A DNA stretch of 58,514 nucleotides from Bacilli bacterium (GCA_047973085.1 JBKEBI010000047.1:1-58514), one strand, 5' to 3'. Counted from the stretch's first letter, positions 1 through 58,514 are shown. Notes: generated by a model from the sequence alone, not told the origin. Program-made: numbers and translations.

Positions 1-120
1 CTTAAAGAAAATGGCACAGAGGGTATAGGAAATATTAGTGAAATATGCATATAAATATAACAAAAGCATTGGAATTCATCCACATAGGATAAATATCAAT
101 GCTTTTTGTCTACAGTCTGA
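1..120 (+). mobile_element. Probable right end of an IS1182-family insertion sequence (transposase C-terminus plus terminal repeat), truncated by the window edge
   Basis: Frame 2 (2-28) reads LKKMAQRV-stop, resembling the NLKK(M/L)A tail of IS1182 transposases. TTTGTCTACAGTCTG at 105-119 resembles recalled IS1182-type ends. It abuts a palindrome at 120-142. Confidence 0.55.
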
Positions 121-147
121 GTTTACTTTTTATAAAGTAAACTTTTT
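120..147. terminator. Hairpin downstream of dps
   Basis: AGTTTACTTT-TAT-AAAGTAAACT-type inverted repeat followed by a T-run. Confidence 0.5.
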
Positions 148-163
148 AAGAAATCCTAGTATA

Positions 164-598
164 TTATTTTTTCATTGACTGTACAAACCAAAGATTTTTA
201 GTAAACTCACCTATGTAATCTTCACACATACCAACAGTAATGAAGTCATCGTCACTATTTGCTAATTCTCTTAATTGTGTAAATTCTTTGATTAAATATA
301 CAAAAGTTTTTTCTACATAGTTAAGAACTTCTTTTGCTGTATAGTCCTTATTATCTAATTCTGAAATACAAGTTAAATTGCTATATTCTTTAACACTAGC
401 TGGTGGAAAATGACCTAACATTTTTAATCTTTCAGCTACTTCATCATATTTTTCAAAGAAATCAGTATATGCACCTTCTGTAAATTCATGAAGGGCAGCA
501 AATTCTACTCCTACGACATTCCAGTGTAAATTGTGAAACTTCACATTTAAAAAGTGTAAATCTGCAACTAATTGGTTTAATTTTGTAATTTTTTCCAT
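164..598 (-). CDS. dps: Dps family DNA-protection/ferritin-like protein
   Basis: HNLHWNVVG...LHEF...YDEVAER ferroxidase signature, 144 aa, AGGAGG RBS. Confidence 0.93.
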   Translation of the reverse strand: MEKITKLNQLVADLHFLNVKFHNLHWNVVGVEFAALHEFTEGAYTDFFEKYDEVAERLKMLGHFPPASVKEYSNLTCISELDNKDYTAKEVLNYVEKTFVYLIKEFTQLRELANSDDDFITVGMCEDYIGEFTKNLWFVQSMKK

Positions 599-618
599 AA
601 TAATTACCTCCTACATAT

Positions 619-647
619 ATTATACAATAATAAGAATTTCATATCAA
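619..647 (-). promoter_or_regulatory. Sigma-A promoter of dps
   Basis: TTGATA-17 bp-TATAAT on the minus strand just upstream of the RBS. Confidence 0.7.
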
Positions 648-744
648 CAGCTATGCTTAAAAATGCATCATGCTTTTAATATTGTTTTTATGATTTATTT
701 GCACTTTTTTTATAATGGAGTATAATAATAATAGAGGTGATAAC

Positions 745-1794
745 ATTTATGATAGAACAAAAACAATTCAAGTATCTGTAGGAAATGTAAAGATTGGTGG
801 AAACAATGAAATTGTGATCCAAAGCATGATTACTTCTCTTCCAAGAAATGTTAAATCTTGTGTAAGAGAAATAAAAGCTTTAGACGAAGTTGGATGCCAA
901 ATTGTGAGATTTGCTGTCCTAACAAAAGAAGATGCACTAGCAATAAAGGAAATAAAAAAATATGTTAATATTCCTTTGGTCGCAGATATTCATTTTGACT
1001 ATAAGCTTGCACTTGCTGCAATTGAAGCTGGAATTGATAAAGTGAGATTAAATCCAGGAAATATTGGTAGTGAAGAAAACGTAGTTAAAGTTGTTTCTGC
1101 GTGTAAAGAAAAAAAAATTCCAATTAGAATTGGAGTAAATGCTGGATCACTACCTAAAGATTTAGTTGAAAAGTATGGAAGAAATAGTGAAATTGCCTTG
1201 GTTAAAAGCGCCATACGTCATGTTGAAATTCTAGAAAAGCATGACTTTAAAGATATTATTATTTCTATTAAAGCAAGTGATGTAATTACTACAATTAAAG
1301 CATATAAATTAGCTGCAGAAACGTTCAACTACCCTCTTCATTTAGGTCTTACAGAAGCGGGAACTGATTTTAGCGGTACGATCAAATCATCTATTGCTCT
1401 TGGTACAATTTTAAATGAGGGAATTGGTAATACTATAAGAGTCTCACTTAGTACAAGCCCTACTGAAGAAATAAAAGTTGCTAAAGAAATATTAGGAGCT
1501 CTTAATTTATATACAAAACCAAAACTAGTTTCTTGTCCAACGTGTGGTAGATGTGAAATAGATTTAATTAGCATTGCAAAAGAAGTTGAAAATCACCTTT
1601 CTAATATAAATAAAGATGTTACTGTTGCAGTTATGGGGTGCGTAGTTAATGGGCCTGGAGAAGCAAGCGAAGCAGATATAGGTATTGCAGGGGGTGGAGC
1701 TAATGCAATTCTATTTAAAAAAGGAAAGAAAATTAGAACAATTTCAAGTGAAAATATTTTAAAAGAACTGCTAGCTGAAATTGACAAGCTATAA
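745..1794 (+). CDS. ispG: 4-hydroxy-3-methylbut-2-en-1-yl diphosphate synthase (ORF track start 715; probable ATT start at 745)
   Basis: [37 protein letters not shown] and [11 protein letters not shown] motifs. Confidence 0.96.
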
Positions 1795-2403
1795 TTGCTG
1801 TAGTAGTTCTACTAGAGTCTCAGCAGCTTCGATGCATGCTGCATCTTCACTTGCCTCATAGTTCAAGTGATTATCTTCTTCAAATACAAGATCACTTACA
1901 GCACGTATTATAACAAAATCTCTATTCAAATTATAACAAGTTTGTGCAATTGCACAGCTTTCCATATCAACAGCACTATAGTCACTATAATACTTTTTAA
2001 ATAAAGACTTTTGAGAAATTGTTGCAAATGTATCTTGAGAGGCAATCTTTCCTTCTACTGCCCTACTAAATTTAAAATTGTTTTCTAATGCTTTGTAAAC
2101 AACAGGCATACCAGGTAGCTGGCCTATTTCGTATCTTGTAAAACATGAAAGATCCACATCACTATACTTAAGTTCTGTTGCATAATATACATCTAATATT
2201 TTTGAATTATTTATTCCTCCAGCAACACCACAATTAATAATAAAATCACACTTATCTACAAAAATTGCTGACGCTGTTGTAGTTGCAGCATTTACCTTTC
2301 CAATACCACATTGATATAGTTTAAGTTCATGTATTGTATTTATTTTTAGTTTTTCAAATGCCATTTTTTCATTTTCCATTGCAAATATGATTCCTATTCT
2401 CAT
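1789..2403 (-). CDS. mtnN: 5'-methylthioadenosine/S-adenosylhomocysteine nucleosidase
   Basis: [20 protein letters not shown] and IRAVSD motifs. Confidence 0.88.
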
Positions 2404-2485
2404 TATATTACCTACTTTCTCTTAATGCTATATTAATTATATCACAATATAATTTTGTATGATATAATATATTTGAGGTGATATT

Positions 2486-2887
2486 ATGGACTGTTTATTT
2501 TGTTCAATTATAAAAAAAGAAATTCCTGCAAAAATCGTGTACGAAGATAAAAATGTTTTAGCATTTTTAGATATTTCTCCTATTGCAGATGGGCACACTC
2601 TTGTTATTCCTAAAAAACATTACAAAGAACTAAAAGAAATACCTAAAGAAGAGTACACAAAATTAATTCAAGCAATAAAAAAAATATATCCTATAATTGA
2701 GCAAGTAACCAAATGTGATGGACTTCATTTGTTAGAAAATTTTGGAATTGCTCAAGAAATAAAACATATCCACTTTCATATTATTCCGACATATGAAAAT
2801 CATAAAGTAATTAAATTTAGTAGAATTGGAAATACAGATAATTTAGAAAAACTGGAACTTAAAATTAAAAATGCAATAAAAAAATAA
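2486..2887 (+). CDS. HIT family hydrolase
   Basis: DCLFC N-terminus, [15 protein letters not shown] histidine triad. Confidence 0.92.
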
Positions 2888-2908
2888 GATTGAGAAAATT
2901 TCTCAGTC
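2888..2908. terminator. Probable bidirectional terminator between the convergent HIT and ABC permease genes
   Basis: GATTGAGAAA-A-TTTCTCAGTC inverted repeat. Confidence 0.55.
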
Positions 2909-3685
2909 TTATTTTATATCTCTTTTATTTAATATAATGTTTCCTAAAACTACAAGTACTATTGCAATTATAACATAGTAAATAACATATATAATGTTAA
3001 AATCATTAATAATATTACTATAGCTAAATGCATAAAATGGAGTAATATAACTAAAATTAATTTCTTTTAGTTCACCATATGTTCTAATTAGAAAAAGGAT
3101 TGTAACAATTCCCGCACTAGCAACAGTAGCAAATCTGTTGTTTTTTAAGCTACTAAAGAATAAACCAATAGCAAGAGCTAAAATACATATAACATACTGC
3201 AATATACCTAGTAATATAAACTCATCAAATAATTCATATTGCGTTTTTAGTATTAAATAATTTGCTCCTATTACAAAAATATTAAGTAAAGTAATACTTA
3301 CAAATGCAACAATTAGCTTAGTAAAATATACTTTACTTCTGCTTACAGGTCTTGTAAAAATAAACTCACTAGTCATTAAATCTTCTTCCTCATAAATAAT
3401 TTTACTTCCAAGAATACCAGCATAAATACCTATAATTATTGTAATATACAATGAAACTACTGAAAAATAGCCTCCAATTGTTGTAATATCTATATCATTC
3501 ATTCCATATACTACTTTTATTACTCTTGGAAAACTATCCATTAATTGCTTAGTTCCTTCTACATCTGATGCAAAAGTATCATATTTTGTAAGTGATGCAA
3601 ATAGAAAAAATGTAAGAAAAATAGTCCATATAATTATTACCTTTACTTTGCTTTTAAAATAAAATTTAAACATATTATAGCACAT
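2909..3685 (-). CDS. ABC-2 type exporter permease
   Basis: Multiple TM segments, EFIFTRPVSRSK motif, KRDI C-terminus; in an operon with an ABC ATPase. Confidence 0.85.
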   Translation of the reverse strand: MCYNMFKFYFKSKVKVIIIWTIFLTFFLFASLTKYDTFASDVEGTKQLMDSFPRVIKVVYGMNDIDITTIGGYFSVVSLYITIIIGIYAGILGSKIIYEEEDLMTSEFIFTRPVSRSKVYFTKLIVAFVSITLLNIFVIGANYLILKTQYELFDEFILLGILQYVICILALAIGLFFSSLKNNRFATVASAGIVTILFLIRTYGELKEINFSYITPFYAFSYSNIINDFNIIYVIYYVIIAIVLVVLGNIILNKRDIK

Positions 3686-4460
3686 CCTTTTTCTTATACA
3701 TAGTTAGTGAAATCACGTATAATACTACCCCAAATGTAAATAGTATTGCTAAAGTAACAAAATTATACCCTTCACTTATAATCGCATTTAAATCAAATAT
3801 ACCATAGATAGATAAATATGCTAATTTTGATTCATCAAGAATAGTAGCAAGTATATTAATAAAATAAAAACTAAAAGCAATAATAAATCCTACTCCATCA
3901 TACCCTCTAATTTTATTAAATTTAATAGCAAATATTGAAGTAATTAGTGTCGCTACAATCATAATGATATATATTGTTAACTGTTGAAGTAAAAAATTAA
4001 TAAAGCTCATATCACTTAATACTTTAATAATAATAAAATCTATTATAGATAAAAGAATAAAGAAAATTCCATTTAATAATACAATGCTAATAATTTTAGC
4101 ATTAAAAAATGTAGCTCTAGATCTCGGCTTAGATAAAATAAATTCAATACTTTTATTTTTGTATTCTTTACAAAATATCTTAAGTGTAAGCGTGGCTGAA
4201 AATGCAAAGGCAATCAATTGTAGAAAACCTAAAACCATAGGATAATAACTTTCCATTTTAGAAATACTATTTACATTGATATTTAAAACTCTTAACATCT
4301 CTTCTGGATATGAAGATAACAATTTTTCAACATCAAAAGCAGCTTCACTAAATGAAGGATAGACACTTAGGTATACAACTGAAATCAATGCTGGAATCAT
4401 CAACCAAATTAAAAGTGAAGAAATATTTTTTTTGAATTCAAATTTAATAATATTACCCAT
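3675..4460 (-). CDS. ABC-2 type exporter permease (likely start MGNIIK at 4460)
   Basis: EFILSKPRSR motif, TM segments, KKDV C-terminus; overlaps the ATPase stop. Confidence 0.85.
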   Translation of the reverse strand: MGNIIKFEFKKNISSLLIWLMIPALISVVYLSVYPSFSEAAFDVEKLLSSYPEEMLRVLNINVNSISKMESYYPMVLGFLQLIAFAFSATLTLKIFCKEYKNKSIEFILSKPRSRATFFNAKIISIVLLNGIFFILLSIIDFIIIKVLSDMSFINFLLQQLTIYIIMIVATLITSIFAIKFNKIRGYDGVGFIIAFSFYFINILATILDESKLAYLSIYGIFDLNAIISEGYNFVTLAILFTFGVVLYVISLTMYKKKDVL

Positions 4461-5328
4461 AGTAGTGCATAAAGATATCTTCCAAATCAGGCTCATTTAT
4501 TACTAAATCTGCGATATCAACCTTTCTTAATAGTTTTAATAAATCATTCAAATCACCTGTATAAGTAAATTTTATATTATTATCCTTTTTACTGAAATCT
4601 TTAATATCCTCTTCACTAAATAAATTTTCAGTAATTTCACTATTTACAATCAAATCTACATATTTAATATTTATGTTAGTAAGATTTTTAATTGTTTCAA
4701 TAGCTACAATTTCACCCTCTTTAATTATTGCAACACGATCACACATTCTTTGAACTTCACCCAAAATATGTGAAGAGAACAACACTGTAGCCCCTCTCAT
4801 ATTTTCTTCTTTAATTAAATCAAAAAACTTTTGTTGCATTAGTGGATCAAGTCCTCCAGTTGGTTCATCTAAAATTATTAATTTTGGACTGTGTAGAAGT
4901 CCTTGAATTATACCTACTTTTTTCTTATTACCATAACTCATACTATCTACTTTCATATTTAAATCTAGATCGAGATAGTTCGCCAGATACTTAATACGTT
5001 CTTCAAAATTTCCATCATAAAAACTTGCAGAGTATTTAAGTAAATCTATAGCTTTAGTTTTATCATAGTAAAAAACTTCCGAAGGTAAATACCCTATATC
5101 ATTCAACACTTCAACAAGACTATTCTCAATATTTTTACCAAAAATAGCTATACTACCTTCATTTGACTTAATCAACCCAAGCATTGCTCTAATAGTAGTT
5201 GATTTTCCTGCACCATTTGGCCCGATAAAACCAAATACTTCTCCTTCTTCTACATTTAGGGAAACATTCTTAATTCCTCTTGCTTTTCCGTAAAACTTAG
5301 TAAGATTTTTAATTTCTATTGTATTCAT
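4453..5328 (-). CDS. ABC transporter ATP-binding protein
   Basis: Walker A GPNGAGKST, Walker B IILDEPT, H-loop SSH. Confidence 0.95.
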   Translation of the reverse strand: MNTIEIKNLTKFYGKARGIKNVSLNVEEGEVFGFIGPNGAGKSTTIRAMLGLIKSNEGSIAIFGKNIENSLVEVLNDIGYLPSEVFYYDKTKAIDLLKYSASFYDGNFEERIKYLANYLDLDLNMKVDSMSYGNKKKVGIIQGLLHSPKLIILDEPTGGLDPLMQQKFFDLIKEENMRGATVLFSSHILGEVQRMCDRVAIIKEGEIVAIETIKNLTNINIKYVDLIVNSEITENLFSEEDIKDFSKKDNNIKFTYTGDLNDLLKLLRKVDIADLVINEPDLEDIFMHYYG

Positions 5329-5378
5329 ATTTTCACCTCATCATCATTATATCATATAAAAAAAAAGAGACAAATATA

Positions 5379-6242
5379 TTATGTCTCATCAATACTTGGT
5401 GATGTAAAGTTACCAAAAACTTTTGCAGATTTTGTAACATTTATAAACGCATTTTCATCATATTTTTTAACAAGTTCTAGTACAGATGTAAGTTCAAAAC
5501 TTGTAACAACAATATATAAGAGTTGTCTTTCCATTCTTGTATATCCACCTATTGCTGGAATGATCGTAACACCTCTTGGAGATTTTTCTTGAAATTCATT
5601 GATTAAGCCTTCAGCATTAGATGTGTTAATCGTTATAGTAAGTTTTTGATAGCGCGTATGTAGTCTGTCAGTAACAACACTAGCAGTGTATGAACCAATT
5701 AAAGTGTATAACACAATTTCCAAATCAAACAGTAAAGCTGTTAAAGTAAGTACAACAATATTAAAAATTAGAGCTATAAACCCTATTGGCCTCCCTGTTC
5801 TCTCAGCAAAATAAAGTGAAATAATATCAGCACCTCCTGCACTACCTCCAGCTTGAAGCATTAATACCACTGCAAATCCTGTAAGAAGTCCACCAAAAAG
5901 TGACATTATTAATTTATCTGATGAAATCATTTGAATATTAGGTAAGATTTCTGAAAACATTGAAACAAATATTACTGATATAATTGTGTAAAATGTAAAT
6001 CGTTTTCCCAACTTAAACCAACTTAAAAAAAGTAGAGGAACGTTAAAAATAAAGTACAGAATACCAAAACTTATAAATCCATTTGTAACTGTTTCTATAA
6101 TTAGAATGATACCCATCAAACCACCTGTATATAACCCTACTGGTGATATAAAATACTTTACTGATGAAGCTAGTAAAAGTGATCCTACTATCATTAAAGT
6201 CATTTTTTTTAAATTAAAATATTTCTTAATCGTATTCAACAT
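5379..6242 (-). CDS. YitT family membrane protein (likely start 6242)
   Basis: GLYTGGLMG, GGSAGGADI, GVTIIPAIGGYT and DENAFI motifs. Confidence 0.85.
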   Translation of the reverse strand: MLNTIKKYFNLKKMTLMIVGSLLLASSVKYFISPVGLYTGGLMGIILIIETVTNGFISFGILYFIFNVPLLFLSWFKLGKRFTFYTIISVIFVSMFSEILPNIQMISSDKLIMSLFGGLLTGFAVVLMLQAGGSAGGADIISLYFAERTGRPIGFIALIFNIVVLTLTALLFDLEIVLYTLIGSYTASVVTDRLHTRYQKLTITINTSNAEGLINEFQEKSPRGVTIIPAIGGYTRMERQLLYIVVTSFELTSVLELVKKYDENAFINVTKSAKVFGNFTSPSIDET

Positions 6243-7302
6243 AAGTTTCATCCTTCCCTTCAAATTCAACATTTGTTATGTTATTAAATTTTTTTGTAAT
6301 TTTGTTAGAAGTAATTGTAATATCTTCTATATCCTTGTTAACTGATTTTATACTGCGACTCAGTTTATCAAAACGAACTGAATATCTATCAAACTCAACA
6401 CTTAACTTCTGTAACTCATCTTGAATAACTTTAGTATGCTTATCACGTTCAATATTTCTTATTACAACTTGAATTGTTGTTAGAGTAGCAATAAGAGTTG
6501 TTGGTGAGGTAATCCATACATTTTTTTTATTTGCATATTCAACAATATCCAAACAATATGACTGCATATATGCAAATACAGCTTCAGCTGGTAAAAACAT
6601 GATTGCCTGACTTGTTTCACCAGGAATAATATATTTACTTGCAATATCATCAATATGCTTCTTTAAGTCGTTCTTGAAAGATTGTAAATGTAATTTAAAG
6701 TCAGTATCCACACTACTATCAACAGCTCTTCTGTAATTTTCAAGAGGAAATTTTGAATCGATTCCAATTTTATTTAGTGGTTCAGGTGCAAACAAAATTG
6801 CATCTACCCTACTCCCAGTATGAAAAGAATATTGTAATCTGTAAATTTTATCATTTGATCCAAAAATAGAATACAAAATATTTTTTAATTGAACTTCACC
6901 AAAACTTCCACGCGCTGTTTTATCAGATAAAATAGACTGTAAACTAACAATATCTGTAGATAAATTTTCAATCTTTTTTTGTGCTTCATCTATTTTACTG
7001 AGACGTTCTACAATAGAAGTAAAAGTATCATTTGTCTTCTTAAAGTTCTCACTAATTTTATTGTTCAATGAATTATTAATATTATATAATTGATCATTTA
7101 AAAGTTTTGACATTGTATTATAACTCTGCTGTATTTGTTGTTCCATATTTGATTTTATTTCATTATTGTTTTTATAAATATTTAACTCAAATTTACCTAG
7201 TGTCTCAATTATAGAATCATTATTTTTACTTATAGATTTAATTAAAAGTAAAACTTGTAAAATCACAATTATAATCAAAACTAAAACAATTATTATATCC
7301 AT
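6226..7302 (-). CDS. rmuC: DNA recombination protein RmuC
   Basis: N-terminal TM and coiled coil, RGSFGEVQL, IDSKFP, MFLPAE, SPTTL. Confidence 0.92.
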   Translation of the reverse strand: MDIIIVLVLIIIVILQVLLLIKSISKNNDSIIETLGKFELNIYKNNNEIKSNMEQQIQQSYNTMSKLLNDQLYNINNSLNNKISENFKKTNDTFTSIVERLSKIDEAQKKIENLSTDIVSLQSILSDKTARGSFGEVQLKNILYSIFGSNDKIYRLQYSFHTGSRVDAILFAPEPLNKIGIDSKFPLENYRRAVDSSVDTDFKLHLQSFKNDLKKHIDDIASKYIIPGETSQAIMFLPAEAVFAYMQSYCLDIVEYANKKNVWITSPTTLIATLTTIQVVIRNIERDKHTKVIQDELQKLSVEFDRYSVRFDKLSRSIKSVNKDIEDITITSNKITKKFNNITNVEFEGKDETYVEYD

Positions 7303-7312
7303 TTTTATTCAC

Positions 7313-7909
7313 CTACTTTAAATTAACTTTCTTTTCAAAAATCTTACCAGTTACATATGCAACTATAACTAAAATTACTGGATAAATCAATGCAGAATAG
7401 CTCCCATTTTCCAATGCTTTGCTGACTGTAACCCCTACTAACGATAAATATGCAACCATAAAGAAATTTCCAATACCAAGAGCAATTAAATACATTCTTT
7501 TACTAATATCACTAAATGCTGCAGCTAAATTAACAAAAAAGTAAGGGAAAAATGGTAATGATAAAATTATTAATAATGAAGAAAAACTTCTTCTACTAAA
7601 CCATCTCTCAAATCTTAAAATTTTTGATTCTTTTTTTAATTTTTTTACAACTCTAGGTTTTATGATAAAACGTAAAAAAATGAAAACTGTATACGCACCT
7701 AAGTAATGTCCTACAAAAGATATCAAAAAGCCTATAACCATACCAAAAGATGTAACATTGGCAATTACTATTGCAAAAATAGGTAAAGGTGGAAATATAT
7801 TCTCAACAAAACTGAGAATAAATCCACCTAATAATCCTAATTTTTCAGTATAAAACTCAACTAGTTCAAGATATGAGTTTTCAAAAAGCATACTACTTAT
7901 TAACTTCAT
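7313..7909 (-). CDS. TVP38/TMEM64 (DedA/VTT) family membrane protein
   Basis: ENIFPPLP and LPFFPYFFVN motifs, hydrophobic. Confidence 0.8.
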   Translation of the reverse strand: MKLISSMLFENSYLELVEFYTEKLGLLGGFILSFVENIFPPLPIFAIVIANVTSFGMVIGFLISFVGHYLGAYTVFIFLRFIIKPRVVKKLKKESKILRFERWFSRRSFSSLLIILSLPFFPYFFVNLAAAFSDISKRMYLIALGIGNFFMVAYLSLVGVTVSKALENGSYSALIYPVILVIVAYVTGKIFEKKVNLK

Positions 7910-9143
7910 CTTTTATCCTTTTTACTTTAGCTGCTAAGCCATAGACTAACTCTGTGGGAATAGAACTAACAGCAAAACGTACTAAGTTTCCTGGCAATGG
8001 AATTGTATAAATATGATTTTCCATAAGTGCTTCAAAAACTTCATGACTACAGTTTGGTAAAGTTATAAAAAATCCTGATTTATAAGGGAGAGTTTCAAGC
8101 CCACATTCACTTGCTTCTTTCACAAAAATTTCTCCACGTTTACTAAGAAGTTTAACAGCTCTTTCAAGTTCATATTCAAACTCTTTTTTTGCCACTTCAT
8201 CATTTACAAGTTCTACAATAGTTCTGATTCCCAAATGGGAAGTACTAGACCATCTCCCTCGGGAACTAAATGAAATAATACGCTTAAACTCACTAATTAT
8301 TTCTTCATTTTTAGAAATTGCAAGCATTGCTCCTATTCTTATTCCATAAAATGATAAGGTTTTGCTTCCACTAAATGCGCAGATAATTAATAAATCTTGG
8401 TGCGCAGATTTAAATACGTCAAATGGCATACGACTAGCATCAAGTCCATCTTTATGATAATCAATATATGCCATATCATATAAAAGAGTTGTTGGAATTC
8501 CCTTTTCTGCATGTACATTTAATATTTTAATTACTCGTTCCCACTCTGATTGCTTTAATGTATAACCTGTAGGGTTTTGACATGGGTCATTAATTAAGAT
8601 TAGAATTTTTTCTTGAGAAATGGCAGCATTATCAACACATTTTTCAAAATCATCTAAATCAAAATTTCCATCACTATCAAATAAATTATATGTTTTTAAA
8701 TTTACATTTTGCTCTCTAGCCATAATTAAATATGGATCCCAGTAAACTTTTGGCACTAAAAAGTCATCATTTTCGTCTAAATAATTGGCAATAGTAGAAC
8801 TAATTGCCCCACTTCCTCCTGGGGTTGCACTTACTGCATAAAAAATATTATCTTTATAAAAATTATAATGTTGCCTAAAACTCCATTTTGCAATTGCCTC
8901 AGTGAAATCATCACCACCTGGTGTTGAAGTATATGGTAAATACTGAATTGGTTTTAAATTATTTGAAATCTTTAAAACTGAATCAAAATATGTAAAACTT
9001 GTATCATCTTCATAAAGCATCCCAACAGTTGCATTTACAGCTTCATTATTAGTTTCACATGCTTTTCTTGCTTCTACTCCAATCTTTAAAATATCATTTG
9101 TTATCCTTTTATCCTTTGCCCTTTTTGCCGCTATACTATTCAT
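7893..9143 (-). CDS. PLP-dependent class I/II aminotransferase
   Basis: TPGGSGA, NDPCQNPTG, DMAY and SGSKTLSFYGIRIG (PLP lysine). Confidence 0.9.
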   Translation of the reverse strand: MNSIAAKRAKDKRITNDILKIGVEARKACETNNEAVNATVGMLYEDDTSFTYFDSVLKISNNLKPIQYLPYTSTPGGDDFTEAIAKWSFRQHYNFYKDNIFYAVSATPGGSGAISSTIANYLDENDDFLVPKVYWDPYLIMAREQNVNLKTYNLFDSDGNFDLDDFEKCVDNAAISQEKILILINDPCQNPTGYTLKQSEWERVIKILNVHAEKGIPTTLLYDMAYIDYHKDGLDASRMPFDVFKSAHQDLLIICAFSGSKTLSFYGIRIGAMLAISKNEEIISEFKRIISFSSRGRWSSTSHLGIRTIVELVNDEVAKKEFEYELERAVKLLSKRGEIFVKEASECGLETLPYKSGFFITLPNCSHEVFEALMENHIYTIPLPGNLVRFAVSSIPTELVYGLAAKVKRIKDEVNK

Positions 9144-9159
9144 TTTGTACCTCCATGCT

Positions 9160-9411
9160 CTACTCTTCTATTTGTTTTAGTATAAAAAATGGTGCATCAT
9201 AAGCACACACTTTTTTTAAATGATGTTTATGCTCACTTTCGAAACTTTTTTGATAAAAACCAGTAAGTCTAAGAATTCCCGCACTCAAATCTCCCAAAAT
9301 ATAATCATATTTACCATAAAGATCAACATATCTATTAGAAAAATCTTCCTGCCAATCATCAAACTTGTATATTTCTATTACTTCATATTGATTAACTAAC
9401 TCACTATTCAT
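9160..9411 (-). CDS. YutD/DUF1027-like protein
   Basis: KYDYILGD...LRLTGFY...CAYDAPFFIL pattern. Confidence 0.75.
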   Translation of the reverse strand: MNSELVNQYEVIEIYKFDDWQEDFSNRYVDLYGKYDYILGDLSAGILRLTGFYQKSFESEHKHHLKKVCAYDAPFFILKQIEE

Positions 9412-9937
9412 TGTTCACCTCCAATAAATTTTCAAGTTTTTTAAAAACCTTTTCAAAATAATTACTATATTCTCTCCCATTGTTTCCATAATTAATAAAT
9501 TGATTATTTTTAATCATAGACTTTAAAGTATCAAAATCAACATACTTATAATCAATAACTTCATCATTATCTATTTCAATATCTAAATTTTTACTTTTCA
9601 CAAAATAAATATACCCTATACCATTAAAATAGTTATTGGGTCTTATAATAAACTCAAGTTCAATATCTACTAAATCAATCGTTGCACCCATCTCTTCTTT
9701 TATTTCTCTAACAACACTAAAATCAACATTTTCGCCACTTGAAACAACACCAGTATGTGTTGCCCATTTACCAGCAGCCCATCTTCTATCATATCCTCGC
9801 TTTTGAATAAGAATTTTACCTTCTTCAACAATCCAAACATGAATAAATTTAAAAAACTCTCCTGTTTTTAACTTTTCTCCACGCTTAGCTGTTCTAATAA
9901 AATTAAGATTTTCATCAACAATATCAATTATTTCCAT
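9404..9937 (-). CDS. NUDIX hydrolase
   Basis: Nudix box GVVSSGENVDFSVVREIKEEMG, ILIQKR. Confidence 0.88.
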   Translation of the reverse strand: MEIIDIVDENLNFIRTAKRGEKLKTGEFFKFIHVWIVEEGKILIQKRGYDRRWAAGKWATHTGVVSSGENVDFSVVREIKEEMGATIDLVDIELEFIIRPNNYFNGIGYIYFVKSKNLDIEIDNDEVIDYKYVDFDTLKSMIKNNQFINYGNNGREYSNYFEKVFKKLENLLEVNNE

Positions 9938-10031
9938 ACATACCTCACACCACTAAGTATATTTTAACATAATACATAGTTGTTTTAAATACAAAATACT
10001 ATAAAAAAGAAAGATTTCTAAAAGAAACTTT

Positions 10032-10688
10032 CTATTTACTATTATATGAATTATTTACAACTGAAACTACCCTATCAAAGTAAATAATATTTCCGTTCTT
10101 ATCAGCTGGGTAACTAGCAACCATAGACTGGCTATTTTGTGCAATAATGTCATTGAAAGTATACTCACTATATGCAACAACATTATCTCCATCATAAAAT
10201 AATAGACCAATTGAAGTATTTTCAATAGAATTTGCTTCATAATTATTAACAGTAATTGTGACTTCTCTTCCATTATCTGTAGTTAAAACATCTAAAATAT
10301 TTGCATAACTTTCTTTGATATCACTGACTTCATAAATTGATTCAATTACAAATGAATTAGCATTGTCTGGAATATTAGAAAACTTTGTATTTACTTTCGC
10401 TAAATTATGCACAGACACAATTGTACTCTCTTCTTTGTTTATTTCTTCATCATTAGCATCATAATACGTTATTATTACCTCTATATTCACAATTTCATTA
10501 ACTGGGTTTATTAGCGTAACTAAAATTCCAGAGTCTTTAGTGAAAACATAACTACTTTCCACTTCGTTAATAGTAGCTTTTTCATCTTCTATTTCTTCTT
10601 CCTTATCAACTTCACTACTACCACATCCCACAAGGCCAATAATTATAAATACACTAAATATAGATAACATTATTTTACTTTTTTTCAT
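10032..10688 (-). CDS. Lipoprotein with two FxLYD-like beta domains
   Basis: Signal peptide with lipobox LVGC; repeated (Y/F)YD..N motifs (ITYYDAND, LLFYDGDN). Confidence 0.65.
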   Translation of the reverse strand: MKKSKIMLSIFSVFIIIGLVGCGSSEVDKEEEIEDEKATINEVESSYVFTKDSGILVTLINPVNEIVNIEVIITYYDANDEEINKEESTIVSVHNLAKVNTKFSNIPDNANSFVIESIYEVSDIKESYANILDVLTTDNGREVTITVNNYEANSIENTSIGLLFYDGDNVVAYSEYTFNDIIAQNSQSMVASYPADKNGNIIYFDRVVSVVNNSYNSK

Positions 10689-10754
10689 AGTTTAAATCTC
10701 CCTACATATTAATTATTACATATTAGCACATATTAACAAATTTTTCAATATTTG

Positions 10755-11111
10755 TTAAAGTTCCTTATTCGTATTTTCATCTATTCTAAATAAAATAATT
10801 TGTCTTATCAACTGAATTGGTAAATCTTTATCATGTGGTAATTGTATTGATCCTTTTGCATGCTTAAAATTAGTTAATTCTGGCTCAAACTTAGCTATAG
10901 CACTTGGAAGTGGATACAATCCAATATGATTTTTAAACGCTGCAAAATGCACTAAATTTCCGTTTAAAAAGAATGTAGGCATGTTATAGCTAATCTTCTC
11001 TTCTACATCTGGAGCTAATTCCTTAATTAATTTTCTAATTTCATTTAATCTTTTTTGAATCTCTAACGGGTATTCTTGAATATATTCATCAACACTTTTT
11101 ATCTTAGACAT
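10755..11111 (-). CDS. DUF1801/YdhG-like protein
   Basis: SVDEYI, EKISYNMPTF, HFAAFKNHIGLYP, KGSIQLP. Confidence 0.88.
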   Translation of the reverse strand: MSKIKSVDEYIQEYPLEIQKRLNEIRKLIKELAPDVEEKISYNMPTFFLNGNLVHFAAFKNHIGLYPLPSAIAKFEPELTNFKHAKGSIQLPHDKDLPIQLIRQIILFRIDENTNKEL

Positions 11112-11279
11112 AATTTCACCTCATTAAATGTATTTAATATTATTATACCAAACATAACTATTTATATTAACTATATTTCCTAAATCATTACACTTTATAC
11201 GTTCAATTCCACCTATTTTTAGCTACAGAAAATTTAATCAACTTGTGTCAAAATCATTTTTCAAACGTATAGTAATGAG

Positions 11280-11507
11280 TTATTTATCTTTACATATGTA
11301 TTCATGAATTTTGCTTATATATACAGTGATAGTTAATAAAGTTGATATAAACCATATATTAAAAACCGCTTTATATAGATATGAACTTAAGAAGTCATTA
11401 TCAACTGTTGCAACCATAGGTAAAATTATAAAACCTATTAGAACACCTCCAAGTATTACTGTTAAAAAGCTATAAAATTTTGCATCATTTCTACTTATTT
11501 TTTTCAT
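11280..11507 (-). CDS. Small two-TM hypothetical membrane protein
   Basis: 75-aa ORF with GAAGGGA RBS and two hydrophobic segments. Confidence 0.55.
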   Translation of the reverse strand: MKKISRNDAKFYSFLTVILGGVLIGFIILPMVATVDNDFLSSYLYKAVFNIWFISTLLTITVYISKIHEYICKDK

Positions 11508-11586
11508 AATCTTTTCCCTTCATCTATATTTCATTTTGTGAGTCATATATTTTTCAAAATAATTATTAGTAGTCAATAAAACTTTC

Positions 11587-11883
11587 TTAACTATTTTCAT
11601 ATCGTCTAGTTCCTAAAGCTGTTATAGTAAGTAGTACTATGAACACAAGTATTGTAATCAATATAGAAAGTCCATTTTCTAAATCATATATGTCAAAAAT
11701 AAAATATAGTCCAATCATAATTATTGATATAATCATAAGATTTAAACCAACCCATCTTGCAAGACCATTCTTATCTGTAACTTTCTTTTCATCATAACCT
11801 GCTATAATTTCAACCACTTTGAATCTCCATATTATAATACCTAATATAAATGTAGGTATTGAGCCTATTGCAAGTACTATCAT
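11587..11883 (-). CDS. DUF3784-like small membrane protein
   Basis: IIAGYD...DKNGLARWVG motif, three TM segments, AGGAGG RBS. Confidence 0.7.
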   Translation of the reverse strand: MIVLAIGSIPTFILGIIIWRFKVVEIIAGYDEKKVTDKNGLARWVGLNLMIISIIMIGLYFIFDIYDLENGLSILITILVFIVLLTITALGTRRYENS

Positions 11884-12206
11884 TTTAACTCTTCCCTCCT
11901 TACTTTTAAATAAGCCATTTTACTATTTTTATTGGCTCTTAATCTAAAGTATAAAAGTGCTAATTTATATAAGTACTATACTTTTCAAAATTAAAATATA
12001 TTTCTTACAAAATTAGGTAAAATCAAGTATTTTCTAAACAGTAACATAACATAGATGTTATGTCAAGATTTGACATCACTTAAACCATTAAATATGATAA
12101 TATACTTTCGTACTGTCAGGTAGTAATCAAAAATTTTTTCTAATTGCATAAGATACAATTTTCATGCTTTAACGATACATGATATGTTTCAATCTAAGCG
12201 TTGTGG

Positions 12207-12286
12207 ATGGCTACTCCTGTATTTTGGAGTATCAAAAAACCCTTATAGAATAAGGGCTTACGTCATAAATGGTCGGGAAGACAGGA
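12207..12286 (+). repeat. Distal copy of the 80-bp direct repeat (att site: tRNA 3' fragment plus terminator)
   Basis: 69/80 identical (hand count) to 16761-16840; 12270-12286 TGGTCGGGAAGACAGGA equals the last 17 nt of the tRNA. Confidence 0.92.
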
Positions 12287-12501
12287 CTTGTTAAAATCGT
12301 TTCTTATATTCCATATTTTCCGTATTTATTAGGTTTTGAATAGCACTTTCCACCTGATTTTGCCTTTTCTATAAAAAAATGGCTACTTTTGTGGCTACTT
12401 CTCATTTCTAATTCATTATATCATATTTAATCCATATATTAAAGTAATTTATATTCTATTTTTTACTATGTCTAATATATGCAAATAGCATTATAGGTAT
12501 T

Positions 12502-12532
12502 AAAAAAGTACGAATGTTTTGATACGTACTTT
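12502..12532 (-). terminator. Intrinsic terminator after the R-M specificity gene
   Basis: Minus strand AAAGTACG...CGTACTTTTTT. Confidence 0.6.
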
Positions 12533-12537
12533 AAGAA

Positions 12538-13695
12538 CTAAATTAATTTATCACTATAAGGTAATGATTTAATATAATTTTCAATCCATTTCCAATCTGG
12601 AATATATCCTTCATTAGAAAATTGTTTTGTTTTATCAATAACAAATCCATTTTCATCGCTTTGTACAGGTAACTTTATTACGAAATCTTTTTTATAATGC
12701 GTATTAAGTTCTCTCCCAAAAGCTTGGTATTTTATTTTACACTCATTTCTAATCAATGTTGCAAGGAATAACTTGACATAAACACTCATAGGAATTTTTT
12801 CAAGCAAAACAGCTACATTCTGAGCTGTATAAAATGGTTTATCCTGAATAAAACATGAACCTAAAAAACTTCCACCTAAAGCTAAAGACATTGCACCTTT
12901 TGGAAAAGGATTTTCTCCTTCAATTTCATCTACAAAATCAACTACTCCATTTCCATTACTATTACGAGACACATAGTTATACTTAGGCTCATCAGAAGTT
13001 GTACTCATTGTATCTATCCCATTTCCCATTGTACAATTCATAAGATCGTGTAAATAAAATGGTTTCCAATTTTGTGTATTTAATCTTAAGATATTTTCAC
13101 ATTTATTTTCTGTAGTCAATGGTTTGTGATTTAATGTTTTTATATAATTCTTCATAAAATTCCAATCAGGTATATACCCTTTGTCAGAATACTTAAATTC
13201 ACTATCAATAACATATTCGTTGTTGTCTTGTAGAACTGGTAATTTAATCTTAGATTTTGCCATTCGGGTAGGACGCCACTTTCTACCATATCCCCATCTG
13301 TATTGGTCATACATAATGACAGAAGCAATAAATAGACCAGTGAACTCGTCAAACTCACCATCTTTTCTGTATAATATATTTACGTCGTGACTACAAGTAA
13401 AAGTTTCATTTTGAAAAAAAGCATAACCAACTGAACCATTATTTGTTACACATACTGCATTTGATCTGAAAAGCTTCTTTTCTATCGGAGCATTAGGTTC
13501 ATTTCCTGTTTTAGAAGCGTTTTCAATATCTTCTAAACTATAATATTCCGTTACTCCATTATTGTTATCAACAGCACCTAAAAATGGTATATTTCCTTTA
13601 TTTGATAACTCAGGTTTTTTATTATAAAAACCCTTTTCTATCACAAATATTTTATCATAGTCAAAGAGTTTCCACCTTTCCTGATTAAGATTCAT
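12538..13695 (-). CDS. R-M specificity subunit with two TRDs (BcgI beta/HsdS-like); likely start MNLNQ at 13695
   Basis: Two homologous halves, each ending IKLPV...GYIPDW...NYIK(T/S)L; GAGGGGGG RBS overlapping the upstream gene end. Confidence 0.85.
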   Translation of the reverse strand: MNLNQERWKLFDYDKIFVIEKGFYNKKPELSNKGNIPFLGAVDNNNGVTEYYSLEDIENASKTGNEPNAPIEKKLFRSNAVCVTNNGSVGYAFFQNETFTCSHDVNILYRKDGEFDEFTGLFIASVIMYDQYRWGYGRKWRPTRMAKSKIKLPVLQDNNEYVIDSEFKYSDKGYIPDWNFMKNYIKTLNHKPLTTENKCENILRLNTQNWKPFYLHDLMNCTMGNGIDTMSTTSDEPKYNYVSRNSNGNGVVDFVDEIEGENPFPKGAMSLALGGSFLGSCFIQDKPFYTAQNVAVLLEKIPMSVYVKLFLATLIRNECKIKYQAFGRELNTHYKKDFVIKLPVQSDENGFVIDKTKQFSNEGYIPDWKWIENYIKSLPYSDKLI

Positions 13696-15550
13696 GTAAT
13701 CCCCCCTCTTTAACAAGATATGAAAGATAGGAATTAAGGACTTTTTGAAAGTCATCTTCACATAAATTAGAATAATCAGTTTCCATATACGCTTCTGCTA
13801 ACCATTCATCTTCGTATGTAACTCTATGCATTACAGATAAACCAACTTCTTCTCTTTTATTTTTGTATAATTCTAACCATTTTTCTTTTGTTTTAACCCA
13901 AAGACTATTTCCATCAACATCAGTTCGTTCAACTCGCCCCAAACCTTTTCTTTTAATAAATTTATCATCTTTAAAATAGCCAAAAAATGTATCTCTATTG
14001 GATTTTTCATGTTTTTGTGATAAATCAAATACCATACAGCATGCTACAGCAGAAGCACCTGGATAAAACATTTCGTTAGGTAATGAAAATACTGCGTCTA
14101 ACGTATATTTGTCTAGCATCTTCTTTTTAAATTCTTTTACATGAGCAGAATTTCCAATGGCAGCTTGCATTGGAAGTAGCACTGCTAATTTAGTTGAAGG
14201 CAAAACATGCCTAGCTACCCATTCTACAAAATGTAAACCTTTTGATGGGTCTTCTTTTTGCTTTGATGTCCATTTTTTTGTATATGATTGCTCACAGAAT
14301 TTTCTTGTTGCATTGTATGGGGGATTCATTAAAACCACATTGATGTTATTATCTTTAATCCATTTACCTTTGTCAAACATTGAATCATTTACAACATTAG
14401 AGTTTCCATCTCCATGTATAAGCATATTAGTTGAAGCCAAACCAAAAGCTCCTTCTTCATATTCTATACCAAATATTTGATTTTGTTTTACATCTTCTCT
14501 CTCTTCTTCAGTATCACAATCGTCCATTGCTTCTGTCATAGCTCTAACTAAAAATGCCCCACTTCCACAACAGGGATCAAGAACTCTCGAATTTTTATTA
14601 ACACCAACTACACTGGACATAAAATCACAAATATGGTCTGGTGTAAAAGCTTGATTTTTATCTGACTTTCCAACATATTTATTAAAAGTTGTAAAAAATA
14701 GATTTAGTAAGTCTTGACCTGCTGTATTCTTATCGTTGATATAAGGTACAATATTTTCTTCTACAAATACTAATACTTCTTTCAGTTCTGAATAAGTTAG
14801 ACTAGTAACATCTTGGTCACCTAAAACTTTGTTATTTAATATTGCTAACTTGCTAGCTTTATTTAAACTTCCACCTTTAGTTAATAGCCCTTCTAGTATG
14901 TCTTGTATACTTTTTATTATAACTTTTTCAGGTGAAATAGTTTCTCCTGTTTTAGGGTCAATAGTCTCTTTAACATCTTTATATACAAGTCCATTTTTTA
15001 AAGCTAGTAAACAAGTACCAACAAATTGACTACGTAATTTTTCGTTTATTCCATCAGCATGTAGTTTATCATTTAATAATTTAATTGAGTCTACGATTTT
15101 TATTTTATCATTGATTTTACCAAAAAGTAAATCCTCGTATTCCTCAAATATTTTTAAAGTTGTTTCAGTTGTTGATTTATGTTCATCATCAATAATCACA
15201 GATTGACCATACCACAGCCATAATTCATCACCATCAGTTTCTGCAAGTATTGCAATAATTTTTTTATCAGAGTATTCCTTTTCAAAACGAACGTATTCTT
15301 GTAATTGTGATTGAATTTTATTCTTATCCCACTTTGAGAACTTATTCTTACATTCCACCAAAATAACTAATCTCTCATTTTCAAAGCGTAAATCAAGATA
15401 TTGATGATTCTGACCAGATGTTGCATTTTGATATTGCTTAATATCTTTTCCAACAGATTTCAACGCCTGAACATAGCTAAACTCTCCACTTTCTGTATTA
15501 CCAACTCTGTATTTTTCACCAATTTTAGAACTAATGTCAAATCTATTCAT
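13685..15550 (-). CDS. Fused endonuclease/N6-adenine methyltransferase (BcgI alpha-like, Type IIB/IIG)
   Basis: N-terminal LD-x10-ECK PD-(D/E)xK-like motif, FTPDHI, LDPCCGSGAFL (motif I), MNPPY (motif IV). Confidence 0.88.
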   Translation of the reverse strand: MNRFDISSKIGEKYRVGNTESGEFSYVQALKSVGKDIKQYQNATSGQNHQYLDLRFENERLVILVECKNKFSKWDKNKIQSQLQEYVRFEKEYSDKKIIAILAETDGDELWLWYGQSVIIDDEHKSTTETTLKIFEEYEDLLFGKINDKIKIVDSIKLLNDKLHADGINEKLRSQFVGTCLLALKNGLVYKDVKETIDPKTGETISPEKVIIKSIQDILEGLLTKGGSLNKASKLAILNNKVLGDQDVTSLTYSELKEVLVFVEENIVPYINDKNTAGQDLLNLFFTTFNKYVGKSDKNQAFTPDHICDFMSSVVGVNKNSRVLDPCCGSGAFLVRAMTEAMDDCDTEEEREDVKQNQIFGIEYEEGAFGLASTNMLIHGDGNSNVVNDSMFDKGKWIKDNNINVVLMNPPYNATRKFCEQSYTKKWTSKQKEDPSKGLHFVEWVARHVLPSTKLAVLLPMQAAIGNSAHVKEFKKKMLDKYTLDAVFSLPNEMFYPGASAVACCMVFDLSQKHEKSNRDTFFGYFKDDKFIKRKGLGRVERTDVDGNSLWVKTKEKWLELYKNKREEVGLSVMHRVTYEDEWLAEAYMETDYSNLCEDDFQKVLNSYLSYLVKEGGLHES

Positions 15551-15636
15551 TAACGTTCCCCTCTCTAGTCGTAATGTTGAGTATTTATCGTTAAAACAAA
15601 TTTATAGTATTTAACAACAATTATATTATATTATAA

Positions 15637-16727
15637 TCAGATTATATAATCAAGTTTATCTGCTATTTCTCTATCTTTACTATCATAAAGATGTCCATAC
15701 ACGTTTAAAGTAATTCCAACATCAGTATGACCTAATCTTTTCTTAATTGCTAATATATCTTCCTTCGTATGAATAAGTAAAGCAACATGACTATGTCCTA
15801 AGTCGTGAATTCTAATTTTAGGTAAGTTTGCTTTTTTAGTATATTCAGTAAATTTTCTATCAATTTTAGTTTTAGCAAATATATCATTGTTATAAGAAAA
15901 AACATATGAAGCATCATCAAAGTGTACAAAATCATTTCTACACTTTTCTTTGTAAGAAGCTAAATTGTCAACAAGTTTGTTATTTATCATTACATGTCTT
16001 ATTGATGATTCTGTTTTGGGTTTTGATATAACATAACCTATTCTAACAATATATGAGCAACTTTTATTTATTTTAATCCATTTCTTTTTTAAATCAATGT
16101 CGTTCCAAGTGAGAGCTAATGCTTCTCCGCTTCTTATTCCAGTAAAGTACATTAAGTAGAATAAGGTGTAGTAAATCTTGTTATCTACATTTTCAATAAA
16201 GCCTTTAAACTCATTAATAGTCCAAAACTTCATAGTAACTTTTTCTTTCTTAAAATTGTCAATTGTAATTGATGGATTCTTATATATTAATTCCTGCTTC
16301 ATGCAGTAATTAAAGAATGTTTTAAGTGCAGTTAAAATATACCTTTTGTAGTTGTTACTAATATCTTGCTGTGCTAGTAAGTTTCTAAATTCAGCTACTT
16401 CTTTTTTTGTAATATCTCTGATTCTAAACTTTTTAAAATGTTCTGTAATATGGTTTCTAAAGATATTACATTTCTTTTCATAAGTAGATGGTTTATCATA
16501 CATCTTTGAATATTCTAGATAATCTTCAACTACTTTTTCACTGATGGATTGTCTGTTACATCAATTCCTTGATTCTCAAGATTAGTTATTTCATTTAGAA
16601 CTTCCTTTGCCTCTTTGTAAGTTTTAATACCTCTTCTTACAATTCTTTTTCTCTTACCAGTTTTTAGATTAATTCCTGCTGAAATATCAACAATATAGTC
16701 ATTGTTTTTGTCTTTTCTTATAGACAT
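15637..16727 (-). pseudogene. Tyrosine integrase, frameshifted at about 16533-16540, with HxxR changed to HxxG
   Basis: N-terminal arm-binding part (16530-16727) and catalytic part (TGIRSGE, PKT, HDLGH, LGH, Y) lie in different frames. Confidence 0.88.
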
Positions 16728-16760
16728 TTGAATCATCTCCATTCTAGAAATGAAAATAAA

Positions 16761-16840
16761 ATGGCTACTCCTGTATTTTGGAGTATCAAAAAAGCCTTAT
16801 AGAATAAGGCTTTCAAAACATAATGGTCGGGAAGACAGGA
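16761..16840 (+). repeat. tRNA-proximal copy of the 80-bp direct repeat
   Basis: Matches 12207-12286. Confidence 0.92.
16788..16813 (-). terminator. Intrinsic terminator downstream of the tRNA
   Basis: Minus strand AAAGCCTTAT-TCT-ATAAGGCTTTTTT. Confidence 0.8.
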
Positions 16841-16900
16841 TTCGAACCTGCGACCCCCTGGTCACAAACCATGTGCACTACCAAGCTGTGCTACTTCCCG
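16824..16900 (-). tRNA. tRNA with a Pro-type body but UGU (Thr) anticodon
   Basis: CGGGAAGTAGCACAGCTTGGTAGTGCACATGGTT-TGT-GACCAGGGGGTCGCAGGTTCGAATCCTGTCTTCCCGACCA; 77-nt cloverleaf with encoded CCA; anticodon at 16866-16864. Confidence 0.93.
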
Positions 16901-16911
16901 AACGATAGTTC

Positions 16912-16940
16912 ATTATATCAATTTTTAAAATCTAATGCAA
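16912..16940 (-). promoter_or_regulatory. Sigma-A promoter of the tRNA
   Basis: TTGCAT-17 bp-TATAAT with extended -10 TG, ending 11 nt before the tRNA 5' end. Confidence 0.85.
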
Positions 16941-16959
16941 TAGTTTTTCAAAATTTTAT

Positions 16960-17604
16960 TTATTCATTTTCTGTAGTAAAAATATATCCAATATTTCTTT
17001 TGTTTTTTATATTAATATTGTATGGTTTAATTTTCCTTTTTAATGTACAAACATATGTATCTACTGATCTTGTTTTTTCATTAGAGTTCCATATTAGTTT
17101 TATTAGTTCTTGCTTTGAAATATATTTATTTATATTTTTTATTAATATATATATAATCATAAACTCCTTATATGTTAAATTTAGTACATTGTTATCTATG
17201 TAAACCTTTTTTTTATTATAATCTATAAGTAAATTTTTATATTTTACACAATCATATTTTAACTTATTCAAATATTTTGAAAAAGTTCTAATTTTGTAAA
17301 GTAATTCAACATATGAAAAGGGATAGATAAAATAATCATCCATTCCAATTTCATAGTTTGTTAAAATAATTTTTTGATTATACTCATTAAAGATACAAAT
17401 AATAATTGCATCTGATTTTTTTCTAAAATATTCTAAATTAGTAAAAGTAGGCTCTACTAAAATTACTATTTCACCAAATTTAATATTACCTAAGGCATAT
17501 ATACTACTATAGAATAAACAGTAAAATTTAAAATGTCTAGAAAAATACTTTAAATTTTTGTTCAATTCTTTATTTTGTGAAACAACGTGTAAATAATTAT
17601 ACAT
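16960..17604 (-). CDS. OmpR-type winged-helix regulator with degenerate receiver domain
   Basis: GMDDYFIYPF, LTYKEF, IW...TRSVDTYVCTLKRKI, RNIGY; no recognisable acidic pocket. Confidence 0.75.
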   Translation of the reverse strand: MYNYLHVVSQNKELNKNLKYFSRHFKFYCLFYSSIYALGNIKFGEIVILVEPTFTNLEYFRKKSDAIIICIFNEYNQKIILTNYEIGMDDYFIYPFSYVELLYKIRTFSKYLNKLKYDCVKYKNLLIDYNKKKVYIDNNVLNLTYKEFMIIYILIKNINKYISKQELIKLIWNSNEKTRSVDTYVCTLKRKIKPYNINIKNKRNIGYIFTTENE

Positions 17605-17653
17605 AAAACCACCTATTAATTATTATAGATTACAATAATTAATTTTAGTTTAT

Positions 17654-20521
17654 TTATTTATCTTTTTTTACATTTTTATTTAAAATTAAATATAGTGAAG
17701 GAATTACACATAATGATAGAGGAATAGCAATAATTAGCCCTCCTACAAGTGTAATCGCCATAGGTCTAAAGAAATCACTTCCGACAATTATTAAAGGAAT
17801 TAAACCTATTATAGTTGTAATATTAGAAGTAATAATTGGTCTACTTCTTCTTTTAACAGCTGTAAAACATTTATCATAAACACTCTCTTCTGGACTCTTA
17901 TTAATATAATCTACTAATAAAATTCCATTGTTGACAACTATTCCCATTAAACTAACGAGTCCTAGTGTTGCTGTAAATGTAATGGGTTGATCAAAAATTA
18001 AAATAAACAATGCACTTCCTATTAGTGAAAATAAAATTGAAGTCAAAATAATAATAACTTTTTTAAAGCTGTTAAATTGTGCTAGTAATATCATCAAAAT
18101 TAGTAATAGTGCTGCAATACCTGCATAAATAACATTTGTAAAAACAGTTGTTGTAAGCTCTTTTTCACCTTTAATAATATAGTTTGCATTTTCTTTATCT
18201 AAAATTTCTTCAACTGCATCATTTACATTATACACAGTATAATTGCTATCTACAAATACATCAATTGTATTAGCAACTTTGAAATCGGTTCTTGAAATTG
18301 ATACTGGTGTTTCAACAGTTTCAATTTTAACAAGATCACTAAGAATAAAGGTTTGCTCATTCACTGTGATAATTTGGTTTAAAAGTTCATCCATACTGTC
18401 TATATTATTTGATACAACAATTTCATCACTTACACTATCAATATTTAATACATTTACATCTGTATCATTAATAAGACGTGCTATTTCATTGTAAACTTGT
18501 GCTTCATTAATACCAAATTGCATTAAAATTTCATCATTTGTATCAATACTATACTTTTCTGAATATTCTAACGTCGAAGACTGAATACTTTCAACTCCAT
18601 CAATATTTTCAAGTTTTTTAATCAAATTTTCTGTTTTGTCAATGTCATATAAAATAATTTGTATTGGTGCCCCTGGAGCATTCATCATAATCTCTTCTAC
18701 ATTAAAAGTAACATCATCAGGTAATTTATTATTTAACACATTCTTAATTCGCTCTATTTCTTCACTGTTACTTCCTTCATTAATGTATAAAACTCTTCCA
18801 GTATTTGGAGTTTTTGAATTTGCTACCAGAGTTGAATAAAAAGCAGGAATGGAATAATTAATACTACTAATAACATTTTCACTATCAATGTTTTCTTCAA
18901 TAATATTTTTTATTTCTTCAACTTCTTCTAGTCGGTTACTACTACTTAATTCAAAGTCTACATAGATATAATCTTTTTCTGCTGTAGGAAATAATTGAAT
19001 TGGTTGAAATATATATACTCCACCTATTGATACTACAAGTAAAACAAGGACAATAAGAACGTTTACTTTAGGAAAACGAAGTGAAAATCTTATAAGTTTA
19101 TCAACAAATTTAAATTCGTTTCTATTTCTTGGTTTTAGCAACTTAGATCCAAATACAGGTATTACAAAAATCGAACTTAAAAATGAACAAATTAAGGCAG
19201 CAATAACTGTAATAGGTAACGAGGAAGCCATTTTACCAGCTATTCCTGGTAAGAATAAAAGAGGTGTAAATGCAACTACTGTTGTCAATGTACTTGTAAA
19301 AATAGGTAATGCATTTGTTTTAATAGCATCTGAAATACTTTTATCCATATTATTTCCTGATTCTAGTTCATGAATAATTGCATCTACTATAACTATAGCA
19401 TTGTCAACGATTATTCCAATACTAATAATCAGACCAGCAATTGATACATTTTGCAGAGGCACATTTATTAAATCAAGAAATAATATTGTAGTAAATATTG
19501 TCAATGGAAAAGTAATTAAAATCGTTAATGCACTTCTAATTCCCAATGAAAACATTGAAACAATTAGAACAAGAACCATCCCTACTAATAAAGTTGAATT
19601 TATTTCATTAATTGCATCATCAACATAATCTGGTGAAAAACTAACTGCCTTAAATGAAGGATAATTTTCTGCAATGTCTTTAACTTCATCACCCACTTTT
19701 GTCACATCAATTTCTTGATCGAATTGCACACTTAAAAACAAAGAATCCTCTCCATTATAGGTATTTACATAATCTTTATTTTCATTTAGTACAATTTCAC
19801 TGACCATATCAAGTGTAATAATTGTATTATTATTTACACCTATTACAGTTGAATTTAATTCCTCTATATCATCAAAACCATTAGTTGTTATCACCGGATT
19901 TCCCTCAATAATCCCTAATGTTGCATCAATTCCTTTGCTACTTAAAAGTTGCGTTATTATACTGCTATCAATTCCGTATGTAGCAAGCATATTATTATCC
20001 AAATTAACTTGGTAATTTGACAAAGAATAATCACTTATTTTAACATTTTTTACTGAATCAAGTGAATATAAATCACTTTGAAATTGCTCAGCTTTATCTA
20101 AATCATCTCTAGGAAAAACGTACAATAAATCACTTACTCCAGGATATGGACTTACTTCTATATCTACATTTTCGTCAAAAGTTAAACCTGCAATAGCATT
20201 ATTTAACTTTGATTCTACTTCATTAACATTTTCAACTTCTATATCATATACAATAATCATTAGTCCAAAGTTATCATATGCATATGAAAAAACATCTCCA
20301 ATTCCATCAATACCTGAAACTTGAGAATTAATTGTTTCAATAACATCTCTATCTAGTTCTTCATTATTTTTCCCAACAGCCTCGATTGTAATTTGTGTAT
20401 AAAGTGATCCAAGATCAGGATTTTCCTGTTTTGGAATATTAATAAAAGAATTAATTCCAAGAATAATTAAACCTATTGAAATTGAAATAAATAACCTTTT
20501 TAACCTTAATAATTTGTTCAT
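17654..20521 (-). CDS. RND (AcrB/SwrC-like) efflux transporter permease
   Basis: IPKQENP, GIIVDNAIV, STLTTVVAFTPL, GIVVNNGILL, RSRPI motifs; 955 aa. Confidence 0.9.
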   Translation of the reverse strand: MNKLLRLKRLFISISIGLIILGINSFINIPKQENPDLGSLYTQITIEAVGKNNEELDRDVIETINSQVSGIDGIGDVFSYAYDNFGLMIIVYDIEVENVNEVESKLNNAIAGLTFDENVDIEVSPYPGVSDLLYVFPRDDLDKAEQFQSDLYSLDSVKNVKISDYSLSNYQVNLDNNMLATYGIDSSIITQLLSSKGIDATLGIIEGNPVITTNGFDDIEELNSTVIGVNNNTIITLDMVSEIVLNENKDYVNTYNGEDSLFLSVQFDQEIDVTKVGDEVKDIAENYPSFKAVSFSPDYVDDAINEINSTLLVGMVLVLIVSMFSLGIRSALTILITFPLTIFTTILFLDLINVPLQNVSIAGLIISIGIIVDNAIVIVDAIIHELESGNNMDKSISDAIKTNALPIFTSTLTTVVAFTPLLFLPGIAGKMASSLPITVIAALICSFLSSIFVIPVFGSKLLKPRNRNEFKFVDKLIRFSLRFPKVNVLIVLVLLVVSIGGVYIFQPIQLFPTAEKDYIYVDFELSSSNRLEEVEEIKNIIEENIDSENVISSINYSIPAFYSTLVANSKTPNTGRVLYINEGSNSEEIERIKNVLNNKLPDDVTFNVEEIMMNAPGAPIQIILYDIDKTENLIKKLENIDGVESIQSSTLEYSEKYSIDTNDEILMQFGINEAQVYNEIARLINDTDVNVLNIDSVSDEIVVSNNIDSMDELLNQIITVNEQTFILSDLVKIETVETPVSISRTDFKVANTIDVFVDSNYTVYNVNDAVEEILDKENANYIIKGEKELTTTVFTNVIYAGIAALLLILMILLAQFNSFKKVIIILTSILFSLIGSALFILIFDQPITFTATLGLVSLMGIVVNNGILLVDYINKSPEESVYDKCFTAVKRRSRPIITSNITTIIGLIPLIIVGSDFFRPMAITLVGGLIIAIPLSLCVIPSLYLILNKNVKKDK

Positions 20522-20534
20522 AGTATACTCCTTT

Positions 20535-21470
20535 TTATTTCATGTTTTCATCAATTACCTTTGCTTTTTCACTTATTTTTCTAAACCAATGATTTAACTT
20601 AGATTTTGAAAATGTTATACCTAATTCTTCACTCATAATATCAGCAAGTTCATTTAAAGAATATTCTGGGAACATTCTTCTATATCTACAGAGGATTTGA
20701 TATTTTTCATCTAAAACATTAAGACCGATTGTTTCTTCGATAATTTTAATATTATTTAATTGTCTTTGTGCAGCGTTAAAGCTCTTTTCATAATTAGCTT
20801 GTTCAAAATTTTCAATTCTATTTGCCTGATTTCTAATATCTCTAGTCATTCTAATATTTTCATAAAACATCAGTGCATTATTTGCCCCCATTAAAGCTAA
20901 AATTTCACTAATTTTCTCTGCCTCTTTAATATATACAACAAAAACTTCCTTTCTTTCTATAATTTTACTATTTAAGTTCATACTATTAAGTACTTCCATT
21001 AAAACTACAGCATGATCATAATCAGAATCTTTTATTTCAAAGTGATACTTAGCAGTTTGAGGATTATTAATGCTTCCACTTGCTAAAAAAGCTCCTCTTA
21101 AAAAAGCCTTTTTATATTTTTCATTCTTAATTAAAGTAAAATCTTCATATTTTTTATTTTCAACAAAAGAAATGTCCAAATTTTCCATAATATCAAAGAC
21201 ATTTGTATTAAGAGAAAGCCGATATTTTTTTTTAGCAAAATTACTATTTTTTATAATTGAAATTTGACAAGTTTGGTTAAAAAAATACTTTACTAAGCTA
21301 AATATTCTTCTCGCAATTGAAGGATTTTCTGTATTTATAATAATTCTTGGACTTTGTGAATTAAATACAAAAGAACCATTTATTTTAACTAGGGCAGCAA
21401 GTTCGCTTATTGAATACTTATCAATTTCTAAATTAACTAATTCTTTTTTTACATTTTGAGCAAATGACAT
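20535..21470 (-). CDS. whiA: DNA-binding protein WhiA
   Basis: MSFAQNVKKEL, FLRGAFLASGSINNP, YIKEAEKISEIL, NRIENFEQAN. Confidence 0.93.
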   Translation of the reverse strand: MSFAQNVKKELVNLEIDKYSISELAALVKINGSFVFNSQSPRIIINTENPSIARRIFSLVKYFFNQTCQISIIKNSNFAKKKYRLSLNTNVFDIMENLDISFVENKKYEDFTLIKNEKYKKAFLRGAFLASGSINNPQTAKYHFEIKDSDYDHAVVLMEVLNSMNLNSKIIERKEVFVVYIKEAEKISEILALMGANNALMFYENIRMTRDIRNQANRIENFEQANYEKSFNAAQRQLNNIKIIEETIGLNVLDEKYQILCRYRRMFPEYSLNELADIMSEELGITFSKSKLNHWFRKISEKAKVIDENMK

Positions 21471-21484
21471 AATACCACCTCATA

Positions 21485-22654
21485 TTAATGAATAAATGTT
21501 TTGTGAACTAGCTCATGATGATTCAAACAGTATTCAATAATCTCTAAATCGCTTGGATACATTTCTAAGTCTTTTAATTCTTCAATTTTAATCCATTCAA
21601 GGCTACCCTCTTCAGAAAATGTTTTAAGGTTACCTGTATATTCTTCTGAATAAAAAATATACATTTCTAAGTCTTTTTCTTTATATCTAACATCTGCAAT
21701 TACTTTCAATGTGATATGCTTTAGTTTCAACCCAGTTTCTTCAAAAAATTCACGTTTAGCAGTTCTAATGGGAATTTCATAATGTTCTATTTTACCACCA
21801 GGCATACTATATCTATTAGTAGGCTTTTTTATAAGTAATATTTTCCCTTCGTTAAATAAAATAGAAGTTGATATTTTTAGTTTGTATTCATTTTTTTCAT
21901 TTGACTTTTTTATAAGTAAAATTATACCAAATACTATACCAAAAATACTTACTAATTGAGCAACTTTGAAGTCTCCAAGCATTAAACTATCTGTTCTAAG
22001 TTGTTCTATAAATAAACGTGCTGTAGAGTACCATATGATGAAAAAACAAAAAACATCACCTTTTCTTTTAAATAAAACTCTTCTTCCAAAAAATGCAATT
22101 AAAAATCCTATGAAATTCCATACAGATTCATAAAGAAATGTTGGATGATAATACATTCCACCAATATTCATTCCTTCAATAATAAAATTTGGTAAATGAA
22201 GGTTTTCTAAAAAACTCTTAGCAACTTCTGGTCCATGTGCTTCTTGATTTGTGAAATTTCCCCATCTTCCAATTGACTGCGCTATCAAAAATCCTGTAGC
22301 ACCTATATCAAATGCATCCCACATATTAATTTTATGTTTTCTACAGTAGTAGAAAGTCCACACAAATGCTCCAATAATCCCTCCATGAATTGCAAGACCA
22401 CCATCACGAGTATTAATAATCTTTAATATATCAAAAGCATAATCTTCCCAGTTAAAGATTACATAATATAACCTAGTGGAAATTATACTAATAATCAAAC
22501 CATAAAAAACAAGATTATCAAAATGTTGCATACTTATATTTTTTTCTTTTGCTAGCTTTCTTGCAAAGAAATATGCAATAATAATTCCTGTTAAAATTAG
22601 AATTGAATACCAATAAATTTTAATAAATCCTAAGTCAAAAGCTATTTCATTCAT
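21485..22654 (-). CDS. lgt: Prolipoprotein diacylglyceryl transferase fused to a C-terminal NUDIX domain
   Basis: GGLAIHGG, GRWGNF, HPTFLYES, then Nudix box GKIEHYEIPIRTAKREFFEETG in the same frame. Confidence 0.9.
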   Translation of the reverse strand: MNEIAFDLGFIKIYWYSILILTGIIIAYFFARKLAKEKNISMQHFDNLVFYGLIISIISTRLYYVIFNWEDYAFDILKIINTRDGGLAIHGGIIGAFVWTFYYCRKHKINMWDAFDIGATGFLIAQSIGRWGNFTNQEAHGPEVAKSFLENLHLPNFIIEGMNIGGMYYHPTFLYESVWNFIGFLIAFFGRRVLFKRKGDVFCFFIIWYSTARLFIEQLRTDSLMLGDFKVAQLVSIFGIVFGIILLIKKSNEKNEYKLKISTSILFNEGKILLIKKPTNRYSMPGGKIEHYEIPIRTAKREFFEETGLKLKHITLKVIADVRYKEKDLEMYIFYSEEYTGNLKTFSEEGSLEWIKIEELKDLEMYPSDLEIIEYCLNHHELVHKTFIH

Positions 22655-22673
22655 AAAATCACCTCAAATAATA

Positions 22674-24791
22674 TTATATCATAGATAATGATACTTTTCC
22701 TTTTTCTTTATCTAAATCTATAATTGTAACTTTTACAATATCGCCAACATTTAGTTTTTCCATTGGATGTTTAATAAACTCTTTACAAATTTTAGATATA
22801 TGTACTAAAGCATCATTTTTTAAACCAATATCAACAAAAGCTCCAAAATCAACTATATTTCTTACTGTACCCTCTAATTCCATTCCAATCTCTAATTCCT
22901 CAATTGTTGTAACATCTCTTCTAAGTTTAGGTGCTGACAAATCATCTCGAGGATCTCTTGTAGGAGCCAGTAATGATTTTTTTATATCTTCTATTGTAAA
23001 AGTATCACTACTATACTTATTTGCAGTTTCAGCTGTATTAAGGTTAGAAATAACTTCTCTAAACTCATCAGATTTAATATTAACTAGTGCTAAATTTAAA
23101 TCTTTTAAAATATTATTAGTTAGCTTATAGCTTTCAGGATGAATAGAAGTTTGATCAAATAAATTCTCTCCACTCATAATACGTAAAAATCCTGCTGATT
23201 GTTCAAAGCACTTATCACCTAAATAGCTAACATTTTTTAATTCTTCACGACTTGTAAATGCTCCATTATCACGACGATATTTTACAATAGATTTTGCAAT
23301 TCTTGGAGTAATTCCAGAAATATGACATAAAATTGTCTCACTAGCATTATTTACATCAACACCAACGTTATTTACAACTTTTTCAACTGTAAAATCAAGT
23401 TCTCCTTTTAATAGCTTTTGATTTACATCGTGTTGATATTGACCTACCCCTATACTTTTAGAATCTATTTTTACAAGTTCAGCAAGAGGATCTTGAAGTC
23501 TTCTTGCAATACTAACTGCACTGCGCTCTTCTACAGCTAAATCAGGAAATTCATCTCGTGCAATCTTACTAGCTGAATATACACTTGCTCCTGCTTCATT
23601 AACAATAATATATTCAACAGTAAGCTTATTCTTTTTTATTACATCAGCAACAAGCATTTCACTCTCTCTACTTGCTGTTCCATTACCAATTGCTATAATG
23701 TCTATATTATATTTTGTAACTAAATTTAATAGTGTTGGTTCTGGATTTTTATCCAAAAATATTTTATCAATATGAAGCATATCACCATACTCATTAACAA
23801 TAGCTAATTTACAACCAGTTCTATATGCTGGATCTAGTCCAAGTACCCTTTTTGACTTTAATGGTGGCTGCATTAATAATTGCTCTAAATTCTTAGAAAA
23901 TAAACTGATTGCTCCAGCTTCTGCTTTTGTAGTAAGTTCTGATCTAATCTCCCTTTCTATACTTGGAAAAATAAGTCTAGAAAAAGCATCACTAATTGCA
24001 AACAAAATATATTTACTACAACTATTTTCATTTTTACAATATTTTTTATAAATTTTATCAATTAAAAAATCCTTGTCAAATTCAAGCTTTACATTTAAAA
24101 TTTTTTCTTTTTCTCCTCGATTAAGAGCAAGAGTACGATAATCTTTTAATTTAACAATACTATCATTATATTCATAATAAATTTTATAAATTTCTTTTTC
24201 ATCTTTTGCATTTTTCTTTATTTTACTTGTTATCAAAGATTTTTTACTTATATAATCTCTAATATATTTTCTATGTTCACTCTTATCAGCAACAATTTCA
24301 CTAATAATGTGGCAAGCACCTTTAATTGCATCATCAATATTAGCTACATCTGCATTTATAAAACTTTTTGCTGCTTCTTCTACATCAATATTTTCCTGCT
24401 TCAAAATTATATTCGCTAAAGGTTCAAGCCCATTTTTCTTTGCAACTGTTGCTAGAGTATTCTTTTTTTCTTTAAAAGGTAAATAAATATCTTCTACATC
24501 TACTAATTTAGTACATTTTAAAATTTCATCCTTAAGCTCAGAACTTAGCATACCTTTTTCATCTATTAATCTTATTACTGTCTCTTTTCTTTCACTTAAA
24601 TTTAAAGCATATTGATATTGTTTTTCTATTTCATGAATCACTTCTTCATTTAAACCATTTGTCATTTCTTTACGATATCTAGCAATAAATGGTACAGTAT
24701 TTCCCTCTTTTAATAAATTCAAAACTGCAACAGTCTGTTTTATTGAAATATTCAATTCTGCTGAAACTTGTTTTATAATTATTTCATTCAT
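22674..24791 (-). CDS. tex: Tex family S1-domain RNA-binding protein
   Basis: TVPFIARYRKE, GLDPAYRTGCK, IARRLQDPLAELVKI, C-terminal S1 domain. Confidence 0.95.
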   Translation of the reverse strand: MNEIIIKQVSAELNISIKQTVAVLNLLKEGNTVPFIARYRKEMTNGLNEEVIHEIEKQYQYALNLSERKETVIRLIDEKGMLSSELKDEILKCTKLVDVEDIYLPFKEKKNTLATVAKKNGLEPLANIILKQENIDVEEAAKSFINADVANIDDAIKGACHIISEIVADKSEHRKYIRDYISKKSLITSKIKKNAKDEKEIYKIYYEYNDSIVKLKDYRTLALNRGEKEKILNVKLEFDKDFLIDKIYKKYCKNENSCSKYILFAISDAFSRLIFPSIEREIRSELTTKAEAGAISLFSKNLEQLLMQPPLKSKRVLGLDPAYRTGCKLAIVNEYGDMLHIDKIFLDKNPEPTLLNLVTKYNIDIIAIGNGTASRESEMLVADVIKKNKLTVEYIIVNEAGASVYSASKIARDEFPDLAVEERSAVSIARRLQDPLAELVKIDSKSIGVGQYQHDVNQKLLKGELDFTVEKVVNNVGVDVNNASETILCHISGITPRIAKSIVKYRRDNGAFTSREELKNVSYLGDKCFEQSAGFLRIMSGENLFDQTSIHPESYKLTNNILKDLNLALVNIKSDEFREVISNLNTAETANKYSSDTFTIEDIKKSLLAPTRDPRDDLSAPKLRRDVTTIEELEIGMELEGTVRNIVDFGAFVDIGLKNDALVHISKICKEFIKHPMEKLNVGDIVKVTIIDLDKEKGKVSLSMI

Positions 24792-24825
24792 AACTTCCTC
24801 CATAAAAAATAGAGCATCTGCCCTA

Positions 24826-25788
24826 TTAATTTAATACCTCATTTTCAAATTTTTGAATTACATCTCCTAGTGATCTTTCTTCATATACTGCTTTAATTCC
24901 ATTAGCAAATAATTCAGCTGTATTTAAAATTATTAAATTATCAAACTTTTTTTCTTCACTAATATGAATTGTATTAGTAACAACTATTTCTTTTGCATCA
25001 CAATTACTAAGTCTCTCAAAGGCTGGACCACTAAAAAGTGGATGAGTACATGCAACGTACACATCTTTTGCACCCTCTTTTTTTAACTCAGCAACTGCAT
25101 TTACAATAGAACCACCTGTATCAATCATATCATCAATTAAAATACAGTTTCTATCTTTTACTTCTCCAATAATTCCCACAACTTCACTCTCGTTAGGTCT
25201 AGGACGTTGCTTATCTATTATTGCAGTCGGACATTTTAGTAATTCACTCATTTTTTTTGCTCTAACTGCTCCTCCATGATCTGGAGAAACAATTGTCATA
25301 TCCTTAATGTTTTTCTTTTTAAAATGCTTAGTTATAATTGGTAACGCATTAAATTCATCTATTTGCACATTGAAAAATCCTTGAATTTGAGAAGCATGTA
25401 AATCCATAATCATTACTCTAGTTGCTCCAGCAGCTTCTAAAAGCGTAGCAACTAATTTAGAGGTAATTGGTTGGCGAGGTTTACATTTTCTATCTTGTCT
25501 TGCATATCCATAATAAGGAATAACTGCACAAATAGTTTTAGCATCTGCACGTTTTAGAGCATCAATCATAATTAAAAGTTCCATAATGCTTTCGTTAACG
25601 TTTGGTGGTGAAGTAGGTTGCACTACATAACAGTGACTTCCACGAACACTATTAAATCCCTCAACTATAACCTCTCCATCAGCAAATTTTTGAATTTTAC
25701 ATTCAGATAGCTCAATTCCTAAATTATGTGCTATATCTTTTGCCAATTCTTTACTATTTGTAAGCCCAAATACATTGATTTTTCTCAT
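24826..25788 (-). CDS. prs: Ribose-phosphate pyrophosphokinase
   Basis: FADGE, PYYGYARQDRK, DLHASQIQGFF, DDMIDTGGS. Confidence 0.97.
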   Translation of the reverse strand: MRKINVFGLTNSKELAKDIAHNLGIELSECKIQKFADGEVIVEGFNSVRGSHCYVVQPTSPPNVNESIMELLIMIDALKRADAKTICAVIPYYGYARQDRKCKPRQPITSKLVATLLEAAGATRVMIMDLHASQIQGFFNVQIDEFNALPIITKHFKKKNIKDMTIVSPDHGGAVRAKKMSELLKCPTAIIDKQRPRPNESEVVGIIGEVKDRNCILIDDMIDTGGSIVNAVAELKKEGAKDVYVACTHPLFSGPAFERLSNCDAKEIVVTNTIHISEEKKFDNLIILNTAELFANGIKAVYEERSLGDVIQKFENEVLN

Positions 25789-25790
25789 TT

Positions 25791-27146
25791 TTATTTCTCC
25801 TTTTTGTAATTATTTTTTATTGTTTCTCTACTTCTTGCAATTACTAATGAACCACCTTCAACTTCATCAACAGCAACCGTACTACCTGCCGCAATTCTTA
25901 CATTATTTCCAATTTTTATTGGTGCAATTAAATTTACATTACTTCCAATAAAACTTTCTTTTCCTATAATTGTTTTATGCTTTTTTTCACCATCATAATT
26001 TACAGTAATTACTCCGCATCCAACATTAGTTTTTTCACCTATTTCACTGTCTCCTAAATATGTCAAATGTGCAGACTTTACTTCATTTTTTAAAACAGAA
26101 TTTTTAACTTCAACAAAGTTTCCAATTCTACATTCACTTGCAATTTCAGAATTTGCTCTTATGTGTGCGTATGGTCCAACAGTTGTATTAGTTCCAACTT
26201 TTGAATTATAAATATATGAAGATAAAACACTACACCCATCATCAATAATTGAGTCTTTAATTTGAGCACTATTGATAATACACCCACTACCAATAACAGT
26301 ATTTCCTGTAATAATACTATTTGGATAAACAACTGTATCATTATTAATTTTAACATCCCAACCAATATATGTACTGTTTGTATCAACAATTTGAACACCA
26401 TTTTTCATATGTTTTAAATTAATATACTCTTTCATAATGCTGTTAGCAATTGCTAAACCTTCTAAATCATTCACTCCAATACTAAAATTATTATTAGAGA
26501 TGGGAACAGATCCAACTCTTAAATTATTATGATTAAAAATCTCTACCAAATCTGTAATATAATATTCATTTTGAGCATTACTATCACCGATTTCCTCTAT
26601 ATATTTAAATAATTTTTGATTATCAAAACAATATGTAGAAATATTTACTTCATTTATTTTAAATTGGTGTTCTTCAAGATCTTTTTGCTCTACAATCTTT
26701 TGAACTTGAAATCCATTTTTAATAACTCTACCATATCCATTAGGTTGATCAATAATTGCAGTAAGCATTGTCATATCACAACTATTTGTTTTGTGATAAT
26801 TAATTAAAGATGCAATTTCTTCTTCATTAATTAAAGGCTGATCTCCTGCTACAATTACAGTAATACCATCGCTATCACCTAATAAATTTTTAGCTTGCAT
26901 AACCGCATGACCTGTCCCTTTTGTTTCCTTTTGAAGAACATATTCAATTCCCTCATCTAAAGCTTCAAGAACTTGCATGCGTTCTGGACTAATTATTGGA
27001 ACAATCCTATTTACTCCAGCATTTTTTAAATTATCATGAACACAGCTTATCATTGGCTTATCTAATATTTCAAATAGAACTTTTGGTTTGTTGCTTTTCA
27101 TCCTACTTCCTTGCCCTGCAGCAAGAATTAACGCTTTTATATCCAT
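25791..27146 (-). CDS. glmU: Bifunctional UDP-GlcNAc pyrophosphorylase/glucosamine-1-P acetyltransferase
   Basis: ILAAGQGSRMKS, GTGHAV, EYYITD, hexapeptide repeats, NYDG. Confidence 0.96.
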   Translation of the reverse strand: MDIKALILAAGQGSRMKSNKPKVLFEILDKPMISCVHDNLKNAGVNRIVPIISPERMQVLEALDEGIEYVLQKETKGTGHAVMQAKNLLGDSDGITVIVAGDQPLINEEEIASLINYHKTNSCDMTMLTAIIDQPNGYGRVIKNGFQVQKIVEQKDLEEHQFKINEVNISTYCFDNQKLFKYIEEIGDSNAQNEYYITDLVEIFNHNNLRVGSVPISNNNFSIGVNDLEGLAIANSIMKEYINLKHMKNGVQIVDTNSTYIGWDVKINNDTVVYPNSIITGNTVIGSGCIINSAQIKDSIIDDGCSVLSSYIYNSKVGTNTTVGPYAHIRANSEIASECRIGNFVEVKNSVLKNEVKSAHLTYLGDSEIGEKTNVGCGVITVNYDGEKKHKTIIGKESFIGSNVNLIAPIKIGNNVRIAAGSTVAVDEVEGGSLVIARSRETIKNNYKKEK

Positions 27147-27162
27147 AAATCTCTCCTTTAAA

Positions 27163-27729
27163 CTATTTTACAAACCCCATATTTTTTACTGGTCTTTGCC
27201 TAAAAACCACTTTCCCACTTATAGTTTCTTCAGAAACAAACCCTACATATTCAACCGACCTACTATCTAAGCTAACTACTCTATTATCTCCTAAAACAAA
27301 GAAGTGCCCTTCAGGAATTACTCCAGAATTAAAATTATTTGTAACTTGGTTAAATTCCATAATATTTTCATCTACTTCGATCACTTTATTATCAATAAGC
27401 AACTCACCATCTTTTATTTCAACAACTTCTCCTGGAAGACCTATAATACGTTTTACTAAATATTCTTCTTCTTCACTATCATCATTATCAAAAACAATTA
27501 TGTCAAAGCGGTCCAATCCAGTAAATTTATATATTTTAGTATCAACCATAACAACATCCTCATTGTATAGAGTAGGCTCCATACTTGTACCTACTACACT
27601 ATCTATTTCAACAAAATATAACCTAAAAACTACAATGATACCTAAAATTATTATAAACCCTAGATTTCCATATATTAATTTAAAAATTCCTTTAAGAATT
27701 TTTTTTATAAAATCTACAACATTTTTCAT
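27163..27729 (-). CDS. lepB: Signal peptidase I
   Basis: SMEPTL, VKRIIGLPG, GDNR..S.DSR. Confidence 0.95.
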   Translation of the reverse strand: MKNVVDFIKKILKGIFKLIYGNLGFIIILGIIVVFRLYFVEIDSVVGTSMEPTLYNEDVVMVDTKIYKFTGLDRFDIIVFDNDDSEEEEYLVKRIIGLPGEVVEIKDGELLIDNKVIEVDENIMEFNQVTNNFNSGVIPEGHFFVLGDNRVVSLDSRSVEYVGFVSEETISGKVVFRQRPVKNMGFVK

Positions 27730-28451
27730 AATTCACCTTTATTTCTCTCTTTAATTTTCTCTAAAACAACTTGATCGATATTTATCATGTTTTTATCAAT
27801 TAAATCTCTTCTCCTAAGTAAAGTTTTTTCAAGTGCCATTTCATATCTATATTTGTCTATTTCTTGATGATTTCCACTCAACAAAACATCTGGCACTCTA
27901 TTACCATCATACTCAACAGGTTTAGTATATACTGGATAATCTAATAATCCCTGTGCAAAAGAATCATTATCAACACTTGCTTTTTTTATAACTCCCTCAA
28001 CTTTTCTTGTTATTGCATCTATCAAGACAAATGCAGCAACTTCTCCACCAGTTAAAACATAATCTCCTATAGAAACCTCTAAATCAACATAATTATAAAC
28101 ACGTTCATCAAAACCTTCATAATGCCCACATAAAATTGTTATTTCATCTATTTTTGCAAAAGTTGTAGCCATTTGATCATCAAATTTTTCACCTGTTGGA
28201 GTAAGAGCAATTATTTTCCCTGGGTTTGAAATTGACTGTAGACATTTATGAATCGGTTCTACTTGCAAAACCATTCCTGCCCCTCCACCATAACTAGTAT
28301 CATCAACAGATTTGTTATTAGCTGAAGAAAAGTCTCTAAAATTATAAATTTTCACCTCTAGATTTCCATTATCTATTGCCTTTTTTACAATTGATGAGTT
28401 TAAAAACGAGTCAAATACTTCTGGAAAAATTGTTACTATATTAAACCTCAT
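27726..28451 (-). CDS. trmD: tRNA (guanine37-N1)-methyltransferase
   Basis: VDD..YGGGAGMV, CGHYEGFDER, SIGDYVLTGGE. Confidence 0.97.
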   Translation of the reverse strand: MRFNIVTIFPEVFDSFLNSSIVKKAIDNGNLEVKIYNFRDFSSANNKSVDDTSYGGGAGMVLQVEPIHKCLQSISNPGKIIALTPTGEKFDDQMATTFAKIDEITILCGHYEGFDERVYNYVDLEVSIGDYVLTGGEVAAFVLIDAITRKVEGVIKKASVDNDSFAQGLLDYPVYTKPVEYDGNRVPDVLLSGNHQEIDKYRYEMALEKTLLRRRDLIDKNMINIDQVVLEKIKERNKGEL

Positions 28452-28917
28452 CAAAAAGCCCTTCAATCACATTAATATAAATCTTATTTTGAGAATCATC
28501 AATCTCATTAATAAACTCATCAACATATGGAATCATAACATTATTATCAATAACTAAAATATCATGAGCATTATTATTAATAATTTTTACTACCTTTCCA
28601 TAATAGTTATTTTCTTTATCATAAACATCATATTCAATTAAGTCACTATAATATACTACATCTTCATCACGCTCAGCATAAAGATCACATGCTTTGTATT
28701 TTTCTACTTCATTAATATTGTTAAAGTTGCCAATTTTGATTAATAAATGATTTTTATGAATTCTAAAGTCAGTTAAAATAAACTCTAATACATCAGTTTT
28801 AGTTTCAATGTATACTGTCATATTTTTTTTAAATAAATCTATATCATCAAAAGCAACCTTAAGCTCTCCTTTAATTCCATGAGTATTAATAATTTTCCCA
28901 ATTTTAATTTTATTCAT
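28441..28917 (-). CDS. rimM: 16S rRNA processing protein RimM
   Basis: IGKIINTHGIKGELKV, MIPYV; adjacent to trmD. Confidence 0.93.
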   Translation of the reverse strand: MNKIKIGKIINTHGIKGELKVAFDDIDLFKKNMTVYIETKTDVLEFILTDFRIHKNHLLIKIGNFNNINEVEKYKACDLYAERDEDVVYYSDLIEYDVYDKENNYYGKVVKIINNNAHDILVIDNNVMIPYVDEFINEIDDSQNKIYINVIEGLFDEV

Positions 28918-29326
28918 AAACAAGTTCCTCACTATATTTTTTATATAATTCTGGATATCTTTTCTCTAAATTAACAGGTTTAAAAGAGTCTGAATCCACA
29001 CATGCAATAACAACTTCTCCAACAACACTCAAAATACCTGAAGCATATATTTCATGAATATAGGTTGTAGATACTTTAGAGATTTTTTTCACCTTTGTGT
29101 GTACTTCAACGTCATCAGAATATCTTGTAGGAGCTTTATATTTCACATTTACCGAAATGATTGGAAAAACAACTTTTCTATCGATGCACTCTTGAATTGA
29201 AAATCCTGCATCTTTTAAAAACTTACTTCTACCTAACTCAAACCATACGATATAATTGGCATGATAGACAATTCCCATCATATCAGTATCAGCATATGTA
29301 ACTTCAATTTTGCGTTTAGAAATCAT
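28910..29326 (-). CDS. Acyl-CoA thioesterase (YbgC/4HBT hot-dog fold)
   Basis: YADTDMMGIVYHANYIVWFE. Confidence 0.9.
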   Translation of the reverse strand: MISKRKIEVTYADTDMMGIVYHANYIVWFELGRSKFLKDAGFSIQECIDRKVVFPIISVNVKYKAPTRYSDDVEVHTKVKKISKVSTTYIHEIYASGILSVVGEVVIACVDSDSFKPVNLEKRYPELYKKYSEELVYE

Positions 29327-30018
29327 TTTTTCCCTCCTAACTGATGCATTACAATACTTCCAGCTATAGCTGCATTCAAACTTTCTAGTTTTTCATTTAT
29401 TTCAATTCGATACTTAATATCACATAAACTTCTAATTTCATCACTTATTCCATTTCCTTCATTACCTATAACAAGATTAAATTTATCTAGCTTTTCTAAT
29501 TTATTTTTACCGTCAACAAATGTCCCGATTGTTTTATTAGAACTGATTTTTATAGCATTTATCAAATCGTCATAAATAATTTTAATTAGAAAAATACTAC
29601 CACTACTTGCTCTTACAACCTTTGGATTAGTATAGTCAACCGTATTTTTTGAACAAATAATTGTATCAAAATTAAAAGCAACCGCACTTCTAATAAGAGT
29701 TCCTAAATTCCCTGGATCTTGAATATCATCAAGCATCAAAACCCTTTCGCATTTACTTTTAATACTTGGAATATTGCAAACAGCAACCGAATCAATATTA
29801 CTAACTGTTGAAGTAATACTTTTCATTATATTTTCACTAATTAGAATTCCATCTAATTTAGGATTAGTAGTAAGTATATAATCAATAGAATTTGTGGCTT
29901 TAGCAATTTCTATATTTTTCTTTCCTTCTACTATAAACTGATTAAATTTCTTCCTATTTTTATACATATACAAACTTCGTGCATATTTAACTTTTTTATT
30001 ATCTTTACTTTCAATCAC
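29323..30018 (-). CDS. TrmH/SpoU family RNA methyltransferase
   Basis: QDPGNLGTLIRSA, IGNEGNG, ESLNAA. Confidence 0.92.
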   Translation of the reverse strand: MIESKDNKKVKYARSLYMYKNRKKFNQFIVEGKKNIEIAKATNSIDYILTTNPKLDGILISENIMKSITSTVSNIDSVAVCNIPSIKSKCERVLMLDDIQDPGNLGTLIRSAVAFNFDTIICSKNTVDYTNPKVVRASSGSIFLIKIIYDDLINAIKISSNKTIGTFVDGKNKLEKLDKFNLVIGNEGNGISDEIRSLCDIKYRIEINEKLESLNAAIAGSIVMHQLGGKK

Positions 30019-30139
30019 ATCATCACCTATATTTCATTATATGAAAACTGTATCATCTTCTATTATATCAATTTTTCATGTTTTTTTAAAGTAAAAAAAG
30101 ATATAAAACAAAACATATTTCATATCTTTTTATTTATAT

Positions 30140-30886
30140 TTATGAAGCTGCTATTCCGATAGTAGCAAAAATATTTATTATCATATGTAGAATAATCATT
30201 GACACTATATTTCTTTTGGTAAACATATAACCAAATGCTAAAACAAGAGCAGGTGCTAAGTATGTTAAATATAATAAAATATTATCAACAGTAAAATCAG
30301 TTATAAATCCAACTTCATGAATTGCAGCAAAAACAACTGCACTTATAAAATATGGTAGCCATTTTAATTTTGTTTTTTCAATATCAAGTAAATTTACAAG
30401 TGAATATCTAAATATCAATTCTTCAACTAATGGTGCCAATATAACAACATTTAAAATAAAAATAAGCTTATTTCCATCATTAAACATATCAATTAAAGCT
30501 TGGTTATTTTCTGGTTCGGCCAAATCAGGATTAATTGCATTTACAATAAATGATAAAGCATATATGACTACAAAATATGCAACAAATAATATAAGTGGAT
30601 ATATATATGTAAGATAGTTTTTTAAATTTAAAACAAACTGTTTTTTTAAATCCTTAAAATTTAATATTAAAATTATTAAAAATGTAGTAAGAGAACTTAC
30701 TGCCATAATATATAAAATATTACTATTAACTAACTCATTAAATTCTTCGCTTGACAATGTTCCTCTTGTTATTGAAAGGCCAATCATATAAATTACTGCT
30801 ATAATTGAAGGAAATATGAAAATACTAGCAAAGTATATTCCTACATTTATTCCACTTTTAATTCTTGATCCTTTTACATAGTTCAT
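30140..30886 (-). CDS. CPBP (CAAX/Abi) intramembrane metalloprotease (likely start 30886)
   Basis: APLVEELIFR, FAAIH, LHMIIN. Confidence 0.88.
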   Translation of the reverse strand: MNYVKGSRIKSGINVGIYFASIFIFPSIIAVIYMIGLSITRGTLSSEEFNELVNSNILYIMAVSSLTTFLIILILNFKDLKKQFVLNLKNYLTYIYPLILFVAYFVVIYALSFIVNAINPDLAEPENNQALIDMFNDGNKLIFILNVVILAPLVEELIFRYSLVNLLDIEKTKLKWLPYFISAVVFAAIHEVGFITDFTVDNILLYLTYLAPALVLAFGYMFTKRNIVSMIILHMIINIFATIGIAAS

Positions 30887-31021
30887 TTTTTTCTCTCCTT
30901 CCAATTTTATATAAAATAAAATGTGAGTAAACTTACTTTCTTCCCTACAAATTCTAACATATTTATAACAATTTTTCAATATAATGCATAAAAAAACGAT
31001 GATAAACATCGTTTTAAAAAA

Positions 31022-32209
31022 TTATTTCATTAAAGAATATACATCTCTTGCAATAACAATTTCCTCATTTGTAGGAACTACAAATACTTTTACAGTAGAA
31101 TCTTCAGAAGAAATACATACTTCACTACCACGTGAATTATTAGTTTCAGGATTAATCTTAGCTCCTGTACTTCTTCCAATTTCTTTAACAATATCAGCTC
31201 TTAAACTAATAGCATTTTCCCCTACTCCAGCAGTGAATACTAAAGCATCTAAACCACCTAATTGAATAATATATTGTCCTATATAATCTGCAATTCTTCT
31301 TACATATAGTCTTAAACTAAACTCCGCGTCTTCATTCCCTGCAGCAGCGCCATCTTCAATATCTCTACAATCAGACGAAATACCACTTACTCCTAAAAAC
31401 CCTGACTTTTTATTTAAAACATTTGTCATTTCATTAATATCCATACCATCTTTTTCCATTAAAAATTGTAAAATAGCTGGGTCAATATCACCACTTCTAG
31501 TTCCCATCATAATACCTGCAAGTGGTGTCATTCCCATTGAAGTATTAATTGATTTACCATTCTTTACAGCACTAATTGAAGCACCGTTACCTAAATGACA
31601 TACAATAATTCTAGAATATTCAAGATTTCCTAATAAATCTATTGTTCTTTCACTAACAAACTTATGGCTTGTTCCATGGAATCCATAACGTCTTACACCA
31701 TATTTTTCATAGTATTTTGTTGGAATTGGATACATATATGATTCTTTTGGCATCGTTTGATGAAATGCTGTATCAAATACTGCAACATGAATAACATTTG
31801 GTAAAGCTTCTTTAAAAGCTTTATACCCTGTTAGATTAGCTGGATTATGAAGCGGAGCTAAATCGCTCACACCTTCAATAGCAGTAACAACTTCTTCAGT
31901 CATAATGGCAGAATCTGAAAACTTCTCTCCACCATGAACAACACGATGTCCAACACCCTCTATTTCATCTAAACTTTTAACAATTCCAAGTTTTACAACT
32001 TTATCAAGTACTAATGAAACTGCAATAGAATGATCTTTAATATCAAGAACTTCTTTATCTTTCTCACCATTGTATTTGATTGTAATGATTCCCTCATCTA
32101 AACCGATTCTTTCTACTAACCCTTCTGCTATTGTAGTTTCTTCTGGCATTTCATTAATTTGAAATTTTAATGATGAACTCCCTGCATTTACTGAAAATAT
32201 TTTTGACAT
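31022..32209 (-). CDS. ackA: Acetate kinase
   Basis: [38 protein letters not shown]. Confidence 0.98.
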
Positions 32210-32218
32210 TTTTTCCTC

Positions 32219-33295
32219 CTACTTGTAAGTGATTTCACTTACACTTTCTTCATTTAATTTTAAAATTAATTGTACAAGTAACTCTATTGTACTTTCTATA
32301 TCATCATAATGTATAACACTTACATTAGAATGAATATAACGTGTAGCAAGTCCAACATATAATGTTGGGGCTCCATCATGCGCAACGTGAATTGCAGAGC
32401 CATCAGTAGATCCTCCATTTAAACCTGCATATTGAAAATTAATGCTATTTTCTTTAGCAGTATTAATTACATAATCTCTTAAACCTCTATGAGCAATCAT
32501 TCCTCTATCGTATAATGTAATTAATGGTCCCATACCCAGCTTTGATTGGAATGTTTCATTTTCATAACCTGGTATATCTCCTGCAAGTCCAACATCTATC
32601 GCGATTCCTAAATCAGGATTAATTTTGTTTGCTGTAGTTTTTGCTCCTCTACATCCAACTTCTTCTTGAACTGTCCCAACACCATACAAATCCACATTTA
32701 AATCTTCTTTTTTTGTACGCTTAAAAACTTCTCCAACAAAATAACAACCAATTCTATTATCCCATGCTTTAGCAAGTAAATATTTCTTATTTGCCATTTG
32801 TGAAAATTCACAGTATGGAACAACAAAATCACCAATAACAATACCTAATTCTTCTACCTCTTTTTTAGATCCAACACCCATATCTAAGTACATGTTGTCA
32901 ATGCTCATAGGTTTAGTTTTATCAGTTTCTGATAAAGTGTGTGGCGGTTTAGAACCTATAACTGCAATAAATCTTTTCCCTTCGGAATTAACAATTTCCA
33001 TTTTTTGTGAAAGCATTACTTGCCCCCACCATCCACCAAGTGGTTGAAATTTAAGAAAACCATTATCGTCAATTTTAGTGATCATAAAACCAATTTCATC
33101 CAAATGACCAGCAAGCATTACTTTTGGAAGATTTTCTCCATTCCCCTTTTTTAGAGCAATTAAGCTCCCTAAGTTATCCTTTGTTATATCATCACTATGT
33201 GGAGATATATGATTTTTCATAACTTCAAATGCTTCTTTTTCAAATCCTGCAGGCGCTGCTGCATCTGTATATTCCTTTAATAATTTTAAATTCAT
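32219..33295 (-). CDS. M42 family aminopeptidase
   Basis: AGHLDEIG, KAWDNR, QEEVG, YIHS. Confidence 0.93.
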   Translation of the reverse strand: MNLKLLKEYTDAAAPAGFEKEAFEVMKNHISPHSDDITKDNLGSLIALKKGNGENLPKVMLAGHLDEIGFMITKIDDNGFLKFQPLGGWWGQVMLSQKMEIVNSEGKRFIAVIGSKPPHTLSETDKTKPMSIDNMYLDMGVGSKKEVEELGIVIGDFVVPYCEFSQMANKKYLLAKAWDNRIGCYFVGEVFKRTKKEDLNVDLYGVGTVQEEVGCRGAKTTANKINPDLGIAIDVGLAGDIPGYENETFQSKLGMGPLITLYDRGMIAHRGLRDYVINTAKENSINFQYAGLNGGSTDGSAIHVAHDGAPTLYVGLATRYIHSNVSVIHYDDIESTIELLVQLILKLNEESVSEITYK

Positions 33296-33305
33296 AAATA
33301 ACCTC

Positions 33306-33794
33306 CTAATAACTATTTTCTTGTCTTTTATGATTAATTTTATTTTTATTTATATATGAGTCAAATATTTCATTTGAATTAAAACCTAATTCTTTTGCTA
33401 AACTAAATATATAGTCAAACATTGTATAATAAGTTTTATTATTTATACTATCTAATTTCACAACAGAGTCAATTGTCTCAATAAATAACAAATTAATATC
33501 ATCAGTTTGTCTTTCACTAATTTGTAGTTCATTGAATTTTATATCCATTCCAATTCCAAGTGAAACAGTAAAATGTAGACAATCAACAAATTCTTCGAGA
33601 ATTACTTCATTTGGACTTGCAGGTTTTATACTCCAATATTTAAAACTTCTAACTTCATTAGCAAGCTCTCCAAGTTCAACAAGCAACGCAAGTTTACGAT
33701 GCCTAAATGTTTCTTCGTATGTTTTTTGATGCTTATTATGAATTGAATCATCAAGCTTCTTTTGCAAATCTACAATTTCTAATAAATTTAACAT
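33306..33794 (-). CDS. Dimeric all-alpha dUTPase (likely start 33794)
   Basis: LALLVELGELANE..SFKYWS, EEFVDCLHF, KNKINHKRQ. Confidence 0.9.
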   Translation of the reverse strand: MLNLLEIVDLQKKLDDSIHNKHQKTYEETFRHRKLALLVELGELANEVRSFKYWSIKPASPNEVILEEFVDCLHFTVSLGIGMDIKFNELQISERQTDDINLLFIETIDSVVKLDSINNKTYYTMFDYIFSLAKELGFNSNEIFDSYINKNKINHKRQENSY

Positions 33795-33891
33795 TGCCAC
33801 CCTCTTTTCTGTATGATAATAAAATGTGAGCAAATACACCTACTTCATTATATCAAATTTTATTTAGCTTTTCAATTCAACATTAAATTTT

Positions 33892-34500
33892 TTAGTCTTT
33901 TGATTGTATTAAAAATACTTCTCCAGACTCAAAAGTGATAGTTCCAGAATTGTTTTTTAATTCATTTGAAATAAAACTAGTATTAAATTTCTCTACATTC
34001 CCATTAAAAGAGTACTTGAAATCAGTTGTTATATTTAACCCGATTGTATTTTCGAAAAACATTAGAGATATGTATGAAAATTTATTTTTTTCTATAGTTG
34101 TTCTAGAACTTAAAAAATACATTATATTATTCTGATCTTTAATAATCAAATTAAAATAGTTTTTGTACTTTTTTAAAATAAATATATTATTTAAAAGATG
34201 ATCTAATCTTTTTCCACAATTTATATTATATACAACAACATCTGTATATTTATGTTCCATTGCATAAATAAAAGCAAGTTCTAAATCTCCCTCATCTTTC
34301 TCGACAGGAAATTTTATTAATTTAGAATAATTTTTAAGTAACTCAAAATCTTTATCACTACAACTATCAAAATCTCCAATAGAAACAAAATTTCTATATC
34401 CAGCATTAATAAGATTAATTCCAAAAACATCAACAGCAAGAATATCACCATCTAGTGGTTCAAATATTTGATTTCCTAAAAATATATTTAACTTTTTCAT
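33892..34500 (-). CDS. thiN: Thiamine pyrophosphokinase
   Basis: GDFDS, EKDEGD, RLDH, ISNE; conserved position after rpe. Confidence 0.85.
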   Translation of the reverse strand: MKKLNIFLGNQIFEPLDGDILAVDVFGINLINAGYRNFVSIGDFDSCSDKDFELLKNYSKLIKFPVEKDEGDLELAFIYAMEHKYTDVVVYNINCGKRLDHLLNNIFILKKYKNYFNLIIKDQNNIMYFLSSRTTIEKNKFSYISLMFFENTIGLNITTDFKYSFNGNVEKFNTSFISNELKNNSGTITFESGEVFLIQSKD

Positions 34501-35153
34501 TTTAAGCTATTAACTCTTTCACTATAACTCCCATTAAAAATATAACTTCCACTAATAACAACATCAACTCCAACTTCTTTTACTAAGTTAATAGTTTCAC
34601 TATTTATACCACCATCAACAGAAATTAGCACATCATTTACTAGTGTTGAAGTTAATTCTTTTAGTAAACTTATTTTACTTAGTGCAGCTGGCATAAAGGA
34701 TTGTCCCCCAAAACCAGCATATACACTCATAACAAGAACTAAATCACAATATGGTAAATATGATATTATTTCTGCTATGTTTGTGTCAGGTTGTACAACA
34801 AGCCCTGCCTTAATTCCTTTAGACTTAATCATTTGTAAGCAGTGCACAACTCCTAGTTGCTTTGCATCTTCACATTCGACATGAATTGAAATATAGTCAC
34901 TTCCACAATTAACGAAGTCATCTAAGTATTTCATCGGGTTTTCCATCATTAAGTGCACATCAAAAATCTTATCACTTAAACCTCTAAGAGTTTTTATTAT
35001 TGGAGCTCCAAAAGTTAAATTATTTACAAAATGTCCATCCATAACATCAAAGTGAATCCATTCACATCTAGTATTATTTAAAGCAATAATTTCATCAGCT
35101 AATTTTGAAAAATCTGCTGAAAGAATACTTGGAGATACTATAACATTTTTCAT
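34497..35153 (-). CDS. rpe: Ribulose-phosphate 3-epimerase
   Basis: SPSILSADF, HFDVMDGHFV, DVHLM, GFGGQ, VDGGIN. Confidence 0.97.
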   Translation of the reverse strand: MKNVIVSPSILSADFSKLADEIIALNNTRCEWIHFDVMDGHFVNNLTFGAPIIKTLRGLSDKIFDVHLMMENPMKYLDDFVNCGSDYISIHVECEDAKQLGVVHCLQMIKSKGIKAGLVVQPDTNIAEIISYLPYCDLVLVMSVYAGFGGQSFMPAALSKISLLKELTSTLVNDVLISVDGGINSETINLVKEVGVDVVISGSYIFNGSYSERVNSLK

Positions 35154-35157
35154 TAAA

Positions 35158-36018
35158 TCACCTCTTAATTTCTTCAATCATTTTATTGTAATTATCATAG
35201 CGTTGCTTTATATATATATTCGATAAATTGTCTTTTACATTACATTTAGGCTCATTTATATGAATACATGTAGCAAATTTACAATTTGCACTAAGTTCAT
35301 AAAACTCTCTAAAACATCTTGCAATATCTAAAACAGTAATTGTATCTAAAAATTCCATTGAAGAAAAACCAGGAGAATCAATAATTCTAATATCCTCAAT
35401 ATAAAATATTTCTACATGACGTGTTGTATGGCGCCCCCTACCGAGTGCTTTGGAAATTTCTCCAGTTTTTAAATTTAAATTTTTATCTAAATTATTAATA
35501 AATGTACTTTTACCAACACCTGTTTGTCCTACAAGAATTGTAGTGTGGTTTTTCAACTTAAATTTAATATTTTCATCAAAACTTTCAATATTACTCGATA
35601 CATAAACATCATATCCAATATTTTGATAATATGATAAAAACTTCTCATCAAAACTTTCATTTTTACATTTATCTATTTTTGTAAATAGTAATATTGGCTC
35701 AATATTATTAAGCTCAAGCAATACAATTAATTTATCAAGTAAATAAGAACTAACTTTAGGTTCTGTTACAGAAGTTACAATTAATCCATAATCAACATTA
35801 GCTACTTTAGGTCGATATAGTTCATTTTTTCTTGGCAAAACATGCATGATGTATCCTTCTTCTTCCTCAGTAATTTCAAACTTTACTCTATCCCCGACAA
35901 GTGGAGAAATATCATTATTTCTAAATTTCCCTCGTGCCCTACATTTAAAAATTTTATCCTCTTCATCCTTAACATAATAATTTCCACCAGTAAGTTTAAA
36001 TATTATACCTTCTGACAT
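35158..36018 (-). CDS. rsgA: Ribosome small-subunit-dependent GTPase A
   Basis: TKID, GQTGVGKST, GRHTT, DSPG, CKF..C.H..EP.C. Confidence 0.96.
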   Translation of the reverse strand: MSEGIIFKLTGGNYYVKDEEDKIFKCRARGKFRNNDISPLVGDRVKFEITEEEEGYIMHVLPRKNELYRPKVANVDYGLIVTSVTEPKVSSYLLDKLIVLLELNNIEPILLFTKIDKCKNESFDEKFLSYYQNIGYDVYVSSNIESFDENIKFKLKNHTTILVGQTGVGKSTFINNLDKNLNLKTGEISKALGRGRHTTRHVEIFYIEDIRIIDSPGFSSMEFLDTITVLDIARCFREFYELSANCKFATCIHINEPKCNVKDNLSNIYIKQRYDNYNKMIEEIKR

Positions 36019-36034
36019 CAATTTCACCCTTTCT

Positions 36035-37687
36035 TTATTCTTCAACTGTCTCTTTACCACTTGAGATAACTATTATTAATGAATCAGAAGTATTTACAAT
36101 ATTTCCAGCTGAAATAGACTGAGAAATAATATTTCCTTCTGCTACAGTGTCACTATATGAATATTGAAAAGTACATGATATTGCATTATTAGTACAAAAT
36201 CCTTGAATTGAATCTTTGTTATATCCATCAGATACAAAGTTTGGATAATATGTTGAAACTTTTGAGACATATAATGTTATAATACTTCCAGCCTCAACCT
36301 CTGTCCCTGAAATAGGTGTCTGTTCTATGATTAGGTTTTCACTTTTACTATCTTGTACTTCCTTTTCTTGAACCGACACAACAAATCCCATTCCTTCTAA
36401 CTTACTTTTTACAGCATTTACATCTTGTCCAGTAAAGTTTTCCATAATATATTTACTCGGTCCAGTAGAAACAGTTAATACAATTGAAAATCCTAAGGGT
36501 TTTTCAGTTCCCTCTTTTACATTTAGAGAAATTACTGTATCTACAGGAAACTCACTACTTGACTCAAATTTAACTTCAGTAGAAATAGTAAATCCAGTGT
36601 CAACAAGCTCCTTAGTAGCCTCTTCTCTATTCATTCCAATAACATCTGGTACTATGATTGTTTCAGTTTCATTAGAGGTAGCAACTAAAATAAGTACTAG
36701 TGAAGTTACAACTACCAGCAAACTTATAATAACAACCAAAGTTTTAACTTTCTTTTTCTTAGGTTCTTGAGTGGAAATAATTTCTACATCATCAGATTTA
36801 TTTAAAAGTGTATTAACAACTTCTTCTTCCATTTTATCATCTAAAACAAGTTTTTCAACATTTTCATTTTTTCCTGCATTTTCCAACTCTTCAAACATTT
36901 CATCTGCAGATCCATAACGATTTTTTGGGTTTTTAGCAGTTGCACGAATTACAATATTTTCAATACTTTGAGAAATACTTGAATCTATACTCCGAGGTGA
37001 TGGAAATTTTTCTCTAACATGCATAAGTGCAATCGTTACAGCAGAATCTCCATTATATGGTAGTTCTCCTGTTAACAATTCATACATTAAAATACCAATT
37101 GAGTATATATCACTCCTAACGTTAGCAACATCACCACTAATTTGTTCTGGTGGTAGATAATGTACACTTCCTAAAATAGAATTTGTTTGTGTAAGTAATG
37201 TTGAATTTAGGGTTACTGCAATACCAAAATCAGTGATTTTTACAGTCCCATCTTTTTGAATTAGAATGTTATGCGGCTTTATGTCACGATGAATAATTTG
37301 CTTACTATGTGCATGTGCTATTCCTAAAGTAATTTGCTTAATAATATCTGTTACTTCTGAAATTGTCAAACGCTTTCTTTTTAATAACAACTGTTTTAGT
37401 GTTATTCCTTCCACATACTCCATAACTATGAAGTATTTTCCATTCTCTTCTCCAATATCAAAAATTTGCACAATATTAGGATGATTTAATGCAGTTGCAG
37501 CAAGTGCTTCTCTTCTAAATCGTTTAATAAACAGCTCATCATCACTCAAGTCACCACGCAATACTTTAATAGCAACATTTCTTTGTAATATTTTATCAAA
37601 AGCAAGGTAAACATTTGCCATGCCACCTTCTCCAATATTTCTTTTTATTATATATCTATCATCTAATAAATAATCTTTTTCCATCAT
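36035..37687 (-). CDS. pknB: PASTA-domain Ser/Thr kinase (PknB/PrkC/Stk1)
   Basis: GEGGMA, HRDIKPHN, DFGIA, a TM helix, about three PASTA-like repeats. Confidence 0.95.
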   Translation of the reverse strand: MMEKDYLLDDRYIIKRNIGEGGMANVYLAFDKILQRNVAIKVLRGDLSDDELFIKRFRREALAATALNHPNIVQIFDIGEENGKYFIVMEYVEGITLKQLLLKRKRLTISEVTDIIKQITLGIAHAHSKQIIHRDIKPHNILIQKDGTVKITDFGIAVTLNSTLLTQTNSILGSVHYLPPEQISGDVANVRSDIYSIGILMYELLTGELPYNGDSAVTIALMHVREKFPSPRSIDSSISQSIENIVIRATAKNPKNRYGSADEMFEELENAGKNENVEKLVLDDKMEEEVVNTLLNKSDDVEIISTQEPKKKKVKTLVVIISLLVVVTSLVLILVATSNETETIIVPDVIGMNREEATKELVDTGFTISTEVKFESSSEFPVDTVISLNVKEGTEKPLGFSIVLTVSTGPSKYIMENFTGQDVNAVKSKLEGMGFVVSVQEKEVQDSKSENLIIEQTPISGTEVEAGSIITLYVSKVSTYYPNFVSDGYNKDSIQGFCTNNAISCTFQYSYSDTVAEGNIISQSISAGNIVNTSDSLIIVISSGKETVEE

Positions 37688-37688
37688 A

Positions 37689-38420
37689 TTATTCACCATC
37701 TTTCAATAAAACTACAGTAACATTATCATGTCCCCCATTACTGTTAGCTAATTCTACTAACTTACTAACACTTGTTTCTAATTCATTATTTAAAATCACT
37801 TCTTCAATTACTTTATAATCAACCATATTAGTTAACCCATCGCTACATAATAATAAGTATTTATAGTCATTTTCTATCTCATAAAAATCAATTTTTAAAA
37901 CTTTGCTTGTACCAACAGCTTGCATTAAAATATTTTTTTGTGGATGAAATTTTGCCTCTAGCTCTGTGATTTCTCCTTGATCAAGTAATTCGTTTACTAA
38001 AGTTTGATCTTTTGTTATCTGTAATAATTTAGAATTGAAAACTGCATACGCTCTAGAATCACCTACATTAGCAATAATTGTTTTATCTTCTAAACAAACT
38101 GCAACTACAACTGTTGATCCCATACCGTTTAACTGCCCATTTGTTTGTGAATATTTTAAAATATGTGTATTAACTTCTTTTATCTGATTAGTAAGCCAAG
38201 TTTTCGCCTCTGAAACTGAAGATATTTTTGCTGTAGTTGCCCACATTTTGCTTATTTTATTTACAATAACCTTACTTGCAACATCACCTGCATTATGGCC
38301 TCCCATACCATCAGCCACAACAGCTAAAGTATGTCCATATCGGTTTGATGAAACAAATACACTATCTTCATTAGTACTTCTAATTTTTCCAACATCTGAT
38401 AAACTGTGATATGAATACAT
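37689..38420 (-). CDS. stp: PP2C-type Ser/Thr phosphatase (Stp1/PrpC)
   Basis: NED, ADGMGGH, GDSRAY, CSDGL, GGHDN. Confidence 0.95.
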   Translation of the reverse strand: MYSYHSLSDVGKIRSTNEDSVFVSSNRYGHTLAVVADGMGGHNAGDVASKVIVNKISKMWATTAKISSVSEAKTWLTNQIKEVNTHILKYSQTNGQLNGMGSTVVVAVCLEDKTIIANVGDSRAYAVFNSKLLQITKDQTLVNELLDQGEITELEAKFHPQKNILMQAVGTSKVLKIDFYEIENDYKYLLLCSDGLTNMVDYKVIEEVILNNELETSVSKLVELANSNGGHDNVTVVLLKDGE

Positions 38421-38421
38421 A

Positions 38422-39444
38422 CTAGTTGTTTCCTCCTCTAATACTTCTTAATTGTCCACATGCTGCATCAATATTTTCTCCAAACTCTTGACGTAGACGC
38501 ACATTTATACCACCTTTAGCAATATAATCATAAAAGTTTTTAATATTTTCATCAGTACTTCTTTTATATTTATCATTTACACTATTCAATGGAATTAAAT
38601 TTATATAGTAATGTAGTCCTCTTAAGTATTTTACAAGATTTCTTGCATCTTCAATACTATCATTAACTCCATCAATTAAAATATATTCAATCGTCAATCT
38701 CCTAGACGTATTATCACAATAATAAAACAGTGCTTTTTTTAAAGCTTCCAAGTTATATTTTTTATTAATTGGCATTAATTCATTTCTAACCTCATCATTT
38801 GTTGCATGAAGGCTAATTGCTAAATTAACCTGCTTATTAATATCAGCAAATTCTATGATTTTAGGAACTATTCCTGAAGTAGAAATTGTAATATGTCTTG
38901 ATCCAATTCCAAGACCTAAATCACTATTAATAATTTCAATAAATTTCATAACGTTAGTAAAGTTATCAAATGGTTCACCTATACCCATTATTACTACATG
39001 GCTAATTCTGTCATTTAACCACTTTTGAACTTCAATAACTTGTAGAACAATTTCATGAATATTTAAATCTCTTAATTTAGATAATTCTCCTGATGCACAA
39101 AAACTACACCCAATATTGCACCCAACCTGAGTAGTAACACAGATACTATTTCCATACACTTGCTTCATTAAAACAGTTTCAATTAAATTTCCATCATATA
39201 ATTTAAATAAAAACTTTACTGTCTCATTAGATTCAACTACTTCTACAAGTTCTAAACTATCAAAAATCAAGTTATTTTTCATTTTTTCTCTTAAATCTTT
39301 TTTTATTGTAGTTATTTCAGAAATTGTATGAATATTGTTTTTATATATTGCATTAAACATTTGTTTAGCTCGATATTTTGTTTCACCAATACCTAAAAAA
39401 TATTCCTCAAAATCACTGATTGTAAAATTATATACTGACTTCAT
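38422..39444 (-). CDS. rlmN: Dual-specificity RNA methyltransferase RlmN
   Basis: QVGCNIGCSFC, MGIGEP, ISLHA, AACGQL. Confidence 0.96.
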   Translation of the reverse strand: MKSVYNFTISDFEEYFLGIGETKYRAKQMFNAIYKNNIHTISEITTIKKDLREKMKNNLIFDSLELVEVVESNETVKFLFKLYDGNLIETVLMKQVYGNSICVTTQVGCNIGCSFCASGELSKLRDLNIHEIVLQVIEVQKWLNDRISHVVIMGIGEPFDNFTNVMKFIEIINSDLGLGIGSRHITISTSGIVPKIIEFADINKQVNLAISLHATNDEVRNELMPINKKYNLEALKKALFYYCDNTSRRLTIEYILIDGVNDSIEDARNLVKYLRGLHYYINLIPLNSVNDKYKRSTDENIKNFYDYIAKGGINVRLRQEFGENIDAACGQLRSIRGGNN

Positions 39445-39453
39445 TCTTCACCT

Positions 39454-40380
39454 CTAATTAAAACTTTTTCCAACACTAAGCAATTTGTTTCCATTATAAA
39501 ATTGTAATGCATCCATCACACTTTTTCCTGGAATAATAAGTTTAGTGATTAATATATTTTTATCTTTTGTACAAACTTCAATTCCTTCTTTAGTAATATC
39601 AACAATTACTCCAGCAGTTTTTGTACTTTTTTTGTCAAGTTCTACTACTTCTAATATTTTAATAAAATTGCTATCATACATAACCGTTGCACATGGAAAT
39701 GGATTAAATGCTCTAACCTTATTATAAATATTTCTAGAAGAATCATCAAAATTTAGTAATCTCTCCTTTTTAGAAATATTCGGTGAATAACTTACCTCCA
39801 TACTATTTTGATGAGTTCCACAATTTGGATTTTTTAATATTTTATCAATTGCCAATGGTAGTAATTTAGCGCCTAAGCTCGATAATTTATCATGAACAGT
39901 TGCTAGTGTATCCTTATATTCAATTTTAATTTTTTCCTGAATAAAAATATCTCCTGCATCCATTTCTTTAACCATTTCCATTATTGAAACACCTGTATAT
40001 TCATCACCATTTAAAATTGCTCGATGAATTGGTGCTCCTCCTCTATGCTTTGGTAAAAGTGAAGCATGTACATTTATGGCTTTTATTGTAGCACAATTCA
40101 AAATATTTTCTGATAACATTTGACCATATGCACAAGTAATTATAAAATCTGGACTAATATCATTTATTACTTCAACATGTTCATTAATATTATCAGGTTG
40201 AAAAACCTCTATATCATTTGCAAGTGCAATCTTCTTTATAGGGGTTGCTTTATATTTTTGACCTCTGCCAACTTTTTTATCTGGTTGACTAACAACCAGC
40301 TTTATATCAAATTTTTGTCTAATTAGTTCTTCTAAAACAGCCACACTAAAATCTGGAGTTCCCATAAAAACAACTTTCAT
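39454..40380 (-). CDS. fmt: Methionyl-tRNA formyltransferase
   Basis: FMGTPDF, NVHASLLP..RGGAPI, MDAGD. Confidence 0.97.
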   Translation of the reverse strand: MKVVFMGTPDFSVAVLEELIRQKFDIKLVVSQPDKKVGRGQKYKATPIKKIALANDIEVFQPDNINEHVEVINDISPDFIITCAYGQMLSENILNCATIKAINVHASLLPKHRGGAPIHRAILNGDEYTGVSIMEMVKEMDAGDIFIQEKIKIEYKDTLATVHDKLSSLGAKLLPLAIDKILKNPNCGTHQNSMEVSYSPNISKKERLLNFDDSSRNIYNKVRAFNPFPCATVMYDSNFIKILEVVELDKKSTKTAGVIVDITKEGIEVCTKDKNILITKLIIPGKSVMDALQFYNGNKLLSVGKSFN

Positions 40381-40389
40381 AAACCCCTC

Positions 40390-42516
40390 CTAAAAATCTA
40401 TTGGATTATTATTTATAATTATATTTACTTCTTTTATTTTATTATATTCTCTTACTTTACCTATTATACCAAAAATCTTAGTAAAATGAGAGTGCTTTAC
40501 TAAAATTTGTATTCTATATTGTGAATTTATCTTTTCAATATTAGAAAAATGTGGCTTTGTAGCACTTAAATGTAATTTCTTACATTCTGCAAATAAATCA
40601 TTCATATTTTTTACAAGTAATGATAAATTAGAGGATGTGCCAATAATTTTTGTATATTTAGTAAAAGGTGGGTAATTAAATTTTTCTCTAAACTTTATTT
40701 CACTTTCATAAAAAGATATATAATCGTTACTAATAGCATTTACAAACGCATAATGACTAGTATCATATGTTTGAACTAGGTTGATACTATCATTTAATCC
40801 TCTTGCATTTCTTCCAAGAGATTGTGTAATATATTGAAAAGTTTTCTCACTTGCTTTATATGAATTGATATTCAACATATAATCGGCATCTATTATTGCA
40901 ACTAAACTAACATTTGTAAAATTTAGTCCTTTAGATAAAATTTGTGTGCCAATTAGTCCATCATATTCATGATTAGTAAAACTGTTAAATATTTCACTTA
41001 CTTTAGCTGTTTTAGTTAAAATATCTGTATCAACTCGAGCTATTTTTACATCCCTAAATACTTCGTTCAAGACTTCCTCAATTTTTTGTAAGCCGTACCC
41101 ATATTCACTAAAATCACTACTACCACAATCACAAACAGCATTGGATATTTGATAACTACAGTGATGACATTTCAAAACATTTGAAGTATGTAAATTTAAA
41201 GTAACTTCACAGTTTGGGCATTTCAATGCTTCCCCACATTCATTACAAATTAAATAATTAGCATATCCTCTTCTATTTAAAAGTAATATGAATTGATGAT
41301 TTTTTTTAATAACTTCTCTAATTTTATCCTCAAGATTTTTAGAAATGATCCAGTCAAAATTTGCTTTCATATCTATTATTTCAGTACTAATATTTGAAGT
41401 AGAGTAACTCTTTTCTAAAACATGAAGTTCAATTTTATTATTTTTAGTATTATAAAAAGTGCAAACATCAGGAGTTGCAGATCCAAGGATAATTTTAGCA
41501 TCATGATACTTGCTTCTAATTACTGCAATTTCTTTTGTAGAATATGAAATTTTTGATTCTTGTATATATGAATCGTCATGCTCTTCATCAATAATAATTA
41601 ATCCAAGCGATGTAAAGGGAAGAAAAATACTACTTCTTGTCCCTATTGCTATTTTTACTTTTTTGTCAATAATTTTTCTAAATTGATCATACCTTTCTGT
41701 TGAAGACATTTTACTATGAAAAATAGCAACATCATTATCAAAATGATGAGAAATAATGTTAACAATTTGAGAAGTCAAACTTATTTCTGGTACGAGAAAT
41801 AAAACCTCTTGATTATTCTCTAAACAGTGCTTAATAAGTTCAATATAACATACTGTTTTACCACTTCCAGTACGGCCATGTATTAAATGAATATTACTAC
41901 TACTCTTAAGAATATTTTTAACCACCACTTGTTGCTCATGATTTAATTTTTCATAATAGTTAAGTTTATTTATTTCAAGTGACATGCGATACTCTTCAAT
42001 CTCATACATTTCAATAATATTTTGATTACGTAATTTACCAACTACATATGTACCAAATAATTTATTTACTTCTTTTAAAGTTACATTATCCTTTGAAGTA
42101 ATATATTGAATCACTTTTCTTTCTTTATCTGACATATTATCTTTAGTATTAATAACTCTTAAGCATCTAATAAATTTTTTCTTATCTTTGTTTTTTATAC
42201 TTGCTCGTAGTGCAGGAGGTAAAATTGTATTAATACATTCTATCATTGTTGCTCCATTATGTTCTCTTAGATATTTAATAAGCATCAATTGTTCCTCATT
42301 TAAAAAATCTTTACTAATTGCCTTTATATATTTATAGTTACAGTTGTCATAATTATGAGCAATATCTAAAACAAACCCTTCAATATCTCTATTACCAAAT
42401 GGTACAATAACTTTTTGCCCTATTTTTATATCTTTTTGCATAGCAAAATCAACCAAATAGGAATATGGTTGATCTAAATTGGCATTATTTAGTTCAATAA
42501 CTACACTTACAAGCAT
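40390..42516 (-). CDS. priA: Primosomal protein N'
   Basis: TGSGKT, VPEISLT, DEEH, LNRRGY, Cys-rich region. Confidence 0.94.
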   Translation of the reverse strand: MLVSVVIELNNANLDQPYSYLVDFAMQKDIKIGQKVIVPFGNRDIEGFVLDIAHNYDNCNYKYIKAISKDFLNEEQLMLIKYLREHNGATMIECINTILPPALRASIKNKDKKKFIRCLRVINTKDNMSDKERKVIQYITSKDNVTLKEVNKLFGTYVVGKLRNQNIIEMYEIEEYRMSLEINKLNYYEKLNHEQQVVVKNILKSSSNIHLIHGRTGSGKTVCYIELIKHCLENNQEVLFLVPEISLTSQIVNIISHHFDNDVAIFHSKMSSTERYDQFRKIIDKKVKIAIGTRSSIFLPFTSLGLIIIDEEHDDSYIQESKISYSTKEIAVIRSKYHDAKIILGSATPDVCTFYNTKNNKIELHVLEKSYSTSNISTEIIDMKANFDWIISKNLEDKIREVIKKNHQFILLLNRRGYANYLICNECGEALKCPNCEVTLNLHTSNVLKCHHCSYQISNAVCDCGSSDFSEYGYGLQKIEEVLNEVFRDVKIARVDTDILTKTAKVSEIFNSFTNHEYDGLIGTQILSKGLNFTNVSLVAIIDADYMLNINSYKASEKTFQYITQSLGRNARGLNDSINLVQTYDTSHYAFVNAISNDYISFYESEIKFREKFNYPPFTKYTKIIGTSSNLSLLVKNMNDLFAECKKLHLSATKPHFSNIEKINSQYRIQILVKHSHFTKIFGIIGKVREYNKIKEVNIIINNNPIDF

Positions 42517-42523
42517 AACGCCT

Positions 42524-42550
42524 CCATAAAAAAAGGGAAATAATTCCCTT
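42524..42550 (-). terminator. Terminator-like hairpin between proS and priA
   Basis: Minus strand AAGGGAA-TTAT-TTCCCTTTTTTT. Confidence 0.6.
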
Positions 42551-43775
42551 ATACTAAATCAGAAACTGCAACTAAAATTGGCTCATCAAAATGATTACGG
42601 TATTCAACATATCCATCTTTGAAATCTTTACCAATAATATACTTTCTTGGAATTCCAATTAAATCTGCGTCTTTAAGTTTAGAGCCCATTCGTTCATCAC
42701 GATCATCTATTAAACATTCAAGGCTATCTGCCATAAATTTTTCTTCAAGCTTAAATGCAAATTCCATTTGTTCTTTATTTGCTGTATCACCAACAATAAC
42801 ATGAATATCATATGGAGCAATTTCATCAGGCCACATTACAACTGCATCTTTTGAATGTTGTTCTAATACAGCCATTGTAATTCTACTTATCCCAATTCCA
42901 TAACATCCCATTACGATTGGAATTAAATTACCAGCAGCATTATTTATGTTTGCATTTAAAGCCTCTGAATATTTTGTACCAAGTTGAAAAATATGTCCTA
43001 ACTCAATACCTTTTGCCTCTTCAATTTCACTATCACACTTTGGACATGGAGCACCTTCAAATAAGTCACTAACTTCCTGATTAGCACTATATCCACACTT
43101 TCTACAGAATGTTATAGTATCTTCACCTATTTCACAAAGCGCCATAAATTCATGACTAGAAGTTCCACCAATATCTCCGTTATCAGCTTCTATTCTAACA
43201 AAATCAAGCCCACATCTCGTAAAAATATTGCTATATACTTCACTAACTTTATCATACCATTCTTGTAAACATTCCTGTGACTCATGAAAAGTATATAAAT
43301 CTTTCATAATAAATTCTCTACCACGCATTAATCCAAACCTTGGTCTAAATTCATCTCTAAATTTATTTTGTATTTGATATAAACCAAATGGCAATTTTTT
43401 GTATGATTTTACATGAGTTTTAACAATATCAGTAATCACTTCTTCATGTGTTGGACCAAGACAAAATTCACGTTCATGTCTATCAGTTAATCTCATTAAG
43501 TTATCGCCATATGCATCCCATCTTCCAGTCTGATCCCAAAGTGTTTTAGGTTGTAAAACTGGCATATATAATTCTGAACATCCTATTTTATTATGCTCCT
43601 GTCTTGTAATTTCTGAAATCTTTTTTATTACTCTATAGCCTATAGGTAAATAGGAATATACTCCTGCTGCAGTTTGATGAGCATACCCTCCCCTAAGTAA
43701 TATTTTATGTGACTGAATTACAGCATCGTTACTTACTTCTTTTAATGTTGGAATAAATTCTAAACTTTGTCTCAT
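42549..43775 (-). CDS. proS: Proline--tRNA ligase, bacterial type lacking the INS editing domain
   Basis: GPTHEE, KFRDEFRPRFGLMRGREFIMKD, GIELGHIFQLG, MGCYGIG, DDRDER; only 408 aa. Confidence 0.96.
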   Translation of the reverse strand: MRQSLEFIPTLKEVSNDAVIQSHKILLRGGYAHQTAAGVYSYLPIGYRVIKKISEITRQEHNKIGCSELYMPVLQPKTLWDQTGRWDAYGDNLMRLTDRHEREFCLGPTHEEVITDIVKTHVKSYKKLPFGLYQIQNKFRDEFRPRFGLMRGREFIMKDLYTFHESQECLQEWYDKVSEVYSNIFTRCGLDFVRIEADNGDIGGTSSHEFMALCEIGEDTITFCRKCGYSANQEVSDLFEGAPCPKCDSEIEEAKGIELGHIFQLGTKYSEALNANINNAAGNLIPIVMGCYGIGISRITMAVLEQHSKDAVVMWPDEIAPYDIHVIVGDTANKEQMEFAFKLEEKFMADSLECLIDDRDERMGSKLKDADLIGIPRKYIIGKDFKDGYVEYRNHFDEPILVAVSDLV

Positions 43776-43785
43776 ATTTTCACCT

Positions 43786-44811
43786 CTATATTAAATTCAT
43801 TATATCTTTAAAAGTAATTAAAACCATTAGTAATAGTAAAAAAATTACTCCTCCTATTGATAACCCTACATACAACTTTCTTGGTAAATCTCTTTTAGTA
43901 AAAAATTCACCAATTGAAATCAAAATCTTACTTCCATCAAGCCCTGGTATTGGAAGTAAATTTACAACTCCTAAATTAATTGATAGTAATGCAATCATTT
44001 GCATTAAATAAATAAATCCTACTTCAACAGATCTTCCGATTTCACCAACAATCATAACGGGGCCACCCACATTATCTTTCATTGTAGAAAATTTTACAAT
44101 TAGTTGAGCAAATGCACCAAACATTGCAACAGTCATAGAAATAAACTGTGCAAAAGAGTTTTTTAAAATCATAAAAATATTTCTAGAAACATTAATGCGA
44201 TCATAGGAAATACCAATTGTATAATCTTCACTAATATCTTGTTTATCGATAGTAATAATATTTCCATTTTTCTCAAAAACTATATTTAAATCCCCTGATT
44301 TTTTTGCATCATTAATATCAGTAACCATTGTATCAAAATCAATAACTTCTTTACCATTAACTTCAATAATTTTATATCCATTTTCTATACCATATTCTTC
44401 AGCAACACTATTTTCCAAGACTTCACCAACAACAGGTACGCTTTCTCCAATTCCTATATAAAAATTTATACCAACAATTATTATAAAACCTAAAATAAAA
44501 TTAAAAAATGCACCAGCAAAAATAATCATTGCCTGTTTTAATTTATGTACATCATTAAGTCTTCTTCCCTCAGGTGCTTCTTCACCTTCATCATTTTCAC
44601 CAGCCATTGAAACAAATCCTCCAATTGGAATTGCTCTTATTGAATAATTTGTCTCGCCATATTTCCTAGAAAATAATTTGGGTCCCATACCTAAAGAAAA
44701 TTCATAACAATATACACCATATTTTTTTGCAAACAATAAATGTCCTAATTCATGTACAAAAATTATTACACCAAAAACAACTATTGCTACTAATATGGTT
44801 ACTACATCCAT
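43786..44811 (-). CDS. rseP: RIP metalloprotease RseP
   Basis: HELGH, PDZ domain, NLLPIPGLDG. Confidence 0.95.
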   Translation of the reverse strand: MDVVTILVAIVVFGVIIFVHELGHLLFAKKYGVYCYEFSLGMGPKLFSRKYGETNYSIRAIPIGGFVSMAGENDEGEEAPEGRRLNDVHKLKQAMIIFAGAFFNFILGFIIIVGINFYIGIGESVPVVGEVLENSVAEEYGIENGYKIIEVNGKEVIDFDTMVTDINDAKKSGDLNIVFEKNGNIITIDKQDISEDYTIGISYDRINVSRNIFMILKNSFAQFISMTVAMFGAFAQLIVKFSTMKDNVGGPVMIVGEIGRSVEVGFIYLMQMIALLSINLGVVNLLPIPGLDGSKILISIGEFFTKRDLPRKLYVGLSIGGVIFLLLLMVLITFKDIMNLI

Positions 44812-45953
44812 GAAATCAACTCCTTAACCTCTGCCCTAACATCACCATCTACTTTTATTATATCATTTAATGTAGGATTTTTTACAACTTTATGATTATT
44901 CATTGCATTTTTTATAACCTCTTCAATTTGTAAAAAACTAATTTTTTTATTTAAAAATGCTTCTACTGCTACTTCATTAGCAGCATTTAACACAGCAGGC
45001 ATTGTATGCCCAATTTTTCCTGCTTCATATGCATACGCAACACATGGAAATCTATCAAAGCTAAGTTTCTTAAAGTTAAGAGTAGCAATACTAACTAAAT
45101 CAAGTTCAGCTTTTTTAGTAGGAAGTCGATTTGGATAACTTAGTGCATAAGAAATTGGAGTTGTCATGTCGGCTGTACCTAACTGAGCCATGACACTATT
45201 ATCGCAAAACTCAACCATTGAATGAATTATACTCTCATAATGTAGAACAACATCAATATTATCATAATCTACATTAAACAAATGATGAGCCTCTATTATT
45301 TCAAGACCTTTATTCATCATTGTTGCTGAGTCAATTGTAATTTTTTGTCCCATTGACCAATTTGGATGGTTTAGTGCATCCTCAACTGTAACAGTTTTTA
45401 ACTCATCTCTATTCATATTTCTAAATGAGCCTCCACTTGCAGTTAAAATAATTTTTTTAACCTCTTTAGGATTTTCACCACTTAGACACTGAAATATTGC
45501 GCTGTGTTCAGAATCGATTGGAAAAATATTGACACCACACTCTCTCGCTTTTTTCATTACAATTTCGCCAGCAATAACTAAAGTTTCTTTATTAGCTAGA
45601 CAAACAGTCTTTCTATTCTCAATTGCAATAAGCGTAGGAACCAAGCCTACACTTCCAACCACGCTATTAACAAATATATCATATTCAAAAGCAGCGATTT
45701 TGCTCAATCCTTCTTCACCGTACATAAACTCTACAGTAGTGTACTTATTACATAATTTACTATATGTACTTTTTTCAATACAAGAAACTACCTTAGGATT
45801 AAATTCTTCAATAATCTCACATGCTTTTTCATACTCAAAATCATATCCAAAGCTCATTGCTACTAAATTAAATTTTTCAGAGTTATTTCTTATAACTTCT
45901 AAAGTTTGAGTACCAATTGATCCTGTAACACCAATTATTGCAATATTTTTCAT
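44802..45953 (-). CDS. dxr: 1-deoxy-D-xylulose-5-phosphate reductoisomerase
   Basis: GVTGSIG, LANKE, PIDSEHSA, HPNWSMG.KITIDSATMMNKGLE. Confidence 0.97.
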   Translation of the reverse strand: MKNIAIIGVTGSIGTQTLEVIRNNSEKFNLVAMSFGYDFEYEKACEIIEEFNPKVVSCIEKSTYSKLCNKYTTVEFMYGEEGLSKIAAFEYDIFVNSVVGSVGLVPTLIAIENRKTVCLANKETLVIAGEIVMKKARECGVNIFPIDSEHSAIFQCLSGENPKEVKKIILTASGGSFRNMNRDELKTVTVEDALNHPNWSMGQKITIDSATMMNKGLEIIEAHHLFNVDYDNIDVVLHYESIIHSMVEFCDNSVMAQLGTADMTTPISYALSYPNRLPTKKAELDLVSIATLNFKKLSFDRFPCVAYAYEAGKIGHTMPAVLNAANEVAVEAFLNKKISFLQIEEVIKNAMNNHKVVKNPTLNDIIKVDGDVRAEVKELISWM

Positions 45954-45962
45954 AATACGCTC

Positions 45963-46739
45963 CTATATATATATAAATATCACTGAAATAACGATAAAAT
46001 TAAATAATATGCTATCAAATCTATCTAAAATACCACCATGACCAGGGATAAGATTACTGTAATCTTTTATTGCAAATGTTCTTTTGATTGTACTTGCAAC
46101 TAAATCCCCAATTTGTGAAAGAATGACAACAATCAGTGTTATTATAATTATTTCTTTTTTATTAAAATCAAAATTCTGTAAGTAAAAATAGCTAAATAAT
46201 GAAGCAAATATAGTAGCACTTATTACTCCTTCCCACGTTTTCTTAGGACTAATTTTCTCAATTAGCTTATGTTTTCCAAATAACATTCCTCCAAAATAAC
46301 CAAAAGTATCAGCAATTACTGCTATTAAAATGGGATAAAAAAATACAAGTAGGGAAAAATTTATTTTTATATTAACTAAAGAATTAAAGCCAAGTACCAA
46401 ATAAATAGTCATTGTAAAAATTACACTAATGTCAGTAAAGTTAAACTTTTCTAAATTTTGATAAAGAACAACAGTTATTACTAATACTAAAAACATAATT
46501 ATAAAATAGTGTGCATCAAGCATTCCCCAAAAATAGGAGTACAAACAAGTAAATATTAAAAACAAGTACATTTCCATTCTAATAATGAATGGAACTCTTT
46601 TTTGTGTATTAATCAATTCATTTCCAGCAATTAATGAAATAAAAGCCACCATTATTGTAAAAACTATGTCATTAGCGACTGCAATTAATAAATATGCAAG
46701 AATTATCATAATTATTGCCCATACTATTCTCGTTTTCAT
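45963..46739 (-). CDS. cdsA: Phosphatidate cytidylyltransferase
   Basis: ISPKKTWEG, GDLVAS.IKR, IPGHGGILDRFDS. Confidence 0.95.
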   Translation of the reverse strand: MKTRIVWAIIMIILAYLLIAVANDIVFTIMVAFISLIAGNELINTQKRVPFIIRMEMYLFLIFTCLYSYFWGMLDAHYFIIMFLVLVITVVLYQNLEKFNFTDISVIFTMTIYLVLGFNSLVNIKINFSLLVFFYPILIAVIADTFGYFGGMLFGKHKLIEKISPKKTWEGVISATIFASLFSYFYLQNFDFNKKEIIIITLIVVILSQIGDLVASTIKRTFAIKDYSNLIPGHGGILDRFDSILFNFIVISVIFIYI

Positions 46740-46740
46740 A

Positions 46741-47424
46741 TTAAATTCCTCCAAACCTTCTATTGCGTTTCATATATTGCTCTATTGATTCATCAACCAT
46801 CTTGAAAGTTAGTTCTGGCCAATAACAATCTAAAAAAATCATTTCACTATATGCAAGTTGCCATAAAAAATAATTAGAAATACGTTTTTCTCCACTAGTT
46901 CTAATCAGTAAATCAACATCATCTGGTTCATACAAATACTTAGAAAATTCAGCTTCATCTAAACTTTCTACTGAAATATCATTTTCAATAATTTTTTTTG
47001 CAGCATCGACAATTTCATTTCTACCACCATAGTTAAAGCATAAATTAAGAGTCATCTCACTGCAGTCCTTTGTCAAATCTTCATATTTATCAAATAGCTT
47101 AATTAAATTTTTATCTAAACCATTTCTTGAACCAATAAATTTCAATTTAACATTCTCTTCTAAAAATAACTTATACCACTTATTTAACTTTACATCTAAC
47201 ATTTTAATGATAAATGCCACTTCAACCACAGGACGTTTCCAATTTTCAGTTGAAAAAATATAAAATGATACTTTTTCTAAACTATAATTTTTCTTTAAAT
47301 GTATTGCAATATCTTTTACAACATCACTTCCTACACTATGACCATACGTTCTTTCCCTATGCTGCTTTTTAGCCCATCTTCCATTACCATCACATATAAA
47401 TGCAATGTGTTTAATATTTGTCAT
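46741..47424 (-). CDS. uppS: Undecaprenyl/polyprenyl diphosphate synthase
   Basis: DGNGRWA, FSTENWKRP, IRTSGE.RISN. Confidence 0.96.
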   Translation of the reverse strand: MTNIKHIAFICDGNGRWAKKQHRERTYGHSVGSDVVKDIAIHLKKNYSLEKVSFYIFSTENWKRPVVEVAFIIKMLDVKLNKWYKLFLEENVKLKFIGSRNGLDKNLIKLFDKYEDLTKDCSEMTLNLCFNYGGRNEIVDAAKKIIENDISVESLDEAEFSKYLYEPDDVDLLIRTSGEKRISNYFLWQLAYSEMIFLDCYWPELTFKMVDESIEQYMKRNRRFGGI

Positions 47425-47426
47425 AT

Positions 47427-48056
47427 CTATTCACCATACTTTATAAGAAACTTATTGTTTCTTAATTCTTCTTTTAAAGTTGTTTCAGCTCCATGTCCAG
47501 GTAAAATAAAATAATTCTTTTTTATTTTAGAAAAATTTTTTAAACTTCTAATCATCATCTCCATAGATGAATCAAAAAAATCTGTTCTACCAATAGTTTC
47601 TTTAAAAATAAAATCTCCTGTAAAAGCAAACTCATCAATTAAATATGTAACACACGCTTTAGTATGCCCATATGTCTTCACACACTCAATTTCAAAATTT
47701 CCTATTTTAAACTTATTCATTGTAGGTTTAGCAACAGATTTAATCGCTACTTTATTAGGTGCATTATTGCTTATTGCTGACAAATTTAAATTTGGATTCT
47801 TCAAATATTCAATTGCATTATTATCACAGTATACAACACAATCATATTTATCTACAAAATAGTCTACCGAATAAATATGATCATAGTGAGCATGAGTTAA
47901 GAGAATTCCTATAACATTTAAACCACTATCAATAATATTCTTATCAATTAGTTCATAGTCAATACTAGGATCAATTAATAAACAATCAGGACTATCGTTG
48001 TATAATAAGTAAGTATTATTGGCTATAATACCATTCACTATTTTTATATATTTCAT
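47427..48056 (-). CDS. MBL-fold metallo-hydrolase (glyoxalase II-like)
   Basis: THAHYDH, GHT, TGD, PGHG. Confidence 0.9.
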   Translation of the reverse strand: MKYIKIVNGIIANNTYLLYNDSPDCLLIDPSIDYELIDKNIIDSGLNVIGILLTHAHYDHIYSVDYFVDKYDCVVYCDNNAIEYLKNPNLNLSAISNNAPNKVAIKSVAKPTMNKFKIGNFEIECVKTYGHTKACVTYLIDEFAFTGDFIFKETIGRTDFFDSSMEMMIRSLKNFSKIKKNYFILPGHGAETTLKEELRNNKFLIKYGE

Positions 48057-48071
48057 AATATACTCCTTAAA

Positions 48072-48983
48072 TTAATCATATTCATATAGATATATATAAT
48101 ACTTATCTACCCCCTCTATTTTACTATATTTTTGCCTATTTGTAAAAAAGGAATTTTCATTTGCTATATAAATAATTTTTAATTCACTAGAAATTGAAGG
48201 TAAAGAAATAAATTTTAAGTTAATTCCATTAATAAAAATCATACTGCTACTTCTAATTTCAAAGAAGTATCTTCCATACTTTTCTAATACAATGTCATCA
48301 ACAATAATATTATCTATTTTTGAAATTGGCTTTTTTATTAAAAGCTTTAACATATTGCATTCACCACTTAGTTTATTATATGAACAATTAGTTTTAAAAA
48401 TTAATAAATTAAGGATGTAGCAATATACAAGATTATTTCCAATAATGTTCTTATTAAAAAGTAAAAAAATAGCTGAAAAGTAAATAAAAAATTTAAATTT
48501 AAAACTAAATATTACTAAAATAACTGCTAATAAAACATAGTAGTCTTTATATAACATTAGATGCAAAAATAATATCATTAATAAGTTGTTAATTATTAAC
48601 ATTGCATTACTTTTTACATTAATAATACCTATATATATAAGAAAAGAAACCTTTATATTTATAAATATTGCAATTATTGATAATAATGATAAAAAATAAA
48701 AAATTATTTTATTATAAATACTACTATCTAATTTATTGCTAATACATAAATATTTTTGAGGTTTCTCAATGATTGTACTTGATAATACAAGTTTATTATC
48801 AACAATACCTTTTATATATTCTATTTGAATTTTATTTTCACTTATATAACATATAATAGTTTTGCTTTTTAATATTCTATTGTATTTTAAATTTTTTAAA
48901 ATACATAACTGCTCTAATTCTTTTAAACAAAAAACATTATACATTTTAATGCAGTATTTGAGTATTTTTACATAGAATAACAT
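48072..48983 (-). CDS. Extremely AT-rich hypothetical membrane protein
   Basis: 303-aa open frame with GGTGA RBS and central hydrophobic segments; no recognised motif. Confidence 0.5.
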   Translation of the reverse strand: MLFYVKILKYCIKMYNVFCLKELEQLCILKNLKYNRILKSKTIICYISENKIQIEYIKGIVDNKLVLSSTIIEKPQKYLCISNKLDSSIYNKIIFYFLSLLSIIAIFINIKVSFLIYIGIINVKSNAMLIINNLLMILFLHLMLYKDYYVLLAVILVIFSFKFKFFIYFSAIFLLFNKNIIGNNLVYCYILNLLIFKTNCSYNKLSGECNMLKLLIKKPISKIDNIIVDDIVLEKYGRYFFEIRSSSMIFINGINLKFISLPSISSELKIIYIANENSFFTNRQKYSKIEGVDKYYIYLYEYD

Positions 48984-49016
48984 ATTTCATCACCATATAT
49001 ATATTCTATAAATAAT

Positions 49017-50216
49017 TTATGATTCCTCTGTGCATACTCCATTTTTTAAAGAATTTGAAACAACATATGTACCTAACACAGAAAACACAAGAGTTCCAGT
49101 AAGAACAATAAGCTTAACTTCATTTCCTTCACTTTCAGGTAAAACAGCTTGAGCACTTAAAGCTAGACCTATTTCTACACCTCCTAGTGGGAGTAGTGAG
49201 AGTCCGATTTGTCTGTTATATTTCTTTTTATGGTGTGTTAGCTTTCCACCTATTTTCCCTCCAAAATATTTACCTAATGTTCTTACAATAACATATACAA
49301 TACCAATATACCAAACTGAAGAAATTGCTCCAAGATTAATTTGAATACCTGCAATAGTAAAAAACGCTATTAGAAAAGGTAATGCAAATAAATCAACTAC
49401 TTTAGATTCAAGTGAAAACACTTGCTTATCAACAACATTTGTAAATGCAAGCCCCGCAACTAAAGGTAATAAAACTGTTGAACCATTAAATAGATAAGCA
49501 AATGATAGACTCAAAATAACCGAAACAAAAGTTGTTTCAAGGAAAAAACCTAAATCATCATCATTTTTCTTTTTAGCGAAAGTATTAATTAAAAATCCAA
49601 GTCCTATTCCAATTACAATACCAAAAAATACTGAAATTGACAGTTCAATAATTGCTGGCTCTAATAAATCAAGTATATGTAACTTCGCCTCAGAATGGTA
49701 CCCTTTTTCCACGAATACTTTTGCTATACCAAACACAACAATTCCAATAGCATCATCAAGAGCGCAAATTGCAATAGAGTCATCTACAATATTATTCTTT
49801 AGTTTAAACTGTTTTTTAATCATCAAAATTGGTGCTGGAGAAGTTGAAGAGGCCAATGCTCCTAAAAGCAGAGCAATAAAAATATTCATTCCTAGTAAAT
49901 ACATTGCAAGCGTGACAACTAAACATGTAAATACAACTTCAAAAGCTGCAATTGCAACTAAAGCAACCCCACTTTTTTTTAATTTAGGAATAAAAAGTTC
50001 AGTACCTACACTAAAAGCCAAAAATGCAAGGGCTATGTCAGTTAATGGATACAATCCTTCTACTACATCTGTGGGAATTAAATTAAGAACAGATGGACCT
50101 ACAATCACCCCTGCAATAATATACCCTGCAATTGATGGTAATTTAATTTTACTCATTGCATGTCCTAAAATTGCTCCAAACGCAACAATAATTCCAATAA
50201 ACATAATTCCCTGCAT
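49017..50216 (-). CDS. Cation:proton antiporter (CPA2/Kef-NapA-like)
   Basis: LPSIAGYIIAGVIVGP, STSPA, ALDD, R.LGKY.G. Confidence 0.88.
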   Translation of the reverse strand: MQGIMFIGIIVAFGAILGHAMSKIKLPSIAGYIIAGVIVGPSVLNLIPTDVVEGLYPLTDIALAFLAFSVGTELFIPKLKKSGVALVAIAAFEVVFTCLVVTLAMYLLGMNIFIALLLGALASSTSPAPILMIKKQFKLKNNIVDDSIAICALDDAIGIVVFGIAKVFVEKGYHSEAKLHILDLLEPAIIELSISVFFGIVIGIGLGFLINTFAKKKNDDDLGFFLETTFVSVILSLSFAYLFNGSTVLLPLVAGLAFTNVVDKQVFSLESKVVDLFALPFLIAFFTIAGIQINLGAISSVWYIGIVYVIVRTLGKYFGGKIGGKLTHHKKKYNRQIGLSLLPLGGVEIGLALSAQAVLPESEGNEVKLIVLTGTLVFSVLGTYVVSNSLKNGVCTEES

Positions 50217-50228
50217 TTAAATCACCCT

Positions 50229-52565
50229 CTAAACTAAAATTTCTTTATATACGTCTTGATACTTATCAACTAAAATAATATTCATTTCATCTTTTACTTC
50301 AGATGGAATATCTACTAAATCACGTTCATTTTCTTTTGGAACTATTATTGTTCTTATTCCACTTCTATGAGCACTAATTGTCTTTTCCCTAAGCCCACCT
50401 ATTGGTAACACCTTACCATGAAGAGTAATTTCTCCAGTCATCCCAATATTTCTATTAACTTTACGATTAGTTAAACTAGAAATAATAGCAGTTGTCAAAG
50501 TAATTCCTGCACTTGGTCCATCTTTAGGTACTGCACCTTCAGGTACATGAATATGAATATCGCTTTCTTTAATCAACTCTGTATTCACATTAAATAGCTT
50601 AGAGTTTGACTGAATATAACTTAACGCAATTCGTGCTGATTCCTTCATAACATCTCCTAGTTGGCCAGTTAAAATTACTTTTCCACTACCTTTAAAATAA
50701 TTTGCTTCAATCGGCAAAATATCTCCTCCAAAAGCTGTATATGCAAGACCTGTTACTACTCCAACTGTATCTTTTTCAGCTTTTTTACTATATTTAAATT
50801 TCAGTTTTCCTAAATATTCTTCAATATTTTTATTAGTAATAGTTGTTTTAACTATTTTTTTATTATTAGCTTCTAATTTTGAAATATTTCTAACAGTTTT
50901 TCTACATATTTTAGCAATCTCACGCTCTAGTTGTCTTACTCCAGCCTCTTGCGTATAATGTCTGATAATATATAGTAATGCTGGCTTAGAAATTGACAAG
51001 TCACTACTTTTTAGACCATGATTTTCTAACTGCCTTGGTAGTAGATGCAACTTAGCAATATTTTGTTTTTCAATTTCAGTGTAACCACTTAAATCTATTA
51101 TTTCCATACGGTCTAGCAATGGTCTAGGTATTTGTCCAACATAGTTTGCTGTAGCAATAAACATTACATTACTTAAATCATATTCTTCCTCAAGGTAGTG
51201 ATCACTAAATCTTGAGTTTTGTTCTGGATCAAGCACTTCTAACATTGCACTTGAAGGATCCCCTCTAAAATCGCTTGACATTTTATCAATTTCATCTAGC
51301 AAAAACACTGGATTAGTTGTTTTTGCATTTTTCATTCCTTGAATAATTCTTCCAGGCATACTTCCTAAATATGTTCTTCTATGTCCTCTTATTTCACTTT
51401 CATCACGTACACCACCAAGTGAAACTTTAACAAAATTACGATTTAGAGCTTCAGCAATCCCTTTTGCAAGAGAAGTTTTTCCTGTTCCTGGTGGTCCTAT
51501 TAAACAAATAATTGGACTTTTTAACGAATGTGTACGCTCTTTAACAGCAATATAATCAAGAATTCTTTCTTTAACTTTCTCAAGCCCAAAATGTGATTGA
51601 TCTAGTGACTTTTCAACCTTTAATATATTAGATTCATCTTTACTTTCTTCACTCCATGGAATAGAAATAATCCAGTCCAAATACGTTCTAATTATTGATG
51701 CCTCTTGACTATTTCCTGGCATACTTTCATAGCGTTGTAATTCTGCCATAGCTTTCTCCAAAACTTTAGGAGGAAGTCCTAAGTTTTCAATAACATCTTT
51801 TAATTCTTCAGCATCTACATCTTTTGAACCAGTATCCCCTAATTCTTCTCTAATTGCACGCATTTTTTCGCGTAAATAATATTCTTTTTGAGAATCTTCC
51901 ATTCCTTTTTTTACTTTTTCATTTATTTCTTTTTCTAACTTACTCAACTCTTTTTCTCGTTCTAAATCATTAATCAGCTTTAAAATTCGATCATTTACAT
52001 CCTCAAGTTCATTATATTCTTGAAGCTCTGCTATTGAAGATGGTAAATTAAATGCAATAACATCTACAACAACATCTGCAGTTTCTGACCCAGAAATTCT
52101 TTGCAGCATTTCCTCTGAACTTATTGACAATTTATTTACGTAAACATCAACGTAATTCATTAATTTTCTCATTAAAGCTATTTCTTCATTTTCACTTCTA
52201 ACAACTGTTGGGTGCTCTAATACATCTGCTTCAATATATCCTAAGCTAGATGTATTTGCATTCATTTTTTCAATTTTTGCTCTAGTAATCCCTTTTAGTG
52301 ATACTCTATAGTTCCCATTAGGTAGTGTTATTTTTGAACTTATGTATGCAATAACACCCGCTAAATATGTATTTTCAGTATCAAATTCATCAACAAAAGG
52401 ATCTTTTTGGGTTGTTACAAAGATCTTTCCATCAAATTCACTCCTAGCTGTATCAATTGCTTTTTTACTAAAATCTCTACCTACTTCAAGCTTAACTTCA
52501 TTGTTAGGCATTAAAATTAGACCTCGCATAATTAATACTGGAATATTGTACTTATTATCAGCCAT
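50229..52565 (-). CDS. lon: Lon ATP-dependent protease (likely start MADNK at 52565)
   Basis: GPPGTGKTS, LLDEIDK, PKDGPSAG catalytic Ser. Confidence 0.98.
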   Translation of the reverse strand: MADNKYNIPVLIMRGLILMPNNEVKLEVGRDFSKKAIDTARSEFDGKIFVTTQKDPFVDEFDTENTYLAGVIAYISSKITLPNGNYRVSLKGITRAKIEKMNANTSSLGYIEADVLEHPTVVRSENEEIALMRKLMNYVDVYVNKLSISSEEMLQRISGSETADVVVDVIAFNLPSSIAELQEYNELEDVNDRILKLINDLEREKELSKLEKEINEKVKKGMEDSQKEYYLREKMRAIREELGDTGSKDVDAEELKDVIENLGLPPKVLEKAMAELQRYESMPGNSQEASIIRTYLDWIISIPWSEESKDESNILKVEKSLDQSHFGLEKVKERILDYIAVKERTHSLKSPIICLIGPPGTGKTSLAKGIAEALNRNFVKVSLGGVRDESEIRGHRRTYLGSMPGRIIQGMKNAKTTNPVFLLDEIDKMSSDFRGDPSSAMLEVLDPEQNSRFSDHYLEEEYDLSNVMFIATANYVGQIPRPLLDRMEIIDLSGYTEIEKQNIAKLHLLPRQLENHGLKSSDLSISKPALLYIIRHYTQEAGVRQLEREIAKICRKTVRNISKLEANNKKIVKTTITNKNIEEYLGKLKFKYSKKAEKDTVGVVTGLAYTAFGGDILPIEANYFKGSGKVILTGQLGDVMKESARIALSYIQSNSKLFNVNTELIKESDIHIHVPEGAVPKDGPSAGITLTTAIISSLTNRKVNRNIGMTGEITLHGKVLPIGGLREKTISAHRSGIRTIIVPKENERDLVDIPSEVKDEMNIILVDKYQDVYKEILV

Positions 52566-52633
52566 AAATAACCTCCTTAAAAAATAATTATAAGACAAAT
52601 GAAAATCATTTGCCTTATAATACTATCTAATTA

Positions 52634-53926
52634 TTACTCTTTTGATTCAACTTCTTTTACAGTTGATACTTCTCTTAAAGATTCAAAAGCTTTACGAATT
52701 TTTACACTATTTTCAATTTGTGCATTTCCACCTACAGCTTTTTCAATTTCAGCAACTTCCATCTTATAGATTTCAGCCATTTTTTCAAGTTCAGCAGTAA
52801 CTTCTTCAGCAGTAACTTCTACATTAAACTCTTCAATTAATTTTTCTAAAGTTAACATATGTTTAACACGCTTTTGTGCATCTGGTCTTAATTGCTCTTT
52901 TAAATCTGCTTCAGTAGTTCCTGTTAATTGATAGTATTGATCAAGTGATAAACCTTGTGTACTCATTTGTTGAGCTGTATCGTTTATCATTCTAACAACT
53001 TCTGAATCAATCATTTGACTTGGAATACTTACACTACTATTTTCAGCAACCTTGTCAATTAGCATATCATAAATTGTATTTTCTTTCTGTGAATTAACAT
53101 TATTTTCAATGTCAGTTCTAACAATTGCTTTTAACTCGTCAACAGTTGAAGCTTCAACTTCTAAATCTGCAACAAATTCATCATTTAGTTCAGGTACTTG
53201 ACGAGTTTTAATTTCATTAATTTTAACTTTAAAAACAACTTCTGCTCCAGCAAGATCTTCGCTATGATACTCTTCTGGGAAAGTTAAATTTACATCTTTT
53301 TCTTCACCAATACTCATTCCTTTAACTTCTTCTTCAAATCCTGGAATAAACTGTCCACTTCCAATAACTAAAGGATGATTTTCAGCTGTTCCACCTTCAA
53401 ATGCTACATCATCTTTGAATCCAGCATAGTCGATAACAGCAGTATCTCCATCTTCAACTTTACCTTCTTTAATAATCATTTCTGCATTTTGTTCAAGTAA
53501 TTTTTGAATTTCTGCATCAACTATTTCGTCTGTAACTTTCGTAGTTGGAACTTCAACTTCAATTCCTTTATATTCTCCTAAAGTAAGTTCTGGTGCTACA
53601 GCAAGTGTTGCTGCAATTACTACTCCAGACTCATCAACTTTTTCAATTGAGATTTCTGGATAACTTACTGGTTCAATACCATGTTTTTTAATTTCTTCAG
53701 GATAACTCTTTTCAAGTAAGAAATCTATTGCATCTGTGTATAGACTTTCCTTACCAACTTTTTTTTCAAAAACACTTCTAGGTACTTGTCCTTCTCTGAA
53801 ACCATCAACTTTTATTTTATCTTTGTTTTTATCAAAAGCTTTGTCTAGCGCTTCATTCCAAACTTTCCCATCAAATTCTATTGTTAATACCCCTGTACTA
53901 TCTTCATTTAGTTTCCATGTGCTCAT
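52634..53926 (-). CDS. tig: Trigger factor
   Basis: GFREGQVP ribosome-binding loop, FKBP domain (GSGQFIPGFEE, FPEEYH). Confidence 0.96.
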   Translation of the reverse strand: MSTWKLNEDSTGVLTIEFDGKVWNEALDKAFDKNKDKIKVDGFREGQVPRSVFEKKVGKESLYTDAIDFLLEKSYPEEIKKHGIEPVSYPEISIEKVDESGVVIAATLAVAPELTLGEYKGIEVEVPTTKVTDEIVDAEIQKLLEQNAEMIIKEGKVEDGDTAVIDYAGFKDDVAFEGGTAENHPLVIGSGQFIPGFEEEVKGMSIGEEKDVNLTFPEEYHSEDLAGAEVVFKVKINEIKTRQVPELNDEFVADLEVEASTVDELKAIVRTDIENNVNSQKENTIYDMLIDKVAENSSVSIPSQMIDSEVVRMINDTAQQMSTQGLSLDQYYQLTGTTEADLKEQLRPDAQKRVKHMLTLEKLIEEFNVEVTAEEVTAELEKMAEIYKMEVAEIEKAVGGNAQIENSVKIRKAFESLREVSTVKEVESKE

Positions 53927-54001
53927 AATTTATCCCTCTCTTTCATACCTTTTATATTATAATATAACTTATTTAATGTTTCAAGTGTTAGCACCTGATT
54001 T

Positions 54002-55297
54002 CTAATATATTTCGTAAATAACACCAATTTCTTCATTTTTTTTATCACTAATAACAAAACTCTCTTCTATATTCTTAGTAATGTCGGTAGTTCCTTTTTT
54101 ATTTGCATAGACTTTAGCAATCAAATCACCCTTATCTACATATGAATTTACCTTAGCATACAACACTATTCCAACATTATAATCAATCGAGTCTTCCTTA
54201 GTAAACCTTCCTGCGCCTAAATCTCTTGCAATATTAGCAATTTTTAAGGCATCAATGCTAAAAACATATCCTGAACTACTTGCTTTAATTTCATAAACCT
54301 TTTCAACACTTACAAGATCATAATCTTTCTCAATTGAATCAAAATCTCCACCTTGCATAGTAATAAATGACTTGAAACACTCCAAGGCTTCTTTACTTTC
54401 AAGTTTTTGCTTGATTATTTTCATCGCTTCATCATGCGAAATATCTAAACAATTTGAAACAATACTTGCACAAATTGAAGTAGAAAGTGTATACAAATCT
54501 TCACTGTATTCACCATTTAGAAATTTGTAAGCTTCAATAACTTCAAGTTTATTTCCGATACTATAACCTAAAGGTTGATTCATATCACTTAATACTGCTG
54601 AAGTTTTTTTACCATGACTTCTACCAATACTTACCATTGTCTTAGCAAGCTCTACACTTTTTTCATATGTAGGTAAAATTGCACCATTTCCAACTTTTAC
54701 ATCCAATAGTATTGTATCACTTCCACTTGCAAGTTTTTTACTCATAATGCTTGCAGCAATTAAAGGAATTGAATCCACTGTAGCAGTCACATCACGCAGA
54801 GCATAAATTTTTTTATCAGCAGGTACAAGACCTTTACTTTGACCAATTATTGACAAATTATTTTTTCTTACAATATCCATAAATTCACTATCACTAAGTT
54901 CAATTTTAAAACCAGAAATGCTTTCAAGCTTATCAACAGTTCCTCCTGTATGTCCTAGGCCTCTTCCACTCATTTTGGCCATAACAACACCACAACTTGC
55001 AATGATTGGCCCAATAATTAGGGAAGTTTTATCTCCAACACCCCCAGTTGAATGTTTATCTGCTATATGCTTAAACTCACCCTTAAAATCAATAGTATCT
55101 CCACTATCAATGTATGCTTGAGTTAAATGATGTAATTCATTATCTGTTAAAGAATTTATACATACAGCCATTAAAAATGCACTCATTTGATAATCTTTAA
55201 CATTTTCGTTTACATAACCTTCAATTAAAAATTTAATTTCAGCTTCAGTAAGTTCAATATTCTTCTTTTTTTTATCAATAATATCTAAAGTATTCAT
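54002..55297 (-). CDS. pdp: Pyrimidine-nucleoside/thymidine phosphorylase
   Basis: DKHSTGGVGDK, KMSGRGLGHTGGT.DKLE, LRDVTATV. Confidence 0.96.
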   Translation of the reverse strand: MNTLDIIDKKKKNIELTEAEIKFLIEGYVNENVKDYQMSAFLMAVCINSLTDNELHHLTQAYIDSGDTIDFKGEFKHIADKHSTGGVGDKTSLIIGPIIASCGVVMAKMSGRGLGHTGGTVDKLESISGFKIELSDSEFMDIVRKNNLSIIGQSKGLVPADKKIYALRDVTATVDSIPLIAASIMSKKLASGSDTILLDVKVGNGAILPTYEKSVELAKTMVSIGRSHGKKTSAVLSDMNQPLGYSIGNKLEVIEAYKFLNGEYSEDLYTLSTSICASIVSNCLDISHDEAMKIIKQKLESKEALECFKSFITMQGGDFDSIEKDYDLVSVEKVYEIKASSSGYVFSIDALKIANIARDLGAGRFTKEDSIDYNVGIVLYAKVNSYVDKGDLIAKVYANKKGTTDITKNIEESFVISDKKNEEIGVIYEIY

Positions 55298-56178
55298 TAC
55301 TCATCACCTTCTTCAAAGTTCTCTAAAAAACTGTGCTTTTCTTCACCATGTATCCAGCCAATCACAGTATTTATATTAACATTATAACTTGATTTAAAAA
55401 TAGATTTATCTACATTTGGAAAAACATTTTTTAAATCTGCAATTAGCCTTTTTATTTCAGAACGCTTACTACTAGTTTTTCCAGCAGCAACTCTACAACC
55501 ACAATCCATAAAAGGAATTCCAGTATACTTAGCCCATGAAATTATACGCTCTTCTTCAATAAAATACAAAGGCCTTATAAGTTCCATATCTTCAAAATTT
55601 GTTGCTTTAATTCTTGGCATCATTGACATATAATTACCCGCATATAATACATTTAATAGAATAGTTTCTATCACATCATTAAAATGGTGGCCTAAAGCAA
55701 TTTTATTACATCCCAATTCTTCTGCTTTTGAATATAAAAAACCTCTACGCATCTTAGCACACATATAGCATGGGTATTCTTTTGCAATTTCTTCTACTAC
55801 ATCGAAAATATCAGAATTCATAATATTTACTGGAATATTAAGGTACTTACAATTCTTTTCTAAAAACTCACGATTAACATCATTAAAACCTGGATCCATC
55901 GATAAATATACAAGCTCAAAATTTAAAGGTCCATGTTTTTGAAACTCCTCAAGCAGTTTTGCAAGTAATAAACTGTCTTTTCCACCACTTATACAAACAG
56001 CTATCTTGTCACCATTTTTTATTAATTCAAACTCTTTAACAGCTTTACAAAAAGGAGCCCATAAATGTTTACGGTATTTTTTTATTATAGAACGTTCAAT
56101 ATCCATAAGTTCAACTTTTTCGTATTCATCATATGAATTAAATTGCATATTACATGAATTAGCCATTATTAAACTCAC
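55297..56178 (-). CDS. TtcA-family PP-loop tRNA thiolation protein
   Basis: SGGKDS, CYMC..MRRG, LGHH.ND, IRPL, CGC. Confidence 0.85.
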   Translation of the reverse strand: MSLIMANSCNMQFNSYDEYEKVELMDIERSIIKKYRKHLWAPFCKAVKEFELIKNGDKIAVCISGGKDSLLLAKLLEEFQKHGPLNFELVYLSMDPGFNDVNREFLEKNCKYLNIPVNIMNSDIFDVVEEIAKEYPCYMCAKMRRGFLYSKAEELGCNKIALGHHFNDVIETILLNVLYAGNYMSMMPRIKATNFEDMELIRPLYFIEEERIISWAKYTGIPFMDCGCRVAAGKTSSKRSEIKRLIADLKNVFPNVDKSIFKSSYNVNINTVIGWIHGEEKHSFLENFEEGDE

Positions 56179-57106
56179 CTACTCTATTTTTAAGTTCTTC
56201 AATGAGCTTTAAAACTCTATCTAAATTTTTCATTCTAACTCCACTCGCATAAATATGTCCACCACCACCAAACATGGCAGCAACATCATTTATAACTGGT
56301 CCCCTAGAACGAATATTAACACGATAATTATCATTTTGTTTATCTTCTGTAATAAAAACCCAGACATCAAATTCAGCGATATTATTCAATTCTCCAATTA
56401 AATTTGAAGAAGTAGCTATATCAACATTATTTTTCTTAATATCATCTGCAGTTAAAATAATATATCCTACACGCTCTTCTACTTTTAAACTACACAGAAT
56501 ATATCCAAAATACTGTACTTCCTTAAAACTCCTACGGTACAACTTATCATAAACATTTTTAAAATTTACTCCAGATTTTTTCATTTCTGCAGCTACATTG
56601 AATGTTTCATTTGTTGTACTTGGAAATAAGAATCTGTTTGTATCTGCAACTATTCCTGCTAAAATTAATTCTTTAGCTTGATTACTCAATGAAAACTCAT
56701 TACTAAACTCACTATAAAAATCATAAATCATTTCAGAAGTTGAAGATTTATTACTATCAACCCAATTGATATTGCCATAATCATCTTCTACAGGATGGTG
56801 ATCAATTTTAATAATACAATCTCCAATTTCCCATCTAGAATCATCAATTCTTTCATGATTAGCTGTATCTGTAACAATAATTAAAGCATCTTCAAAGTTA
56901 TGATCTTTCAACCTACTATGAGCTTTAAAATATGATAATCTTTCTGGAAAAACTCCAGTAACATAGACTTCTTTTTCTGGAAAATTCTCAGTGATTAAAT
57001 AGTACATCCCCATTTGTGAACCCATTGCATCAGGATCTGGACTAACATGACGATGAATAACGATTTTATTATAATCTTTAATTTTTTGTAATATTTCAGT
57101 TTTCAT
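56159..57106 (-). CDS. nrnA: Bifunctional oligoribonuclease/pAp phosphatase (DHH family)
   Basis: H..PDPDA.GS, IDHH, DT, GGGGH..ASG. Confidence 0.93.
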   Translation of the reverse strand: MKTEILQKIKDYNKIVIHRHVSPDPDAMGSQMGMYYLITENFPEKEVYVTGVFPERLSYFKAHSRLKDHNFEDALIIVTDTANHERIDDSRWEIGDCIIKIDHHPVEDDYGNINWVDSNKSSTSEMIYDFYSEFSNEFSLSNQAKELILAGIVADTNRFLFPSTTNETFNVAAEMKKSGVNFKNVYDKLYRRSFKEVQYFGYILCSLKVEERVGYIILTADDIKKNNVDIATSSNLIGELNNIAEFDVWVFITEDKQNDNYRVNIRSRGPVINDVAAMFGGGGHIYASGVRMKNLDRVLKLIEELKNRVGEFNNG

Positions 57107-57120
57107 TAGTAATAGCCTCC

Positions 57121-58514
57121 TTACTTTTTAGCTACTTGCGTAATAACTTTGGTTTTATTAACCTTTCTAAGTTTCAAAACATCATCTCTATATTTATTTG
57201 GAATACTAAAGAATGAGAATTCTCCTTTTATTACAATATCACTTATTTCATTTTCATCTATGTCAAATCCATTTTTTAGTGCACCAACAATATGTTTAAC
57301 TTTAATTTTATCACGTTTTCCAGCACTTACAAAAATTCTTACATTATCACCAGATTTTTTTGATTTTTTAGACTTTTTCTTTTCTTTTCCCATATTTAAA
57401 AACTTGTCTTTAATATCAGAAAAATCAGATTTAGAAAATTTATCATTAATCAATGCATATGCGATATCTTTATATGAATAACCTTCCTCTATTAATGCTT
57501 GAAAATATTTATTATCTTCAATATTAGTTAATTCAAGATTATTTGTATAATTAAAAATTCTTTGCTCATTAACATCATCTTTATGTGGAATAGGAATTTT
57601 TGTAATTGTCGCTTTTGTATATTTACAAAGTTGATCAACCTTATATGCTTGTTTATCAGTCACAAAAGTGTAACTCTTTCCTTTTCTACCTGCTCTCCCA
57701 GTTCTTCCAATTCTATGTACATAGTATTCATAGTCATCCGGGAAATCAAAGTTATATACAACTCCAATCATTTCAATATCAATTCCTCTTGCAGCTACAT
57801 CAGTAGCAACAAGTACATCTAAAATACCCTTTTTCATTTTATTCATTACTTTTTCACGTTGTTCTTGAGTTAAATCTCCATGCAACGCTTCAGCAATAAA
57901 TCCACGACTTTGTAATGCAGCAACAGTTTCATCAACTTTTCTTTTAGTATTACAAAAAACAATGGAAGTTGTATTGTTAAGATATAAAAATCTTTTTAAA
58001 ACTTCCACTTTATCATCATTTCTAACTCTAACATATAACTGTTCAATTGTATCTATTGTTTGTCGAACAACATCTTGCTTAATACTAACTGGATTTGTTA
58101 AATAAGATTTTGAAAGAGCAACAACTTTACTAGGATATGTAGCAGAGAAAAATAAAGTTTGTCTATCATTTGGTAAATAAGTTAGAATAGTTTCTAATTC
58201 TTCCTTAAACCCTATTGAAATCATCTCATCTGCTTCATCTAAAACAACTGTTTCAATTCCACGTGCTACAATAGTTCTACGCTTTAAGTGATCAATTAAG
58301 CGTCCAGGTGTAGCTATAACAATCTGAGGTTTCATCTTCAACTTCTTAATTTGTTCTCCAATGTGTTGACCACCATATACACATACAGCATTAACTTCTC
58401 CCATATACTTAATATATTTTTCTACTTCATTATATACTTGCATACTAAGTTCTCTTGTTGGACAAATAATCAATGCTTGCTGTTTTTTTTCAAAACTAAT
58501 TTTCTCAAGAATAG
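57121..58514 (-). CDS. DEAD-box RNA helicase with C-terminal DbpA-type RNA-binding domain (5' end outside the window)
   Basis: PTRE, TPGR, DEAD, SAT, ARGID, HRIGRTGRAG. Confidence 0.96.
   Translation of the reverse strand, partial: ILEKISFEKKQQALIICPTRELSMQVYNEVEKYIKYMGEVNAVCVYGGQHIGEQIKKLKMKPQIVIATPGRLIDHLKRRTIVARGIETVVLDEADEMISIGFKEELETILTYLPNDRQTLFFSATYPSKVVALSKSYLTNPVSIKQDVVRQTIDTIEQLYVRVRNDDKVEVLKRFLYLNNTTSIVFCNTKRKVDETVAALQSRGFIAEALHGDLTQEQREKVMNKMKKGILDVLVATDVAARGIDIEMIGVVYNFDFPDDYEYYVHRIGRTGRAGRKGKSYTFVTDKQAYKVDQLCKYTKATITKIPIPHKDDVNEQRIFNYTNNLELTNIEDNKYFQALIEEGYSYKDIAYALINDKFSKSDFSDIKDKFLNMGKEKKKSKKSKKSGDNVRIFVSAGKRDKIKVKHIVGALKNGFDIDENEISDIVIKGEFSFFSIPNKYRDDVLKLRKVNKTKVITQVAKK

What the first reader, a model, noticed from the sequence alone, without database searches (positions are those of the whole stretch)
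16824..16940. tRNA with proline identity elements but a threonine anticodon (UGU): candidate mistranslating tRNA
Seen: the 77-nt gene is a Firmicutes tRNA-Pro in almost every position (C1:G72, G2:C71, A73, 9-nt D-loop AGCTTGGTA, U32, G37), but the anticodon is UGU rather than UGG, and there is one A28-G42 mismatch. It keeps a paired D-stem, T-arm and acceptor stem, an encoded CCA, a near-consensus extended -10 promoter and a terminator, so it should be expressed. Knowledge: ProRS reads G72/A73 plus G35/G36. ThrRS reads G35/U36 with G1:C72/C2:G71, which are absent here. U36 tRNAs normally have A37, and TrmD needs G36-G37. In Streptomyces, tRNA-ProA (AGU anticodon) with ProRSx deliberately inserts Pro at Thr codons. 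Inference: this may be an independent Pro-at-ACA/ACN mistranslation system, an isoacceptor caught mid-switch, or a spare tRNA kept as an integration site. ACA still encodes conserved Thr here, so it is not a full code change.
Basis: partly seen in the sequence, partly recalled or inferred. Interest (0 to 1): 0.85.

Follow-up and report, generated by a model that had tools for sequence, protein, structure and literature searches.

The report
Proline tRNA gene with threonine anticodon
This is the genome's ordinary stand-alone proline tRNA gene with two private base changes, one of which turns its anticodon into a threonine one; it looks like a freshly disabled spare copy or an assembly error, not an evolved mistranslation system.

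Summary
Window 16824-16900 (-) is a 77-nt tRNA with a proline-type body, anticodon UGU, G37 and an A28/G42 mismatch.

It differs from the tRNA-Pro(UGG) of four relatives at two positions only: C28A and G36U. All 28 other Pro-type tRNAs taken from relatives' loci carry NGG.

Nothing marks a dedicated system:
- There is one ProRS and one ThrRS, and no ProRSx.
- The tRNAProX hallmarks are absent.
- ACA is not depleted, and ACA and CCN still align with Thr and Pro.
- No other Firmicutes-type Pro body with this anticodon loop was found in about 185,000 species genomes.

As assembled, the genome has no CCN decoder although 2.4% of codons are CCN, so the assembly is either incomplete or wrong here.

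A second gene, the solitary elongator tRNA-Met, also carries two private C>A/G>T changes in its anticodon stem. In the sister species, Pro and Met also sit in an Arg-Pro-Met cluster at a contig end.

My estimates:
- Real but redundant, recently disabled copy, at most a weak accidental Thr-to-Pro mistranslator: about 0.45.
- Assembly or sequence artefact: about 0.3.
- Adaptive mistranslator: under 0.1.

The read check failed.

The gene is also the attachment site of a 4.5-kb integrase and methyltransferase island.

The parts
16824..16900 (-). 77-nt tRNA gene with a proline-type body and anticodon UGU (here called Pro*)
   Evidence: ARAGORN; Rfam RF00005 at 59.9 bits; 75/77 identical to the tRNA-Pro(UGG) of G002, G040, G026 and G012.
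16864..16866 (-). Anticodon U34-G35-U36. Base 16864 is the private G36U change.
   Evidence: Relatives have TGG here: 27 TGG and 1 CGG among 28 Pro-type tRNAs.
16872..16872 (-). A28, the private C28A change. It is mismatched with G42 at 16858.
   Evidence: The cloverleaf energy is -24.6 against -28.0 kcal/mol for the G002 sequence, and the minimum-energy fold no longer forms the anticodon arm.
16912..16940 (-). Putative promoter: TTGCAT, a 17-nt spacer, then TGATATAAT (an extended -10 box)
   Evidence: Read. G002 has TTGCTT, 17 nt, then TATAAT at the same place. The site was not listed by the consensus scan.
16788..16812 (-). Terminator-like hairpin with a T-run, directly after the CCA
   Evidence: Read. 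The same hairpin follows the tRNA-Pro of G002.
16761..16840 (-). attL: the tRNA 3' end (19 bp exact, 16822-16840) plus a 49-bp block (16761-16809), both repeated at the far end of the island
   Evidence: blastn within the window.
12207..12286 (-). attR: a direct repeat of the tRNA 3' end (12268-12286, 19/19) and of the downstream block (12207-12255, 48/49). It carries the G002-like form of the terminator.
15637..16742 (-). Tyrosine integrase split into two reading frames (16530-16742 and 15637-16503). The frame shifts at an A5 run near 16530.
   Evidence: Pfam Arm-DNA-bind_4, Phage_int_SAM_3 and Phage_integrase. The junction was read.
12538..15550 (-). Island cargo: an N6-adenine DNA methyltransferase (13685-15550, 621 aa) and a type I-like specificity subunit (12538-13761)
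   Evidence: Pfam N6_Mtase at 3.5e-33 and Methylase_S at 1.2e-21. No restriction subunit was seen.
42549..43775 (-). The genome's only ProRS. It is the bacterial type, 408 aa, and lacks the INS editing domain.
   Evidence: TIGR00409 matches model positions 1-236 and 387-548. NF006625 scores 583.4 bits against a cut-off of 558.

Best explanation
The gene is the lineage's stand-alone tRNA-Pro(UGG) gene, the orthologue of the one in the sister genus. It keeps its own promoter and terminator. In this assembly it carries two private G:C-to-T:A transversions in the anticodon arm: G36U changes the anticodon to UGU, and C28A breaks the 28:42 pair.

It is not a member of an evolved Pro/Thr mistranslation system. 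My preferred reading is that the allele is real and the gene is a redundant copy that was disabled very recently. The working tRNA-Pro would then lie in DNA missing from this 95%-complete, 89-contig assembly, which has no 16S gene. A plausible place is an Arg-Pro-Met cluster like the one at a contig end in the sister species.

The solitary elongator tRNA-Met gene of the same genome shows the same kind of damage. That fits the idea that exactly the two tRNAs backed up by such a cluster are decaying.

Inferred, not shown: if transcribed, the product would be processed normally and would lack m1G37, because by recalled knowledge TrmD needs G36-G37. It would have a weak anticodon stem. The single ProRS would charge it with proline at reduced efficiency. 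It would compete with the canonical tRNA-Thr(UGU) for ACA/ACG, giving low-level, probably harmful Thr-to-Pro errors. C28A may be a second hit that damps this effect.

Independently of all this, the 3' end of the gene serves as the attachment site of a 4.5-kb island.
For: Descent:
- The gene is 75/77 identical to the tRNA-Pro(UGG) of G002 (same family), G040, G026 and G012. All 28 other Pro-type tRNAs found in the 29 relatives' loci scanned carry NGG (27 TGG, 1 CGG).

Orthology:
- G002's tRNA-Pro stands alone and has the same downstream hairpin and GATACTC block.
- It lies 735 bp from genes syntenic with window 5376-9387.

Paralogy of the sister species' copy:
- Pro* is 2 nt from the G002 tRNA-Pro but 6 nt from the G001 one.
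- In contrast, 14 of the 24 G000 tRNAs with a same-anticodon counterpart in G001 are identical to it, and none of the other tRNAs with a counterpart in both relatives is closer to G002's copy than to G001's.
- G001's only assembled tRNA-Pro sits in an X-Pro-Met cluster at the end of contig C72.
- At the G001 site orthologous to the window's tRNA there is an IS fragment and a contig end.

Second case in the same genome:
- The elongator tRNA-Met at C39:13754-13830 equals G001's C4 copy except for TTCGG>TTATG. This breaks two adjacent stem pairs. All 11 relatives' copies aligned keep the stem paired.
- Over 22 tRNAs and 1730 nt, the three-way count lists 5 G000-private changes: G36U in Pro*, the two in Met*, and a benign D-loop change counted in both Asp copies. 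C28A is private too but is not counted, because G001's paralogue has a third base there.

Incomplete assembly:
- There is no tRNA-Pro(UGG), Tyr or Leu(UAA).
- There is no 16S gene, and 5S genes lie at contig ends.

Mutation type:
- No MutY scores above its cut-off in G000, G001 or G002. By recalled knowledge, loss of MutY raises G:C-to-T:A changes.

No dedicated system:
- There is one ProRS and one ThrRS.
- ACA is 48.7% of Thr codons, against 52.9% in G001 and 42.6% in G002.
- ACA aligns with T in 364 of 686 cases, and P is not among the six commonest partners. CCA aligns with P in 408 of 512 cases.

Chargeability:
- G36U lowers charging by E. coli ProRS 9-fold, against 164-fold for G36C (PMC10404621, section 10).

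Island:
-. The repeat starts at tRNA position 59, so positions 28 and 36 are host DNA.
Against: - The postulated second tRNA-Pro was not found. No other full or partial tRNA-Pro match exists in the assembly apart from attR, and there is no trace of G001's cluster tRNA X.
- The region next to G001's cluster looks like a mobile element (ParA, ParB, RadC and SpaA domains) and has almost no counterpart in G000. The cluster may therefore be specific to G001.
- G002 has only solitary Pro and Met genes in its assembly, although that assembly also lacks 5S rRNA.
- All four changes fall within positions 28-36 and all are C>A or G>T. None of the 20 G000-private changes in RNase P RNA is of that type. 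Such a tight, uniform pattern could equally point to an artefact.
- Neutral decay would not be expected to concentrate in the anticodon arm.
- No read-level confirmation was possible.
Confidence: 0.45

Rival explanations
1. Assembly or sequencing artefact. The organism's real gene would be a normal tRNA-Pro(UGG), its only one as in G002. The four odd bases in Pro* and Met* would then be consensus errors in a metagenome-assembled genome.
For: - As assembled, the genome cannot read CCN, although CCN makes up 2.44% of codons in 712 long ORFs.
- In the assemblies of the two closest relatives there is one tRNA-Pro each.
- All four changes are C>A or G>T. By recalled knowledge this is the class produced by oxidative damage and by A/C and G/T channel cross-talk. 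They cluster within 9 nt in two structured, GC-rich genes.
- None of the 20 G000-private RNase P changes is of this type.
- The allele is absent from every other collection scanned.
- All 5 full-length Pro-type UGU tRNAs seen among species genomes, including this one, come from MAGs.
Against: - The assembly is otherwise clean. The 21 compared tRNAs other than Pro* and Met* show no disruptive private change.
- RNase P RNA scores as well as in the relatives: 279 bits against 267 and 275.
- Long ORFs are intact. Only the island integrase is frameshifted among about 20 genes around the site.
- Two independent errors within 9 nt, occurring twice, are very unlikely at that error rate. I can name no mechanism that would pick out Pro and Met.
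- No other species supplies this allele for a chimeric path.
Confidence: 0.3
2. A working, selected mistranslating tRNA. It would be expressed, charged with proline by the housekeeping ProRS, and would insert Pro at ACA/ACG. This would be a Firmicutes-type analogue of tRNAProT that needs no ProRSx.
For: - The promoter, terminator, CCA, acceptor stem, D-arm and T-arm are intact.
- The proline identity elements C1:G72 and A73 are kept, together with G35.
- E. coli ProRS charges a G36U tRNA-Pro only 9-fold worse. It charges tRNAProT about 4-fold worse than its cognate tRNA, and tRNAProT mistranslates in E. coli without ProRSx.
Against: - The allele is private. It was not found in G001, G002 or the 38 class-level relatives searched. 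The strict pattern gave 0 hits in about 185,000 species genomes.
- There is no ProRSx.
- None of the A33, A34, G21 or A15:A48 features of tRNAProX is present (one search compared).
- The extra A28/G42 mismatch weakens the arm.
- ACA is not avoided.
- According to a review, Thr-to-Pro is the most harmful of the three tRNAProX substitutions in E. coli (PMC11415595, section 17).
- The parallel damage in tRNA-Met has no mistranslation logic, because its anticodon is unchanged.
Confidence: 0.08
3. An alloacceptor shift in progress. The gene would be on its way to becoming a second tRNA-Thr(UGU), charged by ThrRS through G35/U36.
For: - The anticodon carries G35 and U36, which by recalled knowledge are ThrRS identity elements.
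- Anticodon shifts of duplicated tRNA genes are documented in eukaryotes (PMC3923123; only the listing and abstract were seen).
Against: - The acceptor stem is C1:G72/G2:C71 rather than G1:C72/C2:G71, and position 37 is G rather than A.
- A canonical tRNA-Thr(UGU) already exists at C16:2867-2942.
- No body change toward a Thr identity is seen. The only other change breaks a stem pair.
Confidence: 0.05
4. A scar left by a mobile element that targets the anticodon loop of tRNA-Pro. Positions 27-36 would have been copied from an element's imperfect attachment site, by gene conversion or by aberrant excision.
For: - Many 3'-half remnants of tRNA-Pro begin at the anticodon stem and carry TTTGTGA. 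These are 6 of 10 genome hits and 14 of 16 metagenome hits, several with an intact 5' stem strand.
- This tRNA is a proven integration target.
Against: - The pattern used in those scans selected for TTTGTGA, so the remnants show no enrichment.
- The island present here recombined 3' of position 58.
- No donor sequence exists in the genome or in viral contigs.
- This reading does not explain the changes in tRNA-Met.
Confidence: 0.03

Closest known systems
tRNAProT of the tRNAProX family (Kitasatospora/Streptomyces), paired with ProRSx. Source: PMC10404621 (passages and section 10 read) and PMC11415595 (sections 17 and 18 read).
   Same: Both have a proline-type body with C1:G72, A73, G35 and U36, and a threonine anticodon. 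In E. coli the housekeeping ProRS can charge such a tRNA, giving Thr-to-Pro substitutions.
   Different: - tRNAProT has anticodon AGU with A34 and A33, plus G21 and an A15:A48 pair. It forms a conserved family (11 genomes) and is encoded next to ProRSx.
- The tRNA here has U33, U34, A21 and G15:C48. It is two substitutions away from the local housekeeping tRNA-Pro.
- It has no ProRSx, no relatives with the same allele, and an extra stem mismatch.
Laboratory G36U mutant of E. coli tRNA-Pro, as cited in PMC10404621 section 10
   Same: It carries the same single identity change, G36U, in a UGG-type tRNA-Pro. Charging drops 9-fold, so the mutant is still a ProRS substrate.
   Different: That mutant is engineered and was assayed in vitro. 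The change here is a natural sequence in an uncultured genome, combined with C28A, and is untested.
Sporadic anticodon-variant tRNA genes and tRNA pseudogenes. Examples are the human tRNA anticodon variants (PMC11415595, section 19 passages) and eukaryotic anticodon shifts (PMC3923123, abstract only).
   Same: In each case a point mutation in the anticodon of one member of a redundant tRNA gene set creates a potential mistranslator or a dead gene.
   Different: Those cases occur in large multigene families. Here redundancy is only inferred, because the genomes of this family carry about 30 tRNA genes with one tRNA-Pro each in their assemblies.
Genomic islands integrated at the 3' end of a tRNA gene by a tyrosine integrase
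   Same: A direct repeat of the tRNA 3' end flanks the island. The integrase gene lies next to the tRNA, and the cargo is a DNA methyltransferase with a specificity subunit.
   Different: The integrase is frameshifted. The repeat extends about 60 nt beyond the tRNA, through its terminator. The island does not account for the anticodon change.

Membership tests
Housekeeping tRNA-Pro(UGG) of this bacterial class (by descent) | Sequence near-identity to the relatives' tRNA-Pro, including C1:G72, G2:C71 and A73 | tested here: met
   75/77 identical to G002, G040, G026 and G012; 82-97% identical to the other 24 Pro-type tRNAs listed (percentages).
Housekeeping tRNA-Pro(UGG) of this bacterial class (by descent) | Anticodon NGG, with G36 followed by G37 | tested here: not met
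   The anticodon is UGU; G37 is kept. All 28 relatives' Pro-type tRNAs carry NGG.
Housekeeping tRNA-Pro(UGG) of this bacterial class (by descent) | Same locus as in a relative | tested here: met
   G002's tRNA-Pro shares the downstream hairpin block and has a promoter at the same place, next to the syntenic block 5376-9387. However, its orientation relative to that block is inverted, and 2.9 kb plus the island lie between the block and the tRNA.
tRNAProX/ProRSx mistranslation system | A proline acceptor identity (C1:G72, A73) combined with a non-proline anticodon | tested here: met
tRNAProX/ProRSx mistranslation system | The rare body features A33, A34, G21 and A15:A48 | tested here: not met
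   The sequence shows U33, U34, A21 and G15 with C48. The features are as listed in PMC10404621 and PMC11415595.
tRNAProX/ProRSx mistranslation system | A dedicated ProRS paralogue (ProRSx) encoded next to the tRNA | tested here: not met
   There is only one ProRS in the genome, 26 kb away. The tRNA's neighbours are an integrase and an OmpR-type regulator.
tRNAProX/ProRSx mistranslation system | Conservation of the variant tRNA across related genomes | tested here: not met
   0 of 40 relatives carry it, and the strict pattern gave 0 hits in genome contigs.
Canonical bacterial tRNA-Thr(UGU) | A G1:C72/C2:G71 acceptor stem and A37 (features recalled from memory), and likeness to the genome's own tRNA-Thr | tested here: not met
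   The tRNA has C1:G72, G2:C71 and G37. The genome's own tRNA-Thr at C16 starts GCCAGC, has loop CTTGTAA, and is unrelated in its body.
tRNA-targeting integrative island | A direct repeat of the tRNA 3' end at the far boundary, and a tyrosine integrase adjacent to the tRNA | tested here: met
   A 19/19 repeat plus a 48/49 repeat. The integrase domains are present but split by a frameshift.

The most novel reading that the evidence does not exclude
The allele is real and expressed. An uncultured small-genome bacterium would then carry a spontaneously arisen tRNA-Pro(UGU) that its ordinary, editing-domain-less ProRS charges with proline. The result would be proteome-wide Thr-to-Pro ambiguity at ACA/ACG without any dedicated synthetase. 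The parallel remodelling of the anticodon stem of elongator tRNA-Met would then point to a shared, non-random process acting on the anticodon arms of solitary tRNA genes. In both genes the two changes create a 4-nt stretch complementary to the anticodon plus position 37.
Probability: 0.1. Interest if true: 0.8.

Novelty: new member of a known kind. Interest (0 to 1): 0.35.

Why it matters
If the allele is real, it captures the first step of a tRNA identity change in a bacterium with a minimal tRNA set. One base, G36U, turns a proline tRNA into a potential Thr-to-Pro mistranslator, and published E. coli data say the normal ProRS would still charge it. That would show that such tRNAs can arise without a dedicated synthetase, and it would show how quickly they are damped or lost.

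If the allele is an artefact, it is a useful warning. A single metagenome-assembled genome can display convincing hybrid-identity tRNAs. A simple test exposes the problem: ask whether the assembled tRNA set can still read all codons.

In either case this finding does not establish a new mistranslation system.

Tried and rejected
- Read-level check. The look-up of sequencing runs listed 11 holders, all kept as contigs. I draw no conclusion on reads, strains, habitat or expression.
- The strict pattern scan of genome contigs for a Firmicutes-type Pro body with loop TTTGTGA gave 0 hits.
- A looser pattern gave 10 genome hits and 16 metagenome hits. Six are full-length Pro-type UGU tRNAs (L077, L078, L080, L084, L090, L091), from unrelated sources with no shared features. 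The other 20 are 3'-half att remnants that the pattern itself selected.
- In L077 the UGU copy is an inverted duplicate of an adjacent normal tRNA-Pro(UGG) at a contig end. I rejected it as a meaningful precedent.
- Two viral-contig scans gave 0 hits.
- I tested whether the island integration caused the changes and rejected the idea, because the repeat begins at position 59.
- I tested for codon reassignment and rejected it.
- The tRNA annotated as SeC(tca) is a genuine 97-nt selenocysteine tRNA and gives no hint of an altered genetic code.
- A search of G000 for any fragment of the sister species' cluster tRNA X, or for a second tRNA-Pro, found nothing.
- My first stem-mismatch script had an off-by-one error in the T-stem. 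It was corrected.
- Supplementary files of the papers were not consulted.

Full report
**1. The observation**

ARAGORN finds a single tRNA in the window, at 16824-16900 on the minus strand, with anticodon tgt. Rfam's tRNA model matches the same place at 59.9 bits, E 1.8e-10.

- C1:G72, G2:C71, A73 and an encoded CCA.
- The 9-nt D-loop AGCTTGGTA.
- The loop TTTGTGA (U32, U33, UGU, G37).
- One A28/G42 mismatch, at 16872/16858.
- The anticodon's third base at 16864.
- TGATATAAT 4 nt upstream of the gene, with TTGCAT 17 nt before its TATAAT hexamer.
- A hairpin with a T-run directly after the CCA.

The crude consensus scan did not list this promoter, because its -35 hexamer matches only 3 of 6 positions. 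It listed a different hairpin. Those two features therefore rest on my reading and on their conservation in G002.

**2. Descent**

A search of 40 relatives (1 same genus, 1 same family, 38 same class) with the 77 nt matched in 36 of them. ARAGORN on the 29 relatives' loci stored from that search gave 28 Pro-type tRNAs: 27 with TGG and 1 with CGG. The remaining locus was cut short at a contig end.

Four of these tRNAs are identical to the window's tRNA except at two positions. They come from G002 (same family), G040, G026 and G012. The two differences are C28 (A here) and G36 (T here). The gene is therefore a two-substitution derivative of the class's housekeeping tRNA-Pro(UGG).

The cloverleaf loses 3.4 kcal/mol (-24.6 against -28.0), and the minimum-energy fold no longer forms the anticodon arm.

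**3. Locus**

G002's tRNA-Pro also stands alone, with a promoter at the same place. It has the same downstream hairpin and GATACTC block. It lies 735 bp from genes syntenic with window 5376-9387. Its orientation relative to that block is inverted.

In the window, the tRNA's 3' end (19 bp exact) and a further 49-bp block (48/49) are repeated at 12286-12207. Three things lie between the repeats:
- A tyrosine integrase split by a frameshift at an A5 run.
- A 621-aa N6-adenine methyltransferase.
- A type I-like specificity subunit.

This is a 4.5-kb island integrated at the tRNA's 3' end. The far repeat carries the G002-like form of the terminator, as expected for the displaced host copy. Homology starts at tRNA position 59, so positions 28 and 36 lie in host DNA. 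The island therefore does not explain the two changes.

**4. Is there a system around it?**

The genome has one bacterial-type ProRS (window 42549-43775, 408 aa, lacking the INS domain) and one ThrRS (C74). It has no ProRS paralogue.

The published Pro/Thr hybrids (tRNAProT) have anticodon AGU, A33, A34, G21 and A15:A48, and sit next to ProRSx (PMC10404621, passages; PMC11415595, section 17). None of these features is present here.

Codon evidence shows no reassignment or avoidance:
- ACA is 48.7% of Thr codons in 712 long ORFs. The small samples from G001 and G002 give 52.9% and 42.6%.
- ACA aligns with T in relatives in 364 of 686 cases, and P is not among the six commonest partners.
- CCA aligns with P in 408 of 512 cases. 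This count comes from tblastx pairs, which include some noise from non-coding frames.

A strict pattern for a Firmicutes-type Pro body with loop TTTGTGA found nothing in about 185,000 species genomes. A looser pattern found four full-length Pro-type UGU tRNAs in unrelated MAGs and two on metagenome contigs, plus 20 att-site remnants. One of the four (L077) is an inverted duplicate of a normal neighbour at a contig end. There is no conserved family.

**5. The genome-level contradiction**

ARAGORN finds 32 tRNAs in the 1.416-Mb, 89-contig, 94.9%-complete genome. None is tRNA-Pro(NGG), yet CCN makes up 2.44% of codons. G002 and G001 each have one tRNA-Pro in their assemblies.

Tyr and Leu(UAA) are also missing. 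In the relatives those two sit at the end of a Val-Thr-Gln-Lys-Tyr-Leu cluster, and the sister species also has a near-duplicate cluster. A collapsed repeat would explain their loss, but it would not explain the loss of Pro.

So either the sequence is wrong here, or a working tRNA-Pro is missing from the assembly.

**6. A second affected tRNA**

I checked all G000 tRNAs for stem mismatches and compared them with G001 and G002. One more anomaly appeared. The solitary elongator tRNA-Met (C39:13754-13830) equals G001's C4 copy except for TTCGG>TTATG in the 5' strand of the anticodon stem. This breaks two adjacent pairs. All 11 relatives' copies aligned keep the stem paired.

Over 22 tRNAs and 1730 nt, the three-way count lists 5 G000-private changes: G36U in Pro*, the two in Met*, and one benign D-loop change counted in both Asp copies. 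C28A in Pro* is private too, but that count misses it because G001's paralogue has a third base at that position.

RNase P RNA scores as well as in the relatives, at 279 bits against 267 and 275. None of its 20 G000-private changes is C>A or G>T.

All four odd changes are C>A or G>T and lie in positions 28-36. In both genes they create a 4-nt stretch complementary to the anticodon plus position 37. I cannot explain that last point.

**7. Why Pro and Met?**

By my reading of the coordinates, tRNA-Pro and elongator tRNA-Met lie within about 200 nt of each other in 14 of the 22 relatives where both were matched. The 14 include G001. There, an X-Pro-Met cluster sits at the very end of contig C72. 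By likeness recalled from memory, X is an Arg(ACG)-type tRNA.

G000's Pro* is 2 nt from G002's solitary Pro but 6 nt from G001's cluster Pro. By contrast, 14 of the 24 G000 tRNAs with a same-anticodon counterpart in G001 are identical to it, and none of the others with a counterpart in both relatives is closer to G002's copy. G001's tRNA-Pro is therefore a paralogue. The solitary Pro gene is missing at its expected place in G001, where an IS fragment and a contig end are found.

This suggests that the genus has, or had, a backup Pro-Met cluster which makes the solitary genes dispensable. G000's assembly has no 16S gene and has 5S genes at contig ends, so tRNA clusters next to repeats could well be missing.

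Against this:
- No fragment of such a cluster is in G000.
- G001's cluster lies beside ICE-like genes that have almost no counterpart in G000, so the cluster may be specific to G001.

None of the three genomes has a MutY above its cut-off, while Fpg is present. By recalled knowledge that condition favours G:C-to-T:A mutations, so the change type does not by itself prove an artefact.

**8. Mechanism, if the allele is real**

None of the following is shown here.
- The transcript would be processed like any tRNA.
- TrmD would not methylate G37 after U36 (recalled knowledge).
- ProRS would still charge it. In E. coli, G36U costs 9-fold against 164-fold for G36C, and tRNAProT is charged about 4-fold worse than the cognate tRNA and mistranslates without ProRSx (PMC10404621, section 10).
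- It would compete with the canonical tRNA-Thr(UGU) (C16:2867-2942) at ACA/ACG.
- Thr-to-Pro is reported as the most harmful of the three tRNAProX substitutions in E. coli (PMC11415595, section 17). A second hit that weakens the anticodon stem (C28A) would therefore be favoured.

This gives a coherent picture of a spare gene being silenced, not of an adaptive device.

**9. Verdict**

The anatomy is confirmed. The 'mistranslation system' reading is not supported.

My probabilities are:
- 0.45: real allele in a redundant, recently disabled solitary tRNA-Pro gene, at most a weak accidental mistranslator.
- 0.30: assembly or sequence artefact.
- 0.08: selected mistranslator.
- 0.05: shift toward tRNA-Thr.
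- 0.03: scar left by a mobile element.
- The remainder is unassigned.

The decisive test is reads over 16864/16872 and a search for a second tRNA-Pro.

Noticed in passing
G000:C39:13754-13830 (outside the window): The solitary elongator tRNA-Met has two adjacent private changes (TTCGG>TTATG) that break two anticodon-stem pairs. Its G001 orthologue is otherwise identical. The changes are of the same type (C>A, G>T) and in the same region as those in the Pro-like tRNA.
   Followed up: yes
window 12207-16840: A 4.5-kb island is integrated at the tRNA's 3' end. It carries a frameshifted tyrosine integrase, a 621-aa N6-adenine methyltransferase whose first ~290 residues match no Pfam family, and a two-domain specificity subunit. 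No restriction subunit is present. From memory it resembles a BcgI-like two-gene system.
   Followed up: partly
window 42549-43775 (-): The only ProRS is a 408-aa bacterial-type enzyme without the INS editing domain. A short Cys-rich segment (CxxC...CxxC) stands in the place of the domain.
   Followed up: partly
G000:C16:2782-3466, compared with G002:C4 and G001:C46/C83: G000 has a Val-Thr-Gln-Lys-Leu(CAA) cluster but lacks Tyr and Leu(UAA). In relatives these two end a Val-Thr-Gln-Lys-Tyr-Leu(UAA) cluster. This is probably a collapsed repeat in the assembly.
   Followed up: partly
loci L079, L081, L086, L092, L093, L098, L100 and others: 3'-half copies of tRNA-Pro start at the anticodon stem and carry TTTGTGA in place of TTTGGGA. 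Several come from Prochlorococcus records. They look like att remnants of islands that target the anticodon loop of tRNA-Pro.
   Followed up: no
G001:C28:1-700 and G001:C72:5900-19300 (L168, L032): In the sister species, the site orthologous to the window's tRNA holds a degenerate IS (DDE transposase) fragment at a contig end. Its Arg-Pro-Met tRNA cluster adjoins ParA, ParB, RadC-domain and SpaA-domain genes, which look like an integrated conjugative element.
   Followed up: partly
window 16960-17604 (-): This is an OmpR-type regulator with a clear winged-helix output domain but no Pfam receiver-domain hit. It lies directly upstream of the tRNA and downstream of an AcrB-family transporter (17654-20521).
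   Followed up: no
G000, G001 and G002 genomes: None of the three genomes has a MutY above the family cut-off; only an Nth-like 235-aa paralogue matches. Fpg is present in all three. This may contribute to the 28% G+C content.
   Followed up: partly
window 16823-17203 (+): A 126-aa ORF runs antisense through the tRNA gene. It is almost certainly spurious.
   Followed up: no
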